Origin: Escherichia phage JLBYU40
Sequence record: NC_105514.1
Direction: 5' to 3' (one strand)
DNA length: 64,000 nt
Shown: positions 1 to 64,000 of the stretch, piece by piece
Layout of the letters: each line of letters starts with the position of its first letter
How positions within the stretch are numbered: position 1 is the first letter of the stretch
Notes under the pieces: model-generated
What the model was told of the DNA's origin: nothing
What the model saw: the letters and a program-made list of their open reading frames with translations, nothing else
Database searches by the model: none
Program-made: the position numbers and the translations under genes

Positions 1-65
1 CACTTTCAATATGAATATTATACTAAATTAGAGGGCTTTAAGCAAGAAGATTTTTAATTTATTTA

Positions 66-542
66 TCACATCTCGGCCATTTCAGCTTCAGTAATAACTG
101 TGTTACACAATGCATCTACAGCTTCATTACCACTAATACCAGAATGTCCTTTAACCTTAATAAAGGTAGGATTAGTATTGTGAAAGTTGATATACTGCTG
201 TGTTAATTTAAATGCTTCCTGCCAAAGTTCTAGATTAAGAGGGACTTCACCATCTGCTTTCTTCCAGCCTTTCCTTTGCCAAGAAAACATCCAACTTTCC
301 ATACCATTTTTGCAATAAGCAGAATCAGTATAGATAACAATTGGTCTATTATCTTTTTTAACTGACCAACGTAGAGCCTCTACAATAGCCGTGAGTTCCA
401 TCTCATTATTTGTAGTTTTAGGACTATATCCAGATTTAGAACCTAAACGATCGTCGTTATCATCATAGACAATAAAACCCCAAGCACCTGGACCTGGATT
501 AGACTTACAAGCACCATCTGTATAAATGTGGAAAACCGACAT
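66..542 (-). CDS. rnh: Ribonuclease H (RNase HI-like)
   Basis: Motifs YTDGA, TNNxMEL, YTDS, HSGxxGNExAD. Start taken at ATG 542 (MSVFHIYTDGA), overlapping upstream stop as TAATG. Confidence 0.8.
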   Translation of the reverse strand: MSVFHIYTDGACKSNPGPGAWGFIVYDDNDDRLGSKSGYSPKTTNNEMELTAIVEALRWSVKKDNRPIVIYTDSAYCKNGMESWMFSWQRKGWKKADGEVPLNLELWQEAFKLTQQYINFHNTNPTFIKVKGHSGISGNEAVDALCNTVITEAEMAEM

Positions 543-823
543 TATACCTCCCAACTAATTTTAAGACCCATGTCTACAAAGGCGGCTTCTCGGTAGTATT
601 GTGAGAGATGATACCCCTTATCCGATAAGGTTTTTAGTACCGATTTAGCTGCTCCTGGCATTTCTCTAGGATTATATAGCCATCTAGCGTAAGGATTATC
701 TCGAATAATTACTTCTGTATTTCCAGACTTAGCAGCTTCTACAATCTTTTCTTCTATAAACTTTAGAAATGCGGGTACTTCTGTTAATCCTGCAAGTTCT
801 TGGGCTTCTTTGGCTGAAATCAT
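542..823 (-). CDS. Hypothetical protein (93 aa)
   Basis: ORF with GGAGG RBS, preceded on the minus strand by a consensus promoter; no recognisable motif. Confidence 0.4.
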   Translation of the reverse strand: MISAKEAQELAGLTEVPAFLKFIEEKIVEAAKSGNTEVIIRDNPYARWLYNPREMPGAAKSVLKTLSDKGYHLSQYYREAAFVDMGLKISWEV

Positions 824-848
824 TGTATACCTCCAATTTATAAAATAT

Positions 849-877
849 ATTATATTTAAATTTCACTAAATAAGCAA
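849..877 (-). promoter_or_regulatory. Sigma70-type promoter TTGCTT-N17-TATAAT (minus strand)
   Basis: -35 at 877-872 and -10 at 854-849 on the minus strand, followed by a TTTATAAATTGGAGG leader shared with plus-strand early promoters. Confidence 0.6.
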
Positions 878-916
878 ATGAAATTTAAATATAATAGCCC
901 CGAAGGGCTATTTAAG

Positions 917-1756
917 TTAAGAGGACATTTTAGCTTTAAGAGCCGGATGCGGATCATATCCTTCAAGCTGGAAGGACCAAGCTGCCGTATTATTTTCTAA
1001 TAAATCGTAAAGATCTACAAACTCTGGCATTACTAGAGTAGGTAAAGCACGAGGTTTACGTTTTACCTGCTCTTCTACCTGTTCCATGTGGTCATTATAG
1101 ATATGAGTATCACCGCCACTAAAGATAAGATAACGAGGTTTTAATCCTGTCAGTTTTGCTAATATGTGCGTTAATAAAGCATAACTAGCAATATTGAAAG
1201 GTAAACCGAGGAAACAATCTACAGAACGTTGGGTCCATTTAAGATCTAGGTATCCATCGTTACTTACATAGCACTGGAAGCCGTAGTGACATGGTGGTAA
1301 TGCCATTTTATCAAGTTCAGCTACGTTCCATGCAGAAACTAGATGTCTGCGGCCATGAGGATTATTCTTGAGTCCTTCAATAAGTTCTATAATCTGATCT
1401 CTCCCACCAAAGTTGCGCCACTGTTTACCATATACTGGTCCTAGATTACCCTTATCATACCCCATACTTATAGCTTGGTCTTCATAATTTGGAGTCCAGA
1501 TGGTCCACTGTCCTTCGTCACGACCAAATGTGAATACACGTAGATCATGGAGATTTGTGGAACCAGACAAGAACCATAAGAGTTCTCCTACTACTGATTT
1601 CCAGGCCAGGCGTTTAGTAGTTACAGCCGGGAATCCCTCACGTAGGTCGAACTTAGCATAGGAATCAAAAATCGAAACTGTGCCCGTTCCTGTACGATCG
1701 TTACGTGGTTCACCTAGTAAAATTACATCTGTCAAAATTTTTAAGTATTGTTGCAT
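917..1756 (-). CDS. thyA: Thymidylate synthase
   Basis: RTGTGT motif, catalytic LPPCH, 279 aa. Confidence 0.9.
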   Translation of the reverse strand: MQQYLKILTDVILLGEPRNDRTGTGTVSIFDSYAKFDLREGFPAVTTKRLAWKSVVGELLWFLSGSTNLHDLRVFTFGRDEGQWTIWTPNYEDQAISMGYDKGNLGPVYGKQWRNFGGRDQIIELIEGLKNNPHGRRHLVSAWNVAELDKMALPPCHYGFQCYVSNDGYLDLKWTQRSVDCFLGLPFNIASYALLTHILAKLTGLKPRYLIFSGGDTHIYNDHMEQVEEQVKRKPRALPTLVMPEFVDLYDLLENNTAAWSFQLEGYDPHPALKAKMSS

Positions 1757-2289
1757 TAATAAGTAACCAATTCCTGTACAAATCGCAGGCTGTTATCACT
1801 GTTTGCGCCAGTTGCGTAAACTAAACGAGTAGATTCATAGTTGTAATCTAGAATCGTATTATCCAGATGTACATCTGCCTCTAGTTTTTGATCACTAAAG
1901 ATTGTGGATACAAAAGCACTTTCAATATGTCCATGAATATACATTTCTAGAAGAAGGTTAGCCCCACCTAGAACTACTGTCTGCTGATCTTTCAGAAATG
2001 TAGGTAAAGCATCCCCAATCTTAGAAATTGGAGTGTAAATATCATGTGTAATATCGTCTGGCAGTGGACGATCAGCACGAATAAATAGGTCAGAAGCTCC
2101 AATCATACGTTCTCTAACGGCGTATGGAAGAGCTAAATAAGTACCCGCACCAATGATGATGTTATCTGGATTCAACACGTCCAGTTGAGAATAGAAAGCA
2201 TCTAGTTCTTCTTTGAAGGAACCCCATGGAAGTTTACCGCGGAGGCCGAACTCCCCATTCGGCCCAACTGCATACATTGCTGTAATCAT
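1756..2289 (-). CDS. frd: Dihydrofolate reductase
   Basis: N-terminal MITAMYAVGPNGEFG...LPW pattern, 177 aa, overlaps thyA start (ATGA). Confidence 0.8.
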   Translation of the reverse strand: MITAMYAVGPNGEFGLRGKLPWGSFKEELDAFYSQLDVLNPDNIIIGAGTYLALPYAVRERMIGASDLFIRADRPLPDDITHDIYTPISKIGDALPTFLKDQQTVVLGGANLLLEMYIHGHIESAFVSTIFSDQKLEADVHLDNTILDYNYESTRLVYATGANSDNSLRFVQELVTY

Positions 2290-3431
2290 AAGAAATCTCC
2301 AAATTCATTACCTAGATCTTTCAGAGTATCAGCAGAGGTCTCAGTTACCTGACCTACACGGTAAGCTGCACCAATCTGGATTTCTTGCGGAGCAGGCTGT
2401 AGAGAAGTAGTATCCAACCAGTTCATGATCCATGGAATAGGGTTTTTGGTGATTACTGGTAAGTGACTAGGCCATTCTACACCGATGTGCATAAATGCAT
2501 TACGTCCCACAAAGTACAGATATTCTTCTAGAAGTTCTGCATTCAAGCCAATCAGACTACGACCTTTGAAAATGAAATGACCCCATTCAATTTCAGTTTT
2601 CAGAGTTTTCAGGAGCTGTGCTGGTGCTTTAGCCACTGCTTCATCTACCAGATCTTTGTCAAACTGCTGAAACATAATCTGGATGATTGCTTTGGACATC
2701 TGAGTGTGCAGAGCTTCATCTTTAGCGATTAATTGCAGATTTTTAGCAATACCTTGCAGAATATCGTTCTCTGCTAATGCAAAGGTACATGCAAAGGATG
2801 CGTAAAACTGCATTGCTTCCAGACCATAGATAGCAAAGTAAGCGTCTAATAGTTTAGCCTGAGTTTCACGTTTAACTTCAGGGAACTCCGTTTCTGGATA
2901 TGTATTGTCGCCACGATGATCGCGTACTGCGATGAAATACTGACCTAACTGGTACAGTTCATCGAATAGTTCAACAGAATCAGCGATGCGTGCGAATGCT
3001 TCTTGGTTTTTGGTTACAGAATCAATAAATTCTGCTGGGTCAGTCAGCACATTACGAATAATATTGCTATAAGCACGACTATGCAGGTCTTCAAAATAGC
3101 TCCACTGTTTGAGCATACCTTCCAATTCTGGACGACTTACAAGTGGCATAATAGCTGCTTCAGGGGCACGACTGATAAAGGAATCAGTTTGAGTCTGCCA
3201 TGCTAGGTTCAGGAGTGTAATTTCCTGAATTTCCCGTGGGAGGTTAGGCCATTGTTTCTTATCTGCTTCCAGACTGATTTCAGTTTCAGTCCAAAATTGA
3301 GAGCGTTGCAGAAGTGCCAGACGTTCTAGTTCTGGATGTGCTACACGTACATAATCTGCGATACCGAGAGAATCTCCCAGGAAAAGGTCAGCATTAGTAT
3401 GATCCCAATTCAGGTTTAGTAAAGTAGTCAT
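2286..3431 (-). CDS. nrdB: Ribonucleotide reductase class Ia beta subunit
   Basis: 381 aa, directly downstream of the alpha subunit gene; own promoter at 3463-3491. Confidence 0.85.
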   Translation of the reverse strand: MTTLLNLNWDHTNADLFLGDSLGIADYVRVAHPELERLALLQRSQFWTETEISLEADKKQWPNLPREIQEITLLNLAWQTQTDSFISRAPEAAIMPLVSRPELEGMLKQWSYFEDLHSRAYSNIIRNVLTDPAEFIDSVTKNQEAFARIADSVELFDELYQLGQYFIAVRDHRGDNTYPETEFPEVKRETQAKLLDAYFAIYGLEAMQFYASFACTFALAENDILQGIAKNLQLIAKDEALHTQMSKAIIQIMFQQFDKDLVDEAVAKAPAQLLKTLKTEIEWGHFIFKGRSLIGLNAELLEEYLYFVGRNAFMHIGVEWPSHLPVITKNPIPWIMNWLDTTSLQPAPQEIQIGAAYRVGQVTETSADTLKDLGNEFGDFL

Positions 3432-3462
3432 TGATTTTCCTCTTTCTCACTATTTCAGGAAT

Positions 3463-3491
3463 ATTATAGCAAATCTGGTAGCGATTAGCAA
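3463..3491 (-). promoter_or_regulatory. Sigma70-type promoter TTGCTA-N17-TATAAT for nrdB (minus strand)
   Basis: Minus-strand reading TTGCTAatcgctaccagatttgcTATAAT. Confidence 0.6.
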
Positions 3492-3502
3492 GTAAAATTT
3501 CA

Positions 3503-3529
3503 AAGAAAAAGGAGACCCGAAGATCTCCT
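3503..3529 (-). terminator. Intrinsic terminator after nrdA
   Basis: Hairpin AGGAGA-cccgaaga-TCTCCT (3510-3529) followed on the minus strand by a U-run (plus A-run 3503-3509). Confidence 0.6.
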
Positions 3530-3537
3530 TATTTTTA

Positions 3538-5868
3538 TTAAATAGTACAACCGCCTGATGCACAACCGGCTGCTTCTTCTCCTGCACCACCACCATTAGC
3601 GGTGTTGAAGTTTGCGTAGTAGAAAGTCTTCCACCCATACTTAACAGCAGTCATGAAATCACGAACTACTACTGGACCAGGAATGATTTCATTCTCAAAC
3701 TTGGTGTAGTCATAGTACATATTCGTACTGATAGACTGACTGAAGAATTTCTGCATAGTTGCTACCCATTTGATCCACTCGATACGATCTACATCATAAG
3801 CCAGTTTATAGCTCATTAACGTTTCCCAATCGGTTGCACCCGGAGCAATTGCAATTACTTTATTCACTGCACTACCCTTGATAGATACAATCTTACGAGG
3901 CGGTTCAATAGAGTTAGTAACACCTAACAGAACAGAAGAACTTTCTCCCGGCATCTGAGCAGTCAGAACAGAGTTACGCATACCATATTTCAGAATATCT
4001 GCACGTAGAGACTCCCAATCCATTTCTAGACCTACGGATACCAGTTCATCAACAGTTTTCTTGTACGTGTCGATTACCAGAATTCCTTTAGATGGTTTAG
4101 TACGATCAAACCACTCACATGCACCCTGTTCTTTAGCTAGGCGTACAGAGGCTTTATGTAGGAAGTAGGACAGTTTTTCAGCCTCACGGTGAATCCAGTT
4201 ACGGGCTTCAATACCTTCGTAAGCCAGACCTTCTGCTGCCATTGCACCTGCTGCGTTCATTAGGCCAATACCAACATTACGACGTTTCTTAGCCGTATAT
4301 TCCATAGTTGGGAACGGATAATCCTGAATTTCGATAATTGTATCAACGAATTTCAGAAGGATGTAGCAAGTTTTTTCCCACTCAGCTAGAGATTCCATGC
4401 GTCCAAGTACAACACCACCTAAGTTACACAGAGATACTTCACCAATATCCTCCGGCTTCATTTGATCAAGCTGCTCTTTTGTCTTATACAGCTCTGTAAT
4501 GTGATGGAATGGGCGTGTAGGCTGAGTAATCTCAACACAAAGGTTTGTCATACGGATCGGATCAAGGAAATTACCGTGACGATTAGATTCCCCGATGTGA
4601 TGAGCATACATACGTCCTGTTTCCATTCGGATACGTAGCCAAGTATCTAGGATTTCTTTTGCAGAGACTTTAGGAGCTGCAGGAACTGTTTTTCCTTCGT
4701 GGTCGATCTTTGTAAGAGATGCCACACGTTTCTCCGCTGCCACGTAGATTTCTTCAAATTTAGCCTCGTCATCACTATAAAACGCTTCATGAACTTCTGG
4801 AGCATAGAAGTATGACATTAGCGTAATATCTTCATTTTTCAGATAACGTTTTAACAAAAGATTGTTGAAGCTCAGAGAATAATCCATCTTATCGATTTTA
4901 TTCTCATCTGTAGCACGTTGTTGCTTAACCTGCATTAATTGAATGATTTCAGGGTCGAAGTATGGATAAGACACTGTAGCAGAACCACCACGAGTTTGCT
5001 GAGTATTGGCCTTTACTGAGCGGTCAATGTGTCGATAATATGGCAGTTTTCCGGAATGCGGGAATGCCCCATTTCGCACCGGATCAGCAATTGATCGGCT
5101 TTCAAGATGATACCCGATTCCCGCTCTGGCTGCGACCATTTTGAAGACGATGTGCTCGGCGGTGTCGATTGAATCCAACGTGTCAGTGGAATCCACGAGG
5201 CAGCAACTAGCAAATCCACGGTCACTAGAGCGCAGACCAACCAGTGGCGGCGTAGGAACGTTGATTTTGTGGAGCGACATTGCGTTGTAGAGGTCGATTG
5301 CATCTAGAATTGTCCAGTTAGGTTGAGATAACATCGCCATTGCCATACCCATGTAGGCAAACTGCGGGGTTTCGTAAATTTCACCAGTGGCTATGTTACG
5401 ACGGGAATACTTATCAAAGAACTGCTTCAGCCCACCACTAGTAAAAAGACGGTCACGATCATGGTCGATAACCTGATTCAGAGCTTCAAATTGCTCATCG
5501 GTAATCCATGCACTCATGTCTTCCCATGCACCTACGCTAACCATGTGGTCATGGAAGAAGCGTAGAGAAGGTGGTTCGAAAGAGTCATAAAGGCGTTTAC
5601 GCATTTGCGCAAGACGTAATTCCTTTGCTGGCACATCGTATGCTGGGTTATCTTTGATAAGACTTTCAGCAGCTTTAATTAATGCGTCCATCAGAGTGTC
5701 GGAATCTACAACCCCTTTAGGTAGAGTTTTTTGAGCAGCCATAGTAATGGCTGACCAGCTTACATCAACTGTTTTGCAACCATACTCTGCCCAACCATTG
5801 AGTTTTTCAGGAGCAAAGTCTTCTACAGTACCGTCACGTTTAATTACTTTTTCAATGCGATGGCTCAT
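3538..5868 (-). CDS. nrdA: Ribonucleotide reductase class Ia alpha subunit
   Basis: ATP-cone start VIKRDG, active-site NLCVEI motif. Start placed at ATG 5868 (MSHRIEK) with AAGGAAA RBS rather than the ORF-track start 5973. Confidence 0.9.
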   Translation of the reverse strand: MSHRIEKVIKRDGTVEDFAPEKLNGWAEYGCKTVDVSWSAITMAAQKTLPKGVVDSDTLMDALIKAAESLIKDNPAYDVPAKELRLAQMRKRLYDSFEPPSLRFFHDHMVSVGAWEDMSAWITDEQFEALNQVIDHDRDRLFTSGGLKQFFDKYSRRNIATGEIYETPQFAYMGMAMAMLSQPNWTILDAIDLYNAMSLHKINVPTPPLVGLRSSDRGFASCCLVDSTDTLDSIDTAEHIVFKMVAARAGIGYHLESRSIADPVRNGAFPHSGKLPYYRHIDRSVKANTQQTRGGSATVSYPYFDPEIIQLMQVKQQRATDENKIDKMDYSLSFNNLLLKRYLKNEDITLMSYFYAPEVHEAFYSDDEAKFEEIYVAAEKRVASLTKIDHEGKTVPAAPKVSAKEILDTWLRIRMETGRMYAHHIGESNRHGNFLDPIRMTNLCVEITQPTRPFHHITELYKTKEQLDQMKPEDIGEVSLCNLGGVVLGRMESLAEWEKTCYILLKFVDTIIEIQDYPFPTMEYTAKKRRNVGIGLMNAAGAMAAEGLAYEGIEARNWIHREAEKLSYFLHKASVRLAKEQGACEWFDRTKPSKGILVIDTYKKTVDELVSVGLEMDWESLRADILKYGMRNSVLTAQMPGESSSVLLGVTNSIEPPRKIVSIKGSAVNKVIAIAPGATDWETLMSYKLAYDVDRIEWIKWVATMQKFFSQSISTNMYYDYTKFENEIIPGPVVVRDFMTAVKYGWKTFYYANFNTANGGGAGEEAAGCASGGCTI

Positions 5869-6010
5869 TTGGCTTTCCTTTTTATAGTTATCAGGATTTA
5901 AGGAATATTCTACTTTATTATCGGTCATTAGGCAAATAAAATTTTCTGATAGAAAAGGCCCGAGTATTTTCATACCCAGGCCCTGTATATTACCAGTCTA
6001 GCTTTTTAGC

Positions 6011-6232
6011 TTATTCAATTACTTTAGCTCTAGCTACTTCTTTTAATAGAATATCTATGGAGGTGCTCAGCTCGTTATAATTGAATGGTTTATTTGGATT
6101 TGAGGTTACAATTTTCCACGCTAGGGTTGTCTTAGGACTTTCTTCCCCTTCCTTACGTGTAATCATATTAGCAGCACTCAGTGAAGTACGATGTATTTTA
6201 GTTTTACGGCTCAGATGAACGACGTTTCCCAT
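6011..6232 (-). CDS. Hypothetical small protein
   Basis: ORF downstream of phoH; start guessed at internal Met; no motif. Confidence 0.3.
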   Translation of the reverse strand: MGNVVHLSRKTKIHRTSLSAANMITRKEGEESPKTTLAWKIVTSNPNKPFNYNELSTSIDILLKEVARAKVIE

Positions 6233-6233
6233 A

Positions 6234-6995
6234 TTACACCTTCCCCATGTCTTTAAAAATATCATAGAATGCTTTAGACTCAACAGAACGAACGTTATCA
6301 ATCAATTCGATCATTGAGAAGGGGGCATTTTCGTATTTCTCATAGACTTCCATAAGGAGTGCTAGACCTGAGTCGCCTTTAATGTCTTTCTGGGCTATAT
6401 CTCCGCAGATAATTAAACGGCAGTCTTGTCCTACACGAGTTAGGAGACAAATCATTGCCTCAACGGAAATATTCTGAGCTTCATCGACAATTACATAGGA
6501 GTTGTTGAAAGTTCTGCCACGAGCATGTTCGATAGCCAAAAATTTAATTTTCTGACGTTCGACATACCCTTTATATGCATGATCGCCAATGGCCCATTTC
6601 ATACCATCAGCTATTGGCTCCAACCAAGGCTCTAGCTTTTCCGCTAGATCACCAGGAAGCATACCAAGAGACTTACCTAGAGGTTCATTAGGACGTACGA
6701 GAATCACTTGCTCAATATCTGAGTGAATGTCTACTAGTTCCTGAGCTGCAAGAACGGACGGAATAAAGGTTTTACCAGTACCTGGCTCACCGATACCCAC
6801 AGTCACTGTGTTGTTCTTGATCATATTGATATATGATTTTTGCTCGCGGTTTTTACCTACTAGGGATTTAGCAACTGGGTTAGCGTAATCATTAGAAAAA
6901 TCAGCCTGAATTACGTTATTCTCATATTTGTTGCCACGCTTTCTTGAACCATTGCGGTTCTCTCTTTTTTGACGTGCTTTTCCCATAAATAACAC
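6234..6995 (-). CDS. phoH: PhoH-like ATPase
   Basis: Walker A GEPGTGKT and Walker B VIVDEAQN. Confidence 0.85.
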   Translation of the reverse strand: MLFMGKARQKRENRNGSRKRGNKYENNVIQADFSNDYANPVAKSLVGKNREQKSYINMIKNNTVTVGIGEPGTGKTFIPSVLAAQELVDIHSDIEQVILVRPNEPLGKSLGMLPGDLAEKLEPWLEPIADGMKWAIGDHAYKGYVERQKIKFLAIEHARGRTFNNSYVIVDEAQNISVEAMICLLTRVGQDCRLIICGDIAQKDIKGDSGLALLMEVYEKYENAPFSMIELIDNVRSVESKAFYDIFKDMGKV

Positions 6996-7059
6996 TCCTA
7001 TAGTGTACTTCGCTAACAGAGGATCAACAAAAAGATCTTGTTTATCAACTTACAAATAT

Positions 7060-7088
7060 ATTATACCAATATATACAGTAAAAAGCAA
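7060..7088 (-). promoter_or_regulatory. Sigma70-type promoter TTGCTT-N17-TATAAT for phoH (minus strand)
   Basis: Plus-strand ATTATA (7060-7065) and AAGCAA (7083-7088) separated by 17 nt. Confidence 0.55.
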
Positions 7089-7280
7089 CTACAATTTTAA
7101 ATAAGCCTATGATATTGCATTTAAATAAAAAATTTGCTTGCTTTTAACGTGAGATGTGTGATACTAGATAATCATTTTATATCGCGTGCACGAGTGCGTG
7201 ATTATACAATTTTTAATAGAGATTGGCAAATAAAATTTTTTGACTCAGATCATGTTATAGAACTTTATAGTAAAATATTG

Positions 7281-7309
7281 TTGACATCCGCCCTCGAATG
7301 AGTTATAAT
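7281..7309 (+). promoter_or_regulatory. Consensus sigma70 promoter TTGACA-N17-TATAAT for nrdD
   Basis: Perfect -35 (7281-7286) and -10 (7304-7309); GAAGGAGGG RBS before ATG 7339. Confidence 0.7.
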
Positions 7310-7338
7310 AGTAGTCTTAGTTAGAGAAGGAGGGTGTA

Positions 7339-9213
7339 ATGAATCGTAATGAAGAACTAAAATATAAAGAAATGCAGGCGTTAATTAGAAACTGCAAAGA
7401 GATTATCGAAGGGTCAGCAGATGAAGAGCTGCTGTTTAATAATGCTAATAAACCCTCAGAACGTTTCCCTACACAAAGGGATATGCTTGCAGGTGAATTG
7501 AGTAAGTATCTAATTCTAGAAGAAATGCCAATTCAGATTCGAAATGCTCATATGATTGGGGATATTCATTTCCATGATGCTGATTATGCTGCATTAGGCA
7601 TGACTAACTGTTGCCTGGTAGCTCTGGAAGATATGTTGAAGAATGGTATGAAGGTTGGTAATGCTGAAATTAGCACTCCAAACTCTATCACTACTGCGGC
7701 GGCTATTACTGCTCAGATTATCACTCAGGTTAGCTCCCATCAGTATGGTGGTACTTCTGTAGATCGCCTTGATGAAGTATTAGCCCCTTATGTTCGTAAA
7801 TCCTATGACAAAAATCATGCGTTTGCAAAACGCTGGACTAAGGATGAGGCCAAAGCATCCGTAATGGCTACGGAGATGACTGAAAAAGAAGTCTATGATG
7901 CTTGTCAGGGTCTAGAGTATGAGATCAATACGATGTTCAACTCTAATGGTCAGAGTCCATTTATTACCTTTGGTTTTGGTCTAGGAACTTCTTGGGAAGC
8001 TCGTCTAGTACAGAAAGCAATACTGAAAGTACGTATGGATGGTTTAGGTATCAATAAACGTACAGCTATCTTCCCGAAACTGGTATTTGTACTTCGTGAT
8101 GGAGTAAATATGAAACCAGGAGATGTTAATTATGACATCAAGAAGTTAGCTATGAAATGTACTGCTGAACGTATGTATCCAGATTATATCAGCTATGACA
8201 AAGTTGTAGAAGTTACTGGAGACTACAAAGTTTCTATGGGCTGCCGTTCATTCCTAGCTGCTACAGAAGATGGTGAAACTGCAGGTCGTAATAACTTAGG
8301 TGTTGTTTCTGTAAACTTGCCTAGAATTGCTATCGAAGCTGAAGGAAATATTGACCTATTCTTTGATTTGCTTGAGCTACGTGTAGATACAGCATTAAAA
8401 GCGTTGGAGTGGAGAGTTGATCGCTTAAAATACATTCAAGCTAAAGCTGCACCCATCCTCTATATGTCAGGAGCCTTTGGGTTACGCTTAGGGCCTGATG
8501 AATATGTATTTGATCATTTCTATAACCGTGCTTCTGTATCTCTAGGGTATATTGGTTGCCATGAAATGCTACAGTTCATGTTTGGCAAAGATGTAGACAC
8601 AATGTCCGAGACCTGCATTAAGTTTGTTCAGCGTGTATTGCAGTACATGCGAGATAGAGTCGATCAGAAGAAGGAAGAAACTAAGTTAGGTTATAGCCTG
8701 TATGCTACACCATCAGAATCCCTATGTGATCGTTTTTGTCGTCTAGACCGTGAATATTTCCCGGAGCATGAAGATATTCTGTCTAAAGGATACTACACTA
8801 ACTCGCACCACCTTGATGTAGAACGCAAAGTTGCTCCCAATGTGAAATTTGATTATGAATCTAATTTTACTCCGATTGCTTCTGGTGGGTGCATTTCCTA
8901 TGTAGAACTACCAGATATGAAACGATTCCCAGATGCACTGGAATGGGTTATTAATTATGCTGCTAGTAAAGTTCATTACTTCGGTATTAATACTCCAGTG
9001 GATTCTTGTGGTAAATGTGGATTCTTAGGTGAAACAATAGCATCCGAAGATGGATTTAAGTGCCCTATCTGTGGTAATCATGACCCCGAAACTCTTGAAG
9101 TAACTCGTCGAGTTTGTGGGTATCTTGGAAATCCAGGTGCTCGTCCATTTAACCCGGGCAAACAGCACGAGGTTATGGGCAGAGTGAAACATCAGGATAT
9201 TCGAGCTAAATAA
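7339..9213 (+). CDS. nrdD: Anaerobic ribonucleotide reductase (class III)
   Basis: C-terminal glycyl-radical motif RVCGYLG, Cys cluster CGKCGF...CPICG, 624 aa. Confidence 0.9.
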   Translation: MNRNEELKYKEMQALIRNCKEIIEGSADEELLFNNANKPSERFPTQRDMLAGELSKYLILEEMPIQIRNAHMIGDIHFHDADYAALGMTNCCLVALEDMLKNGMKVGNAEISTPNSITTAAAITAQIITQVSSHQYGGTSVDRLDEVLAPYVRKSYDKNHAFAKRWTKDEAKASVMATEMTEKEVYDACQGLEYEINTMFNSNGQSPFITFGFGLGTSWEARLVQKAILKVRMDGLGINKRTAIFPKLVFVLRDGVNMKPGDVNYDIKKLAMKCTAERMYPDYISYDKVVEVTGDYKVSMGCRSFLAATEDGETAGRNNLGVVSVNLPRIAIEAEGNIDLFFDLLELRVDTALKALEWRVDRLKYIQAKAAPILYMSGAFGLRLGPDEYVFDHFYNRASVSLGYIGCHEMLQFMFGKDVDTMSETCIKFVQRVLQYMRDRVDQKKEETKLGYSLYATPSESLCDRFCRLDREYFPEHEDILSKGYYTNSHHLDVERKVAPNVKFDYESNFTPIASGGCISYVELPDMKRFPDALEWVINYAASKVHYFGINTPVDSCGKCGFLGETIASEDGFKCPICGNHDPETLEVTRRVCGYLGNPGARPFNPGKQHEVMGRVKHQDIRAK

Positions 9214-9229
9214 GCTAATCAGCTGGGTT

Positions 9230-9252
9230 GCTAGTCGACCTGGCTTTTATTT
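9230..9252 (+). terminator. Weak intrinsic terminator after nrdD
   Basis: Short hairpin GCTAG-tcgac-CTGGC (with one G-U pair) followed by TTTTATTTT. Confidence 0.35.
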
Positions 9253-9255
9253 TAT

Positions 9256-9284
9256 TTGCTTTCAGCCAAAAATTTATATATAAT
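9256..9284 (+). promoter_or_regulatory. Early promoter TTGCTT-N17-TATAAT with conserved ATAAATTTGAGAGGAG leader
   Basis: -35 at 9256-9261 and -10 at 9279-9284; same cassette as at 16946 and 19190. Confidence 0.7.
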
Positions 9285-9312
9285 AGATTTATAAATTTGA
9301 GAGGAGAAAGCT

Positions 9313-9594
9313 ATGAGCGAGTTGCTTCCTAAAGTAGATGTCTCCCATCTTGGAGAGCCTAGTGAAGAACGTAAGGCTCTAGATTGGTTGGGTGGATTTG
9401 ATTATCGTCGTGTTGTTGCAACATGGAATGATAAGAAAGTTAAGAAGTTTCGGGTACATTATGTAGGTAAAGACAAGTGGCTCTGGATTGATTATGAAGA
9501 ATCAAAGGGGTCTACTAAGGCTGTGAAAATTTATTGTATGTATGGGTATTATTATGCTCACTGTGATAAGAATGAATTTACAGTACAGAACTAA
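9313..9594 (+). CDS. Hypothetical protein (93 aa)
   Basis: First ORF after the promoter; RBS GAGGAG. Confidence 0.4.
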   Translation: MSELLPKVDVSHLGEPSEERKALDWLGGFDYRRVVATWNDKKVKKFRVHYVGKDKWLWIDYEESKGSTKAVKIYCMYGYYYAHCDKNEFTVQN

Positions 9595-9603
9595 GGAACA
9601 AGA

Positions 9604-9807
9604 ATGAAAAACGTAAAACATCTTAAATATCGCTTAATTTACAACGGACGTATGGAAACAGAAGATCTGGCCCAATTAGCTATTAATTCTAATGAGGTTA
9701 CGGTGCGTGCTCTGGCAATTGAAAAGTTGCGTGCCTCTTATGAAAATCGTGTTATGGAACTGGAGGAGAAACTTTATGGACTTCTTGAATCAGAATCTAA
9801 AAAGTAA
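9604..9807 (+). CDS. Hypothetical protein (67 aa)
   Basis: ORF only. Confidence 0.35.
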   Translation: MKNVKHLKYRLIYNGRMETEDLAQLAINSNEVTVRALAIEKLRASYENRVMELEEKLYGLLESESKK

Positions 9808-9970
9808 TCCAGAAAACATGCTTATTGAGCAATGGAACTTTGGTTATAATGCTGGTGTAGCTACTTGTATTGCTAGATTGGATACGCTTATTAAGCAAGA
9901 AAAGGTACGCCCTGAGGAAGCAATTTTACTCCAAAATATTATCGAAGGATTTAAGCAAGGAATCGTATAG
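9776..9970 (+). CDS. Hypothetical protein (about 64 aa)
   Basis: Start placed at ATG 9776 after a GGAGGAG RBS, within ORF-track 9692-9970. Confidence 0.35.
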   Translation: MDFLNQNLKSNPENMLIEQWNFGYNAGVATCIARLDTLIKQEKVRPEEAILLQNIIEGFKQGIV

Positions 9971-10806
9971 TGCGTAGATTAGTTATTATTAGCGGTGCAG
10001 GTTTGAGTGTTGAAAGTGGTGTACGAGCTTTTCGTACTGATACTGCTAGTGGTAAAGCATTGTGGGATGATTATGATCTAGAAGAAGTATGTAATATTCA
10101 TGCCTTTCGTGGTAATTTTTATCATAAAACCCATATGTTTTACAACAAACGTCGTGAAGAGCTAAAAACTGTTGAACCCAATCTTGCACATTTGCGTATT
10201 GGTGAATGGTATAAACAATATCCAGGTCAAGTAGTAAACTTGACTACCAACGTTGATGACCTTATTGAGCGTGCTGGCGTTCCACATAGTGACATTCTGC
10301 ACATTCACGGATATTTAAAAGAGGTTGTTGTAGCTGATAGCTACAATAGTAGCAATAAACGGATTATTGATGTAGGGTATAATTCTATTGATCCAGATGA
10401 TTATAAATGGGTTAAACCTAATGTAATCTTCTTTGGAGAACATGCTCCTGCATACGCAGAAATGTATAATGTTTTTGATGGTATTACCAGTCAAGATATG
10501 ATCATTGTGGTTGGTTGCTCTAATCAAGTAATTAACTTCTACTGGGAATTATTTCCTGTTCTTAATTTGACTGCTGCCAAACTAATGGTAGTTAACTACT
10601 ATGATAGTGCCATAGCAGCAGAGCCAGGCTATCAAGGTATGACTCGTAGTGAGATGTACCAACTGGAAGATCGTGGTATTCCTTACTGGAGTAAAGGTGC
10701 AGTAGATGCTTTTAGTGACCCTGATTTTATTGCTCGTGTGGAAGCCCATTTAGAGGGTAGACCTTATGTGCCGGAGAGAAGGGGAAACAGATATGTCCAT
10801 AGTTAA
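9970..10806 (+). CDS. Sir2-like (sirtuin-fold) NAD-binding protein lacking a zinc ribbon
   Basis: GAGLSVESGVRAFR, TTNVDDLIERAG, catalytic HG in LHIHGY, PNVIFFGE; no CxxC...CxxC pair. GTG start. Confidence 0.6.
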   Translation: MRRLVIISGAGLSVESGVRAFRTDTASGKALWDDYDLEEVCNIHAFRGNFYHKTHMFYNKRREELKTVEPNLAHLRIGEWYKQYPGQVVNLTTNVDDLIERAGVPHSDILHIHGYLKEVVVADSYNSSNKRIIDVGYNSIDPDDYKWVKPNVIFFGEHAPAYAEMYNVFDGITSQDMIIVVGCSNQVINFYWELFPVLNLTAAKLMVVNYYDSAIAAEPGYQGMTRSEMYQLEDRGIPYWSKGAVDAFSDPDFIARVEAHLEGRPYVPERRGNRYVHS

Positions 10807-10975
10807 ATCTGTTTATACACATCCCGATGATATATTTGTATGGGCGGACGGTAGTTGGTGCTATCGCTGTGAGCTGTGGGAAATGGACTATAAATCCGAT
10901 GACTATGGTGTCATATATGTTGATACGGCTGAGTATGATACGTTCTTAGAAAGGAACAAAAATGGAAATAAGTAA
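10793..10975 (+). CDS. Hypothetical small protein
   Basis: Start at ATG 10793 (MSIVKSV), overlapping the Sir2-like gene end. Confidence 0.3.
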   Translation: MSIVKSVYTHPDDIFVWADGSWCYRCELWEMDYKSDDYGVIYVDTAEYDTFLERNKNGNK

Positions 10976-11468
10976 TACTCCAATTATTTTTCTAGATATT
11001 GATGGGGTGCTCAATTCGAGCATCTCCCACCATCATGCGCCTGATCATGAAAAGATTTTCTTTGGAAGTGACTGGGTTTTCAAACCGCTTCTCAAGGCTT
11101 TTCAGGACTTTATTCGTCCTTCTCCGATAATGATTGTTGGAGTATCCTCATGGTTCCCTGTCAGGAATGAGATGGAGAACGTTCAGATTATGACCGGATT
11201 AGGTCTTATCGATCGTTTTCTTGGTACAACGGATTTTACTGGTGGTGGGCTATCTAGGGGTAATTCTGTTCTTCGCTTCGTTGAAAAGCATAAGCTCAAA
11301 CATTGGTGTGTGCTGGATGATGCTGGTGCTATGATGTACCAGTATCCAACGGTTATAGTCAACGGTAGAACTGGAATAAATCTTCAAGATTTAAGAGCTG
11401 TTAGCTATATGCTAGAATTTAGCCCAGATCTTGAAATGTGTAAATCCTTACAACAATTTAAGGTGTAA
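10962..11468 (+). CDS. HAD-superfamily phosphatase-like protein
   Basis: Motif I FLDIDGVLN and motif IV LDDAG; 168 aa. Confidence 0.55.
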   Translation: MEISNTPIIFLDIDGVLNSSISHHHAPDHEKIFFGSDWVFKPLLKAFQDFIRPSPIMIVGVSSWFPVRNEMENVQIMTGLGLIDRFLGTTDFTGGGLSRGNSVLRFVEKHKLKHWCVLDDAGAMMYQYPTVIVNGRTGINLQDLRAVSYMLEFSPDLEMCKSLQQFKV

Positions 11469-11470
11469 AT

Positions 11471-11899
11471 ATGTTCAATAATGTATTCTCTAAAGAAGCT
11501 AACCCAATTTTGGTTAACTTTTGGCGTACTCTCCCGGCTAGCCTGTATAATGAGGCTATTAACTCCTTGAAAATATGGTGTGAAAATAATGAAATCTCCT
11601 TTGCTTTTAAAGATGATATTGATGAGGCCCCCTGTATTGGTTTAGTTGTGCAGGTAGAGGATGGTCTTGAAGAGATTGTGGGCTGGAAAGAGTTAGACGA
11701 AATGGGCTTAGTTTTTGCGTTAAATTATAAGCTGTTTATGCCTGCTAAGCATCGCCTCGTTGTTAACCATAAAACTAGTGAATCTCCTGGTTTTCAGGTT
11801 AATGAACGTTATGGTTGGTCTTACTCACCGGAAGAAGTAAATGAGGGGATTCAGAAACTTCGCCGTTTTGGTTATCAGATTCCGGGTTTAACTGCTTAA
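11471..11899 (+). CDS. Hypothetical protein, paralogue A
   Basis: Shares the PCIG...W.ELDxMGLxxALNxxLFxP core with the next ORF. Confidence 0.45.
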   Translation: MFNNVFSKEANPILVNFWRTLPASLYNEAINSLKIWCENNEISFAFKDDIDEAPCIGLVVQVEDGLEEIVGWKELDEMGLVFALNYKLFMPAKHRLVVNHKTSESPGFQVNERYGWSYSPEEVNEGIQKLRRFGYQIPGLTA

Positions 11900-11908
11900 G
11901 GAGGCAGA

Positions 11909-12301
11909 ATGGAACAAGTATATTGGCGTCAGATTGATCCTAGTTTGGTGAAGCGTGCGGAGAAGCTGCTACAACGTTGGTTGGGGGTAAGACAAGCCTC
12001 CTTCACTTTTCCGGAGCAGCAAATAGACGATCCCTGTATTGGTGTTTTCCTATCAGGCTACGCTAGGGAATGGGAATTGGATTGGAATGAATTGTCTGCT
12101 ATGGGCTTGATTGTTGCCCTAAACTTCTCTTTGTTCCATCCACGTGGTTTGGCCATATGTCGTGTGCCTGATGACGGTTGTTCGCCCCATCTTTTACAGG
12201 TGGAAGATGATATTTGGGAGTACACTCCAGATATTCTCACAGAAGCTAAAGAACAATTAAATCGTGTTGGGATTTATGTTCCGGGCTTAAATGATGAATG
12301 A
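11909..12301 (+). CDS. Hypothetical protein, paralogue B
   Basis: Tandem paralogue of 11471-11899. Confidence 0.45.
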   Translation: MEQVYWRQIDPSLVKRAEKLLQRWLGVRQASFTFPEQQIDDPCIGVFLSGYAREWELDWNELSAMGLIVALNFSLFHPRGLAICRVPDDGCSPHLLQVEDDIWEYTPDILTEAKEQLNRVGIYVPGLNDE

Positions 12302-12369
12302 TTTTTATTAGCTGAAATTTGTAATCCGGGCTATTAGTGCTCGGATTATTACATAATCTTTCCAGTCGA

Positions 12370-12423
12370 TTGACAGTCAAAATAAATTGTCGTTGACAAT
12401 TTGGATGGATTATGTAATAATAT
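12370..12423 (+). promoter_or_regulatory. Promoter with two palindromic TTGACA-containing operator-like sites upstream of the HNH gene
   Basis: Palindromes TTGACaGTCAA (12370-12380) and ATTGTCgttGACAAT (12386-12400), followed by an AT-rich -10 candidate and GGAGGTGAGG RBS. Confidence 0.45.
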
Positions 12424-12440
12424 ATGTATTGGAGGTGAGG

Positions 12441-12893
12441 ATGTCATTCACACAGCAAGAACTTTTAGATAACTTCCGATATGAAGATGGTAAGTTATTT
12501 AGAACTACAGGAAGAAATGCAGGGAAAGAATGTTGTGTTTCTACGGGTAACGGATATTATCGTATATCTCTAGGGAATAGGACTATGCTTCGGCATAGAG
12601 CAATATTTTTAATGCATCATGGATACTTACCTGATTTAGTAGATCATGTGAATACTATAAAAGGTGATGATCGTATTGAAAATCTTAGAGAGCAGACAGT
12701 GTCCGGTAATCTAAGAAATATCAAATATAAGAAAGGAATGCATGTTTACCCTTCTGGTAGTAAGAACTGGCAAGTAGTATTTACTATTAACCGTAAACGT
12801 ATAGTTAAAGGAACATATGACAACTATGAGGTTGCATGTTCTATGGCCAAGATGTTTAGAGGTCAATTATACGGTAGGGAATCAATCCAGTAA
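12441..12893 (+). CDS. HNH homing/nicking endonuclease with AP2-like DNA-binding domain
   Basis: HNH core HRAIFLMHHGYLP...VDHVNTIKGDDRIENLREQTVSGNLRN; start at ATG 12441 after the RBS. Confidence 0.75.
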   Translation: MSFTQQELLDNFRYEDGKLFRTTGRNAGKECCVSTGNGYYRISLGNRTMLRHRAIFLMHHGYLPDLVDHVNTIKGDDRIENLREQTVSGNLRNIKYKKGMHVYPSGSKNWQVVFTINRKRIVKGTYDNYEVACSMAKMFRGQLYGRESIQ

Positions 12894-13124
12894 AATTTCA
12901 TTTGCAAGGGAGTATTATTTTATAGTATAATATTCCCATAAATGAGAGACATTAGTAAAAATTGATTTTGCTAATTTTTCTTGTTTACAATCCGCGATAC
13001 GGAACAGTTAGGCTGCCCCATTAAGGGTTGTTTTAACTGTTACGTGTTAGTTTTTAAACAAATAGTTAATAGAATACTTAGCGATCTGCGTCCCATAGGA
13101 ACCCTGGTAAGGCCTCGAAGCAAC

Positions 13125-13220
13125 CTAGTATGAGGTGGTTGTGAAGTGAGATGGGAGGAGTGAAAAACTCCGAGACGTGATTCTGTAAGTTATATTGCAT
13201 CTAGTATGAGCTAGTATATG
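13125..13220. repeat. Direct repeats CTAGTATGAG (x2) plus CTAGTATATG in a GC-rich non-coding block
   Basis: Copies at 13125-13134, 13201-13210 and 13211-13220; GNRA-like hairpin GGAGT-gaaaa-ACTCC at 13157-13171. Confidence 0.5.
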
Positions 13221-13428
13221 AAGCATTAGGTGAGCAAATCTGGCTTAGCGGCCATCCTCAAGGATTTGTGCGGTATAACAAAGCAGCAGCGCAGCGTGAA
13301 AGTGGAAGTTGCCACCCCACTTCAGTATTTGCGATTAATTTGTTGAGAAATTGACAGTAACAGTTGTTCTATTCTTTCTGAATAGTCCTAAAGAAAACTT
13401 ATTTCATTTCCAACACAGGAGTATTGTT

Positions 13429-16215
13429 GTGTTTTCAATCCTACAAGGTCATGCAGGATTTCATCGCGATTTAGCCACAGGCAATTGGCGAGAAGTTAAA
13501 GCAGAAGACTATCTTTTTGCTAAAAGATTTTCCTCAAAGCATCCTGAAGGTAAACCAGCTTCAATGCCCTTCAAGTTTGATGTAATTGATGAAGTTGATC
13601 CTCAAACCCTAGTAGAAATGCTTCCTCTTATGAGACGTTTAACGTCTGACCCTCATATCGTTGCGGTACGAGGTCGATGTCTTGCACCTAAAAATAATGT
13701 GCGACGTAAGAAGGGCAACTTTAATGTATCTAACCCAAGTCATATAATTGCAATGGACGTGGATGGTATTGTAGATACAGGTGGTTGTAACAAGTTTGAT
13801 CTTGTTGGCATGGCCCGACATATTATTAGGATGTTAAATAGTATTAGTGAGGATATGTTTCCTCTTGATGCAGGGTTTATCGCTCATGCATCATCTTCGG
13901 CTGGGCTAAAACCAGGTATCCGAATGCACTTAATACTAGAATCTAATGTTAAAGTAACTCAGGGTCAAATCAAGTTCTTATTTACATCTATCAATGAAAG
14001 TAGTAGACAAAAGTATGGCTTTGATATTGCCGACTTAGCTTATTACTCTTCCGTACAGCTCCATTATTTTGCAGATCCGTTATTTACAGATGGTATAGTA
14101 GATCCGTTTAAAGCGGAGGGTGCTTCACGTCTGGTATTTGTTAAGGGTTCTAAAGTAAATTTACCCAATAATCTGGTTGACTATGAAACAACTAGAGGCG
14201 AGTTTAAAGAGGAGTTTTACTCTTTACTCGATCAAATTAAAGGTAAAAAAGCCGCCTCCGATAAAGTAGAGGAAACTATCAGCGAACTAGAAGAAGCTGA
14301 GGATGGAGTGTATCTACGTATTATTCCTAAACTCTATCACAGGGCTTTAGAGGATGGTGTTGATTTTGCATGGCTAGAAAAAGAAATCCGTCCAGCCTTA
14401 TCAGAGTATATTGCAACTAAAGATAATAGTCGTAATATTCAAGACTACTTTAACAACGGTCGTAAGCAGGCTCTGAAAGCGTTTGTTAATAATTCTAAAC
14501 GTGATATACCGGATGTTTTAAAAGGTATTCCACTTAAAAAGCTAGAAACTAACTCTCTAGAGACTGATAACTTCTTGAAATTAAATACTGTACCACCAGA
14601 AGGTTATATGACTTTTGTAAAAGCAAGTCTAGGTACAGGTAAAACTACGGCGGTTGTGCGTTGGCTGGATTCAGGAGTTATTAAGGGTAATTTCTTAGCA
14701 ATTACCAATACTAGGGCACTAGTGTCTTCAAATGCTAAGAAATTTAGTGCAGGACAATATGATAAGTCTGTAGATATGCTTAATTTTAAGCGCGGTGCTA
14801 TTGACCGTATGTCCACAACTATTCACTCTTTACATAAGTTCAAGAGTTTTATTGGTCAAATTGATGCAATCTTTATCGATGAATGTGATGCTGTAATGAA
14901 TGACCTATTATTCGCCCCGGTTGTTAAGCAACGTCGCGAGTGTATTCAGGTTCTTCGGGATATTCTTGCAACTGCAAAAATCATTATATTATCTGATGGT
15001 GATATTAGTGCTGAAACAATTGAAGCATATGGTTCTTTGATTGAGTTTGATAAACCGGTTGCATTTTATAATCATCACCGTAAGATGCTGTCAAAAGCTC
15101 ATGCTTATGAGTTCCCTGATGAATCTAGTATTTGGGTTGCACTTCAGACTTCTCTAGAGATGGGTGAGAAATCTATTCTGGTATCTGACTGTGGGCCGGA
15201 TGAGCTGAATGAGAAGGGCATGGCATTGCGTCATAATACGGGTGCATTAGTTAAGGAAATCCACTCAAACTCTACGTCTGATGTAGATATTAGACGTATC
15301 CTGGATTACACAACTAATGAGTTAATTGACCAACAAATTGATTGCTTATTATGTAGTCCATCCGTAACGAGTGGTGTTGACTTCAACTATTTTGATAACG
15401 TATTCGTTATTACTAGAACCAGTAATCAGGCGCCAAACATGCGTTTCCAAGCAATCAGGCGCGACCGTGGTGCTCAGAACATCTATTATTTTATTGATAA
15501 ATCCACTAGTGGATTCTCCGCAGGTTCCGAACAATATAATATTGATGAAGGTTGGCTGGAGTTAGCACAGCAATTATACGCACGTCGCAGAGAGCTAGAA
15601 TCTAGGAACTATACTAGTACTTTACGTTATTACTTGCTTGATCAGGGTGCAACTATTGATATTTTCAGCGAAAGCTGGGGAACTATTGAAGGTGCTGGTA
15701 AAGAGTACACAGAAGAGCGAATTAAAGCTATTCTACATTCAACTCCGGATTATTGTGCTCCACGTCATGCGGATGCGTATGAAGCTAAACTACTTCTTGT
15801 TCGCTATTATCATCTCGAGTCTATTAAAGATGTAACAGTTGAGCATGTTGAACAATATATCAAAGATAAACCAAATGATCGAGCTGCATTCTTCCATAAG
15901 ATGCATGAGATGTTCTGGGAAGATATTAAGAAGTGTTCAAATGTGACCATTAAACCATTCATAGAAGCTCTGAAAGGTAAGAAGAAGGATTTCTTCCTTA
16001 AAACAGGTCAGAGTGCTAACCCAAAATATGCTAGAATGTATCTTGGTATGATGGGTATTGGTAAGGATATGAACACTGAAAATATTGTAGACTGGTACAG
16101 AACCTATTGTAAAATCGAGTGTATGCCAATTCCTTTCAAATTCATGACAGAGGAAGAGAAGGCTATGGCAGAAGAAGTAATGTCCGAACTTGGAGCAACC
16201 AATGAAGATGCATAA
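13429..16215 (+). CDS. Primase-polymerase (AEP)-helicase fusion; putative replication initiator/origin-binding protein
   Basis: N-terminal AEP motifs IIAMDVDGIVD and IRMHLILES; Walker A SLGTGKTT and Walker B IFIDECDAV. Start placed at GTG 13429 after CAGGAG RBS (ORF-track start 13351 sits in a promoter-like TTGACA). Confidence 0.65.
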   Translation: MFSILQGHAGFHRDLATGNWREVKAEDYLFAKRFSSKHPEGKPASMPFKFDVIDEVDPQTLVEMLPLMRRLTSDPHIVAVRGRCLAPKNNVRRKKGNFNVSNPSHIIAMDVDGIVDTGGCNKFDLVGMARHIIRMLNSISEDMFPLDAGFIAHASSSAGLKPGIRMHLILESNVKVTQGQIKFLFTSINESSRQKYGFDIADLAYYSSVQLHYFADPLFTDGIVDPFKAEGASRLVFVKGSKVNLPNNLVDYETTRGEFKEEFYSLLDQIKGKKAASDKVEETISELEEAEDGVYLRIIPKLYHRALEDGVDFAWLEKEIRPALSEYIATKDNSRNIQDYFNNGRKQALKAFVNNSKRDIPDVLKGIPLKKLETNSLETDNFLKLNTVPPEGYMTFVKASLGTGKTTAVVRWLDSGVIKGNFLAITNTRALVSSNAKKFSAGQYDKSVDMLNFKRGAIDRMSTTIHSLHKFKSFIGQIDAIFIDECDAVMNDLLFAPVVKQRRECIQVLRDILATAKIIILSDGDISAETIEAYGSLIEFDKPVAFYNHHRKMLSKAHAYEFPDESSIWVALQTSLEMGEKSILVSDCGPDELNEKGMALRHNTGALVKEIHSNSTSDVDIRRILDYTTNELIDQQIDCLLCSPSVTSGVDFNYFDNVFVITRTSNQAPNMRFQAIRRDRGAQNIYYFIDKSTSGFSAGSEQYNIDEGWLELAQQLYARRRELESRNYTSTLRYYLLDQGATIDIFSESWGTIEGAGKEYTEERIKAILHSTPDYCAPRHADAYEAKLLLVRYYHLESIKDVTVEHVEQYIKDKPNDRAAFFHKMHEMFWEDIKKCSNVTIKPFIEALKGKKKDFFLKTGQSANPKYARMYLGMMGIGKDMNTENIVDWYRTYCKIECMPIPFKFMTEEEKAMAEEVMSELGATNEDA

Positions 16216-16720
16216 ACCAATGCCTCCTATGGCATTTATCCTAGAAAAGCTTAGGTATGACGAAAGTACTGGGGACTTAATTTGGTTATCTGGCCCAAGG
16301 AAGGGAAAGATAGCGGGCTCCAAAATGAAAACTGGGAGACAGTTAGAGTTTATGATAAATGGAGAGCATACAGCTTACTTAGCCCATAGAATAATCTGGT
16401 TTATAAAGACAGGCGAAGATCCTGGAGATAAAACTATCGACCACAAAGACGGTGATAGTTTAAACAACTTGTGGGATAATTTACGTAAGGCTACCTATTC
16501 CGAAAATGGAAAGAATAAGAAGTGTTCTACTAATTCTACCGGATTCACTGGAGTTGTAAAACGAGGTAATAGGTATATGGCCTACGCTTACTGCAATGGA
16601 AAACAGCATATTTTTGGTAGACGAGATACCCCGGAAGAAGCCCATCAGCTATACCTTAGGGGAGTTAAAGAACTGTTTGGTGAATTTAATCCCTCGGAGA
16701 GATATGACAGTGAAGAATAA
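16202..16720 (+). CDS. HNH homing/nicking endonuclease with AP2-like domain
   Basis: AHRIIW...IDHKDGDSLNNLWDNLRKAT plus GFTGV...RYMAY; start at ATG 16202 after GGAG. Confidence 0.75.
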   Translation: MKMHKPMPPMAFILEKLRYDESTGDLIWLSGPRKGKIAGSKMKTGRQLEFMINGEHTAYLAHRIIWFIKTGEDPGDKTIDHKDGDSLNNLWDNLRKATYSENGKNKKCSTNSTGFTGVVKRGNRYMAYAYCNGKQHIFGRRDTPEEAHQLYLRGVKELFGEFNPSERYDSEE

Positions 16721-16937
16721 AAAATGGGAAACAAGGAAGTTCCCCGTAAAAGAGCGTAAAGTTCCTGTTTACGATACTTCGGAAAAGCTATGTAGGGTGG
16801 TACCGCACAGATTAGCTGGCATCCCTAACATATCCGAATGGTTACTTAAACAACGGAAAACAAACGTGTCTCTTCGCATCGGCTTTGAGTTAGATAAAGT
16901 CTATGCTGAACTTGCTTCTTTGCTCAAGGAATCGTAA
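16704..16937 (+). CDS. Hypothetical basic protein (77 aa)
   Basis: ORF overlapping the HNH 3' end; weak RBS. Confidence 0.3.
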   Translation: MTVKNKKWETRKFPVKERKVPVYDTSEKLCRVVPHRLAGIPNISEWLLKQRKTNVSLRIGFELDKVYAELASLLKES

Positions 16938-16945
16938 AAATTTAT

Positions 16946-16974
16946 TTGCTTTCAGGAAAATTTTTCTGTATAAT
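16946..16974 (+). promoter_or_regulatory. Strong early promoter TTGCTT-N17-TATAAT (PN25-like)
   Basis: aaaatttatttgctttcaggaaaatttttctgtataatagattcataaatttgagagagaggag; from memory this matches the classic T5 PN25 promoter. Confidence 0.8.
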
Positions 16975-17008
16975 AGATTCATAAATTTGAGAGAGAGGAG
17001 TTTAAATA

Positions 17009-17712
17009 TGGCTGGTTCTCGCAGAAAGAAACATATCCATGAAATCCCGGATGAAGTCTTTAAAAAAGTTATAGAGCATCTGGAGAACGGTGGTACTAAG
17101 AAAGCAGCATGTGAAATGCTTGGCGTATCATCCAATCCAACTATGGAAAGGATGATTGAAGAATGGCAAGACCGCCAGATTCAAGTTGCCGAGATGAAGA
17201 AAAAGAAACGTGGTACACTCATTGAAGGTATTGAGTTGGCCAACGTTATTGAACAGTATCTATCTGGCGATTCTTTTGAAGAAATTGCCGACCGTAATTA
17301 CCGCTCTGTAGCAATGGTTAAATCTGTTCTGGAACGCTATGGTGCTTTGCTTCGTTTGAACGATATTGTAGACCCATTGAATCCTCCAATTATTCCTGAT
17401 GATGCTGTGGCAGAAGAATTTGAAGTTGGTGAGCTTGTTTGGGTTCCTGGATACCAGTGTATTGGTGAAATCAAAAAAGCAATGGATAATCCTGTTGGTT
17501 GTTACCGTGTTTGGCTTCTATCAGAAGGCAAACAACAGAACGTCCATTATATGAATTACGAGCTGGCTTCTGTTAAACATCTGGAAAAGTTAGGGGTAGA
17601 CGTAAAATCTCTAGGGTATAAATGGACTCGTGAAGAAATTATCACACTGATTAATGAAGCTGTTAAGGCTGCCTTGAAACTTGATAAAGAAAAAGGAAAA
17701 CGCCGTGAGTAG
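17009..17712 (+). CDS. Putative HTH DNA-binding protein
   Basis: Start at ATG 17009 after the GAGAGAGGAG leader; HTH-like GGTKKAACEMLGVSSN. Confidence 0.45.
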
Positions 17713-17956
17713 ACTAACTGATTTACTTAAAGATGGAGAAGTAAAAACTCTGTATCGTAGAAGCTGGGATAATGATAATAATGGCTTAGTGTTACTAACT
17801 TTAGATGCTGACTCAGATGTAGCTACTCAGCATACCTGGGTAGCCGGTAACTATCCATATAGCGAGGTTGTTTCATTAACAGTATGCGAAGCTATTGCTG
17901 ACGATTGGGAGGTTGCCAGCATTGATGATATGCTCGCTGTTGGCCTGGTGGAGTAA
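17705..17956 (+). CDS. Hypothetical protein
   Basis: GTG 17705 after AAAGGAAA RBS. Confidence 0.35.
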   Translation: MSRLTDLLKDGEVKTLYRRSWDNDNNGLVLLTLDADSDVATQHTWVAGNYPYSEVVSLTVCEAIADDWEVASIDDMLAVGLVE

Positions 17957-17973
17957 CTACTTAAAAATTTCAG

Positions 17974-18002
17974 TTGCTTAATCCTACAATTCTTGATATA
18001 AT
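17974..18002 (+). promoter_or_regulatory. Sigma70-type promoter TTGCTT-N17-TATAAT
   Basis: -35 at 17974-17979 and -10 at 17997-18002. Confidence 0.6.
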
Positions 18003-18059
18003 ATTCTCATAGTTTGAAAGAACTATTCTGTTTAATTCTTAATTAAGGAAATATAAAAT

Positions 18060-18470
18060 ATGACTACTCCAACTCAGTGGACTGATGAACTGTTCGAAAA
18101 AATGTCTTCCGAATACGTTGCTCGTATGGAGCAATTCCCAGAGGATGAACGTCCGGGTGTTAGCATGGAAATTGTTAGCGAAATTGCCCAGGAAAATGGT
18201 GTAACTCCGAACGGTTTTCGTATGAAGCTGACTAAAGCAGGTTTGTATATCAAGAAAGCTGCTGGCTCTGCTTCTAAATCTAGCGCATCTACTGGAGAAA
18301 AAGCTTCCGGTGGTTCTCGTACCTCCAAAGCCCAAGCTCACGCCGATCTTCGCTCAGCATTCTCTGATGCTGGCCTAGCACCAGATTTTCTGGATAATGC
18401 AATTATCGACAAACTGACCGGTAAAGCGGCTGCTCATCTGGCAGAAGCAATCCGAGCTATCACTAAGTAA
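18060..18470 (+). CDS. Hypothetical protein with strongly biased host-like codon usage
   Basis: 136 aa; GCT/CTG/CGT/GGT-rich codons suggest high expression. Confidence 0.45.
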   Translation: MTTPTQWTDELFEKMSSEYVARMEQFPEDERPGVSMEIVSEIAQENGVTPNGFRMKLTKAGLYIKKAAGSASKSSASTGEKASGGSRTSKAQAHADLRSAFSDAGLAPDFLDNAIIDKLTGKAAAHLAEAIRAITK

Positions 18471-18506
18471 TTTTTAGATAAATCCACCAACAAAAGGAAC
18501 ACAGTT

Positions 18507-18803
18507 ATGACCAAAGCTGAAATTATCGCACAATGTGAAAAATTTGGTGAGTTTTATCTTCATTATGAGAAACTTCGTCAGAAAGGAACCACGTACCTTC
18601 AGGGTACGATGGAATTTGATCCAGCCCAAGATAAATATCTAGCTGAGCGTATTAAACGTGAACGTATTCGTAAAGCGAAAGATGATGAGATCCTTGTCTT
18701 CTCTCGTACTAATGATAGCTTCCGTTTTATTCCTGTCGAGAAAGTCCGTCGTGTGACTAGCCTCCAATCAGAGTTAGATCGTGCTTCTCCAGTAGGCCGA
18801 TAA
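18507..18803 (+). CDS. Hypothetical protein (98 aa)
   Basis: ORF with RBS, followed by a terminator. Confidence 0.45.
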   Translation: MTKAEIIAQCEKFGEFYLHYEKLRQKGTTYLQGTMEFDPAQDKYLAERIKRERIRKAKDDEILVFSRTNDSFRFIPVEKVRRVTSLQSELDRASPVGR

Positions 18804-18813
18804 GAAACCAATT

Positions 18814-18836
18814 AGCCCCTATATGGGGCTTTTTGT
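18814..18836 (+). terminator. Intrinsic terminator
   Basis: AGCCCC-tatat-GGGGCT followed by TTTTTG. Confidence 0.7.
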
Positions 18837-18853
18837 GTATTTGGAATATGTAA

Positions 18854-19162
18854 ATGAGCGAACAGGTAAATCAAAACTATGAAGGACACGTTGATGACCA
18901 GTCCATCATACTTTGGGAGAAGGAGGGAGAACAAGTAAGATTAACAGTATCTGAATTTCGTGGGAATCTATACATGGGTATTCGTTACTGGCTTCTTGAT
19001 ATTAATGATGAATGGTTTCCAACGAAATCTGGCTTCTCTTTTCCTTACACCCTAGAAACAACATCACAGCTTTTCTATGCGTTTACACAGATTCTTAGCG
19101 AATCTGAGGTTTTACATGAAGTACAGAAACGAGCTGAAGAACTCAAAGCCAAGAATGCCTAG
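18854..19162 (+). CDS. Hypothetical protein (102 aa)
   Basis: ORF ending inside the loop of the next terminator. Confidence 0.45.
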   Translation: MSEQVNQNYEGHVDDQSIILWEKEGEQVRLTVSEFRGNLYMGIRYWLLDINDEWFPTKSGFSFPYTLETTSQLFYAFTQILSESEVLHEVQKRAEELKAKNA

Positions 19163-19176
19163 TTCTTGGCTTTTTC
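19148..19176 (+). terminator. Intrinsic terminator
   Basis: GCCAAGAA-tgcctag-TTCTTGGC followed by TTTTTC. Confidence 0.75.
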
Positions 19177-19189
19177 TTTATAAATGTAT

Positions 19190-19218
19190 TTGCTTTCAAC
19201 TCAGTTTTATTATATAAT
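19190..19218 (+). promoter_or_regulatory. Early promoter TTGCTT-N17-TATAAT
   Basis: tatttgctttcaactcagttttattatataat. Confidence 0.7.
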
Positions 19219-19248
19219 ATTTATATAAATTAATGAGAGGGTTGCAAA

Positions 19249-19521
19249 GTGAAAAAGATAAATATAAGCACACTTAAACCTTTCCCATACATCGGACAGC
19301 CTCTTATACTTATGTGGGAGGAGAAGATTAATGGAGAAAAGTATACTAAAATTAGAAGCGGGTATAAGCTGATTTCACTTCATTACGAAAAAGAAGTATT
19401 AACAGCTGAAATATACTCTCCGTTGTCAGATAGGCTAGTAAAAACTACGTATTTGCATCTCTGCAAAAATTTTACATGGCACGGATCCACTAGACAGCTC
19501 ACGTACTATGAGGCAGAATAA
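19249..19521 (+). CDS. Hypothetical protein (90 aa)
   Basis: GTG start after GAGAGGG RBS. Confidence 0.4.
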   Translation: MKKINISTLKPFPYIGQPLILMWEEKINGEKYTKIRSGYKLISLHYEKEVLTAEIYSPLSDRLVKTTYLHLCKNFTWHGSTRQLTYYEAE

Positions 19522-20493
19522 ATGACTAATGTAAAAGAATTTATCAAACGTTGCCAAGAAGCGTATTACCAGGGAATGTCTTTAATTTCTGACGAAGAAT
19601 ATGATCGTCTGATTAAAAGATTTCCGTTAGAAGAAGAGATCGGGCCTAAGGGTGATATTCCACATCTGTACCGTATGTATTCTTTACAGAAAGTTTATTA
19701 TAACCGTGGGGATAAACCACCATTTAATCCTTTAGGTCAGGTAGAAACTGATAAGTTAGATGGTTGTGCAATTTCTCTGCTATATATTAATGGCGAATTT
19801 GTTCAAGCATTAACCCGTGGTAATGGTATTCTGGGGAATGATGTCACAAGCAACGTAAGATTGCTGAACATCCCTAAAAAGATTTCCCAAAAAGTACCTA
19901 CCCAAATCACTGGTGAAGTTCTAATTACAAAGGAAGTAGAAAATAAGCGTAACTTTGCCTCTGGTGCTATTAACCTCAAAGATAGCGATGATTTCGTACA
20001 ACGTATCGGGGAAGGTGGTTTAATCTTCGTTGCATATGGTATCCAGTGTTCCCCTGATTCTGTAGGTATTACAGAATCGTATTTAAAAGATATGCTTTGG
20101 CTAGAGAATGAGAACTTCTTAACAGTTGTTAATGTGCGTTCCTTCTTTAAGTGGATTCCGACGGATGGTAAAGTTGTTCGTATTAATGACAACAACAAAT
20201 TCTTCCGAGAAGGCTGGACTAATAAATTCCCCCGTGGAGCATTTGCTATTAAAGAGGATGAAGAAGGCGAGATTACAACTCTTACTAAAGTTGAGTGGCA
20301 GGTAGGGGCTTCTGGTAAAGTAACTCCAGTTGGTTATTTCGAACCGGTAATTATTGATGATGCTACAATTGTTAAAGCGACTCTTAATAACGTTGATTAT
20401 ATTAACTCTCTCGATCTAGAGATCGGTTGCCAGATTCGAGTGATTCGTGCTGGTGGTGTAATCCCGTGTATAGTAGAGCGAGTATACGATTAA
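19522..20493 (+). CDS. ligA: NAD-dependent DNA ligase, N-terminal (adenylation/OB) fragment
   Basis: Adenylation motif KLDG in ETDKLDGCAISLLY; 323 aa, no Zn-finger/BRCT. Confidence 0.8.
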   Translation: MTNVKEFIKRCQEAYYQGMSLISDEEYDRLIKRFPLEEEIGPKGDIPHLYRMYSLQKVYYNRGDKPPFNPLGQVETDKLDGCAISLLYINGEFVQALTRGNGILGNDVTSNVRLLNIPKKISQKVPTQITGEVLITKEVENKRNFASGAINLKDSDDFVQRIGEGGLIFVAYGIQCSPDSVGITESYLKDMLWLENENFLTVVNVRSFFKWIPTDGKVVRINDNNKFFREGWTNKFPRGAFAIKEDEEGEITTLTKVEWQVGASGKVTPVGYFEPVIIDDATIVKATLNNVDYINSLDLEIGCQIRVIRAGGVIPCIVERVYD

Positions 20494-20543
20494 TACATAA
20501 CCCTTTGCTACCCATCTACCATATCGGAATTATAAAGTGGTTA

Positions 20544-20572
20544 TTGACATTTTCGCCGCTTAGGTATATACT
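20544..20572 (+). promoter_or_regulatory. Sigma70 promoter TTGACA-N17-TATACT inside the ligase spacer
   Basis: -35 at 20544-20549 and -10 at 20567-20572. Confidence 0.6.
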
Positions 20573-20636
20573 ATTATCATTCAGTTGAGGGATAGAAAGT
20601 TATGGCGAGGGTAAGCAAAGTTAGTTAAAATTGTAA

Positions 20637-20665
20637 TTGCTAAATGCTTAAATACTTGCTATAAT
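20637..20665 (+). promoter_or_regulatory. Sigma70 promoter TTGCTA-N17-TATAAT for the ligB fragment
   Basis: -35 at 20637-20642 and -10 at 20660-20665, followed by the ATAAATTGATAAGGAAG leader. Confidence 0.6.
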
Positions 20666-20695
20666 ATTTATATAAATTGATAAGGAAGAAATTTG

Positions 20696-21475
20696 ATGAA
20701 AATCGAAATTCCAACACAATGTCCCTCTTGTGGTTCTAAGCTAGATCTTGTCAACGGACAATTATTCTGTCGTAATAAGTCCAACTGTCCAGCGCAATCA
20801 AGTAAGTTAATTGAGAACTTCTGTACAAAAATGAAGTTAAAGGGCTTTGGCCCGAAAACTATTGAGAAGCTGGAGCTGACGAAGATTTCAGAACTATTTT
20901 ACCTAGCCGAAGAAGCTTTGGTTAGAGCCGTGGGTAGCAAGGTTGCCGCTAAGTTAATTAGCGAATTAAATACTAAAGTTCGCGGAGACATTGACTTTGG
21001 TTCAGTTCTCGGTTCTTTAGGAATCCCTCTAATTGGAGAGGTTGCAGCAAAGAAATTATCCCAAAATTGCACCAGTTTTCACGATGTGAAGGCTGATGGC
21101 AAAGCTGGAGAAAACTATAAAGCCTGGCTAAATTCCCCACAAGGCAAGGATGTTATCGAATTACCGTGGAAATTCACAACTGGTATTAAAGGTGCTAAAA
21201 CTGAGGTCATCATCACTGATGGTCTAGTAGCCCAACCAAATGGAATCACGGTGTGTATTACCGGATCTTTGCAAGATTTTGCAAATCGAACGGATGCAAC
21301 AAACTATTTAGAAGGTCTAGGATATACGGTTAAGAAATCCGTTACCAAAGATGTCAAATACCTAATCTGTGAGGATGAATCAAAACGTTCTTCCTCATCT
21401 TATAAGAAAGCCGAAACGAATGGGATAGAAATCCTGTCGATTAAAGAACTATTGGAGAAAAATAATAATGTCTAA
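20696..21475 (+). CDS. ligB: NAD-dependent DNA ligase, C-terminal (Zn-finger/HhH/BRCT) fragment
   Basis: Four-Cys Zn finger CPSCGSKLDLVNGQLFCRNKSNCP and C-terminal BRCT-like GITVCITGSL; ATG 20696. Confidence 0.8.
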   Translation: MKIEIPTQCPSCGSKLDLVNGQLFCRNKSNCPAQSSKLIENFCTKMKLKGFGPKTIEKLELTKISELFYLAEEALVRAVGSKVAAKLISELNTKVRGDIDFGSVLGSLGIPLIGEVAAKKLSQNCTSFHDVKADGKAGENYKAWLNSPQGKDVIELPWKFTTGIKGAKTEVIITDGLVAQPNGITVCITGSLQDFANRTDATNYLEGLGYTVKKSVTKDVKYLICEDESKRSSSSYKKAETNGIEILSIKELLEKNNNV

Positions 21476-22235
21476 ACTGAACTGGAACGTAGAAGGTGTA
21501 ACCGAGTCTCTGAAAGCAAAAGCCACTGCTCTGGGTGTTGCTGTAATCTCTCAAGAACAAGTAGCTGCTATTGCTGCTGAACTGGCTGCTGAAACTGGCA
21601 AAGATGTTACTGCTCGCTCTGTTGGCTCTAAACTGCGTAAAGAAGGTTTCGAAGTACAGAAAGCTAACGAAGTACAGAAATCTCCGTGGACTCCTGAGCA
21701 GGAAGCTGAACTGGTTGATTTCCTGAACGCTCATGCTGGTCAGTATACTTATGCTGAAATCGCTGCTGCTGTAGCTGGTGGTCAATTTGGTGCTAAGCAG
21801 GTACAGGGTAAGATTCTGAGTCTGGAAATGACCGCTTCTGTTAAACCAACCGAAAAAGCTGCTGCTGTTCGTTCCTTCACTCCGGATGAAGAAACTGATT
21901 TTGTTAATCAGGTTGTTGCTGGTGCTACTATTGAAGCTATCGCTGCTCACTTCGGTCGTAATATCAAGCAGATCCGCGGTAAAGCTCTGAGCCTGCTTCG
22001 TGAAGGTCGTATCGCCGCTATGCCGGTACAGGAAACCTCAAGTGCTAAAACTCGTGAAGATCTGTTAGAAGGTCTGGATCTGGTTAACATGACTGTTGCT
22101 GAGATCGCTGAGAAAACTGGTAAATCTGAGCGCGGTGTTAAATCTATGCTGTCTCGTCGTGGTCTGGTTGCTAAGGACTATGATGGTGCCGCTAAGCGTG
22201 CTAAACTGGATGCAAAAGCTGCGGCTGCTGAATAA
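21468..22235 (+). CDS. Putative abundant DNA-binding protein with four HTH-like repeats
   Basis: Repeats of about 35 aa (e.g. VAAIAAELAAETGKDVTARSVGSKLRKEG, VAEIAEKTGKSERGVKSMLSRRGL); strongly host-optimal codon usage. Confidence 0.5.
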   Translation: MSKLNWNVEGVTESLKAKATALGVAVISQEQVAAIAAELAAETGKDVTARSVGSKLRKEGFEVQKANEVQKSPWTPEQEAELVDFLNAHAGQYTYAEIAAAVAGGQFGAKQVQGKILSLEMTASVKPTEKAAAVRSFTPDEETDFVNQVVAGATIEAIAAHFGRNIKQIRGKALSLLREGRIAAMPVQETSSAKTREDLLEGLDLVNMTVAEIAEKTGKSERGVKSMLSRRGLVAKDYDGAAKRAKLDAKAAAAE

Positions 22236-22252
22236 TCTGGTAAATTAAACCT

Positions 22253-22286
22253 AAGGGGAGGGGGCTATGCTCCTTCCCCTTTTTGC
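22253..22286 (+). terminator. Intrinsic terminator
   Basis: AAGGGGA...TCCCCTT followed by TTTTTG. Confidence 0.6.
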
Positions 22287-22317
22287 ATTTAGAAGGCACG
22301 AAAGCGTGCAAAGGAGA

Positions 22318-23790
22318 ATGACCTTGTTTAACGTGCAAGCTGTAGTGTTGAAGATGCTTCTAGCTTCCGAACAGAAGCAAATAGCATTGGAAACATTCTC
22401 AAAACTGCATAAAGATCATTTTAATGACGCTTTCTCCTCAATTTACCAAGCCGTCCAGAATTATTATAAAAAATATAACACAATGCCGTCCATTGATGCA
22501 CTGATGCTTGAGGCTAATAGGAACGCCCGCCTTTCTCAAGCTCTAGTCGTTTTAGCTAACACTCAAATTCCAGAAGTTAGCATGGAACAGGCACTTGAAG
22601 TCCTAGAGGCCGAGTATACACAGGATTTATTCCTGAAGCTTCTAGAAACAGACGTGCTTCAAGATTTAACAATGCTGGATCAGGGAGAAATTCTTAACCG
22701 AGTTGCCTCCCTTCACTTAAAATTAGAAGAGAAAGTAACGAATACTGGAAAAGTATTCAACGCAGATAACATGCGTATTTTCCAGAGAGAAGAAGATACC
22801 AAACTGAACTTAATCGCTCTTGGTATTTGTAATGAGTTCGACGCTCAAATTGGTTTAGCTCGCACAGAAACGTTACTGCTTGGTGGTTGGCGTGGTACTG
22901 GTAAATCCATTATCTGTTCAAACATACAGGTTCAGCAATATTTGAATGGGGATATTGCTCCATACTTCTCAATTGAGATGAAAGAACATGAAGTATTTAG
23001 ACGTAATCTAGCCATGTTAGCCGGTGTATCAGCACTAGCAATGCGTAATAATACTCTAGAAGGTGCAGCTCTGTTGAGATTAGCCAGAACTAGAGCTAGG
23101 ATGTTTAATGGTGGTGAAGAGCTTTTCGATAACTTCGTTAAACAGTACACAATGGCTAAGATGAGTGATTTCTACGATATGGAAAGTAAGCTAATAGAAG
23201 GATATGAGCTACATACTCCTATGATTATTGTTTATGATCCTGAGCTGTCTATTACAACAGTTGACGTAGAATTAAATAAATTAGTTGCTAGATATGGGGA
23301 TAAAGTTACAGTAGCTTTACTGGACTATATTAACCAAACCCGACTTCCAGACTCTAAAACCATTGATATGTATGACTGGAAAGAACAGATGGTTGTTAGC
23401 TCGTCTTTCAAATCTATCTGCCAGAAACATAACGTGGCTGGTGTAGCCCCTTACCAGATTGATCAAGATGGTAGAACACGTATGTCAAAGGGGATTCTTG
23501 ATTCCGCAGACATGGCTGCTAATCTTAATGCTGCAAAAGCTGATAATGGTCAAGGTGCTATTATGTTTGACTTCGTTAAGACTCGTTCTTCTGATAGCGT
23601 GAAGTTTATGCCTAAAATGAACTGGGAAACCCTACGGATGGATAACACTACCAACCTAGCAATGGAAGATATATCTCAAATGGAAGCTGAGTTCGTTATC
23701 CCTATTGAGAAGGATAAGCCGGCTCAATCTAAACGTGCTAAGAAAGACAAAGCTGAAAATTCAACGGGTGAACAGGCCAGCGATATATGA
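22318..23790 (+). CDS. DnaB-like replicative helicase (RecA-fold ATPase)
   Basis: Walker A GGWRGTGKS, Walker B-like ALLDYI; start at ATG 22318 after AAAGGAGA RBS. Confidence 0.6.
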   Translation: MTLFNVQAVVLKMLLASEQKQIALETFSKLHKDHFNDAFSSIYQAVQNYYKKYNTMPSIDALMLEANRNARLSQALVVLANTQIPEVSMEQALEVLEAEYTQDLFLKLLETDVLQDLTMLDQGEILNRVASLHLKLEEKVTNTGKVFNADNMRIFQREEDTKLNLIALGICNEFDAQIGLARTETLLLGGWRGTGKSIICSNIQVQQYLNGDIAPYFSIEMKEHEVFRRNLAMLAGVSALAMRNNTLEGAALLRLARTRARMFNGGEELFDNFVKQYTMAKMSDFYDMESKLIEGYELHTPMIIVYDPELSITTVDVELNKLVARYGDKVTVALLDYINQTRLPDSKTIDMYDWKEQMVVSSSFKSICQKHNVAGVAPYQIDQDGRTRMSKGILDSADMAANLNAAKADNGQGAIMFDFVKTRSSDSVKFMPKMNWETLRMDNTTNLAMEDISQMEAEFVIPIEKDKPAQSKRAKKDKAENSTGEQASDI

Positions 23791-24677
23791 GTAGAATAAC
23801 AGAACTACTTGATCTGAAAGGCATTGAATATAAAGACACAGGTGGGGACATCCTCATCTGTTGTCTCAATCCAGATCATGACGATAAACACCCAAGTTTG
23901 CGTATTGACCCTGAAACAGGTATTATGCACTGCTTGAGTTGTGGCTTCGGTAAAGGTATACCGAGCATTTACCACTATTTTAATGAGACTCAGTACCGAC
24001 AGTCCCCAAGGCTATCGCAAGTACGTAAAAAGATTTCAGAGATTAGGAATGGATCAACGAATCTTGCAATTCCTGAATCTGCTTGCCTTTTCGAAGGTGA
24101 TTTCCGAGGTATAAGTTCTAAGACCTTGAAGAAATATTTTGCTTTCCAACACCAAGCAGACTGGGAAGGCAGAATTGTATTCCCAATCACAGATGCTGTT
24201 GGACGCAATATCCTATTTTTGGGTCGTTCTATAAACAGTTCTGCCCCTCCTAAATACTTAGTAAAACCAAAACAAGTTTCACCGCCAATTTTTCCTGTAC
24301 GATATAATACTCCAGTCCTTATTCTAGTTGAAGGCATCTTTGATATGCTGAACCTAGAGGATAATGGTATAGACTATGCTTCTTGCTGCTTTGGTACACA
24401 TCAGTTTACTTCGGATAACATTGCAGATAAGTTCAGTCCTTATATTATTGCCGGTGTAAAAGTTGTTGTTATCTTACTAGATAATGATGCTTCTGGTAAT
24501 AAAGCTGCACAAGCATTGGCCAAGCTAATTCGTACAAAAACGCGTTTAACACCTATAGTTGCTAACTTTCTTCTGCCTGAAGGTAAAGACCCTGGTGACT
24601 TAAATAAAGAAGAGATTGATATGTTAGCAAAACGTATTGAAATTTTAGTTGCTGAATCGCTTAAAGATTTGGTATAA
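23787..24677 (+). CDS. DnaG-like DNA primase
   Basis: Zn-binding CCLNPDHDDKHP...HCLSCG and TOPRIM residues in LVEGIFDM and LLDNDASGNKAA. Confidence 0.75.
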   Translation: MSRITELLDLKGIEYKDTGGDILICCLNPDHDDKHPSLRIDPETGIMHCLSCGFGKGIPSIYHYFNETQYRQSPRLSQVRKKISEIRNGSTNLAIPESACLFEGDFRGISSKTLKKYFAFQHQADWEGRIVFPITDAVGRNILFLGRSINSSAPPKYLVKPKQVSPPIFPVRYNTPVLILVEGIFDMLNLEDNGIDYASCCFGTHQFTSDNIADKFSPYIIAGVKVVVILLDNDASGNKAAQALAKLIRTKTRLTPIVANFLLPEGKDPGDLNKEEIDMLAKRIEILVAESLKDLV

Positions 24678-24739
24678 TATATTGGTAAGTTAGAGAAGAA
24701 ACACTGAAGTTATACTTGCTTACCAAGAGGAGATTAAAT

Positions 24740-27307
24740 TTGAAAATCGCAGTAGTTGATAAAGCTCTAAATAACACTCGTTATGATAAACATTTCCAGT
24801 TATACGGCGAGGAAGTTGATGTATTCCATATGTGTAACGAGAAGTTGTCCGGTCGTTTGCTCAAAAAGCATATTACTATCGGGACTCCGGAAAACCCATT
24901 TGACCCGAATGATTATGATTTTGTTATACTAGTAGGTGCTGAACCTTTCCTGTACTTCGCAGGTAAGAAAGGCATTGGTGACTATACTGGTAAACGTGTA
25001 GAGTATAATGGATATGCTAACTGGATTGCGAGTATCAGCCCAGCCCAGTTACACTTTAAGCCTGAAATGAAACCAGTTTTTGATGCAACAGTAGAGAATA
25101 TCCACGATATTATCAATGGTCGTGAGAAGATTGCAAAAGCTGGTGATTACCGTCCTATTACTGACCCTGACGAGGCGGAAGAATATATCAAGATGGTGTA
25201 TAGTATGGTTATCGGACCTGTCGCATTCGACTCCGAAACCTCAGCATTATACTGTCGAGATGGTTATCTGCTTGGTGTTTCTATATCTCACCAAGAGTAT
25301 CAGGGTGTGTATATTGATTCTGATTGTCTCACAGAGGTTGCAGTATATTATCTCCAGAAAATTCTGGATAGTGAAAACCACACTATTGTTTTTCACAACT
25401 TGAAGTTTGATATGCACTTTTATAAGTACCATCTGGGACTTACATTTGATAAAGCACATAAAGAACGCAGGCTCCATGATACCATGTTGCAGCATTATGT
25501 TCTAGATGAGCGTCGTGGTACTCATGGCTTGAAATCTCTAGCAATGAAGTACACCGATATGGGTGACTATGACTTTGAACTAGATAAGTTCAAGGATGAT
25601 TACTGCAAAGCACATAAAATCAAGAAAGAAGATTTCACCTATGATTTAATTCCGTTTGATATTATGTGGCCTTACGCTGCAAAAGATACCGATGCTACCA
25701 TACGTTTACACAACTTCTTCTTACCAAAAATTGAGAAGAATGAAAAACTTTGCAGTCTGTATTATGATGTCCTAATGCCTGGTTGTGTATTTCTCCAGCG
25801 TGTTGAGGATCGTGGTGTACCAATTTCTATTGATCGCTTGAAAGAAGCACAGTACCAGTTAACTCATAATCTGAATAAAGCTCGTGAGAAGCTGTATACT
25901 TATCCAGAAGTAGTTCAGCTAGAGAAAGATCAGAATGAAGCATTTAATCCTAACTCTGTTAAGCAGCTACGTGTTCTTCTATTTGATTATGTTGGCTTAA
26001 CTCCAACAGGTAAATTGACGGATACTGGAGCAGACTCTACAGATGCAGAAGCTCTGAATGAACTGGCTACGCAGCATCCAATTGCTAAAACTCTGCTAGA
26101 GATTCGTAAGCTGACTAAGCTGATCTCTACTTACGTTGAGAAAATTCTTCTGAGCATTGATGCTGATGGTTGCATTCGTACTGGCTTCCACGAACACATG
26201 ACTACTTCTGGTCGTCTGAGTTCTTCTGGTAAGCTGAACCTGCAACAGTTACCTCGTGATGAATCTATTATCAAGGGTTGTGTAGTAGCTCCTCCTGGGT
26301 ATCGTGTAATCGCATGGGACTTAACAACTGCGGAAGTTTATTATGCTGCTGTTCTATCTGGTGATAGAAATATGCAACAGGTATTTATCAACATGAGAAA
26401 TGAACCTGATAAATACCCTGACTTCCACTCTAACATCGCACACATGGTATTTAAGCTCCAATGCGAACCTCGTGATGTTAAAAAGTTATTCCCAGCTCTG
26501 CGTCAAGCAGCTAAAGCAATTACCTTTGGTATTTTGTATGGTTCTGGCCCAGCTAAAGTAGCTCATTCTGTTAACGAAGCTCTTCTGGAGCAGGCTACTA
26601 AGACAGGCGAACCGTTTGTAGAGTGTACTGTTGCAGATGCTAAAGAGTACATTGAAACTTACTTCGGTCAGTTCCCGCAGCTTAAGCGTTGGATTGATAA
26701 GTGCCACGATCAGATCAAGAATCATGGATTTATCTATAGTCACTTTGGTCGTAAACGTCGTCTGCATAATATCCACTCCGAAGACCGTGGTGTTCAGGGT
26801 GAAGAAATCCGTTCTGGATTTAACGCAATCATTCAGTCTGCTTCTTCTGATAGCCTCCTTTTAGGTGCGGTAGATGCAGATAATGAGATCATTTCTCTTG
26901 GCCTAGAACAAGAGATGAAGATTGTTATGCTAGTTCACGACTCCGTAGTTGCTATTGTTCGTGAAGACTTGATTGATCAATACAATGAAATCCTGATTCG
27001 TAATATTCAGAAAGACCGTGGTATCAGTATTCCTGGCTGTCCGATTGGTATTGATTCAGATTCTGAAGCTGGAGGTTCTCGTGACTATTCTTGTGGTAAG
27101 ATGAAGAAACAGCACCCATCAATCGCTTGTATTGATGATGATGAATATACTCGTTATGTCAAGGGTGTATTACTTGATGCAGAGTTCGAGTATAAGAAAC
27201 TAGCTGCAATGGATAAAGAGCATCCAGATCATAGCAAATACAAGGATGATAAGTTTATTGCTGTATGTAAAGATCTGGATAACGTGAAAAGGATTCTCGG
27301 TGCTTAA
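24740..27307 (+). CDS. DNA polymerase, family A (T5-type)
   Basis: 855 aa from TTG 24740 (MKIAVVDK) after AAGAGGAG RBS; 3'-5' exo FDSET and polymerase motifs. From memory it is near-identical to the T5 DNA polymerase. Confidence 0.9.
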   Translation: MKIAVVDKALNNTRYDKHFQLYGEEVDVFHMCNEKLSGRLLKKHITIGTPENPFDPNDYDFVILVGAEPFLYFAGKKGIGDYTGKRVEYNGYANWIASISPAQLHFKPEMKPVFDATVENIHDIINGREKIAKAGDYRPITDPDEAEEYIKMVYSMVIGPVAFDSETSALYCRDGYLLGVSISHQEYQGVYIDSDCLTEVAVYYLQKILDSENHTIVFHNLKFDMHFYKYHLGLTFDKAHKERRLHDTMLQHYVLDERRGTHGLKSLAMKYTDMGDYDFELDKFKDDYCKAHKIKKEDFTYDLIPFDIMWPYAAKDTDATIRLHNFFLPKIEKNEKLCSLYYDVLMPGCVFLQRVEDRGVPISIDRLKEAQYQLTHNLNKAREKLYTYPEVVQLEKDQNEAFNPNSVKQLRVLLFDYVGLTPTGKLTDTGADSTDAEALNELATQHPIAKTLLEIRKLTKLISTYVEKILLSIDADGCIRTGFHEHMTTSGRLSSSGKLNLQQLPRDESIIKGCVVAPPGYRVIAWDLTTAEVYYAAVLSGDRNMQQVFINMRNEPDKYPDFHSNIAHMVFKLQCEPRDVKKLFPALRQAAKAITFGILYGSGPAKVAHSVNEALLEQATKTGEPFVECTVADAKEYIETYFGQFPQLKRWIDKCHDQIKNHGFIYSHFGRKRRLHNIHSEDRGVQGEEIRSGFNAIIQSASSDSLLLGAVDADNEIISLGLEQEMKIVMLVHDSVVAIVREDLIDQYNEILIRNIQKDRGISIPGCPIGIDSDSEAGGSRDYSCGKMKKQHPSIACIDDDEYTRYVKGVLLDAEFEYKKLAAMDKEHPDHSKYKDDKFIAVCKDLDNVKRILGA

Positions 27308-27797
27308 TTTCAAATTGCCCGTCTATGCATTACGGGCGTTTGTATCAATTGAGCAAGAAGGTGATTATTCCGTAATTACAACAAGATATAATAAATATGT
27401 GCTAGATAACAGGAAGTTGTCTGGCACGTTTTCTCAACGTAGGCTTATTCTATTTGAGAAACGGAAAGAATTACCATACAAGCTCTATCCTATTAGGGGT
27501 AGAATATCAATGTTGTCTCAATTAGTTGGGTCAAAGCGTAACCAATTTATAGATTCTGATGGAAATCTTATTAATTGGAAGAAAACTACGTTCTATGATG
27601 TTGTCACCTCTAAAGTTTTGCATTCAGCTAGAATTTATAATGGAAAATACCAATGCTATGTGGCTAAAGTTCCTTATCCATTTGTATTATCCTATGTTCC
27701 AGCTTATATAAGCTATATTCTGGTAAATAATAGCCCTGTTATTTATCAAGTCCATCAAGAGGAGCCTGAAATTCCTAGACTTAGAATAAAATTATGA
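27300..27797 (+). CDS. Hypothetical protein; AT-rich with atypical codon usage
   Basis: ORF between polymerase and helicase; start uncertain (GTG 27300 or ATG 27510). Confidence 0.4.
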   Translation: MLNFKLPVYALRAFVSIEQEGDYSVITTRYNKYVLDNRKLSGTFSQRRLILFEKRKELPYKLYPIRGRISMLSQLVGSKRNQFIDSDGNLINWKKTTFYDVVTSKVLHSARIYNGKYQCYVAKVPYPFVLSYVPAYISYILVNNSPVIYQVHQEEPEIPRLRIKL

Positions 27798-29146
27798 AGG
27801 TTGTTATATCTAATAAAGCCTATTTCAAGCCCGATGATGAACTTTGGGATTATTGTAGTAAGCAAACCACTTATCACATAGAGACAATGACTAGTAAATA
27901 CCCTATTATGTATAAGAATAGTGGTGTTGTTGCCAAAGAGATTAAGTGGATTCCTATTACGCGTCTGGACTTACTGGATGCTAAAGGAGTAAAATACGAA
28001 TTAGTCGATAAACGCACATTAGCTCCGGTAGATATACCAAAACCTAAGTTCAAGCTGCGTGAAGAAGATCAACTTCCAATATACGAAGAATGCGATGATA
28101 CATGTATTATTAATGGTAAGCCTGGATTTGGTAAAACTATCCTAGCCCTTGCACTTGCGTATAAATTTGGCCAGAAAACGTTGGTAATCTGTACGAATAC
28201 ATCCATTCGTGAAATGTGGGCAGCGGAAGTTCGTAAATGGTTTGGGTTTGAACCAGGCATCATAGGTTCTGGGAAATACAATATTGATCCACCAATTGTA
28301 GTCAGTAATATTCAAACAGTGAATAAACATGCAAATACTCTTTCTAAGGTATTCGGTACTGTTATAGTTGATGAAGTTCACCATTGTGTGGCTACAACTT
28401 TCACTAATTTCCTAGAAATATCATGTGCTCGCTATAAAATTGGACTATCCGGTACACTAAAACGAAAAGATGGTTTACAAGTTATGTTCAAAGATTTCTT
28501 TGGATATAAGATATTTAGTCCACCGGTTAATAATACTGTTGCACCTACAATCCATAGGTACTCCGTGCCTGTTGAGCTATCAGGAAACCAAAACGTACCG
28601 TGGGCGTTACGTGCTAATGATGTATACAATCATCCTGAATATCGAGAGACTATTATAAATCTAGCACATTTATACGTGAATATGGGGCATAAAGTACTCA
28701 TTGTAAGCGATAGAACAGAGTTAATCCAAACAGTACTAGAAGCTCTTGCACAGCGTGGTGTTACAACATATGAAATTATAGGGGCAACCCCCTTAGATGA
28801 CCGATTAAAAATTCAGGAAGATATAGCAAAAGGTGGGCCTTGTGTACTTGCAGCAGCTCAAAGTATCTTCTCTGAGGGTATTTCCCTTAATGAGCTATCT
28901 TGTTTAATAATGGGAAGCCTCATTAATAATGAATCTCTCATTGAACAGCTTGCAGGGCGTGTTCAACGTATTGTCGATGGTAAACTCGACCCCATTGTTG
29001 TAGATCTAATTATGAAAGGTGGCACTGGACTAAGACAGGCTTCGGGACGTATGGCAGTATATCGTAACAACGGGTGGAAAACTATTACTATGACTCCGGA
29101 GAAAGCAGTTCAATTAGCTAAAATTGCATTTGGCAACAGCTTATAA
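27794..29146 (+). CDS. SF2 DNA helicase
   Basis: Walker A GKPGFGKT and DEVH box VIVDEVHH; 450 aa. Confidence 0.8.
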   Translation: MKVVISNKAYFKPDDELWDYCSKQTTYHIETMTSKYPIMYKNSGVVAKEIKWIPITRLDLLDAKGVKYELVDKRTLAPVDIPKPKFKLREEDQLPIYEECDDTCIINGKPGFGKTILALALAYKFGQKTLVICTNTSIREMWAAEVRKWFGFEPGIIGSGKYNIDPPIVVSNIQTVNKHANTLSKVFGTVIVDEVHHCVATTFTNFLEISCARYKIGLSGTLKRKDGLQVMFKDFFGYKIFSPPVNNTVAPTIHRYSVPVELSGNQNVPWALRANDVYNHPEYRETIINLAHLYVNMGHKVLIVSDRTELIQTVLEALAQRGVTTYEIIGATPLDDRLKIQEDIAKGGPCVLAAAQSIFSEGISLNELSCLIMGSLINNESLIEQLAGRVQRIVDGKLDPIVVDLIMKGGTGLRQASGRMAVYRNNGWKTITMTPEKAVQLAKIAFGNSL

Positions 29147-29158
29147 ATGATGTATAAT
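29130..29158 (+). promoter_or_regulatory. Sigma70 promoter TTGGCA-N17-TATAAT
   Basis: Overlaps the helicase stop codon. Confidence 0.55.
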
Positions 29159-29229
29159 ATATACATAAATTTGAGAGAGAAAGTTTCGGGTTGATAAGAA
29201 AGTCCGAAGCAGAAAAATAAAAATTTTAG

Positions 29230-29259
29230 TTGCTAAATTCTCTCGAAATCTAGTATAAT
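29230..29259 (+). promoter_or_regulatory. Sigma70 promoter TTGCTA-N18-TATAAT
   Basis: Followed by the ACATAAATTCGAGGAG leader. Confidence 0.55.
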
Positions 29260-29366
29260 ATATACATAAATTCGAGGAGAAAACAAAAATTAAATTCTTC
29301 GATTATGAAAAGCTATACTTACTAGCTAGAGGAAATTCCGACTTAATTATTAAGCTATTCAAAAGA

Positions 29367-29651
29367 ATGCTTACAGAGCCTGATGCTCACCAATTATTGG
29401 TCGGTTCCTCATTCATTTTGAATGAATCAACAATAGTTGATAATCCAAATAAATTGTCTAATAGACAACTGGCAGAATATCTAGGAATTTTAAGTCTACG
29501 AAATTATGCCGAATACAAGTTTACAAACGATCCTAGTTTGGACATACAATATGTTCCAGTATGGATACCACGGTTAGTAATCGACACTAACCCACTAATC
29601 GCAATTAACAAATCGAAATTAATCTTTAAAGAGGAAATAAAATATGGCTAA
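29367..29651 (+). CDS. Hypothetical protein (94 aa)
   Basis: ORF only; poor RBS. Confidence 0.3.
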   Translation: MLTEPDAHQLLVGSSFILNESTIVDNPNKLSNRQLAEYLGILSLRNYAEYKFTNDPSLDIQYVPVWIPRLVIDTNPLIAINKSKLIFKEEIKYG

Positions 29652-30417
29652 GTCTTGGGGCGAAACTACTGGCGGTTCTAACGATAAAATCGAATTCCTG
29701 AAGTTCAACAACGGTATCACTCGTGTTCGTATCGTTTCTGGTGTTCTTCCACGTTATGTCTATTGGCTGACTAATAAAGAGGGTAGCGTAGCTCCTTTCG
29801 AATGTCTCCGTTTTAACCGCGACAAAGAGAGCTTTGTTCGTGGTAAAGCTGATCCGGTTCATGAGATGGGCTTCTTTGAGAAAGAGCTGGATAAAGATGG
29901 TAATCGAGTTCCGCTGAAACCGAAGAAAAACTATATCGCTTTTGTTATCGACCGTTCTGATAACAAACTGAAAGTAATGGAAGTCAAAGCTACTATTCTG
30001 AAAGGCATCCAGTCTATCATGAAGCAGTTGAATCTGGCAACTCCGTTTGATATTGATATTTCTATTGAGAAAAAAGGCAAAGGTTTCGATACTGAGTATG
30101 ATGTACAGCAGATTGCTGCTATGCAGTTCCAGATTAAGCTGCAAGATCCTAACAGTGCGGAATCTAAGCAATATGCTGCGGATGTAGATCTGATTGGTGA
30201 AGCTATGTGTGATGAAGATGGCGACATCATTAAGTTCGAAAAAGTTCCTTCTCTGGAGCAAACATATCCGGTTCCTACCTATGAAGAGCAGAAAGAAGCA
30301 ATTCAAGCCTTCATGGAAGGTCGTGAGAATAAAGATGATGATGCCAAATCTGGTAACAGCAATGCTGGTTCCCAGAAAGGTATTGACCAAGAAGCTGCAA
30401 GCGATCTGGACGACTAA
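29644..30417 (+). CDS. Putative ssDNA-binding protein with acidic C-terminal tail
   Basis: C-terminus ...EAASDLDD typical of phage SSB tails; host-optimal codons; AAGAGGAAA RBS. Not confirmed by search. Confidence 0.4.
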   Translation: MAKSWGETTGGSNDKIEFLKFNNGITRVRIVSGVLPRYVYWLTNKEGSVAPFECLRFNRDKESFVRGKADPVHEMGFFEKELDKDGNRVPLKPKKNYIAFVIDRSDNKLKVMEVKATILKGIQSIMKQLNLATPFDIDISIEKKGKGFDTEYDVQQIAAMQFQIKLQDPNSAESKQYAADVDLIGEAMCDEDGDIIKFEKVPSLEQTYPVPTYEEQKEAIQAFMEGRENKDDDAKSGNSNAGSQKGIDQEAASDLDD

Positions 30418-30424
30418 TAAATAG

Positions 30425-30446
30425 AGGGGCTTCGGCCCCTTTTCTT
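30425..30446 (+). terminator. Intrinsic terminator with UUCG tetraloop
   Basis: AGGGGC-ttcg-GCCCCT followed by TTTCTT. Confidence 0.7.
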
Positions 30447-30454
30447 ATATCTTT

Positions 30455-30932
30455 ATGATTACACAAGATAGACTTAAAGAGCTATTGGACTATGATCCTC
30501 TAACTGGTGTATTTAGATGGAAAGTCTCAAGGGGAAGAGTATCAAAAGGCTCCATAGCAGGGACGGAAGTATGGGTATCTGATAACTATATCAGATTGGA
30601 AATCCGAATTGATGGTAAAAGGTATAAAGCACATCAGCTAGCTTTCCTATATGTGTATGGATACATTCCAGAAGAAATCGACCATAAGGATAGGAATCCA
30701 TTAAATAATGCCATAGATAATTTACTAGACTCTTCTAAGTCACGCAATCAGTTGAAATAGAAACAGGAATAGTAATAAAGAATTACCAAAAGGTGTTTTC
30801 TTAAAACATTCAACTGGTAGGTATTTTGTTCAAATTAAAGGTAAGCATTATGGATATACAGATTCCATACATGAAGCAGAGACTGTAGCAAATGCAGTAT
30901 ATGATAGTCTATTAAGTGAAAATACTATTTAG
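30455..30932 (+). pseudogene. HNH endonuclease interrupted by a +1 frameshift
   Basis: Frame A (30455-30760) has the HNH core HQLAFLYVYGYIPEEIDHKDRNPLNNAIDNL; the AP2-like domain GVFLKHSTGRYFVQIKGKHYGYTDSIHEAETVANAVYD continues in the +1 frame (30756-30932). Confidence 0.6.
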
Positions 30933-31893
30933 TGCTGATCATCATATTAAGCTGGGCCAAGATAAAATACCCAAAGAATGGCAGAAGCGTCGCTTCCTGA
31001 TGCTAGGAGAACGGTTAAATGATATATTCCATAATCATAACTGTGATCTTCATATTGCTGGTGGTGATATACTTGATGTTGCCGATCCGTCGTCAGAAGA
31101 AATAGAGCTGCTTGAACAGTTCATGTCAAGACTCGACCATCCAGGCAAAATCTTTACTGGAAATCATGAAATGTTAACTAAAACCATTTCATGTCTATAT
31201 CATTATGCAGGAGTTATTAATAAAGTAACGAGTGGTAAGTGGGAAGTAATTACCAAACCATATCGTTCCCCTGAATTTGATATTGTTCCATATGACGAAA
31301 TCCATAAATCTAAGTGGAAACCATCTGAATCAAAACTATGTTTCACACATGTTCGTGGTGAAATCCCTCCACATGTAAAACCAGAAATTGATCTAACTAA
31401 ATATAACTGTTATGATACTGTAATTGCTGGCGATTTACATTCTTATACTAATAGCCAGACTATCGGATCTACTAGACTTCTCTACCCAGGGTCTCCATTA
31501 ACTACATCGTTCCATAGAGAACGCACAAAAGGTACAAATGGTTGCTTTATCATTGATACCGACACATTAAAAGTAGAATGGATTGAACTCGGTGATTTAC
31601 CACAACTGATTCGTAAAACAATCGGAGCTGGTGAAGAGATGGAACCTAGTGATTACGATCGTGTAGTATATGAAGTTACTGGTGACGTTGTTCAGTTAAA
31701 GTCAATCAAAGACTCTGATTTATTAGATAAGAAAATTAACCATCGAGTTACTAAAGACGCTAAGTTAAATCTTGTTGATCTTGATATGCTAGGCGAACTT
31801 GAACTTTACTTCCGTGAAGTCGAGAAGCTATCTCAAGGCGACATTGATAGAATCTTGGCTAGAGCTGCGAAATATGTCAAAGATTACAATTAA
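30916..31893 (+). CDS. SbcD/Mre11-like nuclease
   Basis: Calcineurin-like phosphoesterase motifs ADHH, GGDILD, GNHE; GTG start. Confidence 0.85.
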   Translation: MKILFSADHHIKLGQDKIPKEWQKRRFLMLGERLNDIFHNHNCDLHIAGGDILDVADPSSEEIELLEQFMSRLDHPGKIFTGNHEMLTKTISCLYHYAGVINKVTSGKWEVITKPYRSPEFDIVPYDEIHKSKWKPSESKLCFTHVRGEIPPHVKPEIDLTKYNCYDTVIAGDLHSYTNSQTIGSTRLLYPGSPLTTSFHRERTKGTNGCFIIDTDTLKVEWIELGDLPQLIRKTIGAGEEMEPSDYDRVVYEVTGDVVQLKSIKDSDLLDKKINHRVTKDAKLNLVDLDMLGELELYFREVEKLSQGDIDRILARAAKYVKDYN

Positions 31894-33712
31894 GACACTA
31901 AAATTTAGTAACGTTATGTCTTACGGTAAGGACATCGTAATTCATTTCGATAAGAATCCAGTTACTCAAATAATTGGTGGCAATGGGCTAGGGAAATCCA
32001 CCATCGCTACGGTTATCGAGGAATTGTTTTATAACAAGAACTCACGTGGTATTAAGAAGGATGCTCTGTTCTCTTGGGCTTCTCCGAAAAAAGAGTATGA
32101 TATGCACGCTTACTTCTCGAAAGATGAAGATGAGTACGAATTGCATAAAGTAGTTAAGTCAACTGCTAAAGTAACTCTTATTAAGAATGGAGAAGATATT
32201 AGTGGACACACGGCAACTCAAACATACAAGATGATTGAAGAGATTATGGGTGGTGACTTCCAAACATTCACCAAACTGATTTATCAATCGGTGGGTTCCA
32301 ATCTAGATTTTCTAAAAGCAACGGATGCAACACGTAAGGCTTTTCTTGTCAATTTGTTCAATCAAGAACAGTATAAAGAAATGTCAGAAACTATTAAGGC
32401 TGACCGTAAAGAAATAGCAAATACCTTAAATAATTTGCAGGGCCAAATGGCTGTAGTTACGAAAATCCTTAATGGAAAAAATAATCTAGGAACTTTGCAG
32501 GAACCTGTAGAAGTACCGGAGTTTGATGAAGAGCCATTAGCACAAGAACTTACTGAATCGAAAATTAAGGCGGCATTAGCCAAGTCTCAAGAGGCTAATA
32601 TTACTAAGTTGCGTAATTTGGACAAAGCTGTACAAGTTGCCGAACAATCTTTCGAGCCTTTCAAAAATTTGCCTGCGCCCACTGACCAAAATGAAGAGAT
32701 CTCAAGTGTTACGCGTGACCTAACGATTGTGACCTCACGTGCGGGCGAAGTTAAGAAACGTTATCAGAAGTTCAAGCAAGAGGCTTCAAATACTGAATGT
32801 CCTACTTGTGGTACTCATCTGGATACAACTGCTGCTCAAAAAGCAATGGATATGGCTAGAACAGAATATGACCCTCTGTTCAAAGAGAAACAATCTCTTG
32901 AAGCTAAGTTAGAACAGTTGAAGAAAGAACAACTTGAGTACACTACATATATTAGAGCAAAGGATGCTTTGGATAAAGCAGTAGCAGCTAGAGACGAGTT
33001 CAAAAATTCAATGAGTGATGCTTCTTTTGAAGAACTCAATGTGCAAAACCTACAGGTGCAAATCCGACAATTAGAACAGGAAATCGCTAATGGCCGTTCT
33101 AAGGTTGCAATTGCCAAAGAGCATAATGCAAATGTCGAATTAGCCAATGCAAAATATAAAGCGAAACTAGAACAGATTGAGAAAGCTGAGGCAGAAATGT
33201 CTGAGATTACTTCCAAACTGGATGAGGTATCAGAAGCTGTTGCTGATCTCGATATTCTGATCGCTGCATTAAAGAATCTAGTAGGATATAAACTAGAGCA
33301 TAGTGTGAAAGTATTTGAAGAGCTTATCAATAAATATCTTTCCATTATGACTGGAGGTAAATTCGCACTTGGATTTGAACTTGATGAAACAAAATTACAA
33401 GTAGTAATCTTCAATGATGGAAACCGTACCAGTATGGAGAACTGCTCTACTGGTCAGCAAAGTCGAATTAATCTAGCAACCCTATTAGCTATTCGAATGC
33501 TATTAACATCTATTAGTAAAGTTAATATTAATCTTCTGTTCCTTGACGAAGTAATTAGCTTTATTGATACGAAAGGACTTGATACCCTAGTTGAACTATT
33601 AAATGAGGAAGAAAGTCTAAATTCTATCATTGTTTCTCATGGGCATACGCATCCATTAGCTCATAAGATTACTGTCAAAAAAGATGCAGAAGGATTTTCC
33701 TACTTAGAATAA
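31874..33712 (+). CDS. SbcC/Rad50-like ATPase
   Basis: Walker A GGNGLGKST, zinc hook CPTCG within a coiled coil, Walker B LLFLDEV; start ATG 31874. Confidence 0.85.
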   Translation: MSKITIKTLKFSNVMSYGKDIVIHFDKNPVTQIIGGNGLGKSTIATVIEELFYNKNSRGIKKDALFSWASPKKEYDMHAYFSKDEDEYELHKVVKSTAKVTLIKNGEDISGHTATQTYKMIEEIMGGDFQTFTKLIYQSVGSNLDFLKATDATRKAFLVNLFNQEQYKEMSETIKADRKEIANTLNNLQGQMAVVTKILNGKNNLGTLQEPVEVPEFDEEPLAQELTESKIKAALAKSQEANITKLRNLDKAVQVAEQSFEPFKNLPAPTDQNEEISSVTRDLTIVTSRAGEVKKRYQKFKQEASNTECPTCGTHLDTTAAQKAMDMARTEYDPLFKEKQSLEAKLEQLKKEQLEYTTYIRAKDALDKAVAARDEFKNSMSDASFEELNVQNLQVQIRQLEQEIANGRSKVAIAKEHNANVELANAKYKAKLEQIEKAEAEMSEITSKLDEVSEAVADLDILIAALKNLVGYKLEHSVKVFEELINKYLSIMTGGKFALGFELDETKLQVVIFNDGNRTSMENCSTGQQSRINLATLLAIRMLLTSISKVNINLLFLDEVISFIDTKGLDTLVELLNEEESLNSIIVSHGHTHPLAHKITVKKDAEGFSYLE

Positions 33713-33715
33713 AAC

Positions 33716-34198
33716 ATGGCTGTAGATAGTAGAGAGAAAGGTAAACGTGGTGAATATCAGGTAAGAGATATTCTACGTGAGCGTACAGGTCTTGAGTGGG
33801 AACGTGTTCCTGGCTCTGGTGCTTTTGGCCAGAGCCATGGACTAAAAGGTGACATCTACCTTCCACCACAAAGCGGACACATTAGTAAATACTGCTTCGA
33901 AGTTAAGTGGTATAAAGATGATAATATATCAAGTAATTTATTTAATGTTGGTGAATCCACTCTAGAGAAGTGGTGGCAGCAGTGCTCACGTGAAGGTGAG
34001 CAGATGAACTCCAAACCTGCATTAATATTCAAAAAAGACAGAGGACAGTGGTTAATAGCTTTGGATAGCTCAGACCCGATGGTTGACAACTTAATGAGTC
34101 GTACCCATATGGTGTTAAATAAGAAAGACATGGAAATCGTAATTGGCTTATTTGAGCCGTGGCTACATCATGCATCTGTTGAGGACTTAATTAAATAA
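33716..34198 (+). CDS. Putative PD-(D/E)xK nuclease / Holliday-junction resolvase-like protein
   Basis: Pattern RGEYQVRDIL...ERVPGSG...KGDIY...FEVKWYK consistent with an E...D...E.K nuclease core. Confidence 0.4.
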   Translation: MAVDSREKGKRGEYQVRDILRERTGLEWERVPGSGAFGQSHGLKGDIYLPPQSGHISKYCFEVKWYKDDNISSNLFNVGESTLEKWWQQCSREGEQMNSKPALIFKKDRGQWLIALDSSDPMVDNLMSRTHMVLNKKDMEIVIGLFEPWLHHASVEDLIK

Positions 34199-35073
34199 TG
34201 AGTAAATCCTGGGGAAAATTTATTGAAGAAGAGGAAGCTGAAATGGCTTCCCGTCGTAACCTAATGATTGTCGATGGAACTAACTTAGGCTTTCGCTTCA
34301 AACATAACAATAGTAAAAAACCATTTGCCTCAAGTTATGTTTCCACTATTCAGTCTCTTGCAAAATCTTATTCTGCTAGAACTACAATAGTTTTAGGAGA
34401 TAAGGGGAAGTCTGTATTCCGCTTAGAACATCTCCCCGAGTATAAAGGGAACCGAGATGAGAAATACTCGCAGCGTACGGAAGAGGAGAAAGTATTAGAT
34501 GAGCAGTTCTTCGAGTATTTGAAAGATGCTTTCGAATTATGTGAAACTACATTCCCAACTTTCACTATTCGTGGTGTAGAAGCAGACGACATGGCAGCTT
34601 ATATTGTTAAGCTCATTGGGCATCTATATGATCACGTTTGGTTGATTTCTACTGACGGTGACTGGGATACCTTATTAACTGATAAAGTTTCACGCTTCTC
34701 TTTCACAACACGTCGTGAATATCATCTTCGTGATATGTACGAGCATCATAATGTTGACGATGTAGAGCAGTTTATCTCTCTGAAAGCAATTATGGGTGAT
34801 TTAGGGGATAATATCCGTGGTGTTGAAGGTATTGGGGCAAAACGCGGATATAATATTATTCGTGAATTTGGTAACGTTCTGGATATTATTGATCAACTTC
34901 CACTGCCTGGAAAACAGAAATATATACAGAATTTAAATGCTTCGGAAGAATTGCTTTACCGAAATCTAATTCTGGTTGATTTACCTACCTACTGTGTGGA
35001 TGCTATTGCTGCTGTAGGTCAAGATGTATTAGATAAGTTCACAAAAGATATTTTGGAGATTGCAGAACAATGA
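34198..35073 (+). CDS. D15: Flap endonuclease / 5'-3' exonuclease
   Basis: N-terminal LMIVDGTNLGFR and H3TH region; 291 aa. Confidence 0.85.
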   Translation: MSKSWGKFIEEEEAEMASRRNLMIVDGTNLGFRFKHNNSKKPFASSYVSTIQSLAKSYSARTTIVLGDKGKSVFRLEHLPEYKGNRDEKYSQRTEEEKVLDEQFFEYLKDAFELCETTFPTFTIRGVEADDMAAYIVKLIGHLYDHVWLISTDGDWDTLLTDKVSRFSFTTRREYHLRDMYEHHNVDDVEQFISLKAIMGDLGDNIRGVEGIGAKRGYNIIREFGNVLDIIDQLPLPGKQKYIQNLNASEELLYRNLILVDLPTYCVDAIAAVGQDVLDKFTKDILEIAEQ

Positions 35074-35516
35074 TTAAAATTAAATTAACTCACCCAGATT
35101 GTATGCCTAAGATTGGTTCCGAAGATGCCGCAGGTATGGATCTGCGAGCATTCTTTGGTACAAACCCTGCCGCAGATTTACGTGCTATTGCGCCAGGCAA
35201 ATCCCTAATGATTGACACTGGTGTCGCGGTAGAAATTCCGCGAGGTTGGTTCGGTTTGGTGGTTCCTCGTAGCTCTTTAGGTAAGCGCCATTTGATGATT
35301 GCAAACACCGCAGGGGTGATCGACTCAGACTATCGTGGTACTATTAAGATGAACCTCTATAATTACGGTTCTGAAATGCAAACTCTGGAGAATTTCGAGA
35401 GACTTTGTCAGCTAGTGGTACTCCCACATTACTCAACTCATAATTTTGAAATCGTTGATGAGTTAGAAGAGACTGTACGTGGGGAAGGAGGATTTGGAAG
35501 TTCAGGAAGTAAGTAA
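35070..35516 (+). CDS. dut: dUTPase
   Basis: Motifs AGMDLRA, RSSLGKRH, GVIDSDYRG. Confidence 0.9.
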   Translation: MIKIKLTHPDCMPKIGSEDAAGMDLRAFFGTNPAADLRAIAPGKSLMIDTGVAVEIPRGWFGLVVPRSSLGKRHLMIANTAGVIDSDYRGTIKMNLYNYGSEMQTLENFERLCQLVVLPHYSTHNFEIVDELEETVRGEGGFGSSGSK

Positions 35517-35537
35517 TCTACATATAAAATAAATAAT

Positions 35538-35575
35538 AAACCCCAGTGGACAAAATCCACTGGGGTTTTCTTTTA
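35538..35575. terminator. Bidirectional intrinsic terminator between early (plus) and late (minus) units
   Basis: CCCCAGTGG-acaaaat-CCACTGGGG flanked by an A-run upstream and T-run downstream. Confidence 0.8.
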
Positions 35576-37342
35576 TTGTGATACTAATTGTACCTTTAAT
35601 TGCTCAAGCTCTTTCTCTAGATCTTCAATCCGTTTAATAAGATCTTGCACAACATGCATAGTGTCAAGAAGCATTGGAGTTGTATCTAGTTCCTTTTGCT
35701 CCTGCTCTATTCCGTCATCATTATAAAATTTTCTAGTTTTTACATAAAGTGGTTCTATAGTCTCTACTTGCTGAGCAATAACCCCACGTCGGACACGAGA
35801 TTTTTCATCGTTATTATATACAAAGGATTGGAATTCTAATCCTTTTAATACCTCGATGGACTTAGTTGCGTCTATAGCCTTAATATCATGCTTTAAGCGA
35901 GAATCAGATACAGCATTTAATTGCAAAGTATAGGTTGCTGAAGCACCTGGCCACCAAGAATAAAAATAAATACTATTATTATTCGGCTGAATTTTTAAAC
36001 GCACACCAAATTTATTATCATCATCTCCCGCTACCTGCCAACAAGAATCTGCAAATGAGCCTAAGTCATTATGAATTAATCCAAAATGTGCAGATGTCTT
36101 ATACCCTGCGGAAGAAGACTGGGAACCGCTCAATATACTATAAAAGTTAAATGTACTACCTATATTGACCTCGTTCTGAGAAAGAGTACCTTGTACCCGG
36201 CCAGTCTGAGACCACGCCATGCCAGTAACTAATCTAGCTTTAAAACGATCCGTTACAAAATCCCCATTATCTACAAGCTGGGCGGAATTCGATTTACCGG
36301 TAGATTTATTGTCTATTAGTAGTTCAGTAGAGTAGGTGCCACCAATAGTAGCTTTAGCTCGTAGTGTACTTACAGCCTCACTACTAGTACCTACTTTATA
36401 CTCAGATAGTACACTCCCTCCATAAACAGTAGTACCAGTATTAGGTTTGACAACACCACCACTAATAACACTCCACGAAGTCTTTGCAGCCACGAACCCA
36501 CCAGAAGCACGGATTACCCAGACACCTATAAAGCTGTTTGGAATAATAGTACCTTTTATTCCATAACGCCCATAAACAGGGTCCGCTAAGTTTGCATCAA
36601 AACTAAATCCGTATTGGTTATCAGGATTAACTACGGCAAATGATTTAGATGCACCTCCAGGAGCGGCACCTAAGCCGTTTTCACCACCAATCGCCCCAAT
36701 AAGACCAAATCTAGATGAATATCTATTAAGCGCTTCTTCATATGCACCAGCAATAGCGCCAGGAAAACTACCAGTAATATTGGGTGCTGCAGCTTCTGAT
36801 ATTGAACCAGCTTGACCAGCATCTCCCCCACCGTCACCACGAGCGAATAACCCTTTGATTGAATCTAGTTGCACACCATTACGATCTGGGACGCGGAAAG
36901 TAGTGGTACCATCTCCCGTAGAATATTTCCCACGTTGTTTGATATCAGACACCCAAATGTCATCACTAATTGCCCCCACCATTTGAGCGTAAGCCCAAAG
37001 CTCCGGCCAGTCAGCCCTGTTAAGAAGCTGCCCATCAGAAACTACCTCATAAGGTTGAATATACGCACGGCTATCTCGAAGATGAAAATCCCCCACCCCG
37101 TAGTTCATAACACCATTCATTGTGGGTCCTACTGTGCCAGTATTAAGTTTGTTCTCCACCCAACGCTTAGTTGCGGCATCATAGTCCCCAACAGGATCCC
37201 CCGCAAGAGGGGTGGACCCAATAGGACGCACATTTAACCATGCTGCTGCACGGTCTGCTAAGTCACTTAAATTATTATTCTTGTTAAGTGACTCATTTTT
37301 AAGTTTTGTAATATCCGTAGGAATTACTGTTTTAGTTACCAT
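35573..37342 (-). CDS. Lateral tail fibre protein B with C-terminal intramolecular chaperone (S74-like) domain
   Basis: C-terminal SDSRLKHDIKAI...EFQSFVYNNDEKSRVRRGVIAQQVE chaperone signature; Gly-rich fibre region. Confidence 0.75.
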   Translation of the reverse strand: MVTKTVIPTDITKLKNESLNKNNNLSDLADRAAAWLNVRPIGSTPLAGDPVGDYDAATKRWVENKLNTGTVGPTMNGVMNYGVGDFHLRDSRAYIQPYEVVSDGQLLNRADWPELWAYAQMVGAISDDIWVSDIKQRGKYSTGDGTTTFRVPDRNGVQLDSIKGLFARGDGGGDAGQAGSISEAAAPNITGSFPGAIAGAYEEALNRYSSRFGLIGAIGGENGLGAAPGGASKSFAVVNPDNQYGFSFDANLADPVYGRYGIKGTIIPNSFIGVWVIRASGGFVAAKTSWSVISGGVVKPNTGTTVYGGSVLSEYKVGTSSEAVSTLRAKATIGGTYSTELLIDNKSTGKSNSAQLVDNGDFVTDRFKARLVTGMAWSQTGRVQGTLSQNEVNIGSTFNFYSILSGSQSSSAGYKTSAHFGLIHNDLGSFADSCWQVAGDDDNKFGVRLKIQPNNNSIYFYSWWPGASATYTLQLNAVSDSRLKHDIKAIDATKSIEVLKGLEFQSFVYNNDEKSRVRRGVIAQQVETIEPLYVKTRKFYNDDGIEQEQKELDTTPMLLDTMHVVQDLIKRIEDLEKELEQLKVQLVSQ

Positions 37343-37351
37343 TATAAAACC

Positions 37352-37630
37352 TTACGCCCACTCTCTAAGAGGCTGTTCCAACTGAACTATAAAAGGCTCA
37401 AAGTATTCATAAGTAAAGGATTCACCAAGAATCCTTACATTAACATAGTATCCTTCATTACGGGTGTATCTAGGTTCCTCATCGCCTGGTGCGGAGATTT
37501 CAGTATAAGTATAGCCAATCTCGTCCAGGAGAAACATATCTCGTAACTCTTCATTTTCTTGCCAGTTTATTCCAACTAAGAAATTTTTATATTCGTTCTT
37601 GTCTTTAAATTTTAATATTATATCTTTCAT
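37352..37630 (-). CDS. Hypothetical protein between the two fibre genes (92 aa)
   Basis: Translationally coupled (ATGA overlap with the upstream fibre gene). Confidence 0.4.
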   Translation of the reverse strand: MKDIILKFKDKNEYKNFLVGINWQENEELRDMFLLDEIGYTYTEISAPGDEEPRYTRNEGYYVNVRILGESFTYEYFEPFIVQLEQPLREWA

Positions 37631-39999
37631 ACAGACTCCCTCATTTGACGATCCGTTAATTCTTTATGCCAGATTCTAAAATTTCTGACATGCCCGAAAA
37701 GATGTTTCCCACCATCTGCACTTATGCCGCCGATACGAAGATTTTTAGATAAACCAGCTTTCCATGTTGTTTTCACAGGCGCACCGAACACAGCGTTTGT
37801 TACGCATCTTAATTCTGAGCTTTTGTTGCAAACAAAACCCGTCACCATTTTCCCGCTTGTTTTTGTTGATACTGGCGTAAATGACTGACTGACCCCCAAC
37901 TGAGAATAAGGCAGCGGCTCTACTGTATCGCTTGATGGAACCCTGAAAGCAACTAATAACTGGTCTTCTGGTGCATTTGCTACATGTACTATCCTTGGTG
38001 CTGAGTTTGGGGCTATATCCCAATTTCTATTTACCTCAACAAGTAGACTTAACGGTATAGAGGATGGTTGATTGCAATCAGTTGGTATTAGGACCATGTC
38101 ACTAGCTCTTGTGGCGGGCGTACTGCTTGTAATTATGAACGATGAAGCGCATGACCCTTTTTCAATTTGCGGAGTAGTCACCTCAACAAAACTAGAATCA
38201 TCATAAGTGGCATCGGCTTTTTGCACAATCTGAATTCCACCGTTAATATATGCTGAGTTATCTGTAACTTTATAAACAACCTCTATAGCAACCCATTCAC
38301 CATCCTGAACAACATTTTTCACAGTGATGTTAGACGCATCCTGCCCGGACGTGAATGTAGCTAGCGTGTCGCTGTCAATAAAAAGAACAGCAACAGTAGC
38401 AGGTGTTTCTCCTTTGCTAAATCTAGCAACAAATCTTAGATTATGTCCTCTTGCCCTAAACGATAGTGTAACTGCGTCATCTTTAACTACAGATATATTG
38501 TTTTGCGAGTTACCTAATATAATCCCATATGTACCAGTAGAGCCAGAGTAAACACCAGGCCCGAACGTTGCATATTTAAAACCACGATCATCGGTTTTTG
38601 TTTCACTTTTGCTTAGCCCTGAATTCGAGTTCCATAATTCTGGCGCGTTTGAATTCGCAAAATAGTTAGTTCTCTGACCTTCAATAAGCAGACCTTCTTT
38701 TTCAAAACGTGGCTCATTAATTTCTGCAATGGTAAGAGCGCCGGACTTATTAATATATGTCGCAGTTGATGCACGGGTAAAGCTAACAATCTTGTCGCTA
38801 GGCAGTGTTATTTCCTCATCACCGACTGTTATTTTTTTATAGCCTGGTGCAAAGCCGGTGATCATATCTAGAGAATCATTAAACGGTATCCATACATCTG
38901 GAAGAGGTTGAATGTCGGGGGTAGAATTAGCAGCAGCTTCTGATCTATCAGCCTCAGTTTTTGAACGGTCGGCTTCAGTTTTAGCAGTATTAGCACTATT
39001 GGCAGCACTAGTAGCTTGTTTTCCTGCTTCAGTAGCAGAATTGGCAGCACTAGTTGCAGAAGTTGCAGCTTGGTTTTTTAGCGCGGTAGTTTCTGTTATC
39101 GCGCTATTTTTAATGCCTTGTGTATCTGTTTTTAACTGCGCAACATCTGCCTTTATAGCTGTTGTCTCTGTTACAGCACTGTTTTTAATGGCCTGAGTAT
39201 CTGATTTTAGTTGCTCAACATCTGATTTTAAGCCTTGAATAGTAGTTACTGACTGACTAGCTGAAGTTGCGGAACTAGCTGCGTTAGTCTCACTAGCTTT
39301 GGTTTTAGTCTCACTAGCTTTTGCATTAGTCTCACTAGCTTTTGCATTAGTTTCAGAGGTTTTTGCAGCAGAAGCTGATGTAGCAGCTTGTGTAGAGAAT
39401 GTTTCCGCCTCATTCCTAAAACCACTGGAATCCGCAGCGGAAGCGGCAGCATTAGTCTCACTGACCTTTGCATTATCCTCACTAAGTTTTGCCGCTGCAG
39501 CCGAAGCAGTAGCATTAGTTTCACTAGCCTTAGCATTAGTCTCGGAGGCCTTAGCTTTGGTTTCACTAGACTTTGCATTAGTTTCTGATGTTTTTGCATT
39601 AGTCTCGGAGGTTTTAGCCTTAGTTTCACTAGCTTTCGCATTAGTCTCGGATACTTTAGCTGCTGCGGCTGATTCTGCAGATTTATCCGCTGATGCAGCA
39701 GATTGAGTAGCAGATGTAGCAGACTGAGTAGCAGAAGCTTCTGAAGCTCCGGCAGAAATAGCAGCTTCCTGCTCCGAATTCTTAGCATTAAGCTCTGAGG
39801 TCTTAGCTGCTATCTCAGAATCTTTTGCAGCTGCAGCAGATTTAGCAGCGGCCTCTATAGAAGATACTAACTCACTAGCAGTAATAGAACTAATAGAATT
39901 TCCAAGAATTACTGTATATCTAGGAAATTTACTAGCAGTAGCTTTCGTATCATCTATATTCAGTATTTGTTGCACAATAATTTTAGTAGTTACCGCCAT
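37627..39999 (-). CDS. Lateral tail fibre protein A (repeat-rich shaft, jelly-roll-like C-terminus)
   Basis: N-terminal SETNAKA heptad repeats; C-terminal ...HLFGHVRNFRIWHKELTDRQM. Confidence 0.7.
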   Translation of the reverse strand: MAVTTKIIVQQILNIDDTKATASKFPRYTVILGNSISSITASELVSSIEAAAKSAAAAKDSEIAAKTSELNAKNSEQEAAISAGASEASATQSATSATQSAASADKSAESAAAAKVSETNAKASETKAKTSETNAKTSETNAKSSETKAKASETNAKASETNATASAAAAKLSEDNAKVSETNAAASAADSSGFRNEAETFSTQAATSASAAKTSETNAKASETNAKASETKTKASETNAASSATSASQSVTTIQGLKSDVEQLKSDTQAIKNSAVTETTAIKADVAQLKTDTQGIKNSAITETTALKNQAATSATSAANSATEAGKQATSAANSANTAKTEADRSKTEADRSEAAANSTPDIQPLPDVWIPFNDSLDMITGFAPGYKKITVGDEEITLPSDKIVSFTRASTATYINKSGALTIAEINEPRFEKEGLLIEGQRTNYFANSNAPELWNSNSGLSKSETKTDDRGFKYATFGPGVYSGSTGTYGIILGNSQNNISVVKDDAVTLSFRARGHNLRFVARFSKGETPATVAVLFIDSDTLATFTSGQDASNITVKNVVQDGEWVAIEVVYKVTDNSAYINGGIQIVQKADATYDDSSFVEVTTPQIEKGSCASSFIITSSTPATRASDMVLIPTDCNQPSSIPLSLLVEVNRNWDIAPNSAPRIVHVANAPEDQLLVAFRVPSSDTVEPLPYSQLGVSQSFTPVSTKTSGKMVTGFVCNKSSELRCVTNAVFGAPVKTTWKAGLSKNLRIGGISADGGKHLFGHVRNFRIWHKELTDRQMRESV
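39283..39662. repeat. Imperfect 21-bp tandem repeats encoding SETNAKA heptads
   Basis: Reiterated ttagtctcactagcttttgca units on the plus strand. Confidence 0.7.
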
Positions 40000-40421
40000 T
40001 ATTTAGTTACCCCATCACTGATAAATACTTTACCCTCCATTATACGAAAGGAGCTAATAGCTGATCCTATGACATCTCGTGTCATAATTATATCATAGTA
40101 TCCTGCAAAACGTTGGCGAGGATTATATTTATCTCTTTCTTTGGTGGCTTTGGCACCAATATTCTCTACCGCCTCTATGGGCAAACTTATGGCTATAGCA
40201 CCTTGAGCAGCATCAATAATTTTAGTAGTAAAAGATGCCAAAGTCTCCGCATTCTCATCAAGACTGGCCTTTATAGTACCTCTTAGAGAATACCCTGTTA
40301 AGTTAACAGGGGTATTTGTAGGTGGATAAGTACTATCGTCAACATCTAAGAACTGCATCATTAGACCATAAGGTACTTTTTCATCTATTACTAAGTCTAT
40401 AACTCTATTTTCAGTACTCAT
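39999..40421 (-). CDS. Putative tail collar protein (p132-like)
   Basis: 140 aa, position between fibre and baseplate genes. Confidence 0.45.
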
Positions 40422-40427
40422 TATTTA

Positions 40428-42500
40428 TTACCTTATATGGATATACCCACTATTTAGGTCTATCTTCATCTTGTAGTATGCCTCAGGGTTTCCCGATAAT
40501 GCAGCATTCCTATCATAAATGATGTTAACACCGATCTGAGATAAGAAAGCATTTCCTGCTACAATTTTATCTGCCGTCACCGTTCCGTTAACAATCATGT
40601 TTCCGTGGAGAACCATTGCAGGGTTAACCCAACCAGACCCATTCCATTGCCTTGTAAATGCTGATTGTGGGGCATTACTATTAAATTCAGTTAATACATC
40701 GTATTTAACTGGTGGAGAACCGAAGTTACTTTGAAAGAAGGAATTAGCTTGTCCATCATCCCAACCACCTAAACCTGCTATACCTACAGAATACATCCCA
40801 GGACCACGTTGTCCATCATGCCCTATAGTACCTTCAGTACCACTCCACTGAACTACATCCGACCAGCTAGTACCCTCTAATAACCTATTAGTAACTGGAT
40901 CAAGCGTACCTGTAGTGGCATAGATATTTTGTGTCATATCTGTACGGTTAGGTGGAGTTTTTGACCAACCAGGAGGAGGATAATCTTGTTCTAGTGGTTT
41001 AGCAGGTAGAGATGTTGCTAACTTATAAACAAATACTGTTTGCTTACCTTGCATACCAGTACCAAGATCTACATCGCCATTAGGAGTTCCAATAACTACC
41101 CCACTAGAAATACGTAGCACATCACCATCATAACGAATCCACTGTGTGGCATTACCAATGTCTAATTTAGCTTTGGCAGAGGTATTATCCATACCCATCC
41201 AAATACCAGAGTTATTATCCCCCCAAGATTTACCTTGAGTGTAAATTGCTGGATTATCCTTACCAGATAAGTTAGTCATGATAAAGTTCGCAGCATTAAT
41301 ATCTCTAGTAATTACTTTACCATCAACGTTAACAACACGGTTTATGGGGTCAAAAGAAATAGGTGCTTTTCCTTCTTCGTCTAGCAGACCAATGTTAATA
41401 GCACCAGTAGCTGCGTCGATTAAGAATGTCTGTCTCCAGATTTCTCCATCTTTCATGCTGCCCTTAATAAAGGCATAATTAACATCAATACCCGTCTCAT
41501 TGACAAAGCTGTTGTCTAGGGGAGTATCTTCATTAAGTATAAACGTTACAGGAGCTGATTCTGTTATATCTTGCTTATTTGGTCCCCAGGCAATTGATGA
41601 TACCTTAAAAGTATGCTCAACTTTCCACGGGAATGATATAATCGTTGCAGCTCTAGCAGCCCCAACGTTTATCTTTTGAGCTTTAGCCCAGCCAGTCTTA
41701 GCGTATTCTTCAGAGTTTATATAAGTAACCAGAAATTCACGGACATTAGCACCCGCACCACGTTCCCAGTCCCACTCTATTCTGACATCATATCGTTCCT
41801 TACCATCTGCAATTCGTGCAGCTTTAAAGGCAATGTTAGTAGGTGCAGTAGGTGGTACAAAATTATAAGCTACAGTGAAAATGCTCGGATATTCATAATA
41901 ACCAGATGAGTCAACTGTAATACCATCTGGCATCGTAACTTGACCAGATATTCTGATCTTATAGTCGCCAACAGGAACACCACCAAATTTGATAGTAGGT
42001 CCCAATGCGCCTATATAATATTTAACCCATTCACTATCTTCTGATGCAGTACTTTTTAATTCAATAGTGCAGTAACTAGCTTCACCAGCAGTCTCTACAA
42101 CAACTATTGGAGCACCAACACCAACGTCAACGGGTTCTGATTCAGATCTTGCTGTAGTAATTATTGGCTTTTCCTTTGTTCTAAAGTTAGTTTCATTAGA
42201 GAGGTTGATACCAATCTTAGCTTCCAGTAACTCTGAGTCAATAATTGAGTCATAGAAAGCCCCCTGAATCTCATAGGAGGTAGAGGGGGTTAGATTATTA
42301 ATCATTACGAAGAAAGTATCTATACCGGTGTAATCACGTCTATCTATACTTTCTCCTATTTTTAACCAAAAAGATCTACCAATAACATCATAATCAGTAT
42401 AAATGGAGTGCTGGACATAAGCCAAAGTATATCCAGTCATTATACTATTTAAGACCATTTTGGCTGGTGCATTATTTGAAATCATTAAATGGATGCCCAC
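40428..42500 (-). CDS. Baseplate/distal tail protein (pb4-like)
   Basis: 690 aa, synteny. Confidence 0.5.
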   Translation of the reverse strand: MGIHLMISNNAPAKMVLNSIMTGYTLAYVQHSIYTDYDVIGRSFWLKIGESIDRRDYTGIDTFFVMINNLTPSTSYEIQGAFYDSIIDSELLEAKIGINLSNETNFRTKEKPIITTARSESEPVDVGVGAPIVVVETAGEASYCTIELKSTASEDSEWVKYYIGALGPTIKFGGVPVGDYKIRISGQVTMPDGITVDSSGYYEYPSIFTVAYNFVPPTAPTNIAFKAARIADGKERYDVRIEWDWERGAGANVREFLVTYINSEEYAKTGWAKAQKINVGAARAATIISFPWKVEHTFKVSSIAWGPNKQDITESAPVTFILNEDTPLDNSFVNETGIDVNYAFIKGSMKDGEIWRQTFLIDAATGAINIGLLDEEGKAPISFDPINRVVNVDGKVITRDINAANFIMTNLSGKDNPAIYTQGKSWGDNNSGIWMGMDNTSAKAKLDIGNATQWIRYDGDVLRISSGVVIGTPNGDVDLGTGMQGKQTVFVYKLATSLPAKPLEQDYPPPGWSKTPPNRTDMTQNIYATTGTLDPVTNRLLEGTSWSDVVQWSGTEGTIGHDGQRGPGMYSVGIAGLGGWDDGQANSFFQSNFGSPPVKYDVLTEFNSNAPQSAFTRQWNGSGWVNPAMVLHGNMIVNGTVTADKIVAGNAFLSQIGVNIIYDRNAALSGNPEAYYKMKIDLNSGYIHIR

Positions 42501-45334
42501 TCCACAGACTGTTCTCCATCATCCCCTTCAGCTCTAATACGAAAATACAATTTTCTATTTATACCTAGAGCACCGCTGTTCTGGAGAGCAAAATCTGCCT
42601 TATTATACGTTAATAAATAGTCATAAGTATACTGATTTTCAATACGTACACTTCTTAACATCCTATTTTGTGAATCGTGTATTTCAAGGGTATAAAATAT
42701 ACTCTCTATTATATCTTCTTCAGGTATTCTATCCCAGGCTAGTTTCACATCTGGGCCAACAAACTCAGTTACATCTCCGGAAGCAGTATTAGTTACCCTA
42801 AAATTAGATACTACACTAAGGTTTTTAGCAGAGTTAAGTTCTATAGACAGAGTCACCGGGGAACTTCTTCTACCATTAATATCTACTGCTCTTATCTCAA
42901 ATATAGCCAGACCTGCTGGTTCTCCAATTATTTCTTGGATCATACGTTCGTTAGGGTTGGTCTCTAACTGTTGTACTATGTAAGGTTCGGCATGACCTGA
43001 GTGCACAATAGAGTAATAAACTACATTATTGGTTAGACTCGGAAGCCAGGATAACTCACCATTTTTACCTATAGAGCCTACTAAACCACCAGGAGTAGGG
43101 GTATACTTAAAGTCTCTAGGAGGAAGGACATTATTACTAATATCGGGAATATCATTACCGCTATTATCAACCTGCTCAGAGTTGATGAATACATCTTTTC
43201 CATACTCCTGTAGAGTAACATTTATCTTTCCTTCTCTAGAGTTTTCCACTTCGTCTACTAGGAAGTACTTCTTATCCCACCCATAACGGTCGTATGTAAA
43301 TGCAATAGCATCATTAGGCTCAATACCAATGAATTGATATGGCAATGAGAAAGAAAGTGTTCTTGAGTATCTAGATTTCTTAAGTTCCCTATCAGCAAAA
43401 CTTCTTGCAGTATAGTAATTAGTAATATTAGCAAAAGATAGTTGTAATTTTTTATCTAGGTTCTTGTCCTGTTCCTTATACTTGGAATTATAGAACGTAA
43501 TGGAATTAGTTTTCCAGCTAAGGGCGGGATCTACGATAGATGCTTGAACTGAGTTGAATTTATTTCTACCAGTAGTATCTGATAGCTCCAAATCACCGTA
43601 AGTATCTAGAAAATTAATCTCTAACGGAGTATTAGAGTATTTTTCTACAGTAACTCTATACTGGCCAGATAAATTGTTAATAGCCCCACCGTAGGACTCT
43701 AATAAACCTTGCACATTTTTAAATACTGATTCAGATGTATCCAGAATAGTATTCATTTGTACTATTTGTCTATTTTCTGCTAGTGGATCAGTCCACCCAA
43801 CGTATCTCCAATATGGCTGCCAAGATACCTGATAGGATTCATCTATAATATCTAAAATAGCTGCTTCCTGTATTAGTTGCTGAAGAGGGAACTGATCAAT
43901 GGTAATATCAGCACCATATCTATCAGAGGTTAAGTAATCAAGTGTTTGCCAAATACCATTTAAGCTAGTACTATTAGCAGTTACTCTACCATCAGAATGA
44001 TAGACTTTTACTTTTTTACCTTGAATTTCAGCACTAACTTCTGGAATCTCAGTCCTATTTTCATTAATAGTGAAGCGCACCACTGCGTATGCAGTATCTA
44101 GTAGCTTATACCTAGCATCCCAGTATTCAGGGCCATTGCCATTCATATTTTGAAGATAGAATCCGCGGTTTTTAGCGATGTCCACTAATACATCCGAGGC
44201 CGTTTGATCAGATTTTCCGTGATACGTCCAAATCCTTATATCACCATTACCATCATTATATTTATATTCCTGACCATGCACAGAAGGACTACTGGAAGAT
44301 ATTCCTGATGCTATTCTTTGCATGGTGTCTCCGGCTACTTTTTTAACACCGAAACAGGTTCTAGCAGAGCTATCATTAGAATCCATACAAATCATGGGGT
44401 TATCACCAAAGGAGAAATCAAGAAAACCATCAATCTCCCCTTCAGCAAAGGCGTATACGACATAAACTATGTTGGGATTGTGTAGTTCTGTATCAGCAAA
44501 AATTGGTATTCCTGGTATTTTCTGTACGCCATAAACTACTGTGATATATTTAGCAGCAAGGTTAAAATCTATATCTACTTCCTTAGTGACAGTTTCATAG
44601 TATTTTTTAAGGCTGTAGCTTCTAGATAAGCCAAATAGTTTTTTCTTTGATTTTAGCTTATACCTTTCTTCCTGTACTTGGTACTTTGCTAGTATAGATA
44701 TACTCTTATTAGAATGAAAGAACCCATAGTCTTCTTGGTACTCAGGTCTTTTAGCACCGTTAGATGGTACTAACTGTCCAGCTACAACTTCAAGTCCCCT
44801 ATGGGAGGCGTCATCAGTATATCTACCATTAACTCTATCAAAGTCATAGAATTGGTTAGAACAATTCCAGGTAATTGTAGAGGTTCCTACTCCAGAGGTA
44901 CTAATATTATCTTTAATGCCCCCTCCAGTAATCCTCCCCCTAAAGTATAGTAGAGGACCATTTGTATCTGGGTCTACTGGTAGAATAGAACCATCTTCGG
45001 TAATAATTGCTTGATGAATTGATACGGTTCTATCTAAGAAGGATACACCATTTTGCACTAGTTTTAGTACTTCATCCTGTGCTGTACCAGTAATAGTAAA
45101 AGATAGACTACCAATAGATAAATCTCTATTTTGTTTGTGTGTGCTAATAGACTTAACTTTACCCGCCTGGTATAGAATGCCATTATATAGTACATCCCTA
45201 AAATAATCAGTTAAATAAATAAAAGCAGTACTAGTACCAGTAGAGCCAGGTAACTCTAGAGAAATTAGACTAGCAGTTTTTATTTTGCTATTATTTTTTA
45301 AGTAGTTTCTAGCACTATCTAGTATTTTTTTCAT
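42485..45334 (-). CDS. Baseplate hub protein (pb3-like)
   Basis: 949 aa, synteny next to the Dit-like gene. Confidence 0.6.
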   Translation of the reverse strand: MKKILDSARNYLKNNSKIKTASLISLELPGSTGTSTAFIYLTDYFRDVLYNGILYQAGKVKSISTHKQNRDLSIGSLSFTITGTAQDEVLKLVQNGVSFLDRTVSIHQAIITEDGSILPVDPDTNGPLLYFRGRITGGGIKDNISTSGVGTSTITWNCSNQFYDFDRVNGRYTDDASHRGLEVVAGQLVPSNGAKRPEYQEDYGFFHSNKSISILAKYQVQEERYKLKSKKKLFGLSRSYSLKKYYETVTKEVDIDFNLAAKYITVVYGVQKIPGIPIFADTELHNPNIVYVVYAFAEGEIDGFLDFSFGDNPMICMDSNDSSARTCFGVKKVAGDTMQRIASGISSSSPSVHGQEYKYNDGNGDIRIWTYHGKSDQTASDVLVDIAKNRGFYLQNMNGNGPEYWDARYKLLDTAYAVVRFTINENRTEIPEVSAEIQGKKVKVYHSDGRVTANSTSLNGIWQTLDYLTSDRYGADITIDQFPLQQLIQEAAILDIIDESYQVSWQPYWRYVGWTDPLAENRQIVQMNTILDTSESVFKNVQGLLESYGGAINNLSGQYRVTVEKYSNTPLEINFLDTYGDLELSDTTGRNKFNSVQASIVDPALSWKTNSITFYNSKYKEQDKNLDKKLQLSFANITNYYTARSFADRELKKSRYSRTLSFSLPYQFIGIEPNDAIAFTYDRYGWDKKYFLVDEVENSREGKINVTLQEYGKDVFINSEQVDNSGNDIPDISNNVLPPRDFKYTPTPGGLVGSIGKNGELSWLPSLTNNVVYYSIVHSGHAEPYIVQQLETNPNERMIQEIIGEPAGLAIFEIRAVDINGRRSSPVTLSIELNSAKNLSVVSNFRVTNTASGDVTEFVGPDVKLAWDRIPEEDIIESIFYTLEIHDSQNRMLRSVRIENQYTYDYLLTYNKADFALQNSGALGINRKLYFRIRAEGDDGEQSVEWASI

Positions 45335-45945
45335 AAACTTTCCCGTAAATTTAATGAGATGCCGGAATATGTTCCGTTATTATTTAATGTAGATCCGAAA
45401 GCATCACCATTCATGAGTTTTGTCCTAAATAGTATCCCATTAAATACTGGTTTTTCAGCTCCAGTAGTAGTTACAAATAAATCAGGATATACGTTAATAG
45501 ACCATGAATTACCTGACTTGTTAAATGATGTTATTTTATATACTTTTGGGTGGTTAGACAGCTTAAATAGATCCCCCGGTTTTGGAGTACCTGTAAGAAG
45601 TCCTTTTGTATCCATAGTTATATTAGAACCCTTCTGTCCAGCAGGTATATTTACTAGACTAGTATTACCTCTAACTCTAAAAGCTTCGTATTGGGGTAAT
45701 ATAACATCTATATAACCACCAGTCCTTTTGTATTCTAGAATAAAAGCATCTAGAACACCATATTCATCTGGAAATAATTCTGGATAAGAAATATTTATAC
45801 CCCAGTATTGAGCAGATACTTTAACTTCGTTAACTTTACCATTTGGTAACTCATCACGAATTACTGGGTCATTATCAATCAGGTTAACACTTTCGAATCC
45901 TAAGCCTGAAAGTTCTGGATTCGTGTATGGGTCTGGTAATCTCAT
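45331..45945 (-). CDS. Distal tail protein (pb9-like)
   Basis: 204 aa immediately downstream of the tape-measure gene; very strong RBS ATTAAAGAGGAGAAATTAACT before the ATG. Confidence 0.6.
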   Translation of the reverse strand: MRLPDPYTNPELSGLGFESVNLIDNDPVIRDELPNGKVNEVKVSAQYWGINISYPELFPDEYGVLDAFILEYKRTGGYIDVILPQYEAFRVRGNTSLVNIPAGQKGSNITMDTKGLLTGTPKPGDLFKLSNHPKVYKITSFNKSGNSWSINVYPDLFVTTTGAEKPVFNGILFRTKLMNGDAFGSTLNNNGTYSGISLNLRESL

Positions 45946-46019
45946 AGTTAATTTCTCCTCTTTAATAACAATATTATAATAGTATTAGAAAATTTTATCA
46001 AGAAATTTTTATTTTTCCA

Positions 46020-46046
46020 TAAAGAAAAGGAGGACTCAAAGTCCTC
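46020..46046 (-). terminator. Intrinsic terminator after the tape-measure gene
   Basis: GGAGGACT-ttg-AGTCCTCC followed by TTTTCTTT on the minus strand. Confidence 0.6.
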
Positions 46047-46054
46047 CTCCAGTT

Positions 46055-49000
46055 TTAAGAATTTCCTAATGTTTTCAGACTAGCACCGTTCTCATTCAGA
46101 GCTAATTCTACTGCGTCTCTTAGAGCACCACTATTACTAGAAGCAAACTCTCTAAAACTTGCAGCATCCATAGCACTAATATTCAGGATGATAGGTCTTC
46201 CTGAAGTTGAGTTAGACGAGGTTTTTAGCTCATCATTAGGTGTAGCTTTCATAGGAACCATAGGGGTAACTACTTCTGTACCATGCTCACCCATTTGATA
46301 GCTAACCCCTGGATACATATTACCACCCTCAGCACGAGGAACGAAAGAGTTGGCACTACCTATACCTTGATCGCCACGAATATAAGATAGTTCACCTGCA
46401 TTAGCAGACATGGACACATCTATATTCTTCTGACGCTCTCCTAAGGTTAAGTAACTAGTTGTATCCGCCCCAGAATCAGCAATACTTGACATACCAGATG
46501 CAGAAGATGCTTGTGCTAATGCCAATGCACCCGCTAAACCTGCCGCAACCATTAAAGGAATAGAGAACGGGTATGGTACAGCTGTTGCCGCTTGCATTAC
46601 AGCTACTGCAGTTTGGATGATAATCTGCTTCTTAGCTGCGTCTTGTTGAATCTTCAGCTTTTCAGCTTCCAACTTCTTCAACTTAGCTTTAGATGCTTCT
46701 GATTTACCATCACGTTTCTGCTCCGCTGCGATAGCTGCATCAATAGCACTAACCTGTTGACTAGTACTATACTGAATCATAGAAGATACAGTTTGCATGC
46801 CAGAAGCAATCAAGGAGGTAGTATCTAGGGATCCCTGAGAGAACTGAATCATAGCGTTAGTTAAGTTACCCATACTTTGAGCCACAGCGGTTGCTTCAGA
46901 ATTTAATTCAGATAGTTTAGAGATTGCCTGATCATAAGAAGCCATTCTATTTTGCATATCAGCAAAATCTTTATCCTCCCCAGATAGTCCAGTTGTAGGA
47001 GTATATACAGCACCTACAGAAGATCCCACCTGTTGCTGCATCTGGATATCTCTCTGTTTTCTAAGCTGCTCTAAGGCCGCCGAAGTTTTATAAATCTCAT
47101 TACGATATTTAATTTCTTCCTCAGTATTGCCCTTAGACAGCTCCAGCTGTTGCTGCAGAATGGATAATCTTTCAGTAAGAATTTGAGATTGACCAGTAAC
47201 ATTCCTCTGCGTTTGGCTGACCTCTAGCGCATCCATGAGAGCTGATACATGTGAGGCAGTTGCCTGTTTCTCCGCTTCCCATATTTCTCTGCTTATTTGT
47301 GCTTGAGCACGTCTAGACTGTTCTGCCTCTTTCTGTTTGTCCGCTTGTTTTGTATACCATTCGTACTTCTCTTTCTCTATAGTTAGTTCTAGTTTTAGCT
47401 GAGCTAATCTATATTGAGTAGTAGTCATAGTGCGGTCATTCAGAAGAGCTATCTCACGATCTACACCCAGGATTTTATCTGTATAATCCTTAACCTTCTT
47501 CTGGGCCTCCATACCCTGATTGGTAAGTTTAAGTTTCTCCAGCTGAATTTTTTCAATTTCTTTCTCAACAGCTTTATTTCCCTGGTTTGTTTGAAGAACA
47601 CGGCGTAAAGCAGCTTCTTGCTCTTCTAACTGTTGCAACTCTAAACGTCTACCAGCTTCCTGAGCCTTTTCCTTATCCTTAGTTTGATTATACACATCGG
47701 CTATTTTCTGTTGAACTGCTAACTGATTTTTAGTTTCATTACCAGTTAGTTTAACATACTCGGACAAGGCCTGAGAAGCAGTTTTCATCTCAGATAACGT
47801 ATTATAGCCTAAATTAAGATTTTTAACATACTCATCTGCACTTTTACCCGTACCTAGAGATAGAGATTCTATGTTTTTTATAGCATCTGCTAACGTAGCA
47901 CTAGTTTTAGCAGCAGTATCTGTATTCTGAGCAACGTTCTGTATATCATTAGCTAAGTCACTAGCAGTTTTCTTAGTCTGATTGTACGCTTTCTGCTGCT
48001 CAGTTAGTCCTTTTAATACAGTAGAGTTAAAATCGTATACAGCATCAGGATCAGTAGTATCTCTCTGTAGATTAATTTGCTTCTGAAACTCGGGGTTAGC
48101 TTTTGCAGCAGCAGCTCCAGCAGCTTGATACGCTGATTTCCAAGCATTGAGGTTTTCAGTAGAATCCTCTACTTCTTTACCAAGTCTAGTTACTTGTAAA
48201 CCCATAGCTGCAGTTTCTGCTACAAATTGCTTATTGGCCTCCGAAGCACCTGCTGCTGCAAGACCAACAGGAATACCTTCACCAACTTGACGTATAGCTA
48301 GTTTTGTATAGAAATCTGCTTGTTCCATTCGTTTATCGAACTCAGATTTTAGCTTATTACGCTTATCAAGAGATTCCTTATACATATCTAGAGCTTTATT
48401 ATAGCCTTCTTCAGAAGCAGCTAAACTTAAAGCAACAGCACCAACGTTGGTAGGGTCTATCTGTCTATTAGTTTTTTCTTGAGCTCTAGCTGCCTCAGCA
48501 GATATAGAAGCCTGAGATGTATAAAATACTGTGTTGATAGCATCAATTACTGGCCCTAAATACTTAGCAGCAGCTTGTTGTATTTTTCTTAGCGCAGCAT
48601 CTGCATTAGCAGCAAATTGCTCCCATGGAGTTGCACGTAGTACTTCATCTAGGTAGCCAAACCGCTTAGTAGATTCAGCAATTACCGCGTTAGCGTATGC
48701 TTGTTGTTTCTGGAAAGTGGTAAGACTATTAACATTATATGTTATACCTGTGTTTGCAGCATTTAACTGTTTAACATAATCAGCGTATGCGTCATTAAGA
48801 CGTATGGTGACACCAAGTTCATCCAGAAGTTCGATTTCTTGTTTAGATACACCCTTAATTACACGGTTAAGTGCGTCAGTCATATCAACGCCAAGAACAG
48901 CAGCAGCACGACGAGCTACTAAACCAAATTTATTAAGTTGTTCGGCATCAAATCCATAAGCAGACGCTGAAGATGCCTGTCTCATTGCTTCTTCAAAAGA

Positions 49001-49735
49001 AATAGCATATCCAGCAGCTTCTTGTAGTGATCTAGCAAGGGACTGAACAGGAGTACCTGTCTGAGTACCTACTATAACACCAAATTTTTCTAGACGATTT
49101 AGCTGATCACCTAGTTTAAGCTGTTCGAATGCAGATTGCAAAACGAAGATGTTGGAAGCAAGAGCTGCATACATAATAGGTAAACTACCACCGATTTTAG
49201 CCATTGCCGCAAAATCACGAGTTGCACCACGTGCTGAACCAGAAGTATTACCAATAGCTCTAGAAGCTCTACCAGCGGCACCAGCAGTATCATTAAAACC
49301 CCTAGCTGTGCCACCTAATGCTCTATTAGTATCATATAATCTATCCTGGACTTTTTCTGTTGCAGCTGCAACATCATTACCCATTGTTTTAACAGATCTA
49401 GAAACTCCATCGAATCCAATTTCTAGTTTATCTGTTACTTCAATAAGCTGGATAGCCAGGTAGTCTAGCTTATCACCAATACCATCAATGGATTTAGTGA
49501 TACCAGCCATACCCCTACTAGCTTGCATTTTAGTAAGACTTTTCGCTGCTCTGTCTGCTGCCCTCTCAATGGAATAAAGAGTTCTGGGCATTTTACCTAA
49601 CTGCTCATTTGTCAGTTCGGAAGCAGCAGCAGCATTTTCCAACGCATCAGATACGTTTTCAATAGACTTTGCAGTACGAGTTGCCCCCTTCTGTTTAACG
49701 TCTATTAGTAATTCTCGTATTAGCTTATCAGTCAT
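46055..49735 (-). CDS. Tail tape-measure protein (pb2-like)
   Basis: 1226 aa, long coiled-coil/alpha-helical content, C-terminal hydrophobic segment. Confidence 0.85.
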   Translation of the reverse strand: MTDKLIRELLIDVKQKGATRTAKSIENVSDALENAAAASELTNEQLGKMPRTLYSIERAADRAAKSLTKMQASRGMAGITKSIDGIGDKLDYLAIQLIEVTDKLEIGFDGVSRSVKTMGNDVAAATEKVQDRLYDTNRALGGTARGFNDTAGAAGRASRAIGNTSGSARGATRDFAAMAKIGGSLPIMYAALASNIFVLQSAFEQLKLGDQLNRLEKFGVIVGTQTGTPVQSLARSLQEAAGYAISFEEAMRQASSASAYGFDAEQLNKFGLVARRAAAVLGVDMTDALNRVIKGVSKQEIELLDELGVTIRLNDAYADYVKQLNAANTGITYNVNSLTTFQKQQAYANAVIAESTKRFGYLDEVLRATPWEQFAANADAALRKIQQAAAKYLGPVIDAINTVFYTSQASISAEAARAQEKTNRQIDPTNVGAVALSLAASEEGYNKALDMYKESLDKRNKLKSEFDKRMEQADFYTKLAIRQVGEGIPVGLAAAGASEANKQFVAETAAMGLQVTRLGKEVEDSTENLNAWKSAYQAAGAAAAKANPEFQKQINLQRDTTDPDAVYDFNSTVLKGLTEQQKAYNQTKKTASDLANDIQNVAQNTDTAAKTSATLADAIKNIESLSLGTGKSADEYVKNLNLGYNTLSEMKTASQALSEYVKLTGNETKNQLAVQQKIADVYNQTKDKEKAQEAGRRLELQQLEEQEAALRRVLQTNQGNKAVEKEIEKIQLEKLKLTNQGMEAQKKVKDYTDKILGVDREIALLNDRTMTTTQYRLAQLKLELTIEKEKYEWYTKQADKQKEAEQSRRAQAQISREIWEAEKQATASHVSALMDALEVSQTQRNVTGQSQILTERLSILQQQLELSKGNTEEEIKYRNEIYKTSAALEQLRKQRDIQMQQQVGSSVGAVYTPTTGLSGEDKDFADMQNRMASYDQAISKLSELNSEATAVAQSMGNLTNAMIQFSQGSLDTTSLIASGMQTVSSMIQYSTSQQVSAIDAAIAAEQKRDGKSEASKAKLKKLEAEKLKIQQDAAKKQIIIQTAVAVMQAATAVPYPFSIPLMVAAGLAGALALAQASSASGMSSIADSGADTTSYLTLGERQKNIDVSMSANAGELSYIRGDQGIGSANSFVPRAEGGNMYPGVSYQMGEHGTEVVTPMVPMKATPNDELKTSSNSTSGRPIILNISAMDAASFREFASSNSGALRDAVELALNENGASLKTLGNS

Positions 49736-49751
49736 GTTTTATTTTTCCCAA

Positions 49752-49783
49752 TAAAAAAGGCTCTGGGCAAATCACCCAGAGCC
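49752..49783 (-). terminator. Intrinsic terminator immediately upstream of the tape-measure start codon
   Basis: GGCTCTGGG-tgatttg-CCCAGAGCC then TTTTTT on the minus strand, then ATTGGGAAAAATAAAAC-ATG. Confidence 0.65.
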
Positions 49784-49818
49784 AAGCCTCATCGTGGAAC
49801 GCCCATTGGAGGAAACTT

Positions 49819-50187
49819 TTACCGTGCACGAGATCTAGCATGTGGCTTAACGTTAGGAATCCTTCCGTTTTGCGGTTTATGCTTCTCAGCACGTTTACGT
49901 GCAGCATCTACAGCTTTAGCATCAAATATATTGATAATGTGTAGAACAAATTCTTTCTCTATAGGATCAGTAATCCCATAAATATCAAATAAAACACCTA
50001 GAGCAGCCTTATCTTTACCTATAAAGATAGGAAAGTCACCTGGTATGAAGCAGTCAATTAGACTGTTATAAATATTCATACTAATAGATACAATAGGTGG
50101 AAAATCTTCGAGTTCAACAGGCATAGCCTTAGGATCAGGTTCTATACCCATTGACTCACAAAGTATTAAATATTGTTGTTTGGTCAT
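49819..50187 (-). CDS. Putative tail assembly chaperone
   Basis: 122 aa with basic tail; position between tube and tape-measure genes. Confidence 0.35.
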   Translation of the reverse strand: MTKQQYLILCESMGIEPDPKAMPVELEDFPPIVSISMNIYNSLIDCFIPGDFPIFIGKDKAALGVLFDIYGITDPIEKEFVLHIINIFDAKAVDAARKRAEKHKPQNGRIPNVKPHARSRAR

Positions 50188-50248
50188 TTTAGATGCTGAG
50201 CTTTTAATACATTTATCTGCAAAATCAGCAACAGCATCTAGGAGTTCT

Positions 50249-50668
50249 TTACGCTTTTGGGCTACGAAAAGTGTCTAAGTGGAACACTGTCTGGTTGATC
50301 CAAGAATCAAACGCAGCAGAGTTCTGCATGAGCATTACAGCATTATCGCGGCTAAAAGGAACTTCAGTAGCAGGATCAGCATCTGTTTCAATCAGCATCA
50401 GTTTTTCAACGTCACCTACAGTCAAACCGGTCCAACCTTTAATAGCTGCGTCAACGAAGGCTTCAATGAACTTATCATCATCCTGTACCTGAATCAAAGT
50501 ACCATTAACCCATTCATCGCGTTTAGCAGAAGAAATAACACGTTTAGAGGTAGCACGAGACATATAGTTAAGTTCTAATTTAAAGTTCGGCATACCTGGG
50601 TAGGAAAGAGTAATAGTACGAGTATCAAGAGTAATATCTTTTAAATTAATCATTTTTAATTTCTCCAA
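50249..50668 (-). CDS. Putative tail assembly chaperone (acidic)
   Basis: 139 aa; position. Confidence 0.35.
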   Translation of the reverse strand: MEKLKMINLKDITLDTRTITLSYPGMPNFKLELNYMSRATSKRVISSAKRDEWVNGTLIQVQDDDKFIEAFVDAAIKGWTGLTVGDVEKLMLIETDADPATEVPFSRDNAVMLMQNSAAFDSWINQTVFHLDTFRSPKA

Positions 50669-51548
50669 AGAAATCTATTCTCACTGGGTCTGAAGAAGCA
50701 GTAGGTATAATATCCCACTCAACTCTATACACATCTGAGAAATCTAGGCGTTTTGTAATACGTGCTGAAGGAAAATCTATAGAAATATTATTATTTCTTA
50801 TATTTAAAGGTACATCTGTCTCCGGTTCGATATTGTAAACCATATCTCCTGCAAAACGTTTTAAGTAATATAGAGAAATGGTTGCCGAAGCATTCATTTC
50901 ATTTACATAGGCTCTTTTATTATTATAAATTTTATTTATATCAAAAACACTCTTATCTTCTCTCCAGGAGCACTGCTGTTGGAAAGATAAAGAGGCAGAA
51001 AGAAGACCGGGTAAGATGCTACCATTAGTAGAAGCTATTACTGGGCTGTAAGACATTACTTCACCCTGTATAATAGAAGCTGCTTCCCTATACGTAGATA
51101 CTTCGGAAAATTTTCCCGATTCAATACCGACATTAAGAATTGGTATATTTTTATCTAAAGAAAAATCTACTGTAGATACATAGCAGTTCTCAAAATATAC
51201 ACAGTTATTATCCTTATTTACTATATAGATATTAAACATAATAGGTTCAATATTGCTACTATATAGTGGAAGTAGGAAAGTATTACCTTTTCTATCAAAA
51301 CCTAACCATTCAAAGAAGTTAGCTTCAGTAAGCGTATTACTAAAATTTACTGCTAGAGAGATAGAAGAAGGAGTTTGAGCATTTATAATAGAGTCTGCAT
51401 AGTTAGTTCTACGATGAACAGTTCTACGAAGAGTTTTAAACTCTTCGTAGGAGGTTTGTACATCATAGTTTGATAGGGCATCAAAATGAAATGCCCTACC
51501 ATCATACTCAACTATAACTTTTGACTCTCGCATTAGAGAGTAGTACAT
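50646..51548 (-). CDS. Tail protein (p140-like)
   Basis: 300 aa; synteny. Confidence 0.4.
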   Translation of the reverse strand: MYYSLMRESKVIVEYDGRAFHFDALSNYDVQTSYEEFKTLRRTVHRRTNYADSIINAQTPSSISLAVNFSNTLTEANFFEWLGFDRKGNTFLLPLYSSNIEPIMFNIYIVNKDNNCVYFENCYVSTVDFSLDKNIPILNVGIESGKFSEVSTYREAASIIQGEVMSYSPVIASTNGSILPGLLSASLSFQQQCSWREDKSVFDINKIYNNKRAYVNEMNASATISLYYLKRFAGDMVYNIEPETDVPLNIRNNNISIDFPSARITKRLDFSDVYRVEWDIIPTASSDPVRIDFFGEIKND

Positions 51549-51552
51549 TTAT

Positions 51553-52959
51553 TTAACCACCAGCACTAACTGTGATAGTTTTAGTACCTTCTACACCAGA
51601 ACCGTCTTTAGCTACAGCCTTCACAGTAACTGCACCAGTTTTAGAAGCATCAGCTGTTAATAACCCAGATTCTGCATCAATCGTAGCTGCGTTACCACTA
51701 GAAATAGACCAAGTTACAGCCTTATTAGTAGCTTCTGGAGGTGTTACCTCAACAGACATCTGTAAAGTATTACTATTTGTTACAGAAACAGCCTCACCTG
51801 CAGATTTAACTGTGATTGATTCAACTAGTTTTGGTGGAGTTTTAGCACCATCTCCTGTAGCAATCAGATTAGCCACAGTGGTTTTAGTATACTTGTTAGA
51901 AAAACCAAGATAACCTTCATCACCAGTATCCAGATCTGTAGGGATAGCTTTAAACTCTACTGAAGTACCAAGTACATCATCAGTCTCAATAGTAGGAATA
52001 TTAACATGCGCCTGTTTAGCAACTAACACAGCTGCCGGACGTTCATCATCGTATTCACCACCAAGGATAAGTGCAATCTCAAACTTGTTAACTACCTTAA
52101 GGGTTTTAATTAGATCTTTATATAGCTCCATAGATCCTAGAGCTTTATCGTTAAGGTAAGCTGTCAGAGAACCAGTTAGTTCAAATGCGCCAGTAAATGA
52201 ACCAATTGGAATATTTACACGGGACATAATATTTGGGGTTAGGTATGTGATGTTATTATTAATGGTGAAAGTACCACCAGTAATAGGGATATCATATGCC
52301 TTATCAGAATCCATATCCTTAATTTTCAGGATAGTCAGTTTGTTCTTAATATAAGAACTCTGAATAGTCATATAAGTTTCATCATCAATACCTACCACAT
52401 CTGGATCAAAGGGCTGAGCATCCAAAGGAATAAGCTGATTACCATTACCAGACCAAGTTACACGACCAATATCCTCAATATCAACGTTAACTTCTGCCTG
52501 GTTGATCTGGCAAGAGTCAATATAGCTCCATGCTTTGTCAGTAAGAATGTAGATGTGCAGCATAGCCAACTCATGATAAGAGTTATCTTTAAAGTTAACC
52601 ATGAAGTTAGCTTCATTATTATGCGCACCTGTGTCTCCCTCAAGGTTTAGTGCTTTACCACTAGAAAGAGCATGCCATAACATGTAGTCGGGAACAATCT
52701 GTTTATTAGAGGTTTTATCCTTGTATGGCAGGATATAAGTAGAAAAACTCCACTCAGCCGCATTTAAGGAATCGTTAAAACGTTTAGAACCACGAGTAGG
52801 ACGCGGACCAGCTTCGTTAACAGTAATATCTGTTGAGTTACTGTCCTGACCCCAAGAAATATCATCCTGAACTAGAATCTCTTGCGTGTTGGTCTTATCG
52901 TGACCAGTCTTAACCGTAGACACGAAGATTCGAGTATTACGTAATAGTTGTAAAGACAT
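51553..52959 (-). CDS. Major tail tube protein (pb6-like) with C-terminal Ig-like domain
   Basis: 468 aa; C-terminal BIG2-like ITVKSAGEAVSVTN...TVKAVAKDGSG; AGGAGAAAATAATTAA RBS. Confidence 0.7.
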   Translation of the reverse strand: MSLQLLRNTRIFVSTVKTGHDKTNTQEILVQDDISWGQDSNSTDITVNEAGPRPTRGSKRFNDSLNAAEWSFSTYILPYKDKTSNKQIVPDYMLWHALSSGKALNLEGDTGAHNNEANFMVNFKDNSYHELAMLHIYILTDKAWSYIDSCQINQAEVNVDIEDIGRVTWSGNGNQLIPLDAQPFDPDVVGIDDETYMTIQSSYIKNKLTILKIKDMDSDKAYDIPITGGTFTINNNITYLTPNIMSRVNIPIGSFTGAFELTGSLTAYLNDKALGSMELYKDLIKTLKVVNKFEIALILGGEYDDERPAAVLVAKQAHVNIPTIETDDVLGTSVEFKAIPTDLDTGDEGYLGFSNKYTKTTVANLIATGDGAKTPPKLVESITVKSAGEAVSVTNSNTLQMSVEVTPPEATNKAVTWSISSGNAATIDAESGLLTADASKTGAVTVKAVAKDGSGVEGTKTITVSAGG

Positions 52960-52985
52960 TTAATTATTTTCTCCTAATCTGTAAC

Positions 52986-53471
52986 TTATCTGCGAAGTGA
53001 CCTACGTGGAGGCTGATACCTCACTGTTACATTTATTTCTGCTAAACCATATGGGGCCAGTAGACCCTCATCTGTACTAACTGATGTAATGCTCATATCA
53101 GTCGCCTCACATGGGAAGGTCGATCCATTAGGTTTACTAACAGTATATTCTAAATTTCCACCTGTGTCAATAACGGTTTTTATATCCGCTACGAGTTTTT
53201 CAAGTTGCTCTTGAATGTCTGTTTTCTCTTTATCATACACCAGGATAGGAAGTTCTAAAAACATCCACTGTTGACCTGAGGGAAGATACTGCCCAGTTTC
53301 AGTTCCGATATGAACTGCAACATAAGGAAACTCTCGTATCTCCTCAAACTTATAAGTTTGACGTGAGACGTTTCCATACAAGTTATTAAAATATTCATCT
53401 GGTTGGGAGCCATCCATTTGTTTGGCTATTCGATCAACCAGAGCTTGTGCTATACTTGTTCTGTGATCCAT
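52986..53471 (-). CDS. Putative tail terminator/completion protein
   Basis: 161 aa; synteny. Confidence 0.4.
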   Translation of the reverse strand: MDHRTSIAQALVDRIAKQMDGSQPDEYFNNLYGNVSRQTYKFEEIREFPYVAVHIGTETGQYLPSGQQWMFLELPILVYDKEKTDIQEQLEKLVADIKTVIDTGGNLEYTVSKPNGSTFPCEATDMSITSVSTDEGLLAPYGLAEINVTVRYQPPRRSLRR

Positions 53472-53474
53472 TTA

Positions 53475-54242
53475 TTAGGTTCCTTGATTAACCTTAATTT
53501 TGTATCTGGAGTGAATTAAGTCTCTTGCAGCTTTAGCTATCGCCTCTCCAATTAATCTTTGAGGGTTTCTAGCACCTGGGTAGGGTCGTAATGACAATCT
53601 TCGATATGTGGATACTGCAGGATTAAATACTGAATATGGACGTACCATATAATTATATGTAACATTTAATTCAGGAGCACCTTTGCTAGTTCCAACATCT
53701 CTAAGCATAACATCTTTAACTTTTAGAGAATTTGCAAAACGACCTGTTCTAAATTTAAGTGGAGCTCCTGCTTTTTTCATATCCTTTATTAAGTATTCTT
53801 TAGCAACCAACTCCAGAATAACCTTCATATTGCTATTAGATACAAAACGTCCTGAAGCACCTGTTACTGCACCAGAATATCCATCTTCTACGTCTCTAGG
53901 ATCCCCAAAGTTTACTTGAACTCTACCGGTAGAACGTTTTTTACCTACAGAGGATTTTTTACCAGCAGTTGCTTGAATAAGACTTTCTAAAGCACCTAAG
54001 TCTCCTGTTAGATCTAAGCTAGAAGAAACTGCTTTTAGAATAGAAGCGGTCCTAACATTAAGGAGATCTTGGGATACAGGTTTTGAGAACTTAAAAGATA
54101 CCTGAGCAACAGTACCATCCCTAGTAGGATCTTTTAGTCCTGTTTCAACAGAATATACAACAGTATTCTTATTGTTCTCGGAACGTCCAACATTATCTAG
54201 CTGCTCCTTAATAATTTGTGTAGCTAAATCAGAAAGAGACAT
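53475..54242 (-). CDS. Putative neck/head-tail joining protein
   Basis: 255 aa; synteny. Confidence 0.35.
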   Translation of the reverse strand: MSLSDLATQIIKEQLDNVGRSENNKNTVVYSVETGLKDPTRDGTVAQVSFKFSKPVSQDLLNVRTASILKAVSSSLDLTGDLGALESLIQATAGKKSSVGKKRSTGRVQVNFGDPRDVEDGYSGAVTGASGRFVSNSNMKVILELVAKEYLIKDMKKAGAPLKFRTGRFANSLKVKDVMLRDVGTSKGAPELNVTYNYMVRPYSVFNPAVSTYRRLSLRPYPGARNPQRLIGEAIAKAARDLIHSRYKIKVNQGT

Positions 54243-54754
54243 TATACTCTCCTGTAAACTTCAATAATAGTACGAATATGCTCTGGAATACCAGACTTAG
54301 TATTATTAAAAGTAACTGTTTCTCCACCAATTGTTTTAGCTTGGCGATAATCCTGTTTGTGCCAATGATCTACTAGCATACATGCTGCAAGTTTGAGATC
54401 CTCAGGTATTGGATTAAATCCACCTTGTGTATATGCTACATCCATATAACCTTCTGGAGGATTAAATTTAAGAAGTATAACCCCATCAGAGTACAGCCTA
54501 TATTGCTCGGGGTCTATCTCCTTGTCGTTAATAGTCATTTTGGTTACTGAAGTAGCCGAGGGAGAACTTAAAAAGTATTTTTTACGAGTAGGTTTTGTAT
54601 TGATTAACTGGTCTACCGCATCAGCATCATCCATACCTAAAAGGCTAGTAATCAGCGCATTGGCAGCAGTAATCATCATCTCTACTCCAGATTCTAATTC
54701 AGGTCGTTTTAAACTACCATATAATCTATAATCTTCAGCTGTGATGATTTGCAT
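54242..54754 (-). CDS. Putative head completion protein
   Basis: 170 aa; first gene after the capsid terminator. Confidence 0.4.
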   Translation of the reverse strand: MQIITAEDYRLYGSLKRPELESGVEMMITAANALITSLLGMDDADAVDQLINTKPTRKKYFLSSPSATSVTKMTINDKEIDPEQYRLYSDGVILLKFNPPEGYMDVAYTQGGFNPIPEDLKLAACMLVDHWHKQDYRQAKTIGGETVTFNNTKSGIPEHIRTIIEVYRRV

Positions 54755-54768
54755 TTATTTTTCCCAAT

Positions 54769-54792
54769 AAAAAAGGAGAGCCGAAGCTCTCC
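54769..54792 (-). terminator. Intrinsic terminator after the major capsid gene
   Basis: GGAGAGC-ttcg-GCTCTCC then TTTTTT on the minus strand, then ATTGGGAAAAATAA-ATG. Confidence 0.75.
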
Positions 54793-54813
54793 TTATCGGC
54801 TGAAAAGCCTGTA

Positions 54814-56190
54814 TTAAGCGGTAGCGTAAGCACCGGATACAACACCATTACTAAAGTAACGTTGCAGGTTAACACGCTGAGTAACGTAGTACGCATCACG
54901 CTGTTTACCAGCTTGGCGCTCGCGTTCAACGGTGACAGCACGCTGACGTGGCATTACGAAGTTATCTTTATAAACGATAACTGCGAACTCTTTCTCAGCC
55001 GCTTTAGCTGGGAAGTACTCAGAAACTACAACCGGCAGACCATAAATACGACCAACCTGACCTTGCAGTTTAACAGCATCGTTACCAACCTGTGCAACAT
55101 CCTGCCATTCTTCATCTTCCAGCAGATCGTAGTAAGCATCCATAGATACGATCAGTACCAGTTTGCTCAGTTTCAGACCATGACGGCCCAGTTTACGACG
55201 CAGTTTAGAGATAGTTTTAGCAGTTACCAGAACAGTACCATCAGCTTTAGCTTCAGTAGTAACTTTAGCACCATCATCTTCAGCCAGTTTCAACAGACCT
55301 TTCGGCTTACCAGTACCATCACCAGTCATAAAAGCTTCTTCGATAGAAACAGCGTGTGCTTCAATCAGACGCTTACGCAGCAGCGGCAGCAGGGAGAAGA
55401 TTGCATCTTCTTCAGTTTCATCAGTAATGAAGGACTTAGCAGCCAGTTTGTAGGTTTTAAAACTAATTTCAGTTAAGGTACCTTTAACTTCGTTACCAAC
55501 AGTAGCATCAGTACCGTAGGAACCAGCATCTACCCAAGTAGCTTTTCCAGCTTCAGGTTCAACCAGCATAGTAAGAATTTTGCTGGACATTGGCAGTTCA
55601 TCGAACAGTGCACCAACTACTAACTCTTTCTGTAGGTCACGAAGGATACGGGTAGAGAAAATAGTTTCGTAGTTTTCACTGGAAACCTGTACAGAGGAAG
55701 AAGTATTAACAGCTTTAACGTGGGCCTTACCATGTTCAGTTTCAAATACATCCTTCTCCATCATATAAGACAGGAGAACTAGTTTCTCAACTTCATCTTC
55801 AAAAGCTTCCTGAGTACCATACAGTGCTTTAGCTACGCTATCACCTACGAAGGAACGACCTTCACGAGCTGCTAGCAGAGATTTAATTTCATCCTGAAGA
55901 CCAACAATGGTTTCCTGCTGCTTTTCTACAGTCTGTGCGAACAGTTCTGCACTCTTTTTAGATTTTTCATCCAGGGACTTAACCAGTTCCAGAGCTTGTT
56001 CCAGTTTCTGACGATCTTCGCCAACTGCTTTAGAAACCAGGTCATTCATACGAGCCAGTTCTTTTTCTTCCTGCTCTTTACGCATACGTTCAGCTTCCTG
56101 AGCTTTCTGAGCAGCAGTCAGACCTTCCAGAGATTTAGCCAGATCACCCAGACCAAGTTCTTCTTTCAGCTTATTAATATCAATAGTCAT
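54814..56190 (-). CDS. Major capsid protein precursor with N-terminal scaffold-like coiled-coil domain
   Basis: 458 aa; N-terminal 150 aa charged coiled coil; downstream of the protease gene. Confidence 0.8.
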   Translation of the reverse strand: MTIDINKLKEELGLGDLAKSLEGLTAAQKAQEAERMRKEQEEKELARMNDLVSKAVGEDRQKLEQALELVKSLDEKSKKSAELFAQTVEKQQETIVGLQDEIKSLLAAREGRSFVGDSVAKALYGTQEAFEDEVEKLVLLSYMMEKDVFETEHGKAHVKAVNTSSSVQVSSENYETIFSTRILRDLQKELVVGALFDELPMSSKILTMLVEPEAGKATWVDAGSYGTDATVGNEVKGTLTEISFKTYKLAAKSFITDETEEDAIFSLLPLLRKRLIEAHAVSIEEAFMTGDGTGKPKGLLKLAEDDGAKVTTEAKADGTVLVTAKTISKLRRKLGRHGLKLSKLVLIVSMDAYYDLLEDEEWQDVAQVGNDAVKLQGQVGRIYGLPVVVSEYFPAKAAEKEFAVIVYKDNFVMPRQRAVTVERERQAGKQRDAYYVTQRVNLQRYFSNGVVSGAYATA

Positions 56191-56207
56191 TTTTAAATAA
56201 TTCTCCG

Positions 56208-56840
56208 TTATTCTTTAACGTAGCCTAAAGCTATCGCAAGTTTTTCTAGTTCAGAAAGATTACGTTCTTGAGCTGGGACAGCTTTAGAACTTATTGCAGT
56301 AAAAGATTTACGCCATTCAGTATAATCATGACCATTCATGCTCTTAGCGAGATTGAATGTTGAGTCCTGATTACAAGGTACAGAAACTACCGAAACTTCG
56401 TATAGTTCTAAATCTTTAATAATAAATATATCAGTAGCTTCATCCCACTCTGCATCTAGGCAGCGGAATCCGATACTAAAAGTTTTCAGTACACCGTTTT
56501 TAATTAGTGAAAAGATAGCCGGATCGGAACTTTCATAGATCTCACATTCGATTTCAAGACCCATTTCAGTAGGGTTAAGATCAATACACTTACCGATTGG
56601 ACGACGATGATCGTGTCCGAAAAGAATAATCGGGTTTTTCATATAGTTAGTAAGTGCATTAGACGTTTTCCACGCAGAAGCAGGAATTACGTCACCAGCG
56701 CGATCTTTACTAATTGTATTAGCGAATCCACGGATTTTTACAACGCCCTCTTTGGATTCGCTATCAATAGATTTAATATAAGCATCTAAATGAACGGGTG
56801 CTGATTTTAACTTGTTATAGTCAATAGCAGCTTGTGTCAT
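56208..56840 (-). CDS. Prohead protease
   Basis: 210 aa between decoration/portal and capsid genes. Confidence 0.6.
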   Translation of the reverse strand: MTQAAIDYNKLKSAPVHLDAYIKSIDSESKEGVVKIRGFANTISKDRAGDVIPASAWKTSNALTNYMKNPIILFGHDHRRPIGKCIDLNPTEMGLEIECEIYESSDPAIFSLIKNGVLKTFSIGFRCLDAEWDEATDIFIIKDLELYEVSVVSVPCNQDSTFNLAKSMNGHDYTEWRKSFTAISSKAVPAQERNLSELEKLAIALGYVKE

Positions 56841-56843
56841 TTA

Positions 56844-57338
56844 TTAGCCTCCAGGAACAGTAGGATTAACTGTCACAGCACATGTAGTAGAGTCCTTGCT
56901 TACTTGCTTACTATCTGTCACAGTTACTTTATAGGCTCCAGAATCCTCCGTAGCTGCTGCAGGCTTAGTATAGGTAGCTCCTGAAGCACCAGGAATAGGA
57001 GAACCATCTTTAGTCCATGCATAAGTATATGGACCAGTACCCCCAGTTGCAGTAACAGAAAGTGTTAATGCTGCTCCCTCTTCAACTGACATGCTAGCAG
57101 TTAAATCTTTAGAAAGAGTTAATGGTGGAGCCGGTGGAGCAGGAGGAACTGCTTTACCATAAGCCTCTACAAATTTCTTCCATACTTTACGGTTAGTATG
57201 CGCAGATGAAAGCCCTAGTTCTCTACGCAGAAAAGCATAGCTAGGAACATATTTATGCGCAGCAACCGTAGCAAAGAAGATATGAGATTCTGGCAGTTTT
57301 TCACCAAAAATGGTCTTTAGACCATTATAATCAATCAT
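56844..57338 (-). CDS. Capsid decoration protein with C-terminal Ig-like domain
   Basis: 164 aa; Pro-rich linker PPAPPAPP then I-set-like YTYAWTKDGSPIPGASGATY...EDSGAYKVTVTD. Confidence 0.55.
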   Translation of the reverse strand: MIDYNGLKTIFGEKLPESHIFFATVAAHKYVPSYAFLRRELGLSSAHTNRKVWKKFVEAYGKAVPPAPPAPPLTLSKDLTASMSVEEGAALTLSVTATGGTGPYTYAWTKDGSPIPGASGATYTKPAAATEDSGAYKVTVTDSKQVSKDSTTCAVTVNPTVPGG

Positions 57339-58552
57339 TCTTTATCTCCCTCGGTGGAACCTTGAGGTCTACCACCTTCTTGACCAGATACACCTGTTGC
57401 AGAACCAGCAACGTTAGCAGGAATACGAATCCTATCCATCTGCTCATCATCTAAAGGTTCAAGGTTCAGCTCTAAACGAGCTTCGTTACCAGTCATAATA
57501 CCATTATTAACCAATGAGGTTAAATGTTTAGCCTCAGCTTCTTTATCTGGTGTTAATGCAGCTACCTCCTTAGTATTAGGGGTAATCTTATAACCAAAAA
57601 AGAAAGTAAGAGAACTAGTCAGTTTGTTCAGCATAGGAATGATAGTCATATAATAGAACAATTCGATGTTTGGTCGAATGTTCGCATTATTACCACCATC
57701 AAGCAGTACTTGCGGAACTCCAAAGGCTAGACAAATAGATTTATTAAATCCTTCGATGTCTTCCTTAAAGTCTAGATCTTTAAAAGAGGATATTTGGGAG
57801 TACGGTTTAGCTTTCATACCACCATCTAGAATCAGGACAGAAGACTGACCCGTACTAGGATTATAATCGAGTTGTAATTCTTCTTGTTTACGCTCTCGCA
57901 ATTTCTTGTTCAGGATTTCATCCGTCTCAAGAATAAGACCAATCACGGTTCCGTTATCTAGGAATTTCTCTTTAAAGTTAAGCATTTTAGAACGCTTTTC
58001 AAGAGAGTCAATAACAGTAGCAACACGAGATTGTCCAGAAATTTGAGAATTTGTGCCACACACGTAACTGTTATCCTTTATAAAGATAATCTCATCTACG
58101 CGATAGTCTATCTGATTATTAAATATAAATTTTTTGATAAACTTATTGGCATCTGCCTCGACCTGCATAAGAGCGGCCGGGACATGGTAAAGCGATGTGC
58201 CATCCCAATAGATGTATGCACAACCTTCAAAAAGTAGGTCAGTGACTACAAGTCTACGGAATGTGCTTATATCCATGAATGGATTAGGTCGTACATTTAA
58301 GAGAGTGTCTAGAGTCTTTGTTTTGACGCCATTAGCGTACGTAACAATATTATATTTATCTCCGACAGTATAAGAACACTCCGCCGCACTATCTATAACC
58401 ATATTGGCAGTTCGATTGAGAATCTCAATCTTGCTATAGGCTTGTCCAGTGGTAAAAGGCTTACGGTTAGTGCGATGACTAACTGGTTCCATGTCTCTTA
58501 TAATACGTTGACCCGGATTTAACTTTTCAGTAATCCAGCTTTTAAAACCCAT
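57335..58552 (-). CDS. Portal protein
   Basis: 405 aa; position between terminase and protease. Confidence 0.75.
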   Translation of the reverse strand: MGFKSWITEKLNPGQRIIRDMEPVSHRTNRKPFTTGQAYSKIEILNRTANMVIDSAAECSYTVGDKYNIVTYANGVKTKTLDTLLNVRPNPFMDISTFRRLVVTDLLFEGCAYIYWDGTSLYHVPAALMQVEADANKFIKKFIFNNQIDYRVDEIIFIKDNSYVCGTNSQISGQSRVATVIDSLEKRSKMLNFKEKFLDNGTVIGLILETDEILNKKLRERKQEELQLDYNPSTGQSSVLILDGGMKAKPYSQISSFKDLDFKEDIEGFNKSICLAFGVPQVLLDGGNNANIRPNIELFYYMTIIPMLNKLTSSLTFFFGYKITPNTKEVAALTPDKEAEAKHLTSLVNNGIMTGNEARLELNLEPLDDEQMDRIRIPANVAGSATGVSGQEGGRPQGSTEGDKE

Positions 58553-58989
58553 TATAAGAACCTTGCGAATCCTGATTTTGTTTCAGTCTTGACTTGTGTC
58601 TTTTCTTGAGGATTCTGTAATTTGTCTTTCTGCTTTTGAACCCACACTTTTTGCTTATTAGCAGAAAATAAAGGAGGTTCTTTTGTGTAAACCTTATGTA
58701 ATAATTGGTGATGGGGTACACAAAGGGTAACAGTGTCTTCTACTAGCTCATGCCTATATCGATCATAGAATGCCGTCCTATTTGAAAGGACTGTTTCTTC
58801 GTCAGTGAAATCCAATTGGAGTTCTTTAGCAAATTTTTTAACTAGTAGAGACACCGTATGGTAATGATGAAGCTCTAATTCTTCAGCACAACCGCAGATA
58901 GCACATTGAGAGTCTTTTTTATATTGACTTTTTATTCCGTCTCTCATAAGGGATATAGCATCGCGTTTATATTTTATATTGCTTGCCAT
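58552..58989 (-). CDS. HNH endonuclease (zinc-finger type) in the packaging module
   Basis: CAICGC...LELHHYH...LCVPHHQLLH; start at ATG 58989 after GAGGAG. Confidence 0.7.
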   Translation of the reverse strand: MASNIKYKRDAISLMRDGIKSQYKKDSQCAICGCAEELELHHYHTVSLLVKKFAKELQLDFTDEETVLSNRTAFYDRYRHELVEDTVTLCVPHHQLLHKVYTKEPPLFSANKQKVWVQKQKDKLQNPQEKTQVKTETKSGFARFL

Positions 58990-59103
58990 AGTGTTCTCCT
59001 CAACTGTATGAATATAGTATACATAATCGTATCGAATTTGTAAAGGGGATTTTAAAATACAGGAATGGGATACCAACTGAGTAGTATCCCATCCTATACT
59101 TAT

Positions 59104-60420
59104 TTATTTACCACGGGAAATAGAGTAAATTCCATAGCGGAGCGCATCACAAAGGTGAGAGTTAGCATCATGACGTGGTTTTTCACGTGATAATTTCTCT
59201 TCACCTTCTTGGAAGTCCCACTTATAGTTCTGCAATGCATGGATTAATGAGGAACATGAAGCATCTACAATAATCTTGCCCTGCTGGAATAGCGCTTGCA
59301 AGCATGCTAGACCATCTAGGACAGATTTTTTAGCTGGAGCCGATGCAATTTCATGCTCATAAGCTAAGTCCTGGCGGAACTGAGCTGCTGCAGAGTCAAC
59401 AAAAATACGATCAACTTTATAACGATCTATACAGTGCTGAATATAAGCAGCATGCTGAGCTGTAGTTTTCTCCGCCTGCTGGTACTCTTCTAATACGTAG
59501 TAAGTATCCGTATCGTAATGATACTTAATAGTAAGAACTGCTGTAGGATCACGATAACCAACGTCAATACCAAGCAACGTTTCGAATGCTTCATCATCTT
59601 TAAAGAAGTGACGCATACCTTTGAGATCTTTAACATGATCGATAGCATTAAAGGTATCAAATATCTGTCCTTCAAATACAGAGAAGTCAGCCTCGTATTC
59701 TTGGCGGAAATAGTTTTTACTAACTGTACGACGTGCTTCCTCAATATCATTCAAGTCGGCACGTGGGTTATCACGATATGTACCATGAATAGATACCCAG
59801 TTAGGCAACGTATCATCAAATCCGTAGGCGTAAAACTCTTTAAACCAGTTACCTCCACGAGGGGTAGAAATAAATAGAGCCTTAGAATTAGGTTTATCTA
59901 GAGTAGGACGCAGCTGAACCCTGAAGGCATCACCACCCACATCAGAAATTGCCGCCTCGTCAAAAATGATAAAGTCATATGAACGTCCAACCGCGGAGTC
60001 AGCCTGAGCCGCGGAAGCTAGTTTAAATAGAGAACCATTAGCTAACTCAATCTCTTTATCTTTAGCGTTTTCACGTTCGGTTTGTAGGCCGTACTTCTTA
60101 ATAAGGCCACGAATCTGAGACCATCCGATATTGGCCAGTGAGTAGTTAGGGGCAACTACTAGTACCTTCACATTAGGTTCCAGCAATTTTAGGAACCCAA
60201 GTGTATACGCTATAAAAGATTTACCTACACGACGTGATACACACGCCGTTACAAAACGGTGTCTAGGGTCTTCTAGGGCATTAATAATTGCTATTTGAGG
60301 GCCATTAGGCGTGATACCCTCTTGTGCTAGTATTCCGGAAACAGGTAGACGAAAGAAACGTTTGTCTATTCCGAAATCAATAACATCTACTGTGTTAACA
60401 TAGGGTCTTGACACTTCCAT
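59104..60420 (-). CDS. Terminase large subunit
   Basis: Walker A VSRRVGKS, Walker B FIIFDEAA, nuclease motif GIDVG. Confidence 0.9.
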   Translation of the reverse strand: MEVSRPYVNTVDVIDFGIDKRFFRLPVSGILAQEGITPNGPQIAIINALEDPRHRFVTACVSRRVGKSFIAYTLGFLKLLEPNVKVLVVAPNYSLANIGWSQIRGLIKKYGLQTERENAKDKEIELANGSLFKLASAAQADSAVGRSYDFIIFDEAAISDVGGDAFRVQLRPTLDKPNSKALFISTPRGGNWFKEFYAYGFDDTLPNWVSIHGTYRDNPRADLNDIEEARRTVSKNYFRQEYEADFSVFEGQIFDTFNAIDHVKDLKGMRHFFKDDEAFETLLGIDVGYRDPTAVLTIKYHYDTDTYYVLEEYQQAEKTTAQHAAYIQHCIDRYKVDRIFVDSAAAQFRQDLAYEHEIASAPAKKSVLDGLACLQALFQQGKIIVDASCSSLIHALQNYKWDFQEGEEKLSREKPRHDANSHLCDALRYGIYSISRGK

Positions 60421-60902
60421 TACTTCTTACCTCCAGTAGCTAGGGAAGTAATTAAGTCCATGTAGTTTTGATCCCCAGCTCCAGCAATAATGTTATTCTG
60501 GATATTAGTCTGATTAGCGGGAGCACGGACAGCAGCTTTAGCTTTCTCTAACTCTACCATCATCTTCATTTCTTCCATCTTCATTTTGTGTGCCTTCCAG
60601 AGAATATCCATAATATCTTGGTCAGAACCCATGCCAGTTTCTTCTAGCTCTTCTAGCTTACGCTTAATAACTTCATCTAGAACACCAAATAAACGATCTC
60701 TATTACGGAATCCACTCTCCATAAAAATATCATTTAAGTAGTTTTTAACTTCGCTACGATTCATAATATCTCGGAAAGCAATTTCAGACATTCCAAGACT
60801 ACGTGCTGCGGCAGGGACATCACTACCGCATTGCAGATACGCTTCAATCACATCCATCCCTTCAGGGGACATAAGATCTGGTACTAATACATCATTTGCC
60901 AT
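60420..60902 (-). CDS. Terminase small subunit (putative)
   Basis: 160 aa with HTH-like [16 protein letters not shown] and coiled-coil C-terminus; immediately upstream of the large subunit. Confidence 0.55.
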
Positions 60903-60912
60903 ATTTCCTCCT

Positions 60913-62670
60913 TTAGGTAAGGCGTTGAACTGTTACTCTTAATCTAGGCAGGAAAACTGCGCTACCCAAACTCACGTGCATAACTACTCCTAACTCTACG
61001 TTTCCGTTTCCTAGATTTTTAACAGTATATATAAAACTGTTTCTACTTAGAGCATTATTAGGCGTGTATCTAAAAGCAGATGTAGTATGAAAAGGTACTA
61101 GATAGCCCACAGGTAGCGTTAAAATTTGGTGGAATATTGCATCCCCTCCGCTATAGTTATATGCTCTTCTTCCTTGCACTTGAAACACCCCATTATTCCA
61201 TGTATTAGCTGGAACACCCGCACAATTAAGATTACCTGATATAACTTCAGTAGTAAGAATTACTGTAGCATTTCCGCCTGGTATACCTAGCCCAATAGTT
61301 GATAAACCAACGTATCTATCACCCGTTCCTGGGTAGCTAGGAGTAATATCATCTCCCATATAAGAACTACCTACATTTCCACCAAAAAGTCGCAGTGGAA
61401 CTGCTGATGGTCCCCAAACAACCCCATGCTCATTACCAATAGTATTATCGTTAGAGTTTACATACCACTGTTTACCTACTCCGAACTTATAAATGCTAAT
61501 CTGTGATTTAGCTCCACCATAGTCTACAGGAGACCATAATCCTCCATTACTAGACCCTACAAGTTCACACCTTGCAGTAGTATCCCCAAAAACTCCAGTG
61601 TACGCTGCGTTATTTCCGATGAATTCCATATCAGGACGATAACCTAAGTTACCAAAAGCATTCTGATTAATAAATTTATACCCGGTATTAGGGAGACTTA
61701 CCCCTTTAATTATGAAATTAGAAGGAGATATAAGAATATCAGAACCAGTAAAGGGATTACCTGAAATACTCATTACACCATTCGAATACCTTAAATTAAG
61801 AACATACCAAATAACCTTAGTAGGAGTTATATTATACCAATCCTGTAGTATTGTAGAGTCACCCGACTGGTTAGCTAGATTAGTAGTAGATCCCCTACAA
61901 ACAAATCTGTTCCCGCCGTCGTGGTACATAGTATTTACATTACCTGGGAGCCCTTGTCTAACTCCACCATATCCACGTATATTAGAATTGCAGACATAAA
62001 ACCAATCATGCCCTCTATGTGCTGCTCCTAGGGGCGACATCCATCCAGGATCCCAATAGTACGGGTTATTGCCATCTACAGGTACTGTGCTACTATTAGT
62101 AGGAAAACCTAATTGTGCAAAGGCTTCTGCAACAGTAACACCTACAGGAGCTCCCGCACCGGGCCTAACTATACCGTGGTAGGTACTATGTAACGTAGTA
62201 CCACCTGTGCCACTCCTAGAGATAGATTCTTCGTGCCCTATCGAGGGGTTATAATTATAAGTTCCAGATGCGAGGCTGTTACCAAATGCAAATCCACTGG
62301 TTTGAGAAACACTAGCAAAAGATCTAAAGGGATCAGCTTGAGTGGCAACTATAGTTTGACCAACTTTACTCTGAGTACCATTAAGAAAAGCTCTGTGAGT
62401 ACCATTAATTTCAATAGCAGTTAGTATAACTCTACCTGGGTCGTTGGATTTAATATTTATTATGTCAGAGGGCATCTGACATACAAAAAACCCATTCCCG
62501 GCATCACCTAATCCTGCCTCATAAGTACCATCAACTAGGACAAATGGCATATCACTATGAAAAATACTGTTGGCATTTGGACTATAGTGACGATTAATGT
62601 CACCCCCAGATTCAGTATTTAAAGATAGTACGGTCTTACCATCGCTATACTTTCCAGCGAAAAAACCCAT
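60913..62670 (-). CDS. Receptor-binding tail protein (pb5-like)
   Basis: 585 aa; divergent from the Llp-like lipoprotein gene, as in T5-like phages. Confidence 0.6.
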
Positions 62671-62695
62671 ATAATCTCCTATTATAAAAATGTAT

Positions 62696-62724
62696 TTGCT
62701 TTCATCCCTCTATTTTGCTATAAT
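62696..62724 (+). promoter_or_regulatory. Early-type promoter TTGCTT-N17-TATAAT for llp
   Basis: tatttgctttcatccctctattttgctataat. Confidence 0.7.
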
Positions 62725-62755
62725 ATATTCATAAAATAGAAATGGAGAGATAAAT

Positions 62756-63022
62756 ATGAAAAAGTTTGTAATTGCACTAGTTGCCACAGTTATGTTATCT
62801 GGTTGTGCACCTGCTCCCAAACCATTTTGTACGGGATTTGTAAAATCTTTTGGTGGTGCGGGAGAAGAACATTACGGTCTCAAGGTTCAAAAAGTTCGTA
62901 TTAAGGGAGATCGCTTTCCAGTAGTACAGCTCCGTACTAAGTTTGGGTGGTGGGATCTCAGTCAGTTTGACCTTAAATATGGTGATTGTAAATTTAAACT
63001 AGAGCAATCTAATTACTTGTAA
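62756..63022 (+). CDS. llp: Llp-like lipoprotein (receptor-blocking superinfection exclusion)
   Basis: Signal peptide plus lipobox LSGC (MKKFVIALVATVMLSGC), small Cys-containing mature domain, divergent from the receptor-binding gene. Confidence 0.65.
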   Translation: MKKFVIALVATVMLSGCAPAPKPFCTGFVKSFGGAGEEHYGLKVQKVRIKGDRFPVVQLRTKFGWWDLSQFDLKYGDCKFKLEQSNYL

Positions 63023-63198
63023 TTAGTATAAAGCAAAAAGACATCCAAGTAAACTAAATTTTTTATTTCTTGGACGGTATACTGGCAGAAAACACTATAT
63101 AAGAAAAGTAGAAGTCCTTCTAGGAGTTCACGGGCATGTTTGGTTATGCCCAAATTATAAAATATTTCAAAAATCACATTTATAGGAGCATGAAAGAT

Positions 63199-63327
63199 AT
63201 GTCAAACAAAAGAAAGAGCAGACGCGGAGAGGTGTATGATAGCTGGATTAATAGTTTTGGGTTCGGAACTATCCTATTCTTTATTTTCGTAGGTTTTTGG
63301 TTAGCAGCTATGGCGGGGTGGATTTAA
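63199..63327 (+). CDS. Small single-pass membrane protein (42 aa)
   Basis: Basic N-terminus then TM helix FGFGTILFFIFVGFWLAAMAGWI; ATG 63199 after AGGAG. Confidence 0.35.
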   Translation: MSNKRKSRRGEVYDSWINSFGFGTILFFIFVGFWLAAMAGWI

Positions 63328-63434
63328 TGGAATGGGTAATTATTGCATTACTAGGGATTGTGATTATCGGGCAATGTATTTTAGATAATCACTTAGCTAG
63401 AATTGAAACTTTATTACTGGAGAAGCGTAAATGA
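63327..63434 (+). CDS. Small single-pass membrane protein (35 aa; not in the ORF track)
   Basis: MEWVIIALLGIVIIGQCILDNHLARIETLLLEKRK; TAATG coupling to the previous ORF. Confidence 0.3.
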   Translation: MEWVIIALLGIVIIGQCILDNHLARIETLLLEKRK

Positions 63435-63625
63435 TGGAAGTAGTAGCTACATTAATAATAATACTAGTCTGGGCAACTTTCATTGTTTCTTATAACGCGT
63501 ATGTTCGCCTAAAAACTCTAGAAGCCCGGGTAAAACAACAACAATTTGCCATAGAAAAACTAGTAGAATTGCAACGTTGTGATAGTACCCGTATTCTGCA
63601 AATTGAGAGGGAATTAGATGTTTAG
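63431..63625 (+). CDS. Small membrane protein with coiled-coil tail (64 aa)
   Basis: TM helix VVATLIIILVWATFIV then heptad-like region; start overlaps the previous stop (TGATG). Confidence 0.4.
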   Translation: MMEVVATLIIILVWATFIVSYNAYVRLKTLEARVKQQQFAIEKLVELQRCDSTRILQIERELDV

Positions 63626-63863
63626 TATTATAGTTGCTTTTATTATCGGGGTAACCGCGGGAGTTTTCGGGACAACTGCGGCAATTAACAAGCATCGGGA
63701 ATATATCGCGGGGGTGACGCGGGAGATTGCGGAAAGGGAGCGGAAGTTTGACGAGAAACGTGCGGAGTTTGAGCGGGAGTGGTCGGATGGATCTCGGGCG
63801 TCGCGGAAGAGATTCCGTGAGTTCAGGCCAGAACACAGGTTTGATGACCCTTCTATGCGCTAA
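63618..63863 (+). CDS. Small membrane protein with Arg/Glu-rich tail (81 aa); 3' two-thirds GC-rich
   Basis: TM helix FSIIVAFIIGVTAGVFGTTAAI; codon usage switches to CGG/GCG/ACG-rich after about 63650. Confidence 0.35.
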   Translation: MFSIIVAFIIGVTAGVFGTTAAINKHREYIAGVTREIAERERKFDEKRAEFEREWSDGSRASRKRFREFRPEHRFDDPSMR

Positions 63864-64000
63864 TTTGACTTTTGCCAATTTCTTTGGATTACGTACGCGT
63901 GGGTGTGTCCAGTGGCCTCTCAGATGAGAATGAGTCTCATTACCGCCCGGTACTTAGCAGGCTAATAGTCACGGCATGTTATCATTACACACCGTGACTA

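Follow-up and report, generated by a model that had tools for sequence, protein, structure and literature searches.

What use would a second primase be to a phage that already encodes one of the DnaG type? The need is not obvious, and the question is raised by a gene of Escherichia phage JLBYU40, a T5-like phage (Tequintavirus), whose product is the counterpart of bacteriophage T5 D2. T5 is a classic model phage, and D2 has so far been regarded as a UL9-like helicase and nothing more. Because structure and motifs predict an intact archaeal/eukaryotic-type (AEP) primase domain in the first third of D2, T5-like phages appear to carry two primase types, a state that also appears to be absent from surveys of phage replication genes, as far as the accessible text of those surveys goes. 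The reading that we favor, and consider somewhat probable, is that D2 is an initiator primase-helicase with a predicted priming activity, standing apart from the DnaB/DnaG primosome of the replication fork. The DNA analyzed here (the window) is a 64,000-nt stretch of sequence record NC_105514.1, and the coordinates of its relevant features are collected in Table 1. No tRNA genes lie within the window.

Table 1. Features of the D2 locus and of the replication genes downstream (window coordinates)
Feature	Position	Strand	Basis or remark
Promoter TTGCAA-18-TATAAT	12902-12931	+	Promoter scan
Promoter and conserved structured RNA leader (~450 nt) running into the D2 start	12902..13400	+	Covariation evidence
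Shine-Dalgarno AGGAG	13417..13421	+	Read from sequence, 7 nt before the D2 GTG
Gene for the 928-aa D2 / 'replication origin binding protein' ortholog	13429..16215	+	GTG start, stop codon included
AEP-like catalytic domain, residues 1 to about 250	13429..14178	+	
AEP motif I hhhDhD, IIAMDVDG (D110, D112)	13744..13767	+	End of strand 104-114
AEP motif II region SSSAGLKPGIRMH (S155, G159, H167)	13891..13929	+	Loop, then strand 164-176
AEP motif III (IAD202) and conserved VQxHYxAxP block	14023..14079	+	
Five-helix bundle, residues 252-356, putative PriCT / pRN1-HBD-like accessory domain	14182..14496	+	
SF2 helicase core, UL9-like, residues 389 to about 700	14593..15528	+	
Walker A (with GTGKT, residues 402-406)	14623-14646	+	
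Walker B (FIDECD, residues 482-487)	14872-14889	+	
C-terminal all-helical domain, residues about 705-928	15541..16212	+	Model helices, pLDDT above 90
DnaB-like (SF4) replicative helicase, T5 'D6'	22267..23790	+	PF03796 7.6e-9, phrog_19 1.3e-62
DnaG-type primase, intact	23787..24677	+	CHC2 zinc ribbon, DNAG_N and Toprim domains; phrog_47
Family A DNA polymerase with 3'-5' exonuclease, T5 D9 ortholog	24716..27307	+	PF00476 3.3e-66, PF01612 2.5e-39

Judged by its sequence, the gene product is an ortholog of T5 D2: it matches phrog_3712 with an E value of 0 over positions 1-926 of 927, its DNA is 96% identical to that of Tequintavirus orthologs for which the same start is annotated, its first 189 residues are 90% identical to T5 obp, and the gene order around it is that of phages MM-1 and T5. 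T5 D2 itself (AAU05245) has the same length, GTG start and genomic position, and nothing substantive differs in the protein; the T5 Walker A lysine (K405), Walker B and motifs V/VI are all conserved in the JLBYU40 protein. The open frame runs from 13351 to 16215 on the + strand, with the GTG at 13429 in frame. An earlier first-pass annotation had preferred this GTG to the ATG of the open reading frame track, and its choice was borne out. The MM-1 ortholog, like the other annotated ones, is given the same start position and a length of exactly 2787 nt, T5 D2 was cloned from the same GTG with the N terminus VFSILQG (Wong et al. 2013, PMC3632103), Sugarland and My1 have an ATG at the aligned position with MFSIL kept family-wide, and residues 2-23 are predicted as confident beta-strands (pLDDT 89-97). 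For these reasons, we take GTG 13429 as the start. The first in-frame ATG lies at 13564 (residue 46), and a start there would delete the strands of residues 2-23. In an alignment of D2 upstream regions, the Shine-Dalgarno sequence is kept as AGGAG or AGAAG.

Wong, Sayers & Sanders (2013, PMC3632103) established that T5 D2 is a bipolar SF2 helicase with a relationship to herpesvirus UL9. Their assays covered ATPase, helicase and DNA binding only, and the protein bound single- and double-stranded DNA non-specifically; the 'origin binding' of its name derives from homology only. For residues 1-390, the published description gives a helix-turn-helix and a coiled coil, and a primase domain goes unmentioned (PMC3632103).

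In this N-terminal part, structure prediction followed by a structure search recovered the AEP catalytic fold, with moderate fold scores. AEPs are defined by motif I (hhhDhD/E, metal binding), motif II (sxH, nucleotide binding) and motif III (hD/E) (PMC5862659), and all three are found in the D2 N-domain, located on the strands where an AEP would have them. The AMDVDG and HLIL sequences, which had been pointed out as AEP motifs from the sequence, occupy residues 108-113 and 167-170. Four residues, D110, D112, H167 and D202, are invariant in 8 of 8 Demerecviridae proteins, at identities down to 27%. Conservation was also followed through 79 diverse homologs (about 20% identity), in which D110 and D112 are each present in all 77 sequences that have a residue there (the other 2 rows are gapped), D202 in 79/79, S155 in 77/79, and G159 and H167 in 76/79 each. 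The block downstream of motif III is kept nearly as well (Q210 in 74/79, H212 and Y213 in 73/79 each, P217 in 78/79), as is R234 beyond it (78/79). The first-pass annotation had named two findings that would speak against its reading, the lack of an AEP fold on structure prediction and a degenerate N-terminal copy; the fold was obtained, and the catalytic residues are conserved.

Sequence profiles gave a different result. Neither the N-terminal part within the whole protein, nor the isolated N-domain, nor the 79 homologs matched any AEP family in Pfam; NCBIfam had no match to the N-domain; and phmmer and hmmsearch against PDB sequences with 1-, 8- and 79-sequence queries returned only chance matches to helical proteins. 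Residues 1-390 and the family profile were thus without a match to a curated AEP family in Pfam, NCBIfam or PDB, and the sole trace of an AEP profile was a weak AEP-TOTE match (E 0.037) of one homolog among the 79. Domain HMM searches, which had been suggested as a check, matched the helicase, DnaG-type and DnaB-like domains and left the AEP N-domain without a match. Since all of these routes failed, the AEP assignment rests on fold, motifs and architecture.

The architecture resembles that of known primase-helicases. A predicted helical bundle adjoins the AEP core on its C-terminal side, and in the structure search both the catalytic domain and the bundle retrieve AEP-helicase fusion proteins by fold. 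These include pRN1 ORF904, vaccinia D5 / MPXV E5, ASFV PrimPol C962R and phage PAU gp68, in which an AEP is followed by a PriCT/HBD-type module and then a helicase, the order also predicted for D2. In primases of the pRN1 type, a helix bundle of a similar kind holds the initiating nucleotides and the template. In one survey, 94% of fusions had the primase at the N terminus (Kazlauskas 2016). D2 differs from these proteins in two ways: D5, ORF904 and C962R, like most fusions, carry an SF3 helicase, whereas D2 has a UL9-like SF2 motor, and the D2 AEP domain is unmatched by existing AEP Pfam models.

The fusion of a Walker A/B helicase core to the AEP, another claim made from the sequence at the outset, held up, and the core could be typed as SF2. 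Its score for PF02399 (Herpes_ori_bp) exceeds the Pfam gathering threshold, it has the Walker motifs, motif VI and a UL9-like fold, and Walker A and B are invariant in the 8 Demerecviridae proteins and agree with the motifs mapped in T5 D2. Its best helicase relative is HSV-1 UL9 (PDB 9hgi/9hgj, PF02399), with only 16% of residues identical. In the structure search, 396 residues aligned with UL9 and 283-339 (mostly about 300) with each of the next dozen SF2 helicases. Part of the C-terminal domain, for which no family match was found, aligns with UL9 past the helicase core. Unlike D2, UL9 lacks an AEP domain; in herpesviruses a separate AEP, UL52, does the priming. UL9 also unwinds in the 3'-5' direction only, in contrast to the bipolar T5 D2 (PMC3632103).

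Other single-polypeptide initiators likewise combine a primase with an SF2 helicase, for example RepA of phages N15 and PY54 and the cyanobacterial CyRepA1. The NCBIfam CyRepA1 model matches D2 residues 393-708 at 6e-35. However, the score of 121 bits is below the family cut-off of 200, and D2 is by this measure a relative of CyRepA1 and not a member. N15 RepA has been described as a DnaG-primase joined to an SF2 replicative helicase (Kazlauskas 2016). Its primase module is of the Toprim/DnaG type, whereas that of D2 is an AEP.

The N-domain belongs to a far larger family. Two word-indexed protein searches gave 2-3 matches only, which reflects the sensitivity limit of such indices and not absence; an exhaustive HMMER search found about 1,970 clusters at 50% identity, and a later profile search with the family recovered the T5-like proteins. 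Members are fused to PriCT_1, PriCT_2, D5_N, DUF5906, VapE, AAA_25 or UL9-like helicases. Stand-alone members lie directly downstream of a gene of the AlpA/HTH_17 family, the gene after them being a large or DEAD-like one, and they too keep the catalytic residues, with no helicase attached. With its many clusters, primase-type fusions and AlpA-primase-helicase modules, the family behaves as one of primases. Candidate relatives are the All3500-like AEPs of the PrimPol-PV1 supergroup, which are fused to RepA, VirE, D5-type SF3 and UL9-like SF2 helicases and PriCT-1 (Kazlauskas et al. 2018, PMC5862659); compared by description, this repertoire is very similar to that of the D2 N-domain family. 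The near-invariant R234, downstream of motif III, is also a candidate for the motif IV Arg that PrimPol-PV1 has in the flange. However, PrimPol-PV1 is defined by a relaxed motif II His (PMC5862659), which, again set side by side by description, is kept in 76 of the 79 D2-family sequences. Current domain databases miss this predicted AEP family, and its members are for that reason annotated 'hypothetical' or 'origin binding'.

The DnaG-type primase of the same genome is conventional, as had been stated at the outset. Zn_ribbon_DnaG, DNAG_N and Toprim_2/4 all score above the Pfam cut-offs, the motifs CxxH..CxxC, VEG and DNDASG are present along with E182, D232 and D234, and an alignment can be made with DnaG structures such as those of Aquifex and E. 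coli (2au3, 1dd9 and others). The DnaB-like helicase, first placed at 22318-23790, stood as a helicase, and the Bf23 ortholog is annotated 'replicative DNA helicase D6'. Its start was probably set 51 nt too far downstream; read from the ATG at 22267, the protein has 507 residues, as annotated in MM-1. Counted down to 25-40% identity, 904 phage records contain the D2 N-domain and 910 contain the DnaG-type primase; these are essentially the same set, with near-identical genus counts. Such co-retention suggests that the two are not redundant.

We infer three further points: the AEP domain of D2 would be an active catalyst, it would make primers and not just extend them, and its role would lie in initiation. 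Alternatively, the domain could be an active PrimPol-type enzyme for repriming, gap-filling or end-processing instead of an origin initiator. Stalled forks, the natural single-strand nicks of T5 DNA and recombination-dependent replication would be possible sites, to which a bipolar helicase would give access. We consider such a role unlikely, as the partners found in the family are of the initiator type (PriCT, D5_N, SF3 helicases and the plasmid Rep family CyRepA1) and not NHEJ/Ku or ligase, its contexts are the AlpA-primase-helicase modules of mobile elements, and the best helicase relative, UL9, is an origin-binding initiator.

A further possibility is that the N-domain keeps the AEP fold without catalysis and serves in DNA binding, oligomerization or polymerase recruitment, leaving all priming to the DnaG-type enzyme, which is intact in the same genome. 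Motif II is indeed atypical: the triplet has the family consensus S-A-H but reads R-M-H in JLBYU40, which puts an Arg at the 'small' position, and the loop is 4-7 residues longer than in classical AEPs. The literature searched on T5 D2, moreover, contains no description of an AEP or primase-polymerase and no report of primase or polymerase activity, nor of any synthesis by the N-domain. Against this, D110, D112, H167 and D202 are invariant from the Demerecviridae proteins out to the distant homologs, which would be unexpected in an inactive domain, and the stand-alone versions keep them as well; loss of catalysis is accordingly a distinctly poor candidate. It is very improbable that the N-domain is some other alpha/beta or palm-like fold that AlphaFold and the structure search happened to place near the AEPs.

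As an initiator primase-helicase, D2 would be a four-part protein, with an AEP primase domain complete in DxD, H and D, the helix bundle, the UL9-like SF2 helicase and a helical C terminus. Its loading site on phage DNA would be an origin or the vicinity of one, or else a nick or D-loop. There the SF2 motor would open the duplex, and the AEP domain would provide the T5 family-A polymerase with the first primer or primers. Priming of the lagging strand would then fall to a conventional fork primosome made up of the DnaB-like helicase and the DnaG-type primase. An intact primase domain in D2 would give a concrete and testable model of T5 replication initiation.

The wider consequences concern the distribution of primases among viruses. 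In a 2016 global survey, Rhodothermus phage RM378, which is unrelated to the T5-like phages, was the only dsDNA virus reported with both an AEP and a DnaG-type primase (Kazlauskas 2016). As the T5-like AEP went unnoticed, the Demerecviridae, with about 900 records, would add another exception on a far larger scale, and a whole phage family would join the single virus previously recorded with both types. A broader proposal, which we put forward tentatively and hold to be short of probable, is that the N-domain represents a large AEP family without a curated model, from which T5-like phages and AlpA-type satellite or integrative elements would draw their initiator primase, so that Demerecviridae would combine an AEP-SF2 initiator with a DnaB/DnaG fork primosome. 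If true, the 'either AEP or DnaG' rule would fail for the whole of the Demerecviridae.

The region upstream of D2 can also be considered. When the stretch between 12850 and 13450 was searched for iterons and for an AT-rich origin signature, short repeats in two copies were all that came up, and the apparent 'TAACAGTT' repeats proved to be the two sides of one long-range RNA helix. No Rfam family corresponds to the RNA leader, and Vibrio and Aeromonas phage loci, searched with a covariance model of the leader's 5' domain, yielded no copy. In a bolder extension of the broader proposal, the leader may be part of the origin, either as a transcript that opens the DNA or as one that is extended by the AEP domain of D2. 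No terminator was found by the scan between the promoter and position 13429, and at the position corresponding to this promoter, T5 is annotated with the early promoter P32.

The gene at 13429-16215 encodes the counterpart of D2 (AAU05245, 928 aa), the T5 protein characterised by Wong, Sayers and Sanders. The match to PHROG 3712 ('replication origin binding') spans the whole protein (E=0), and the first 189 residues are 90% identical to T5 obp. T5 D2 is a DNA-dependent ATPase and a bipolar SF2 helicase; the K405E mutant is dead, and an initiator role was already proposed by those authors from ATP-hydrolysis-independent unwinding. For residues 1-390 they list no features beyond a coiled coil (270-289) and a predicted HTH (308-329). 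The first-pass annotation, which read this protein as an AEP (archaeal/eukaryotic-type primase) domain fused to a helicase, was right and well made; the protein itself, though, is already known and biochemically studied. The Walker A/B core that it described is present (GTGKT at 402-406, DECD at 484-487), and its choice of GTG 13429 as the start codon holds. This codon lies in frame within an open frame spanning 13351-16215, with AGGAG upstream of it at 13417-13421. Annotated orthologs share the start codon and the 2787 nt length, the aligned position being ATG in Sugarland and My1, and Wong et al., whose primer encoded VFSILQG, cloned T5 D2 from the same GTG. The predicted structure shows confident beta-strands at residues 2-23; a start at the next in-frame ATG (residue 46, 13564) would remove them, and the GTG call is therefore right. 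The helicase core (residues 393-708) also has a match to NCBIfam CyRepA1, a replication protein of cyanobacterial plasmids (E 6e-35, short of the cut-off set for the family), which connects T5 D2 with plasmid Rep helicases in addition to UL9.

The first 390 residues, which include the putative AEP domain (N-domain), were not recognised by any HMM-based method (Pfam, NCBIfam, PDB sequences), and other routes were therefore taken, including conservation and the size and architecture of the family. The AEP motifs initially quoted are found at residues 108-113 (AMDVDG) and 167-170 (HLIL). In an alignment of eight Demerecviridae proteins (Escherichia, Klebsiella, Pectobacterium, four from Vibrio, Aeromonas) with identity down to 27%, no more than about 20 of the first 300 residues are invariant; these include D110, D112, S155, S157, G159, R165, H167, D202 and P217. 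Across 79 diverse family members, D110 and D112 (77/77 each, two rows being gapped), H167 (76/79) and D202 (79/79) are retained as putative catalytic residues. In the predicted structure the DxD sits at the end of strand 104-114, an S-rich loop precedes strand 164-176 bearing H167, and D202 lies just past the following helix. AEP motifs are defined as hhhDhD/E (I), sxH (II) and hD/E (III) (PMC5862659), to which these three elements correspond by position in the model. A near-invariant arginine, R234, is located where PrimPol-PV1 has motif IV and is a candidate for that motif; the motif II histidine, relaxed in the PrimPol-PV1 supergroup (PMC5862659), is retained here.

A profile search of 1.84 billion representatives returned 1,970 clusters for the N-domain family, 821 of them at E<=1e-10. 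Some members stand alone at about 400 aa and others are fusions of 800-1,450 aa with DUF5906 or VapE (both D5-type SF3 NTPases), PriCT_2, PriCT_1, D5_N, AAA_25 or UL9-like SF2 helicases, which are the partners that accompany AEP primases. One member, P0063, has the canonical AEP-PriCT-SF3 layout, with the N-domain at 74-319, PriCT_2 at 347-419 and DUF5906 at 581-689. In all four loci examined (three stand-alone members), the N-domain gene lies directly 3' of an AlpA/HTH_17-family gene. The gene that follows a stand-alone member, overlapping or adjacent, is a DEAD-like fragment at one locus, a 653-aa protein at another and a short truncated ORF at a contig end at two; one of the contigs also carries a small-terminase gene. 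These modules resemble those with which phage satellites or integrative elements replicate, and would match an arrangement described for satellites of Gram-negative phages (PMC6092414).

Coordinates of features in the window and of stand-alone N-domain homologs
Feature	Coordinates	Strand	Basis or remark
HNH_3 homing-endonuclease gene, upstream	12387-12893	+	
Gap 5' of D2, 535 bp	12894-13428		
25-nt imperfect direct repeat, first copy	12895-12919		
Sigma-70-like promoter, TTGCAA-18-TATAAT	12902-12931	+	promoter scan
Promoter plus ~450-nt structured RNA running into D2 start codon	12902-13400	+	alignment, covariation
25-nt imperfect direct repeat, second copy	13401-13425		
D2	13429-16215	+	
D2 helicase core	14605-15552		
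HNH_3 homing-endonuclease gene, downstream	16190-16720	+	
Next sizeable gene downstream of D2	16903-17712	+	weak HTH_28 match
D5-like regulator	21468-22235	+	
DnaB-like helicase	22267-23790		DnaB_C / phrog_19
DnaG-like primase	23787-24677		
Stand-alone homolog, 380-400 aa, L009	1275-2411		conserved AlpA/HTH_17-N-domain module
Stand-alone homolog, 380-400 aa, L013	1255-2466		conserved AlpA/HTH_17-N-domain module
Stand-alone homolog, 380-400 aa, L014	1058-2269		conserved AlpA/HTH_17-N-domain module
Stand-alone homolog, 380-400 aa, JGI contig with P0011			conserved AlpA/HTH_17-N-domain module

The separate priming system noted at first pass is also borne out. In the primase, a CHC2 zinc ribbon and the DnaG catalytic core are accompanied by a Toprim domain that keeps its acidic residues. 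A DnaB-like helicase is indeed encoded, but 22267 is a likelier start for it than the 22318 originally proposed. The two genes share 4 nt, the family-A polymerase gene starts 38 nt 3' of the primase gene, and together the three look like a conventional fork machine. The D2 N-domain occurs in 904 phage records, against 910 for the DnaG-type primase, and the two tallies agree genus by genus (Vibrio 357/357, Salmonella 269/270, Escherichia 128/128, Klebsiella 81/82, Proteus 10/10, Aeromonas 7/7), down to 25-40% identity. Such long co-retention of two primases argues for distinct roles.

D2 is thus probably a single-polypeptide initiator primosome, in which a predicted AEP domain is followed by a helix bundle, then by a UL9-like SF2 helicase and finally by a helical C-terminal domain. 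It would open the DNA and lay down the first primer(s), with DnaB/DnaG then serving the fork. The relatives of D2 are origin-binding or plasmid/satellite initiators (UL9, CyRepA1, RepB', pRN1 ORF904); together with the fork-like DnaB/DnaG set and the co-retention, they lead us to favour this division of labour, with a putative primase activity in D2. It is unlikely that the AEP domain is a repair or repriming PrimPol instead. An inactive scaffold, to be set beside the retained catalytic positions, is improbable. A non-AEP fold is very improbable.

Viruses and plasmids commonly encode AEP-helicase fusions, and AEP-SF2 combinations are on record in phage PAU gp68 and in All3500-like AEPs joined to UL9-like helicases. 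According to a 2016 global survey, a dsDNA virus encodes an AEP or a DnaG homolog but not both, Rhodothermus phage RM378 being the sole exception; by this rule the T5-like phages, whose DnaG-type primase is recognisable, would presumably have counted as DnaG-only. No description of an AEP domain in T5 D2 was found in the literature. A minority of GenBank records (DaisyDussoix, GEC_vB_N3, S124-S131, SP01, PG07) carry a primase label for the gene ('DNA primase', 'putative DNA primase' or 'DNA primase C'), and the idea therefore already exists at the annotation level. What is new is an intact predicted AEP primase module in D2, supported by fold, motifs, architecture and context. With it, Demerecviridae would possess a dual-primase replication system.

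By megablast, the 2.8 kb D2 gene matched 445 phage records, nearly all T5-like phages of Salmonella and Escherichia, with a best DNA identity of 96.8%. The surrounding genes follow the order seen in Tequintavirus MM-1: nrd genes, Sir2, HNH, D2, HNH, ligase, D5-like regulator, DnaB-like helicase, primase and DNA polymerase. No tRNA genes were found within the window. The downstream HNH_3 gene overlaps the last 26 nt of D2; the upstream one is absent from T5, which has a different ORF and a terminator at that place. The regulator, just 5' of the DnaB-like gene, shows Sigma70_r4_2 and several weak HTH/Myb-type matches, and its MM-1 ortholog is annotated 'transcriptional regulator, D5-like'. Usage of the name 'D2' varies: in Wong et al. 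and the Sugarland note it denotes the 928-aa obp gene, and in the My1 and Sugarland records 'D2 protein' is the next sizeable gene downstream, which MM-1 names 'helicase'.

The gap before D2 begins with the promoter, and the ~450 nt that follow resemble a long, structured leader on the D2 mRNA. The promoter is conserved, T5 early promoter P32 is annotated at the equivalent place, and no terminator-like site was found between promoter and D2 start. The leader can be aligned across seven phages of three genera, with conserved ends and a variable centre whose two alleles (window/MM-1 and T5/Eps7/SP01 types) both keep their pairing. Its predicted structure has 79 base pairs in 9 helices. Paired cells amount to 91.9%, against 39-50% with partners slid, and both partners have changed, in a compensatory way, at 35 pairs (9-14 in the slid controls), contrasts that are inflated since this alignment also served to derive the structure; 0/500 shuffles reached the observed values. 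The single-sequence fold gave z = -3.3. Rfam gave no match to the leader, and a covariance model of its 5' domain found no copy in five Vibrio and Aeromonas phage loci (L004-L008). Four of these (L004, L005, L007, L008) have 0.6-1.6 kb of unannotated DNA directly 5' of the D2 ortholog, and small hypothetical ORFs are annotated there in L006. The two copies of the direct repeat, 76% identical, flank the leader region: the first lies just past the HNH gene stop and overlaps the -35 region, and the second immediately precedes the Shine-Dalgarno of D2. The repeat may be a footprint of HNH-gene insertion.

Follow-up and report, generated by a model that had tools for sequence, protein, structure and literature searches.

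Phage T5 and related ligases

Single-chain LigA enzymes need the Zn finger, HhH and BRCT domains for nick binding and for the steps after adenylation. A LigN truncation with the Ia, adenylation and OB domains self-adenylates but cannot ligate (PMC1684257). The T5 record (AY692264) annotates two genes, ligA and ligB, as ligase subunits A and B, together with both promoters of the spacer between them; a 'putative promoter' is also annotated directly 5' of ligA. T5 DNA carries site-specific nicks with the consensus R/GCGCRGG (PMC3517423). A second described system is PDB entry 9HU3 (released 2026), entitled 'PR1 phage heterodimeric DNA ligase in complex with 21-mer nicked DNA containing phage nick sequence'. 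Its chains A and B are 100% identical to proteins of Providencia phage PR1/PSTCR5. A literature search found no paper describing this work.

The window analysed here is a 64,000-nucleotide stretch of Escherichia phage JLBYU40 (NC_105514.1). The genome that hosts the ligase locus is that of a T5-like phage (Tequintavirus), ~96% identical to many T5-like phages; over 2.6 kb of the locus, nucleotide identity to many such phages with annotated ligA/ligB subunits A and B is 96-97%. The initial annotation had noted that a split ligase is reported for T5-like phages, and the T5 record bears this out: the split ligase of the window is already known, a T5-type LigA/LigB pair that is real but ordinary. 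The locus very probably encodes a T5-type two-subunit NAD+-dependent ligase, derived by an old fission in a domain linker, with a spacer that is a tandem early-promoter module. Its features are listed in Table 1.

Table 1. Features of the ligase locus, with positions in the window
Feature	Position	Strand	Description
PC4-like gene	18854-19162		Upstream of the ligA unit
Terminator-like hairpin and T-run	19145-19173	+	Intrinsic type, ends the PC4-like gene; from terminator scan and sequence
Putative promoter of the ORF90-ligA unit	19190-19218	+	TTGCTT-17-TATAAT
90-aa accessory ORF	19249-19521	+	phrog_35018, function unknown; abuts the ligA start
ligA, ligase subunit A	19522-20493	+	323 aa: domain Ia, nucleotidyltransferase, OB fold
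ligA-ligB spacer, non-coding	20494-20695	+	202 bp to ATG (199 bp to TTG), 31% GC
Promoter P-K28b	20544-20572	+	TTGACA-17-TATACT, 11/12 consensus match
8-codon tiny ORF MARVSKVS	20602-20628	+	Between the two promoters
Promoter P-K28a	20637-20665	+	TTGCTA-17-TATAAT, 10/12 match; extended -10 TG at 20657-20658
ligB ribosome-binding site AAGGAAG	20682-20688	+	7 nt before ATG 20696
ligB, ligase subunit B	20696-21475	+	259 aa: Cys4 Zn finger, HhH, linker, BRCT
D5 DNA-binding protein gene	21468-22235	+	From annotation in relatives
Strong terminator-like hairpin and T-run	22253-22281	+	13 pairs, 8 GC; from terminator scan

The ligase subunits

ligA and ligB are co-oriented ORFs in different frames and are annotated as ligase subunits A and B in relatives. 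Both proteins match PHROGs over their full length (LigA, phrog_3359, E-value: 1.3e-175; LigB, phrog_3498, E-value: 1.6e-135). LigA has the conserved domains PF01653 (DNA_ligase_aden; E-value: 3.4e-23) and PF03120 (DNA_ligase_OB; E-value: 3.8e-22, 78 bits against a cutoff of 32.9). K78 in its KLDG motif aligns with E. coli K115 and is the predicted adenylation lysine. Domain Ia is also present, with LigA matching TIGR00575 from model position 3 and with AYYQGMSLISDEEYDRLI (residues 14-31) aligning with Thermus filiformis RYYVLADPEISDAEYDRLL. The NMN-binding residues of this domain are presumably those corresponding to E. coli Y22, H23, D32, Y35 and D36.

LigB has a Cys4 Zn finger (CPSC...C...C; C9, C12, C25 and C31) that is invariant in 23 homologues, and C9 and C12 align with E. 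coli C408 and C411. It has the conserved domain PF00533 (BRCT; E-value: 1.7e-8, 35 bits against a cutoff of 21.3). The Pfam score for HHH_2 (PF12826) is 24.4 bits, slightly under the cutoff of 27; LigB 3-122 aligns with E. coli 402-529 and the AF2 model of LigB matches 2owo_A over 175 columns, and the HhH region is taken to be present. This model (pLDDT 81.6) finds 9hu3_B and 2owo in Foldseek searches, and residues 163-180 form a disordered linker. The ORFs and their domains agree with the initial description of an adenylation/OB half (with KLDG) and a Zn-finger/HhH/BRCT half as separate ORFs.

The start of ligB is likely to be ATG 20696. TTG 20693, the mechanical ORF start, was rejected: it lies just 4 nt from the ribosome-binding site, and PDB 9hu3_B and all homologues begin with MKI or MQI at the Met equivalent to this ATG.

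Position of the break

In place of the single polypeptide of the canonical LigA equivalog, the locus has two ORFs and a 202-bp spacer, and each half scores far under the TIGR00575 cutoff (175 and 104 bits against 444). Alignment to single-chain NAD ligases, as had been proposed for locating the break point, places it at E. coli LigA D398|T399 (Asp398|Thr399), within the linker between the OB fold and the Zn finger. A single alignment to E. coli LigA 284-529 spans the junction of concatenated LigA and LigB, with D323 opposite D398 and C332 of the concatenate opposite Cys408. The two halves tile the LigA models, LigA covering positions 3-378 and LigB positions 388-651 of the 652 in TIGR00575, and 9-381 and 388-654, respectively, of phrog_3869; at the junction, no residues are lost and no extra in-frame residues are present. 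The break position is identical in five split relatives.

The same split arrangement is found in >400 independently sequenced phage genomes, and 343 records contain ligase orthologues at 95-99% identity. In tblastn searches, all sampled relatives at 48% to 99% identity have the ligase in two pieces; phage ligases at <30% identity are in one piece. Nearly all of the best 120 LigB homologues are 247-263 aa long, the three exceptions being shorter still. The split and the promoter pair described below persist among the sampled Demerecviridae down to ~48% identity. This distribution, together with the PR1 homologue solved as a heterodimer on nicked DNA, favours the first of the two readings offered by the initial annotation, that of a fixed two-subunit ligase.

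Transcription units and the spacer

The gene order PC4-like, ligA, ligB, D5, dnaB is present in the window. The ligA transcription unit is bounded on its 5' side by the hairpin that ends the PC4-like gene, and the putative promoter that follows this hairpin has a 19-nt sequence, TATAATATTTATATAAATT, in common with P-K28a. Downstream, ligB and D5 share 8 nt at the ligB stop and the D5 start, which would place D5 in the promoter-driven unit of ligB; ligB-D5 adjacency is kept in all loci retrieved from relatives. The second hairpin is likely to be the end of the ligB-D5 unit.

The spacer has four to six stops in each frame. No terminator was detected in it by a terminator scan, and no significant RNA structure was found, its folding being no better than that of shuffled sequences (z-score -0.40). 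A search of Rfam over positions 19000-22000 gave no meaningful family and no intron; the sole match, sub-threshold, was U4atac (E-value: 0.76; 21056-21154, minus strand, within ligB). On the Rfam result and the fold z-score, the reading of the spacer as an RNA element was rejected.

The initial annotation had described a ~200-bp spacer with two consensus promoters and a tiny ORF, all of which are found. The two sites are, by sequence, the T5 early promoters P-K28b and P-K28a, with activity predicted from consensus, conservation and GenBank annotation, and transcription would start near 20579 and near 20672, respectively. P-K28b falls inside the T5 feature 'promoter P-K 28b' (L003 1775-1849, window 20524-20598) and P-K28a inside 'promoter P-K 28a' (L003 1868-1942, window 20617-20691); an annotated BF23 promoter also matches the P-K28a region at 89.8%. 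The way the promoters are named in GenBank points to experiments done earlier; a literature search for the K28a/K28b promoters found no paper describing them. Sites matching at least 11/12 of the sigma-70 consensus number just seven in the entire 64 kb (both strands), and two separate sites of at least 10/12 in one spacer have a probability of 0.004 (20,000 Markov-1 simulated spacers).

Comparison of the spacer across relatives, also proposed at the outset, places the promoter pair at about -152 and -58, counted from the ATG of ligB, in 10 of 11 relatives, Vibrio phages with 50% protein identity among them. The P-K28b hexamers are invariant in the same proportion of relatives, at -141 to -155. 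Within the spacer alignment, the blocks without variation are the hexamers, and TTGnTATAATA of P-K28a is invariant family-wide. The tiny ORF loses its start codon and frame in Klebsiella, Serratia, Providencia, Proteus, Vibrio and Pantoea relatives. It is judged to be a chance ORF, and a role as leader peptide was dismissed in view of this lack of conservation.

Between the stop of ligA and the two promoters, relatives have differing small accessory genes, always upstream of the pair, and this segment can be described as a cargo slot. Pfam and PHROGs classify these genes as NADAR (Proteus phage Stubb), DprA-like or of unknown function. These classifications rule out homing endonucleases as the cargo, none being found in the slot of any relative examined. 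Positions 20507-20540, roughly the first 35 bp of the spacer, align with the 3' end of a 61-aa ORF of Salmonella phage S132, for which there is no PHROG match.

Single-chain ligases at the same locus

Metagenomic contigs of uncultured T5-like phages encode compact single-chain ligases (555-578 aa) directly before a D5 homologue (E-values: 5e-17 to 2e-55), and one contig has PC4, ligase, D5 and DnaB in that order. These fused ligases (P0149, P0181, P0220 and others) share the compact architecture and the locus of the window enzyme, with identities of 35-45% in the A part and 29-38% in the B part, and have 3-15 more linker residues where the T5-type genes are cut. A single-chain ligase at a shared locus suggests an old gene fission. 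A neighbour-joining tree of LigB-type regions is star-like and poorly resolved, with fused forms scattered, and is uninformative on the direction of fission or fusion. Internal promoter-like sites in the fused orthologues number one to three per gene, too few for any interpretation.

Alternative explanations

Two adjacent ORFs that together equal one LigA could also be a single-chain ligase gene that was disabled by mutation, or one that was wrongly sequenced or assembled, which would make the locus a pseudogene. This is scarcely conceivable: conservation of both halves extends down to ~48% identity, the catalytic and Zn residues being invariant, ligB has its own ribosome-binding site, ATG and invariant N-terminus, the non-coding insert with stops in all frames is unlike a frameshift, and a homologue has been crystallised as two chains. 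Judging from the sequence records, assembly error is excluded as the source of the split because >400 independent genomes share it. The other reading of the initial annotation, that a mobile element (a group I intron, an intein or a free-standing homing-endonuclease gene) once interrupted a single ligase gene and left the spacer as a scar on its excision or decay, is very unlikely and was not upheld. The break does fall in a domain linker, the slot takes foreign genes in relatives, and a small ORF like that of S132, since lost, may have left part of the spacer behind. However, neither the Rfam search nor the fold z-score points to an intron or RNA family, the halves tile the LigA models with none of the extra residues of an intein, and the cargo genes lie upstream of the promoter pair and resemble no homing endonuclease. 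The spacer holds the deeply conserved P-K28b/P-K28a module, and therefore does not appear to be a scar.

A further explanation concerns the function of LigB, which may be uncoupled from LigA and made in excess for a second, ligase-independent role, for instance as a BRCT scaffold that binds nicks or DNA during replication, or in the handling of the site-specific T5 nicks. Excess LigB would be expected because of the two extra strong promoters and the translational link to D5. The family-wide conservation of the promoter pair-ligB-D5 module, the ligB/D5 overlap, the 'phage nick sequence' used in 9HU3 and the nicks in T5 DNA are consistent with such a role, but the promoters may simply serve D5 and LigB consists of the standard C-terminal modules of LigA with nothing further; this explanation is considered unlikely. 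It is likewise improbable that the split is an adaptive rewiring instead of a neutral change, in which a tandem strong-promoter module fixed in the OB/Zn linker put LigB in the highly expressed and translationally coupled ligB-D5 unit and uncoupled its dosage from that of LigA, such that LigB could act alone. Were this the case, LigB, as a nick-sensing Zn-HhH-BRCT protein, could bind or protect the site-specific nicks of T5-type genomes or scaffold replication proteins, and the fission event could be reconstructed with the help of the single-chain orthologues of uncultured T5-like phages.

Proposed model

The two-subunit ligase of the window is proposed to have arisen and to work in the following way. 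An old fission in the OB/Zn-finger linker would have separated the genes with no loss of residues. By homology, LigA would use its NMN-binding domain Ia, K78 and the OB fold to self-adenylate from NAD+, and LigB would supply the Zn finger, HhH and BRCT domains for nick binding and the post-adenylation steps. By analogy with the PR1 homologue (~53-55% identity), LigA and LigB may associate non-covalently to form a heterodimer that clamps nicked DNA and seals the nick. With no terminator after ligA, ligB could be read from the upstream promoter too. P-K28b and P-K28a would provide additional transcripts that cover ligB and the overlapping D5 and end at the 22253-22281 terminator.

As a discovery the locus counts for little: GenBank and the literature have contained the split ligase of T5 since 2005, and the heterodimer-DNA structure of a homologue is solved. 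It is nevertheless a good case from nature of an enzyme that is divided at the linker between two domains and whose parts come together again without a covalent bond. Useful by-products are the constant distances of the promoter pair from ligB throughout the family and the cargo site upstream of the pair, and the single-chain ligases of uncultured T5-like phages offer natural fused/split pairs for comparison.

Comparison with known ligases

In the order of their domains, and in their catalytic, domain Ia and Zn residues, the phage halves agree with E. coli LigA (PDB 2OWO; TIGR00575). The E. coli enzyme is one 671-aa polypeptide, whereas the phage enzyme totals 582 aa over two chains, with ~37 aa fewer before KxDG and ~30 fewer inside the NTase domain than single-chain LigA.

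The PR1 ligase (PDB 9HU3/9I5I) is an orthologous two-chain enzyme broken at the same place, and its promoter pair has the same distances as that of the window. Chain 9hu3_A aligns with LigA 4-323 (E-value: 5e-104) and 9hu3_B with LigB 1-255 (E-value: 4e-80). The PR1 subunits are just ~53-55% identical to those of the window, and the PR1 structure is experimental whereas the window enzyme is known from sequence. The length of PR1 chain A is 339 aa in the PDB entry and 333 aa when taken from the PSTCR5 locus; LigB of the window exceeds chain B by 10-11 aa.

The closest system is T5 itself. Its ligA and ligB (T5p114/T5p115, AAU05253/AAU05254) have the same genes, order, break point and spacer as the window, with 98.9% identity across the ligA-ligB junction, and are flanked, as in the window, by PC4-like, D5 and dnaB genes. 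Relative to T5 st0, the window differs by point differences of a few percent and by the 90-aa ORF between the upstream promoter and ligA, which is missing in T5 st0 and found in T5_ev212 and oldekolle.

Organization of the split ligase

The NAD-dependent DNA ligase of JLBYU40 is encoded by two genes in different reading frames, ligA and ligB. The ligA stop and ligB ATG are separated by a 202-bp spacer with 31% GC and four to six stop codons in each frame. The ligA product has the NAD-ligase adenylation domain (Pfam E-value: 3.4e-23) and OB domain (3.8e-22), while the ligB product has a BRCT domain (1.7e-8) and an HhH match near threshold. The AlphaFold model of LigB (pLDDT 81.6) contains a Zn ribbon, helical HhH region, disordered linker (163-180) and BRCT fold, and matches 9hu3_B and E. 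coli LigA in Foldseek. In total, the phage enzyme is compact (582 aa versus 671 aa in E. coli). These ORFs and domains, together with the promoter scan below, therefore show that the initial annotation was accurate in describing separate adenylation/OB and Zn-finger/HhH/BRCT genes with two promoters in a spacer of about 200 bp. Because the MKI N-terminus is conserved, the ligB start is probably the ATG equivalent to 20696. Annotated starts vary by record: for Pantoea phage AAS21 (L008 1734) the start is placed at an ATG farther upstream, within the promoter leader, and for T5 st0 (L003 1944) at the TTG.

Features of the ligase locus and of the ligA-ligB interval in relatives (L005 and L006 are local coordinates of Stubb and S132)
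Feature	Location	Context	Details
Terminator	19145-19173	5' of ORF90-ligA unit	
Promoter, P(19.2 kb)	19190-19218	5' of ORF90-ligA unit	19 nt common with P-K28a
ORF90	19249-19521	between upstream promoter and ligA	90 aa, phrog_35018, function unknown
ligA	19522-20493	co-oriented with ligB	323 aa
P-K28b	20544-20572	spacer	TTGACA-17-TATACT, 11/12 (promoter scan)
8-codon ORF	20602-20628	spacer	
P-K28a	20637-20665	spacer	TTGCTA-17-TATAAT, extended -10 TG, 10/12 (promoter scan)
ligB	20693/20696-21475	co-oriented with ligA	260 aa from TTG, 259 aa from ATG
D5 gene	21468-22235		
Strong terminator	22253-22281	3' of D5	
Cargo, T5, Sealy, PSTCR5		ligA stop to promoter pair	none
Cargo, S132 (Salmonella)	L006 1752-1937	ligA stop to promoter pair	unannotated 61-aa ORF, no PHROG match
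Cargo, AAS21		ligA stop to promoter pair	108-aa ORF
Cargo, Kamaji		ligA stop to promoter pair	204-aa ORF, function unknown
Cargo, Proteus phage Stubb	L005 2236-2853	ligA stop to promoter pair	NADAR-domain protein (PF08719, 1.6e-31)
Cargo, River4		ligA stop to promoter pair	three ORFs, one DprA-like

LigA and LigB tile full-length LigA models end to end, covering positions 3-378 and 388-651 of TIGR00575 (652 positions) and 9-381 and 388-654 of phrog_3869 (656 positions). The initial annotation had proposed locating the break point by alignment to single-chain NAD ligases. When the concatenated proteins are aligned with E. coli LigA 284-529 (phmmer), the alignment runs unbroken across the junction, with the last LigA residue (D323) paired with Asp398, LigB M1 with Thr399 and the first zinc cysteine of LigB with Cys408. 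The cut therefore lies within the short OB/Zn-finger linker, and every domain is retained. K78 of the KLDG motif, correctly assigned from the outset to the adenylation half, pairs with the adenylation lysine K115. LigA also has the domain Ia motif YY...D..YD; TRGNG, GEV, DG and the motif V lysine are all retained, and the four zinc cysteines of LigB are invariant in 23 homologues.

Spacer promoters and transcription

The best two promoter sites of the 3.6-kb neighbourhood both fall in the spacer. Sites scoring at least 11/12 number only seven in the 64-kb window (both strands), and just 0.4% of composition-matched simulated spacers contain two distinct sites scoring 10/12 or better. The P-K 28b/28a names are presumably the Bujard laboratory nomenclature for cloned T5 promoters. 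Near-consensus promoters were also observed at 53170-53142 (-) and 46001-45973 (-); their flanks probably correspond to those of two classical T5 promoters, P-J5 and P-D/E20, with P-D/E20 including the RBS that expression vectors employ.

Comparison of the spacer across relatives, also suggested in the initial annotation, covered 11 phages: T5, T5_ev212, oldekolle, S132, Klebsiella Sealy, Pantoea AAS21, Providencia PSTCR5, Serratia Kamaji, Proteus Stubb, Vibrio River4 and Vibrio 70E35-1. The promoter pair is conserved. TTGAC(A/G/C)-17-TATA(C/A)T lies 141-155 nt 5' of the ligB ATG in 10/11, and a TTGnTATAAT extended -10 promoter lies ~57-60 nt 5' of the ligB start in 11/11; in AAS21 alone the offset seems smaller, owing to a misplaced start annotation. 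The spacer alignment is 66% identical overall with the hexamers as its invariant blocks, and conservation of the pair persists at ~50% protein identity.

The alternative raised initially, that the spacer is the scar of an excised mobile element, finds no support. Rfam gave no intron or other meaningful family, no significant RNA fold was found in the spacer, and no homing endonuclease is present among the genes between the ligA stop and promoter pair of the relatives compared. The tiny ORF reported in the spacer does exist, but its start and frame are lost beyond the closest relatives. Judged from these alignments, what separates ligA from ligB is a conserved promoter module rather than a scar.

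Transcription from P(19.2 kb) would pass through ORF90 and ligA and read through toward ligB, as the terminator scan found no terminator 3' of ligA. P-K28b and P-K28a would join this read-through to transcribe ligB and D5, whose start overlaps the ligB stop by 8 nt, as far as the strong terminator. The usual annotated dnaB start, ATG 22267, falls inside the hairpin of this terminator, so dnaB translation may in fact begin farther 3', e.g. at a Met near 22318.

Variable cargo beside ligA

The ligA-ligB distance varies because the stretch from the ligA stop to the promoter pair holds different genes in different relatives. The Kamaji and Stubb inserts have no relationship to each other. NADAR proteins have been associated with undoing the ADP-ribosylation of DNA, and so the Stubb gene, annotated merely as hypothetical, may be anti-defence cargo beside an NAD-using enzyme. 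As the 3' end of the S132 ORF aligns to 20507-20540, T5-type spacers may begin with a remnant of this 61-aa ORF, since lost. Cargo likewise varies in a slot 5' of ligA, since ORF90 is absent from T5 st0 and oldekolle carries a further 66-aa ORF (phrog_8267) at the same place.

Origin of the split

In a tblastn search of 50,697 phage records with concatenated LigA+LigB, all sampled records between 99% and ~48% identity show the ligase in two pieces, including those of Salmonella, Escherichia, Klebsiella, Pantoea, Providencia and Vibrio phages. Below 30% identity, phage ligases (those of jumbo phages, Listeria phages and others) come as one piece. Among the best 120 LigB homologues of a 5.8-billion-protein collection, nearly all are 247-263 aa, the three exceptions being shorter (190-214 aa). 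With LigB as query, an exhaustive HMMER search recovered stand-alone LigB-like proteins (among P0121-P0235, ~235-265 aa) that form >100 clusters at 50% identity in metagenomes, a diversity far above that of cultured Demerecviridae.

HMMER also found ~10 compact single-chain ligases (555-578 aa), their LigB-like part beginning near residue 311-334. These fused proteins have 3-15 extra linker residues exactly at the T5-type cut. Three were traced to contigs, all with a D5 homologue directly 3' (E-values: 5e-17, 2e-55, 2e-44), and one keeps the T5 order of PC4-like, ligase, D5, DnaB and primase. These genes come from uncultured T5-like phages, and each has a promoter-like site scoring 10/12 or better (L012 3355, L013 8992, L014 6025) within ~50-250 nt 3' of the point that corresponds to the split. 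Such sites may be internal D5 promoters older than the fission, or chance. Because all outgroups are single-chain, gene fission at the ligase locus within the T5-like lineage is the simplest reading; the resolution of the NJ tree is too low to show whether fission occurred once.

Proposed mechanism and comparison with known ligases

A LigN fragment with only the Ia, adenylation and OB domains self-adenylates normally and does not ligate (PMC1684257), so the steps that follow adenylation require the ZnF-HhH-BRCT part. By analogy with such truncations of single-chain enzymes, LigA would self-adenylate from NAD+, LigB would contribute nick and duplex binding, and the two would jointly seal nicks. 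Homology strongly favours this three-step scheme for the JLBYU40 proteins.

The split is real, and the fixed two-subunit ligase proposed in the initial annotation is correct, given the two pieces in all sampled relatives and a two-chain homologue of solved structure. The split, subunit names, promoters and heterodimer are all already annotated or published.

Hundreds of T5-like phages (Tequintavirus and Epseptimavirus, family Demerecviridae) match the 2.6-kb region at 95-97% identity, and T5 itself reaches 98.9% over 701 bp across the ligA-ligB junction. A split ligase had indeed been reported for this group, in GenBank and in print since 2005 (PMC1684257): T5 record AY692264 contains ligA (T5p114) and ligB (T5p115), listed as subunits in a 2013 paper (PMC3632103). 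Its spacer carries the features 'promoter P-K 28b' and 'promoter P-K 28a', which transfer to 20524-20598 and 20617-20691 and enclose exactly both hexamer pairs found. T5 thus has both genes and both promoters in common with JLBYU40, although T5 st0 lacks the 90-aa ORF 5' of ligA. The three single-chain ligases traced to contigs share the 3' D5 homologue but, unlike the JLBYU40 enzyme, are unsplit. The closest solved structure is the two-chain PDB 9HU3/9I5I (9HU3 released 2026-01-14), 'PR1 phage heterodimeric DNA ligase in complex with 21-mer nicked DNA containing phage nick sequence'. LigA is matched by chain A (339 aa; E-value: 5e-104) and LigB by chain B (248 aa; 4e-80), which shows 100% identity with Providencia phages PR1 and PSTCR5. 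The orthologous PR1 enzyme therefore assembles from two chains; its heterodimer on nicked DNA is known from structure, and by homology the JLBYU40 pair would assemble likewise.

Follow-up and report, generated by a model that had tools for sequence, protein, structure and literature searches.

Why should a gene surrounded by AT-rich neighbours use the codons of its host's most highly expressed genes, and what does its product do for the phage? This question is raised by the gene at positions 21468-22235 of the 64,000-nucleotide stretch of DNA from Escherichia phage JLBYU40 (NC_105514.1), all of which was analysed and is called the window below. A reading of the sequence alone had singled out this gene and two others for their host-type codons, and had suggested that it encodes an abundant DNA-coating or transcription-switch protein with four helix-turn-helix (HTH)-like repeats, perhaps the DNA-binding regulator known from early T5 infection.

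The ORF is genuine, runs from ATG to TAA on the forward strand exactly between the limits given in that reading, and encodes 255 amino acids (table). Its product and D5 of phage T5 (T5.118, YP_006946.1) are equal in length and identical at 254 of 255 residues (99.6%), the single substitution being A25 here for D25 in T5, while the genes differ at 23 of 768 nucleotides, 22 of these synonymous. PHROG 323, "transcriptional regulator, D5-like", matches residues 1-253 with an E-value of 1.5e-71. In both phages the gene lies between ligB and the D6 helicase gene; the promoters ahead of it are shared, and the hairpin behind it is identical. The order ligB-D5-D6 (DnaB-like helicase) within the early replication module is kept in T5, YJin-2024a, Sugarland and PM135, and the same neighbours recur in T5 and other Demerecviridae. 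Matches to D5 were recovered in 466 phage records by DNA and 901 by protein, nearly all of them T5-like phages of enterobacteria, Vibrio, Proteus and Aeromonas. NCBIfam holds no family for D5, or for D3 and D11, the products of the other two codon-biased genes. Judged by its sequence, the gene is D5 of a Tequintavirus (T5-like phage), already known as the early double-stranded-DNA-binding protein gene of this group. The RefSeq note for T5.118 reads [quoted passage not shown] (YP_006946.1), and the function of D5 is likewise on record (McCorquodale et al. 1979, as cited in PMC12630848). Together with the identity to T5 D5 and the PHROG match, this bears out the suggested T5 regulator; given codons like those of the host's most expressed genes and four predicted HTH units, the guess was right and the finding an ordinary one. 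As a discovery it carries small weight: the gene name and the description of a DNA-binding product date back to 1979, and hundreds of phage genomes carry the annotation.

Table. Positions in the window of D5, its predicted units, its transcription signals and the two other codon-biased genes
Feature	Position	Strand	Basis and remarks
D3 (T5.113, "DNA binding protein")	18060..18470	+	CAI 0.62; N-terminal ~70 aa resemble HTH unit 1 of D5
Promoter-like TTGACA-17-TATACT (11/12)	20544..20572	+	promoter scan; within the equivalent of T5 P-K 28b, upstream of ligB-D5
Promoter-like TTGCTA-17-TATAAT, extended TG	20637..20665	+	promoter scan; corresponds to T5 P-K 28a
ligB, NAD-dependent DNA ligase subunit B	20696..21475	+	first gene of the unit; CAI 0.31
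GGAG, Shine-Dalgarno-like	21454..21457	+	10 nt 5' of the D5 ATG; read from sequence
D5 CDS (T5.118 orthologue)	21468..22235	+	255 aa, 27.0 kDa, pI 6.8, 17.6% Ala
Predicted HTH unit 1, aa 4-66	21477..21665	+	helices 11-22, 29-43, 49-58; invariant W6, R50, K55, L56, R57
Predicted HTH unit 2, aa 72-124	21681..21839	+	helices 76-88, 95-101, 109-118; invariant E97, Q113, G114, K115, L117
Predicted HTH unit 3, aa 135-184	21870..22019	+	helices 139-150, 155-162, 166-178; invariant E156, G171, K172, L174
Predicted HTH unit 4, aa 190-238	22035..22181	+	helices (205-207), 210-217, 221-231; invariant G223, L228, R231
Conserved C-terminal helix, aa 240-254, "GAAKRAKLDAK..."	22185..22229	+	conservation, AlphaFold2
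Intrinsic-terminator-like hairpin and T-run	22253..22286	+	13 pairs, 8 G-C, loop of 3; directly after the D5 stop
Promoter-like sites upstream of D11	29130-29158, 29230-29259		promoter scan; T5 P31A/P31B
D11 (T5.126), single-strand DNA-binding protein	29644..30417	+	CAI 0.66; T5 annotation, similarity
Terminator after D11	30423-30442		terminator scan

Codon adaptation indices (CAI) were computed with weights from 25 ribosomal-protein genes of E. coli K-12 and tufA. At 0.788, D5 shows the strongest host-type bias of the 65 non-overlapping ORFs of the window (mean 0.352, sd 0.118), exceeding even the average of the reference set (0.695) as well as the major head protein gene (54814-56190, reverse strand; 0.726), with D11 (0.663) and D3 (0.621) in third and fourth place. 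The host-type codon use claimed for all three genes is thus confirmed by the very comparison with host ribosomal genes that the earlier reading had proposed, and the codon counts of D5 agree: GCT encodes 39 of 45 alanines, CTG 17 of 19 leucines, CGT 9 of 12 arginines, GGT 17 of 19 glycines, AAA 17 of 22 lysines and GAA 20 of 25 glutamates. The bias persists in orthologues at 77% and 55% protein identity from phages of other hosts, those of Klebsiella phage Sugarland (0.769) and Proteus phage PM135 (0.526) each having the highest CAI of their replication module. The window has no tRNA genes.

Such a pattern might also be the residue of a recent transfer from a host chromosome, or follow from an Ala-rich composition, instead of being a product of selection for expression; the G+C content of D5 (0.470 versus ~0.39 in its neighbours) and the alanine content of the protein are in its favor. 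However, with the amino acids held fixed and codons drawn at the frequencies found elsewhere in the window, 5000 synonymous resamplings gave a CAI of 0.384 +/- 0.028 with a maximum of 0.516, which places the observed value at z = 14.6. The GC3 of D5 (0.31), low because the preferred codons mostly end in T, is phage-like and far below the 0.44-0.55 of the six E. coli controls whose CAI is at least 0.38, only gspC (0.38) among the E. coli controls coming near it; moreover, all homologues found come from phages or phage-like contigs. Resampling, GC3 and the conservation of the bias in orthologues effectively refute both a host-derived gene and an artefact of composition. The very high expression that had been read into these codons has indirect support from proxies, namely CAI (itself only a proxy for abundance), the conserved bias, the promoters and terminator, and the finding that the D5 homologue of Yersinia phage phiR2-01 is among the most abundant proteins of purified virion preparations (PMC8624392).

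The arrangement of signals suggests that D5 would be transcribed early together with ligB from the strong sigma-70 promoters P28b and P28a, with transcription ending at the hairpin right behind D5. The T5 RefSeq promoter P-K 28b (L001 11367-11441) maps to window positions 20524-20598 and the annotated P-K 28a (L001 11460-11534) to 20617-20691, and from 20665 to 21468 the promoter scan returned no forward-strand site of at least 9/12 that could serve as an internal D5 promoter in ligB. The ligB stop codon overlaps the D5 start (ATGTCTAA). The terminator hairpin has a folding energy of -25.6 kcal/mol (z -3.0; 0 of 200 shuffles equally stable) and is identical in T5, while Sugarland and PM135 have a hairpin of another sequence at this place, annotated as a terminator in Sugarland. 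As D5 is written nearly throughout in the codons of highly expressed genes and shares one mRNA with ligB, this message probably yields much D5 and little ligase subunit, pointing to differential translation within it.

The repeats of D5 are visible in the DNA as a family of four direct copies at spacings of 177, 180 and 165 nt. In the protein they recur with a period of 55-60 residues, of which ~45-50 form the folded core; hence the four units proposed earlier stand, but their proposed length of about 35 residues does not. Unit 3 is a clear paralogue of unit 2 by profile-profile comparison (probability 96%, E 1.7e-9), the remaining pairs being weak (E 1e-4 to 9e-3). R1-R2, R1-R3, R1-R4 and R3-R4 share the same register, R2-R4 spans only 11 columns and is uninformative, and one common register aligns all four units. 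The AlphaFold2 model (mean pLDDT 92.9) contains three full three-helix units, a shorter fourth in which a very short first helix of three residues precedes two full ones, and a C-terminal helix; its pTM of 0.50 leaves open how the domains are oriented towards one another. The HTH-like character of the units is backed by this prediction and by a fold search, and D5 is accordingly predicted to comprise four tandem three-helix HTH domains of the Myb/GcrA-DBD-like type, connected by short linkers and followed by the C-terminal helix, which might serve in protein-protein contacts or cooperativity. Of the 19 invariant columns, 13 map to the third helices of these units. A fold search of BFVD recovered D5 orthologues as the only full-length matches (TM 0.77), and other phage multi-HTH proteins in it superposed poorly (TM <= 0.27). 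A PDB sequence search with full-length D5 gave nothing meaningful, the best match being MYB21 (E 0.56), and no relative has been solved.

In the predicted model D5 has the tandem three-helix HTH repeats that characterize the Myb/SANT type, and the profile of repeats 2 and 3 weakly matches Myb repeats (MYB21, E 4.9e-4). Unit 2 opens with a Myb-like "W-T-x-E-x-E" and places W74, Y93 and V112 at 19-residue spacing (in Myb repeats three tryptophans or aromatics ~19 apart form the core), the other units retaining only the first aromatic (W6, F137). Against Pfam Myb_DNA-binding (PF00249) the whole protein scores 17.6 bits, below the cut-off of 24.4, and single units ~12 bits. Unlike the Myb/SANT repeats of c-Myb (R1R2R3), MYB21 and SNAPC4 and the DNA-binding repeats of Timeless, D5 does not appear to keep the three regularly spaced tryptophans, has four units in place of two or three, and is a phage protein probably made in bulk, not a eukaryotic site-specific factor. 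Each D5 unit is matched by different HTH families in Pfam. The only match above cut-off is that of Sigma70_r4_2 (PF08281; 28.7 bits, cut-off 25.7) to residues 204-230 of unit 4, covering profile positions 23-49 of 54, the HTH part only. Sigma70_r2 has no match in D5 at E <= 1, and as the region-4 HTH alone is found and region 2 is absent, we reject D5 as a sigma factor.

The DNA binding of D5 and its replication and late-transcription phenotype are on record in the literature and annotation. Combining these with the present results, we consider it likely that D5 is a very abundant early protein whose four tandem HTH domains bind duplex phage DNA, and that it is needed for replication and the early-to-late switch. 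We infer that the switch works through non-specific, cooperative, multi-groove coating. The conserved basic and glycine residues lie in the predicted third, "recognition" helix of each domain, and a single molecule could place several such helices in one major groove after another along the duplex, largely regardless of sequence. Side-by-side loading of molecules would then convert the replicating phage DNA into a nucleoprotein template, which the T5 replication machinery and the host RNA polymerase would require for DNA synthesis, early shutoff and late turn-on. Binding of D5 to DNA is reportedly sequence-neutral and cooperative, as is said to have been found by Rice et al. in 1979 and by Fujimura and Roop in 1983. 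If a monomer is assumed to cover ~40 bp and a burst to comprise several hundred genomes of 121 kb, full coating would by rough estimate take ~1e6 D5 monomers per cell, a large share of cell protein, implying that late in infection coating would be only partial. Counting against coating, the pI of D5 is near neutral (K+R 34, D+E 34), unlike that of classical basic coating proteins. The predicted helix-3 residues and single units offer concrete targets for understanding the early-to-late transcription switch of T5.

It is conceivable, though unlikely, that D5 is a conventional sequence-specific transcription factor whose four HTH domains together recognize one long operator of composite sequence at late (or early) promoters, its high expression being incidental or serving fast kinetics only. 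Tandem Myb-type repeats usually read specific sequences, as R2R3 of c-Myb do, and the sigma-70 region 4 matched by unit 4 is a reader of the promoter -35 element. Several records are named "late gene transcription factor" or "transcription factor D5", and the former label, which implies site-specific action, also counts against coating. However, a codon bias exceeding that of the major head protein and conserved in distant orthologues points to stoichiometric amounts, not catalytic or regulatory ones, and DNA replication also requires D5 according to RefSeq. Furthermore, early and late promoters of T5 are both strong sigma-70 promoters whose main difference lies in the discriminator, and no site for an activator is described in them (Klimuk et al., PMC7472727). 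The same study leaves the switch unexplained while late transcription proceeds through the sigma-70 holoenzyme, and this gives some room to another scheme, in which D5 would act on sigma-70 RNA polymerase in the manner of GcrA and redirect the holoenzyme to late promoters, possibly by sensing methylation or nicks. The pooled profile of the D5 repeats does align with full-length GcrA DBD chains, but at E-values of 0.12-0.15, which are not significant, and Pfam GcrA matched neither the whole protein at E <= 1 nor single units at E <= 10. GcrA (PDB 5yiu) combines one DBD with a sigma-70-binding domain, whereas the four predicted HTH units fill the length of D5 and appear to leave no space for a C-terminal domain of this type. 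We therefore regard a GcrA-like mode of action as even less probable than operator reading, and favor coating.

A functional analogy to coating by D5 might be seen in the histone-like p6 protein of phage phi29. The latter is small (~12 kDa) and binds as multimers through the minor groove, whereas D5 is a 27-kDa chain with four predicted HTH domains, and we found no sequence or fold relationship between them; the likeness is one of analogy and not of family membership. It lies in the functional picture, p6 being an essential early protein bound along the whole length of the viral duplex, where it stimulates replication and influences the early-to-late transcription switch (PMC4974454).

D3 resembles D5 in being codon-optimised and in having a strong early promoter (P-N26) upstream. 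It differs in possessing only one D5-type unit, which in the predicted structure is followed by a disordered linker rich in Ser, Ala and Gly and then by another small helical domain of a different kind. The N-terminal ~70 residues of D3 align with unit 1 of D5 with an hhalign probability of 87.6% (E 3.5e-6), and the predicted helix boundaries are nearly the same in both, suggesting a shared unit that makes a small addition to the known picture of D5.

The architecture of D5 also bears on why a type IX retron senses this protein (PMC13405049). Purified D5 is a monomer of 26 kDa that remodels a retron complex, and its expression on its own is mildly toxic; two of the substitutions that escape the retron, G53D and G232D (PMC13405049), lie within or immediately behind the third helices of units 1 and 4. 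One may speculate, with considerable doubt, that D5 and its one-unit paralogue D3 form a near-stoichiometric phage "chromatin" which does more than switch transcription, and which could be the non-specific factor keeping T5-like DNA free of methylation by host Dam/Dcm and restriction-modification systems and could help against nucleases. Such shielding, if true, would explain why a host defence (retron-Kva2) evolved to sense D5. A study of BF23 left methylation avoidance unexplained, a protective DNA-binding protein having been proposed earlier (PMC10644984). The ties of D5 to methylation shielding are confined to its abundance, its recorded duplex binding and its multi-HTH architecture.

Two observations concern the annotation of the region. 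The antisense ORF at 21441-21950 (169 aa, reverse strand), which overlaps D5, is treated here not as a gene but as a consequence of the many GCT and CTG codons on the coding strand, and the customary start codon of D6 is probably wrong.

The 255-residue ORF running from ATG to TAA is, judged by sequence, the already known D5 gene of T5 rather than a discovery: its product is identical to T5 D5 (T5.118, YP_006946.1) at 254 of 255 residues and falls in PHROGs family 323, 'transcriptional regulator, D5-like' (E 1.5e-71). The window is a portion of a Tequintavirus (T5-like) genome, with the T5 order ligA, ligB, D5, D6 helicase, primase, DNA polymerase, D10, D11 retained, and at the DNA level D5 matches 466 phage records; in 418 of these the identity is 95-99%. 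The two further genes with similar codon usage also have T5 counterparts: D3, annotated 'DNA binding protein' (133 of 136 residues identical), and the single-strand DNA-binding protein D11 (256 of 257). The three early-region genes with optimised codons therefore all encode DNA-binding proteins. The sequence-only reading, which had ventured a T5 early DNA-binding regulator for D5, is thus supported. Partial D5 and D3 proteins (P0018, P0038, P0151), 97-100% identical to T5-like sequences, are also deposited at NCBI under 'Enterococcus faecalis'; they lie on contigs of 531-669 bases and are probably phage contamination of assemblies.

Positions and properties of the features discussed (CAI, codon adaptation index; helices are AlphaFold2 predictions in D5 residues)
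Feature	Position (strand)	CAI	Remarks
D3	18060-18470 (+)	0.621	
Terminator-like hairpin	18814-18830 (reported on both strands)		after D3 operon; matches T5-annotated terminator
Promoter-like site	20544-20572 (+)		11/12 matches; within T5 RefSeq-annotated P-K 28b stretch, upstream of ligB
Promoter-like site	20637-20665 (+)		10/12 with extended TG; within T5 RefSeq-annotated P-K 28a stretch, upstream of ligB
D5	21468-22235 (+)	0.788	highest of 65 ORFs
Hairpin, 13 pairs, then T-run	22253-22286		directly 3' of D5 stop codon
D11	29644-30417 (+)	0.663	
Terminator-like hairpin	30423-30442 (reported on both strands)		after D11; matches T5-annotated terminator
Tail assembly chaperone	50249-50668 (-)	0.563	
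Major head protein	54814-56190 (-)	0.726	
D5 unit 1 helices	11-22, 29-43, 49-58		
D5 unit 2 helices	76-88, 95-101, 109-118		
D5 unit 3 helices	139-150, 155-162, 166-178		
D5 unit 4 helices	(205-207), 210-217, 221-231		
D5 C-terminal helix	240-254		

The claim that these three genes use codons of highly expressed host genes was borne out when the 65 non-overlapping ORFs of the window were scored with weights from 25 ribosomal-protein genes and tufA of E. coli K-12: all three stand above the window mean of 0.352 (sd 0.118), and D5 exceeds even the mean of the reference genes (0.695). With the D5 amino-acid sequence fixed, 5000 draws of synonymous codons according to usage elsewhere in the window gave a CAI of 0.384 +/- 0.028 (maximum 0.516), placing the observed value 14.6 sd higher. 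The preferred codons of D5 (GCT, GGT, CGT, ACT, TCT and GTT) keep its GC3 low (0.31), which argues against a host-derived gene. The bias is conserved among orthologues scored with the same weights: D5 tops the replication module in both Klebsiella phage Sugarland (CAI 0.769 at 77% protein identity; D11 0.765, D3 0.696) and Proteus phage PM135 (0.526 at 55%; D11 0.440), and reaches 0.767 in T5 itself. Resampling, GC3 and this conservation together refute the idea that the bias is artefactual or came with a gene transferred from the host. Beyond the early DNA-binding genes, the strongest host-type bias belongs to the major head protein and the tail assembly chaperone, the major tail protein reaching just 0.462; as the ranking follows expected protein abundance, CAI can be used with some confidence as a proxy in this phage. 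An antisense ORF of 169 aa opposite D5 (21441-21950, -) is most likely no gene but a side effect of the GCT/CTG richness of the sense strand, through which that reverse frame lacks stop codons.

Each of the three genes sits in a short unit that runs from a strong promoter to a terminator, a conserved layout that constitutes a minor new point. D3 and D11 are preceded by the known strong promoters P-N26 and P31A/B, respectively, and followed by terminators. For D5, the + strand scan found nothing comparable between the P-K 28b/28a-like sites and the gene itself, from which we infer that ligB and D5 share one transcript. The ligB stop codon overlaps the D5 ATG (ATGTCTAA), with a GGAG element 10 nt upstream of the latter, and the disparity in CAI (0.31 for LigB versus 0.79 for D5) suggests that the two cistrons are probably translated very unequally. 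The hairpin following D5 (-25.6 kcal/mol, z -3.0, equalled by none of 200 shuffles) is identical in T5, and hairpins of other sequence occupy the same place in PM135 and in Sugarland, where a terminator is annotated.

D5 (27.0 kDa, pI 6.8, 17.6% alanine) is predicted to consist of four helix-turn-helix units. The four repeats previously noticed were recovered as direct DNA repeats spaced by 177, 180 and 165 nt, by profile comparison and in an AlphaFold2 model built with a 56-sequence alignment, although their period is 55-60 residues and not about 35. Units 2 and 3 match clearly (probability 96%, E 1.7e-9); the five other pairs are weak, four of them in the same register and the pair of units 2 and 4 too short (11 columns). 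In a joint alignment all four units follow aromatic-T/N-x-E ... T/S-x-x-E-I-A ... G ... V/I-x-G/S-K-x-L. The model (mean pLDDT 92.9, pTM 0.50) predicts the domains confidently but not their mutual arrangement. Thirteen of the 19 invariant alignment columns fall within the third helix of some unit, R231, the last residue of that helix in unit 4, being counted among them; the invariant residues of these helices include R50, K55, L56, R57; Q113, G114, K115, L117; G171, K172, L174; and G223, L228. Pfam HTH families match every unit, with only Sigma70_r4_2 on unit 4 above cut-off, and a profile built from units 2 and 3 gives weak matches to Myb repeats (MYB21, E 4.9e-4; c-Myb, 4e-3) and to Timeless (5e-3). 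A sequence search of solved structures found no relative of D5, and full-length matches in a viral structure library were D5 orthologues only. The predicted four-domain architecture, resembling Myb and the GcrA DNA-binding domain (DBD) and with conservation in the putative recognition helices, is a minor new point. The linker after unit 1 carries a tandem 18-nt duplication (21643-21678; AAGGTTTCGAAGTACAGA / AAGCTAACGAAGTACAGA) encoding 'EGFEVQ KANEVQ'.

D5 was reportedly purified by Rice et al. in 1979 as an abundant protein of about 29 kDa that binds cooperatively to duplex DNA, and a 1983 study by Fujimura and Roop is reported to show effects on T5 DNA polymerase. RefSeq describes T5 D5 as 'DNA-binding protein; required for DNA replication and late transcription; also is involved in shutoff of expression of ...', the reference cited for this role being McCorquodale et al. 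1979 (J Virol 29:322). In virion preparations of Yersinia phage phiR2-01, the D5 homologue ranked with the most abundant proteins (PMC8624392). According to a 2026 preprint, D5 triggers the type IX retron-Kva2, its HTH is predicted to bind the retron msDNA, and purified D5, a 26 kDa monomer, was shown to remodel the retron complex (PMC13405049); of the escape mutations reported there (G53D, W74*, V149I, G232D), two lie in the third helix of units 1 and 4 or beside it.

Building on the identity, expression signals and architecture established here, and on DNA binding and phenotype taken from annotation and literature, we infer a coating mode of action: D5, made early and in bulk, would use four recognition helices in tandem to bind duplex phage DNA, loading side by side with little sequence preference, and the resulting nucleoprotein would be the template on which replication and the early-to-late switch depend. 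The closest functional analogue is phi29 p6 (PMC4974454), albeit with no structural relationship. By our own rough estimate, which takes a monomer to cover about 40 bp and a cell to contain several hundred genomes, about 1e6 molecules would be required to coat all the DNA late in infection, so coverage is probably incomplete or focused on active DNA. It is possible that D5 is instead a site-specific activator of late genes, but this fits poorly with both its extreme, conserved codon bias and the requirement for it in replication. A GcrA-like partnership with sigma-70 would accord with the fold, a likeness limited to the DBD of GcrA; however, it is without sequence support and D5 has no extra domain.

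Two minor new points concern D3 and D6. At its N-terminus, D3 carries ~70 residues that are paralogous to D5 unit 1 (hhalign probability 87.6%, E 3.5e-6), with predicted helices at 9-23, 31-46 and 50-59 against 11-22, 29-43 and 49-58 in D5; behind them come a disordered linker of Ser, Ala and Gly (67-86) and another small helical domain. Mutations in D3 were also present in retron-Kva2 escape phages (PMC13405049). The start codon of D6 is probably mis-set: the longest-ORF ATG at 22267, the same start as in the T5 annotation, falls in the loop of the terminator hairpin behind D5 (22253-22281). The Sugarland and PM135 orthologues start with 'MYNVQAVVLK', aligning with 'LFNVQAVVLK' in the window, which indicates that the true start is probably TTG 22324, which has GGAG ahead of it at 22313-22316, and that the hairpin is intergenic.

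Follow-up and report, generated by a model that had tools for sequence, protein, structure and literature searches.

A single-nucleotide insertion that probably inactivated an HNH-AP2 type homing endonuclease gene at the D12 start codon of Escherichia phage JLBYU40

The DNA analysed here (64,000 nucleotides of Escherichia phage JLBYU40, hereafter the window; the genome carries accession OK272480, PMC12695862) comes from a T5-like phage (Tequintavirus). The gene order D10 helicase, small ORF, D11, D12 (SbcD-like) and D13 (SbcC-like) is that of the annotated relatives, with a DNA identity of ∼96%. The features of the locus are collected in Table 1. The D11 product is 99.6% identical to D11 of T5_ev219 over its full length. 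The hairpin behind D11 lies 12 nt 5' of the endonuclease ATG and recurs in each of the 17 related loci spanning the junction, with or without an endonuclease gene; in the VAH1 record it is labelled as a terminator. In these loci the next start codon, that of D12 or, if there is one, of an endonuclease gene, follows the hairpin after 12–13 nt, and no Shine-Dalgarno sequence lies between the two. A promoter scan yielded 6 promoter-like sites against 6.8 expected in shuffled sequence and provided no evidence for a promoter of the endonuclease gene.

The endonuclease gene is spread over two reading frames. Frame A is opened by the ATG at 30455 and closed after 101 codons by the TAG at 30758–30760; its product ends in ...SRNQLK* and is identical to GenBank entry UGO56005.1, 'putative HNH endonuclease [Escherichia phage JLBYU40]'. 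The +1 frame has a TGA just upstream (30753–30755), is open from 30756 up to the TAG at 30930–30932 (58 codons), and overlaps the start of the D12 ORF (GTG at 30916, 325 aa) by 17 nt. The initial annotation had described the HNH core and an AP2-like part of one endonuclease as lying in different frames, with a stop at 30758–30760 in frame A and a continuation from 30756 in frame +1, in a gene between an SSB-like gene and sbcD whose 3' end runs over the start of the latter. Translation confirmed the stop and the continuation, the coordinates proved exact, D11 and D12 are the neighbours with the GTG at 30916 inside the overlap, and both pieces match one family profile, as set out below.

Table 1. 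Features of the D11–D12 region of phage JLBYU40, in window coordinates.
Feature	Position	Strand	Description or basis
D11 gene (in relatives: single-strand DNA-binding protein)	29644..30417	+	Intact 257-aa ORF, upstream neighbour
Terminator-like hairpin GGGGC-UUCG-GCCCC with T-run	30423..30442	+	Terminator scan; directly after D11
Endonuclease 5' fragment	30455..30760	+	101 codons and TAG; N-terminal beta domain and HNH core (beta-beta-alpha-metal)
Mobile insert (not found in phages without an endonuclease gene here)	30459..30919	+	Alignment with Bf23 and SA001
Lesion AAA (AA in intact alleles)	30755..30757	+	DNA alignments
Endonuclease 3' remnant, +1 frame	30756..30932	+	58 codons and TAG; interdomain linker and divergent AP2-type domain
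D12, SbcD-like nuclease subunit (325 aa, MKILFSADHH...)	30916..31893	+	ORF list; relatives annotate the same start

The two pieces were compared with protein profiles and structures. On the phrog_99 (HNH endonuclease) profile, the 5' piece matches positions 108–203 (E=3e-40) and the 3' piece positions 204–261 (E=1.7e-4). Judged by these matches, the pieces are successive segments from a single protein family, far beyond what would be expected by chance. Pfam HNH_3 (PF13392) was detected in the 101-aa ORF at residues 57–99 with a score of 50.3 bits (cut-off 24.8, E=1.9e-13). A family profile of 72 aligned sequences (71 homologues and the repaired window protein) matches I-HmuI (1u3e) at positions 41–107 (E=1.9e-9) and plant AP2/ERF structures at positions 107–162. 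The best of the latter was WRI1 (7wq5, E=3.3e-10); other structures (7et4, E=2.2e-5; 1gcc, E=6e-3) followed, with TEM1, ERF096 and AtERF1 among the matches. Pfam AP2 (PF00847) recognises 46 of the 72 aligned sequences individually, whereas the C-terminal piece of the window alone gave no match to it at E≤0.1. The label AP2-like, as used in the initial annotation, therefore stands at the level of the family profile (46 of 72 members, and 7wq5) and not on the window sequence alone. A sub-threshold Pfam match of the C-terminal piece to PL28 was dismissed as spurious.

The AF2 model of an intact homologue (97% identical, pLDDT 88) consists of an N-terminal beta domain followed by a beta-beta-alpha finger at 74–101 (strands 74–77 and 90–93, helix 95–101), a low-confidence linker (102–113), and three strands with a long helix (114–155) in the AP2 topology. 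A Foldseek search of the PDB with the whole model returned I-HmuI (1u3e) as top match (probability 1.00, 97 columns), and the AP2 domain of TEM1 was matched weakly (E=4). The intact gene thus specifies 158 residues, with an I-HmuI-like N-terminal domain and His-Me nuclease core (1–101), a linker and an AP2-type domain (114–155); the HNH and AP2 parts share one polypeptide in the 158-aa relatives and not in the window. Intact relatives have all of the motif residues D76, H77, N85, N89, N98 and N101, and of these the window product has lost N101. In the family profile match, D76-H77 and N98 align with D74-H75 and N96 of I-HmuI; from the roles of the I-HmuI residues we take them to be the probable general base and metal ligands.

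Two other HNH_3 paralogues, both intact, are present in the window at 12387–12893 (168 aa) and 16190–16720 (176 aa). Two HNH genes of T5_ev219 (1204–1752 and 23805–24335 of LR597655.1), one beside RNase H and the other lying between DnaB-like helicase and primase genes, have no counterpart in the window; both show 50–54% identity to the N-terminal portion of the broken gene. Related HNH genes are found at differing sites, and T5-like phages thus hold a family of endonuclease genes at variable positions.

An intact 477-nt ORF of 158 codons is annotated at the locus in phB7, slur09, KookSpook and VAH1. The DNA alignment of the window with these four relatives contains one gap only, in the A-run at 30755–30757, where the window reads TTGAAATAG and the relatives TTG-AATAG; written out further, the relatives have TTG-AATAGAAAC and the window has TTGAAATAGAAAC. 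Ten more intact alleles were drawn from an NCBI assembly, ENA metagenomes and Logan assemblies, and all 14 have TTGAATAGAAAC at the lesion site. The intact alleles are read as TTG-AAT-AGA and the window as TTG-AAA-TAG, that is, codon 101 changes from AAT (Asn) to AAA (Lys) and is followed by an in-frame TAG. Asn101 is one of only three positions that are invariant in the 72-sequence family alignment. The nearest intact alleles differ from the repaired window gene by just 3 substitutions in 477 nt, and the protein of the VAH1 clade is only 77% identical, yet in frame. In the protein database, 158-aa forms at ≥90% identity make up clusters of 28 and 3 members, with 4 VAH1-like ones in addition, and one exact 158-aa allele (P0118) was by itself read on 16 contigs. 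Across the protein database and Logan, the 101-aa form was found in JLBYU40 and one Logan contig only.

Because the 14 alleles, the VAH1 clade included, are in frame and the family alignment is unbroken at the site, the in-frame state is ancestral and the extra A derived. It is a single derived 1-nt insertion, unique to JLBYU40 among the alleles compared. A comparison with intact homologues had been proposed as a check in the initial annotation, which left a decaying homing endonuclease, a sequencing error and frameshift-regulated expression as explanations; with 14 alleles in frame and the window alone carrying the extra A, the comparison favours the first of these.

Two substitutions are specific to the window and absent from 13 close intact alleles (the divergent VAH1 sequence was not itemised). 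The A>G at 30766, 9 nt downstream of the insertion, results in K104R, and the T>C at 30647 is synonymous. The extra A and the A>G at 30766 are two private changes within 10 nt, and might stem from a single local mutational event.

An error of sequencing or assembly would mean that the phage truly has AA and an intact 158-aa gene, the extra A being an artefact of the consensus. The frameshift is seen in one deposited genome only, the extra A falls within a short A run, and the window-specific A>G at 30766, only 9 nt away, could hint at a locally poor consensus. However, a separate Logan assembly of run SRR25464455 reproduces both the extra A and the A>G at 30766: contig SRR25464455_10 (1183 bp) is 100% identical to window positions 30406–31588. 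A literature search turned up no paper on this run. It may be the read set of the GenBank record itself, in which case the contig excludes an error of the assembler, while reads that are wrong systematically or a variant in the minority would still be conceivable. To our knowledge, a homopolymer of 2 to 3 bases is not an error hot-spot on Illumina, the platform of the sister phages. Phages JLBYU37, 41 and 60, which have neighbouring accessions and belong to the same batch, were sequenced on an Illumina iSeq 100 (PMC10373560), and by analogy JLBYU40 itself was presumably sequenced on Illumina as well.

The quality of the assembly over a longer distance was assessed from a tblastn comparison of the 67 annotated T5_ev219 proteins with the 64-kb window. 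Sixty-two of them have a counterpart and align in a single frame; 60 do so over the full length and two end 3 or 7 residues early at the C-terminus, and the shortened SbcD call of T5_ev219 itself aligns to the window from query residue 10. As for the remaining five, three are without a match and two are endonucleases that match only paralogues, their own positions being empty; none is split. For the 62 proteins with a counterpart, no other frameshift was found across the 64-kb window, so the assembly is not indel-prone. With an identical Logan assembly and 62 unshifted genes, a sequencing error is largely, though not fully, excluded, and we consider it unlikely.

The same comparison covers the NAD-dependent DNA ligase, which is present as two ORFs (19522–20490 and 20696–21472) with a gap of ∼200 nt and is labelled 'subunits A and B' in T5_ev219. 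Both ligase ORFs align full-length with those of T5_ev219, so this is a feature shared by the group and not a lesion of JLBYU40. Contig 10 of SRR25464455 ends just before the hairpin and again inside D12; its shortness may reflect several related T5-like phages in the run (graph branching) or low coverage.

The distribution of the gene points to a mobile element. The insert is present in 7 of 430 matching T5-like records, the carriers matching the 801-nt query over 799 or 800 nt each; of the other 423 records, the 33 listed match at the flanks only, with 41–43% of the query matched. The insert measures 461 nt in the window and 460 nt in the intact relatives, and separates the ATGA at which D12 originally started from the remainder of D12. 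Since (A)TGA is repeated at both ends, the boundaries of the insert are ambiguous by 3–4 nt. In all 12 loci without the endonuclease gene ATGAGAATATTATTTAGTGCTGATCATCAT follows directly after the hairpin; these empty loci read hairpin-TTTCTTTTTAAnnnATGAGAATATTATTTAGTGCTGATCATCAT, and D12 begins at that ATG (MRILFSADHH). The junction, ATGA followed by GAATATTATTTAG, is identical in 12 of 12 loci without the insert; the empty junction reads TTATGAGAATATTATTTAGTGCTGATCATCAT, and phages T5 and BF23 lack the gene. The gene is sporadic at a fixed position in collinear genomes and has a precise empty site, a distribution like that of homing genes. On this comparative evidence we classify the locus as a probable free-standing HNH-AP2 homing endonuclease gene (HEG), carried by a small minority of T5-like phages.

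In the carriers ∼460 nt stand directly after ATGA, and the endonuclease ORF therefore begins at the former ATG of D12. The new start of D12 lies within the last 17 nt of the endonuclease gene, as ATG-AGA in VAH1 and as GTG-AAA in the clade of the window, where the N-terminus of D12 shifts from MR (MRILFSADHH) to MK (MKILFSADHH). In intact relatives the HEG thereby uses the ATG and leader that were originally those of D12, and D12 restarts, at a GTG or an ATG, inside the 3' end of the HEG. In its own frame the GTG of D12 is immediately preceded by TAA, and no recognisable Shine-Dalgarno sequence is found in front of it. The RNA fold around this GTG is no stabler than that of shuffled controls (z = +0.2), which provides no evidence for a structure that sequesters the start. 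D12 could plausibly be coupled in its translation to the endonuclease gene.

The D12 frame of T5_ev219 (LR597655.1, from 30999) breaks after ∼102 codons (...HYAGVIIR*), and the record annotates just a 233-aa C-terminal SbcD. This break is either an indel error of the assembly or a sign that D12 is dispensable, and as such bears on the weight to be given to a polar effect on D12.

The insertion of a single A into AA, to give AAA at 30755–30757, replaces Asn101 by Lys and ends translation at the TAG at 30758, leaving the linker and the AP2 domain stranded in the +1 frame without a start codon. The truncated product stops at the last residue of the helix of the beta-beta-alpha finger. Its loss of the AP2-type part suggests that the 101-aa product very probably no longer recognises its target and so no longer homes, which would be an early step in the cycle of gain, decay and loss that is usual for selfish endonuclease genes. 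The frame of the 3' remnant contains no ATG, GTG or TTG, and no ORF of at least 30 aa is listed there; the AP2 remnant is therefore not expressed on its own. Independent expression of this piece was ruled out on the same ground. Amber suppression was likewise rejected, as read-through of the TAG at 30758 in frame A meets three more stops within 7 codons. Ribosomes would stop 155 nt before the GTG of D12, so any translational coupling between the HEG and D12 would be lost.

On the best reading of the locus, which we judge likely, a selfish HNH-AP2 homing endonuclease gene has recently been inactivated by a genuine insertion of 1 nt. The term decay refers here to a single event, because the gene has one lesion only, with no second stop or indel. 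Residues D76, H77, N85/N89 and N98 are retained, and judging from these the truncated product may have residual non-specific nuclease or nicking activity.

The position of the break bears on the question whether a 101-aa HNH-only protein is retained for use without the AP2 domain, for instance as a non-specific or nicking nuclease, as a dominant-negative 'immunity' factor against incoming endonucleases, or to tune down D12. The frameshift coincides exactly with the domain boundary, where the helix ends and the low-confidence linker has yet to begin, so that folding of the N-terminal module could still be possible. Most residues of the catalytic motif have been kept, as have the start of the ORF and its leader. 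Yet the truncated form is known from one isolate only and so gives no sign of spread or selection, the Asn101 that it lacks is invariant in the family, and the substitutions are too few for a test of purifying selection. Moreover, HNH/AP2 frameshifts in phage ICP1 have already been read as inactivation (PMC10448857). A functional truncation is thus, in our estimate, very unlikely.

With an inactivating insertion as the preferred reading, the geometry of the site calls for consideration of programmed +1 frameshifting, which the initial annotation had listed as frameshift-regulated expression. On this view the site would be a 'shifty stop': while AAA occupies the P site and UAG the A site, some ribosomes would slip to AAU and go on to AGA, so that full-length endonuclease would be made at a low level and the coupling to D12 restored. 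The frames overlap only at the last sense codon, AAA (30755–30757), after which the stop follows, because the TGA at 30753–30755 closes the +1 frame just upstream; this geometry fits a programmed shift. The tRNA-Lys is slip-prone, and +1 shifts are promoted by stop codons, as in prfB. Nevertheless, none of the relatives compared has the shift, the 14 alleles all being in frame down to the 77%-identical VAH1 clade, and the 20 nt upstream (CGCAAUCAGUUG) contain no Shine-Dalgarno-like (GGAGG-like) stimulator. The fold of 30720–30830 is unexceptional (z = −1.6, with 15 of 200 shuffles as good or better), re-pairing from AAA to AAU results in a mismatch at the third position, and the first codon of the +1 frame, AGA, is a rare codon in E. 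coli. Any single A insertion at this place would by accident produce the same geometry. With every relative in frame and a stimulatory element absent, frameshift-regulated expression is unsupported and appears extremely improbable. It is just as hard to credit the more elaborate arrangement in which AAA-UAG at the domain boundary yields for the most part a harmless 101-aa HNH-only protein, with a trickle of full-length enzyme from rare +1 slippage that re-couples the D12 gene lacking a Shine-Dalgarno sequence. If it were true, a frameshift would link the expression of a selfish nuclease to that of its host gene.

Read as an inactivating insertion, the locus is of little import for biology at large; such endonuclease genes are common in the T5-like phage family, and JLBYU40 would offer a snapshot of a selfish HEG just after its first disabling mutation. 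In practical terms, the 101-aa JLBYU40 product now annotated as 'putative HNH endonuclease' should carry a label that marks it as a fragment or a pseudogene with a frameshift. Since the HEG sits on the D12 start and the GTG of D12 lies in the 3' end of the HEG, JLBYU40 is a natural mutant for the question whether D12 is coupled to the HEG. The intact and broken alleles differ by ∼3 substitutions and the indel, and thus represent a near-isogenic pair for homing assays.

Several known systems share parts of this arrangement. The prfB gene, encoding RF2, has the same succession of a sense codon, an in-frame stop and a +1 continuation; unlike prfB, the JLBYU40 shift is not conserved, has no Shine-Dalgarno stimulator upstream, and involves poor re-pairing of tRNA-Lys on AAU. 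The free-standing Seg and Mob endonucleases of T4-like phages spread by 'intronless homing', Seg being of the GIY-YIG type and Mob belonging to a different HNH lineage. Like these, the JLBYU40 locus has a selfish gene between conserved genes, with a presence/absence polymorphism and use of host-gene signals for expression, and the expected target is the empty junction of genomes without the gene. The difference with Seg and Mob is that the gene downstream of the insert at the JLBYU40 locus has lost its start codon and leader to the insert, whose 3' end provides it with a new start.

I-HmuI of Bacillus phage SPO1, an HNH nicking enzyme (1u3e), is intron-encoded and binds DNA with C-terminal helical and helix-turn-helix modules. 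The N-terminal beta domain and His-Me finger of the JLBYU40-type protein resemble those of I-HmuI both in profile and in fold, and the motif DH...NN...NL...N..N is common to the two; in contrast to I-HmuI, the protein of this locus is encoded by a free-standing gene and ends in an AP2-type domain. That combination corresponds to HNH-AP2, a recognised class of homing endonucleases in phages, cyanobacteria and ciliates (Magnani, Sjolander & Hake 2004, as cited in PMC10448857), although the AP2 segment of the window itself is too divergent for Pfam AP2.

The closest parallel is found in the 'IPA-HNH' genes of the Vibrio phage ICP1, which likewise combine an N-terminal HNH with a C-terminal AP2 part and are free-standing near essential replication and repair genes. 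The presence of these and other HNH-AP2 genes varies among close relatives, as it does here. In ICP1 gp115/gp116 the HNH and AP2 parts are separated by a frameshift (Barth et al. 2023, PMC10448857), a lesion of the same kind as the split described here, and in sets of closely related phages it is routine for homing endonuclease genes to be frameshifted, truncated or missing (Barth et al., PMC10448857). The systems differ in that JLBYU40 belongs to the Demerecviridae (T5-like) and its insertion site is the D12 start codon, and in that its HNH part is a canonical match to Pfam HNH_3, whereas the ICP1 genes are too divergent for that profile. The JLBYU40 case is thus a new instance, in a T5-like phage, of a known phenomenon and not a new phenomenon, with the geometry of the insertion at the D12 start codon as a mildly notable extra.
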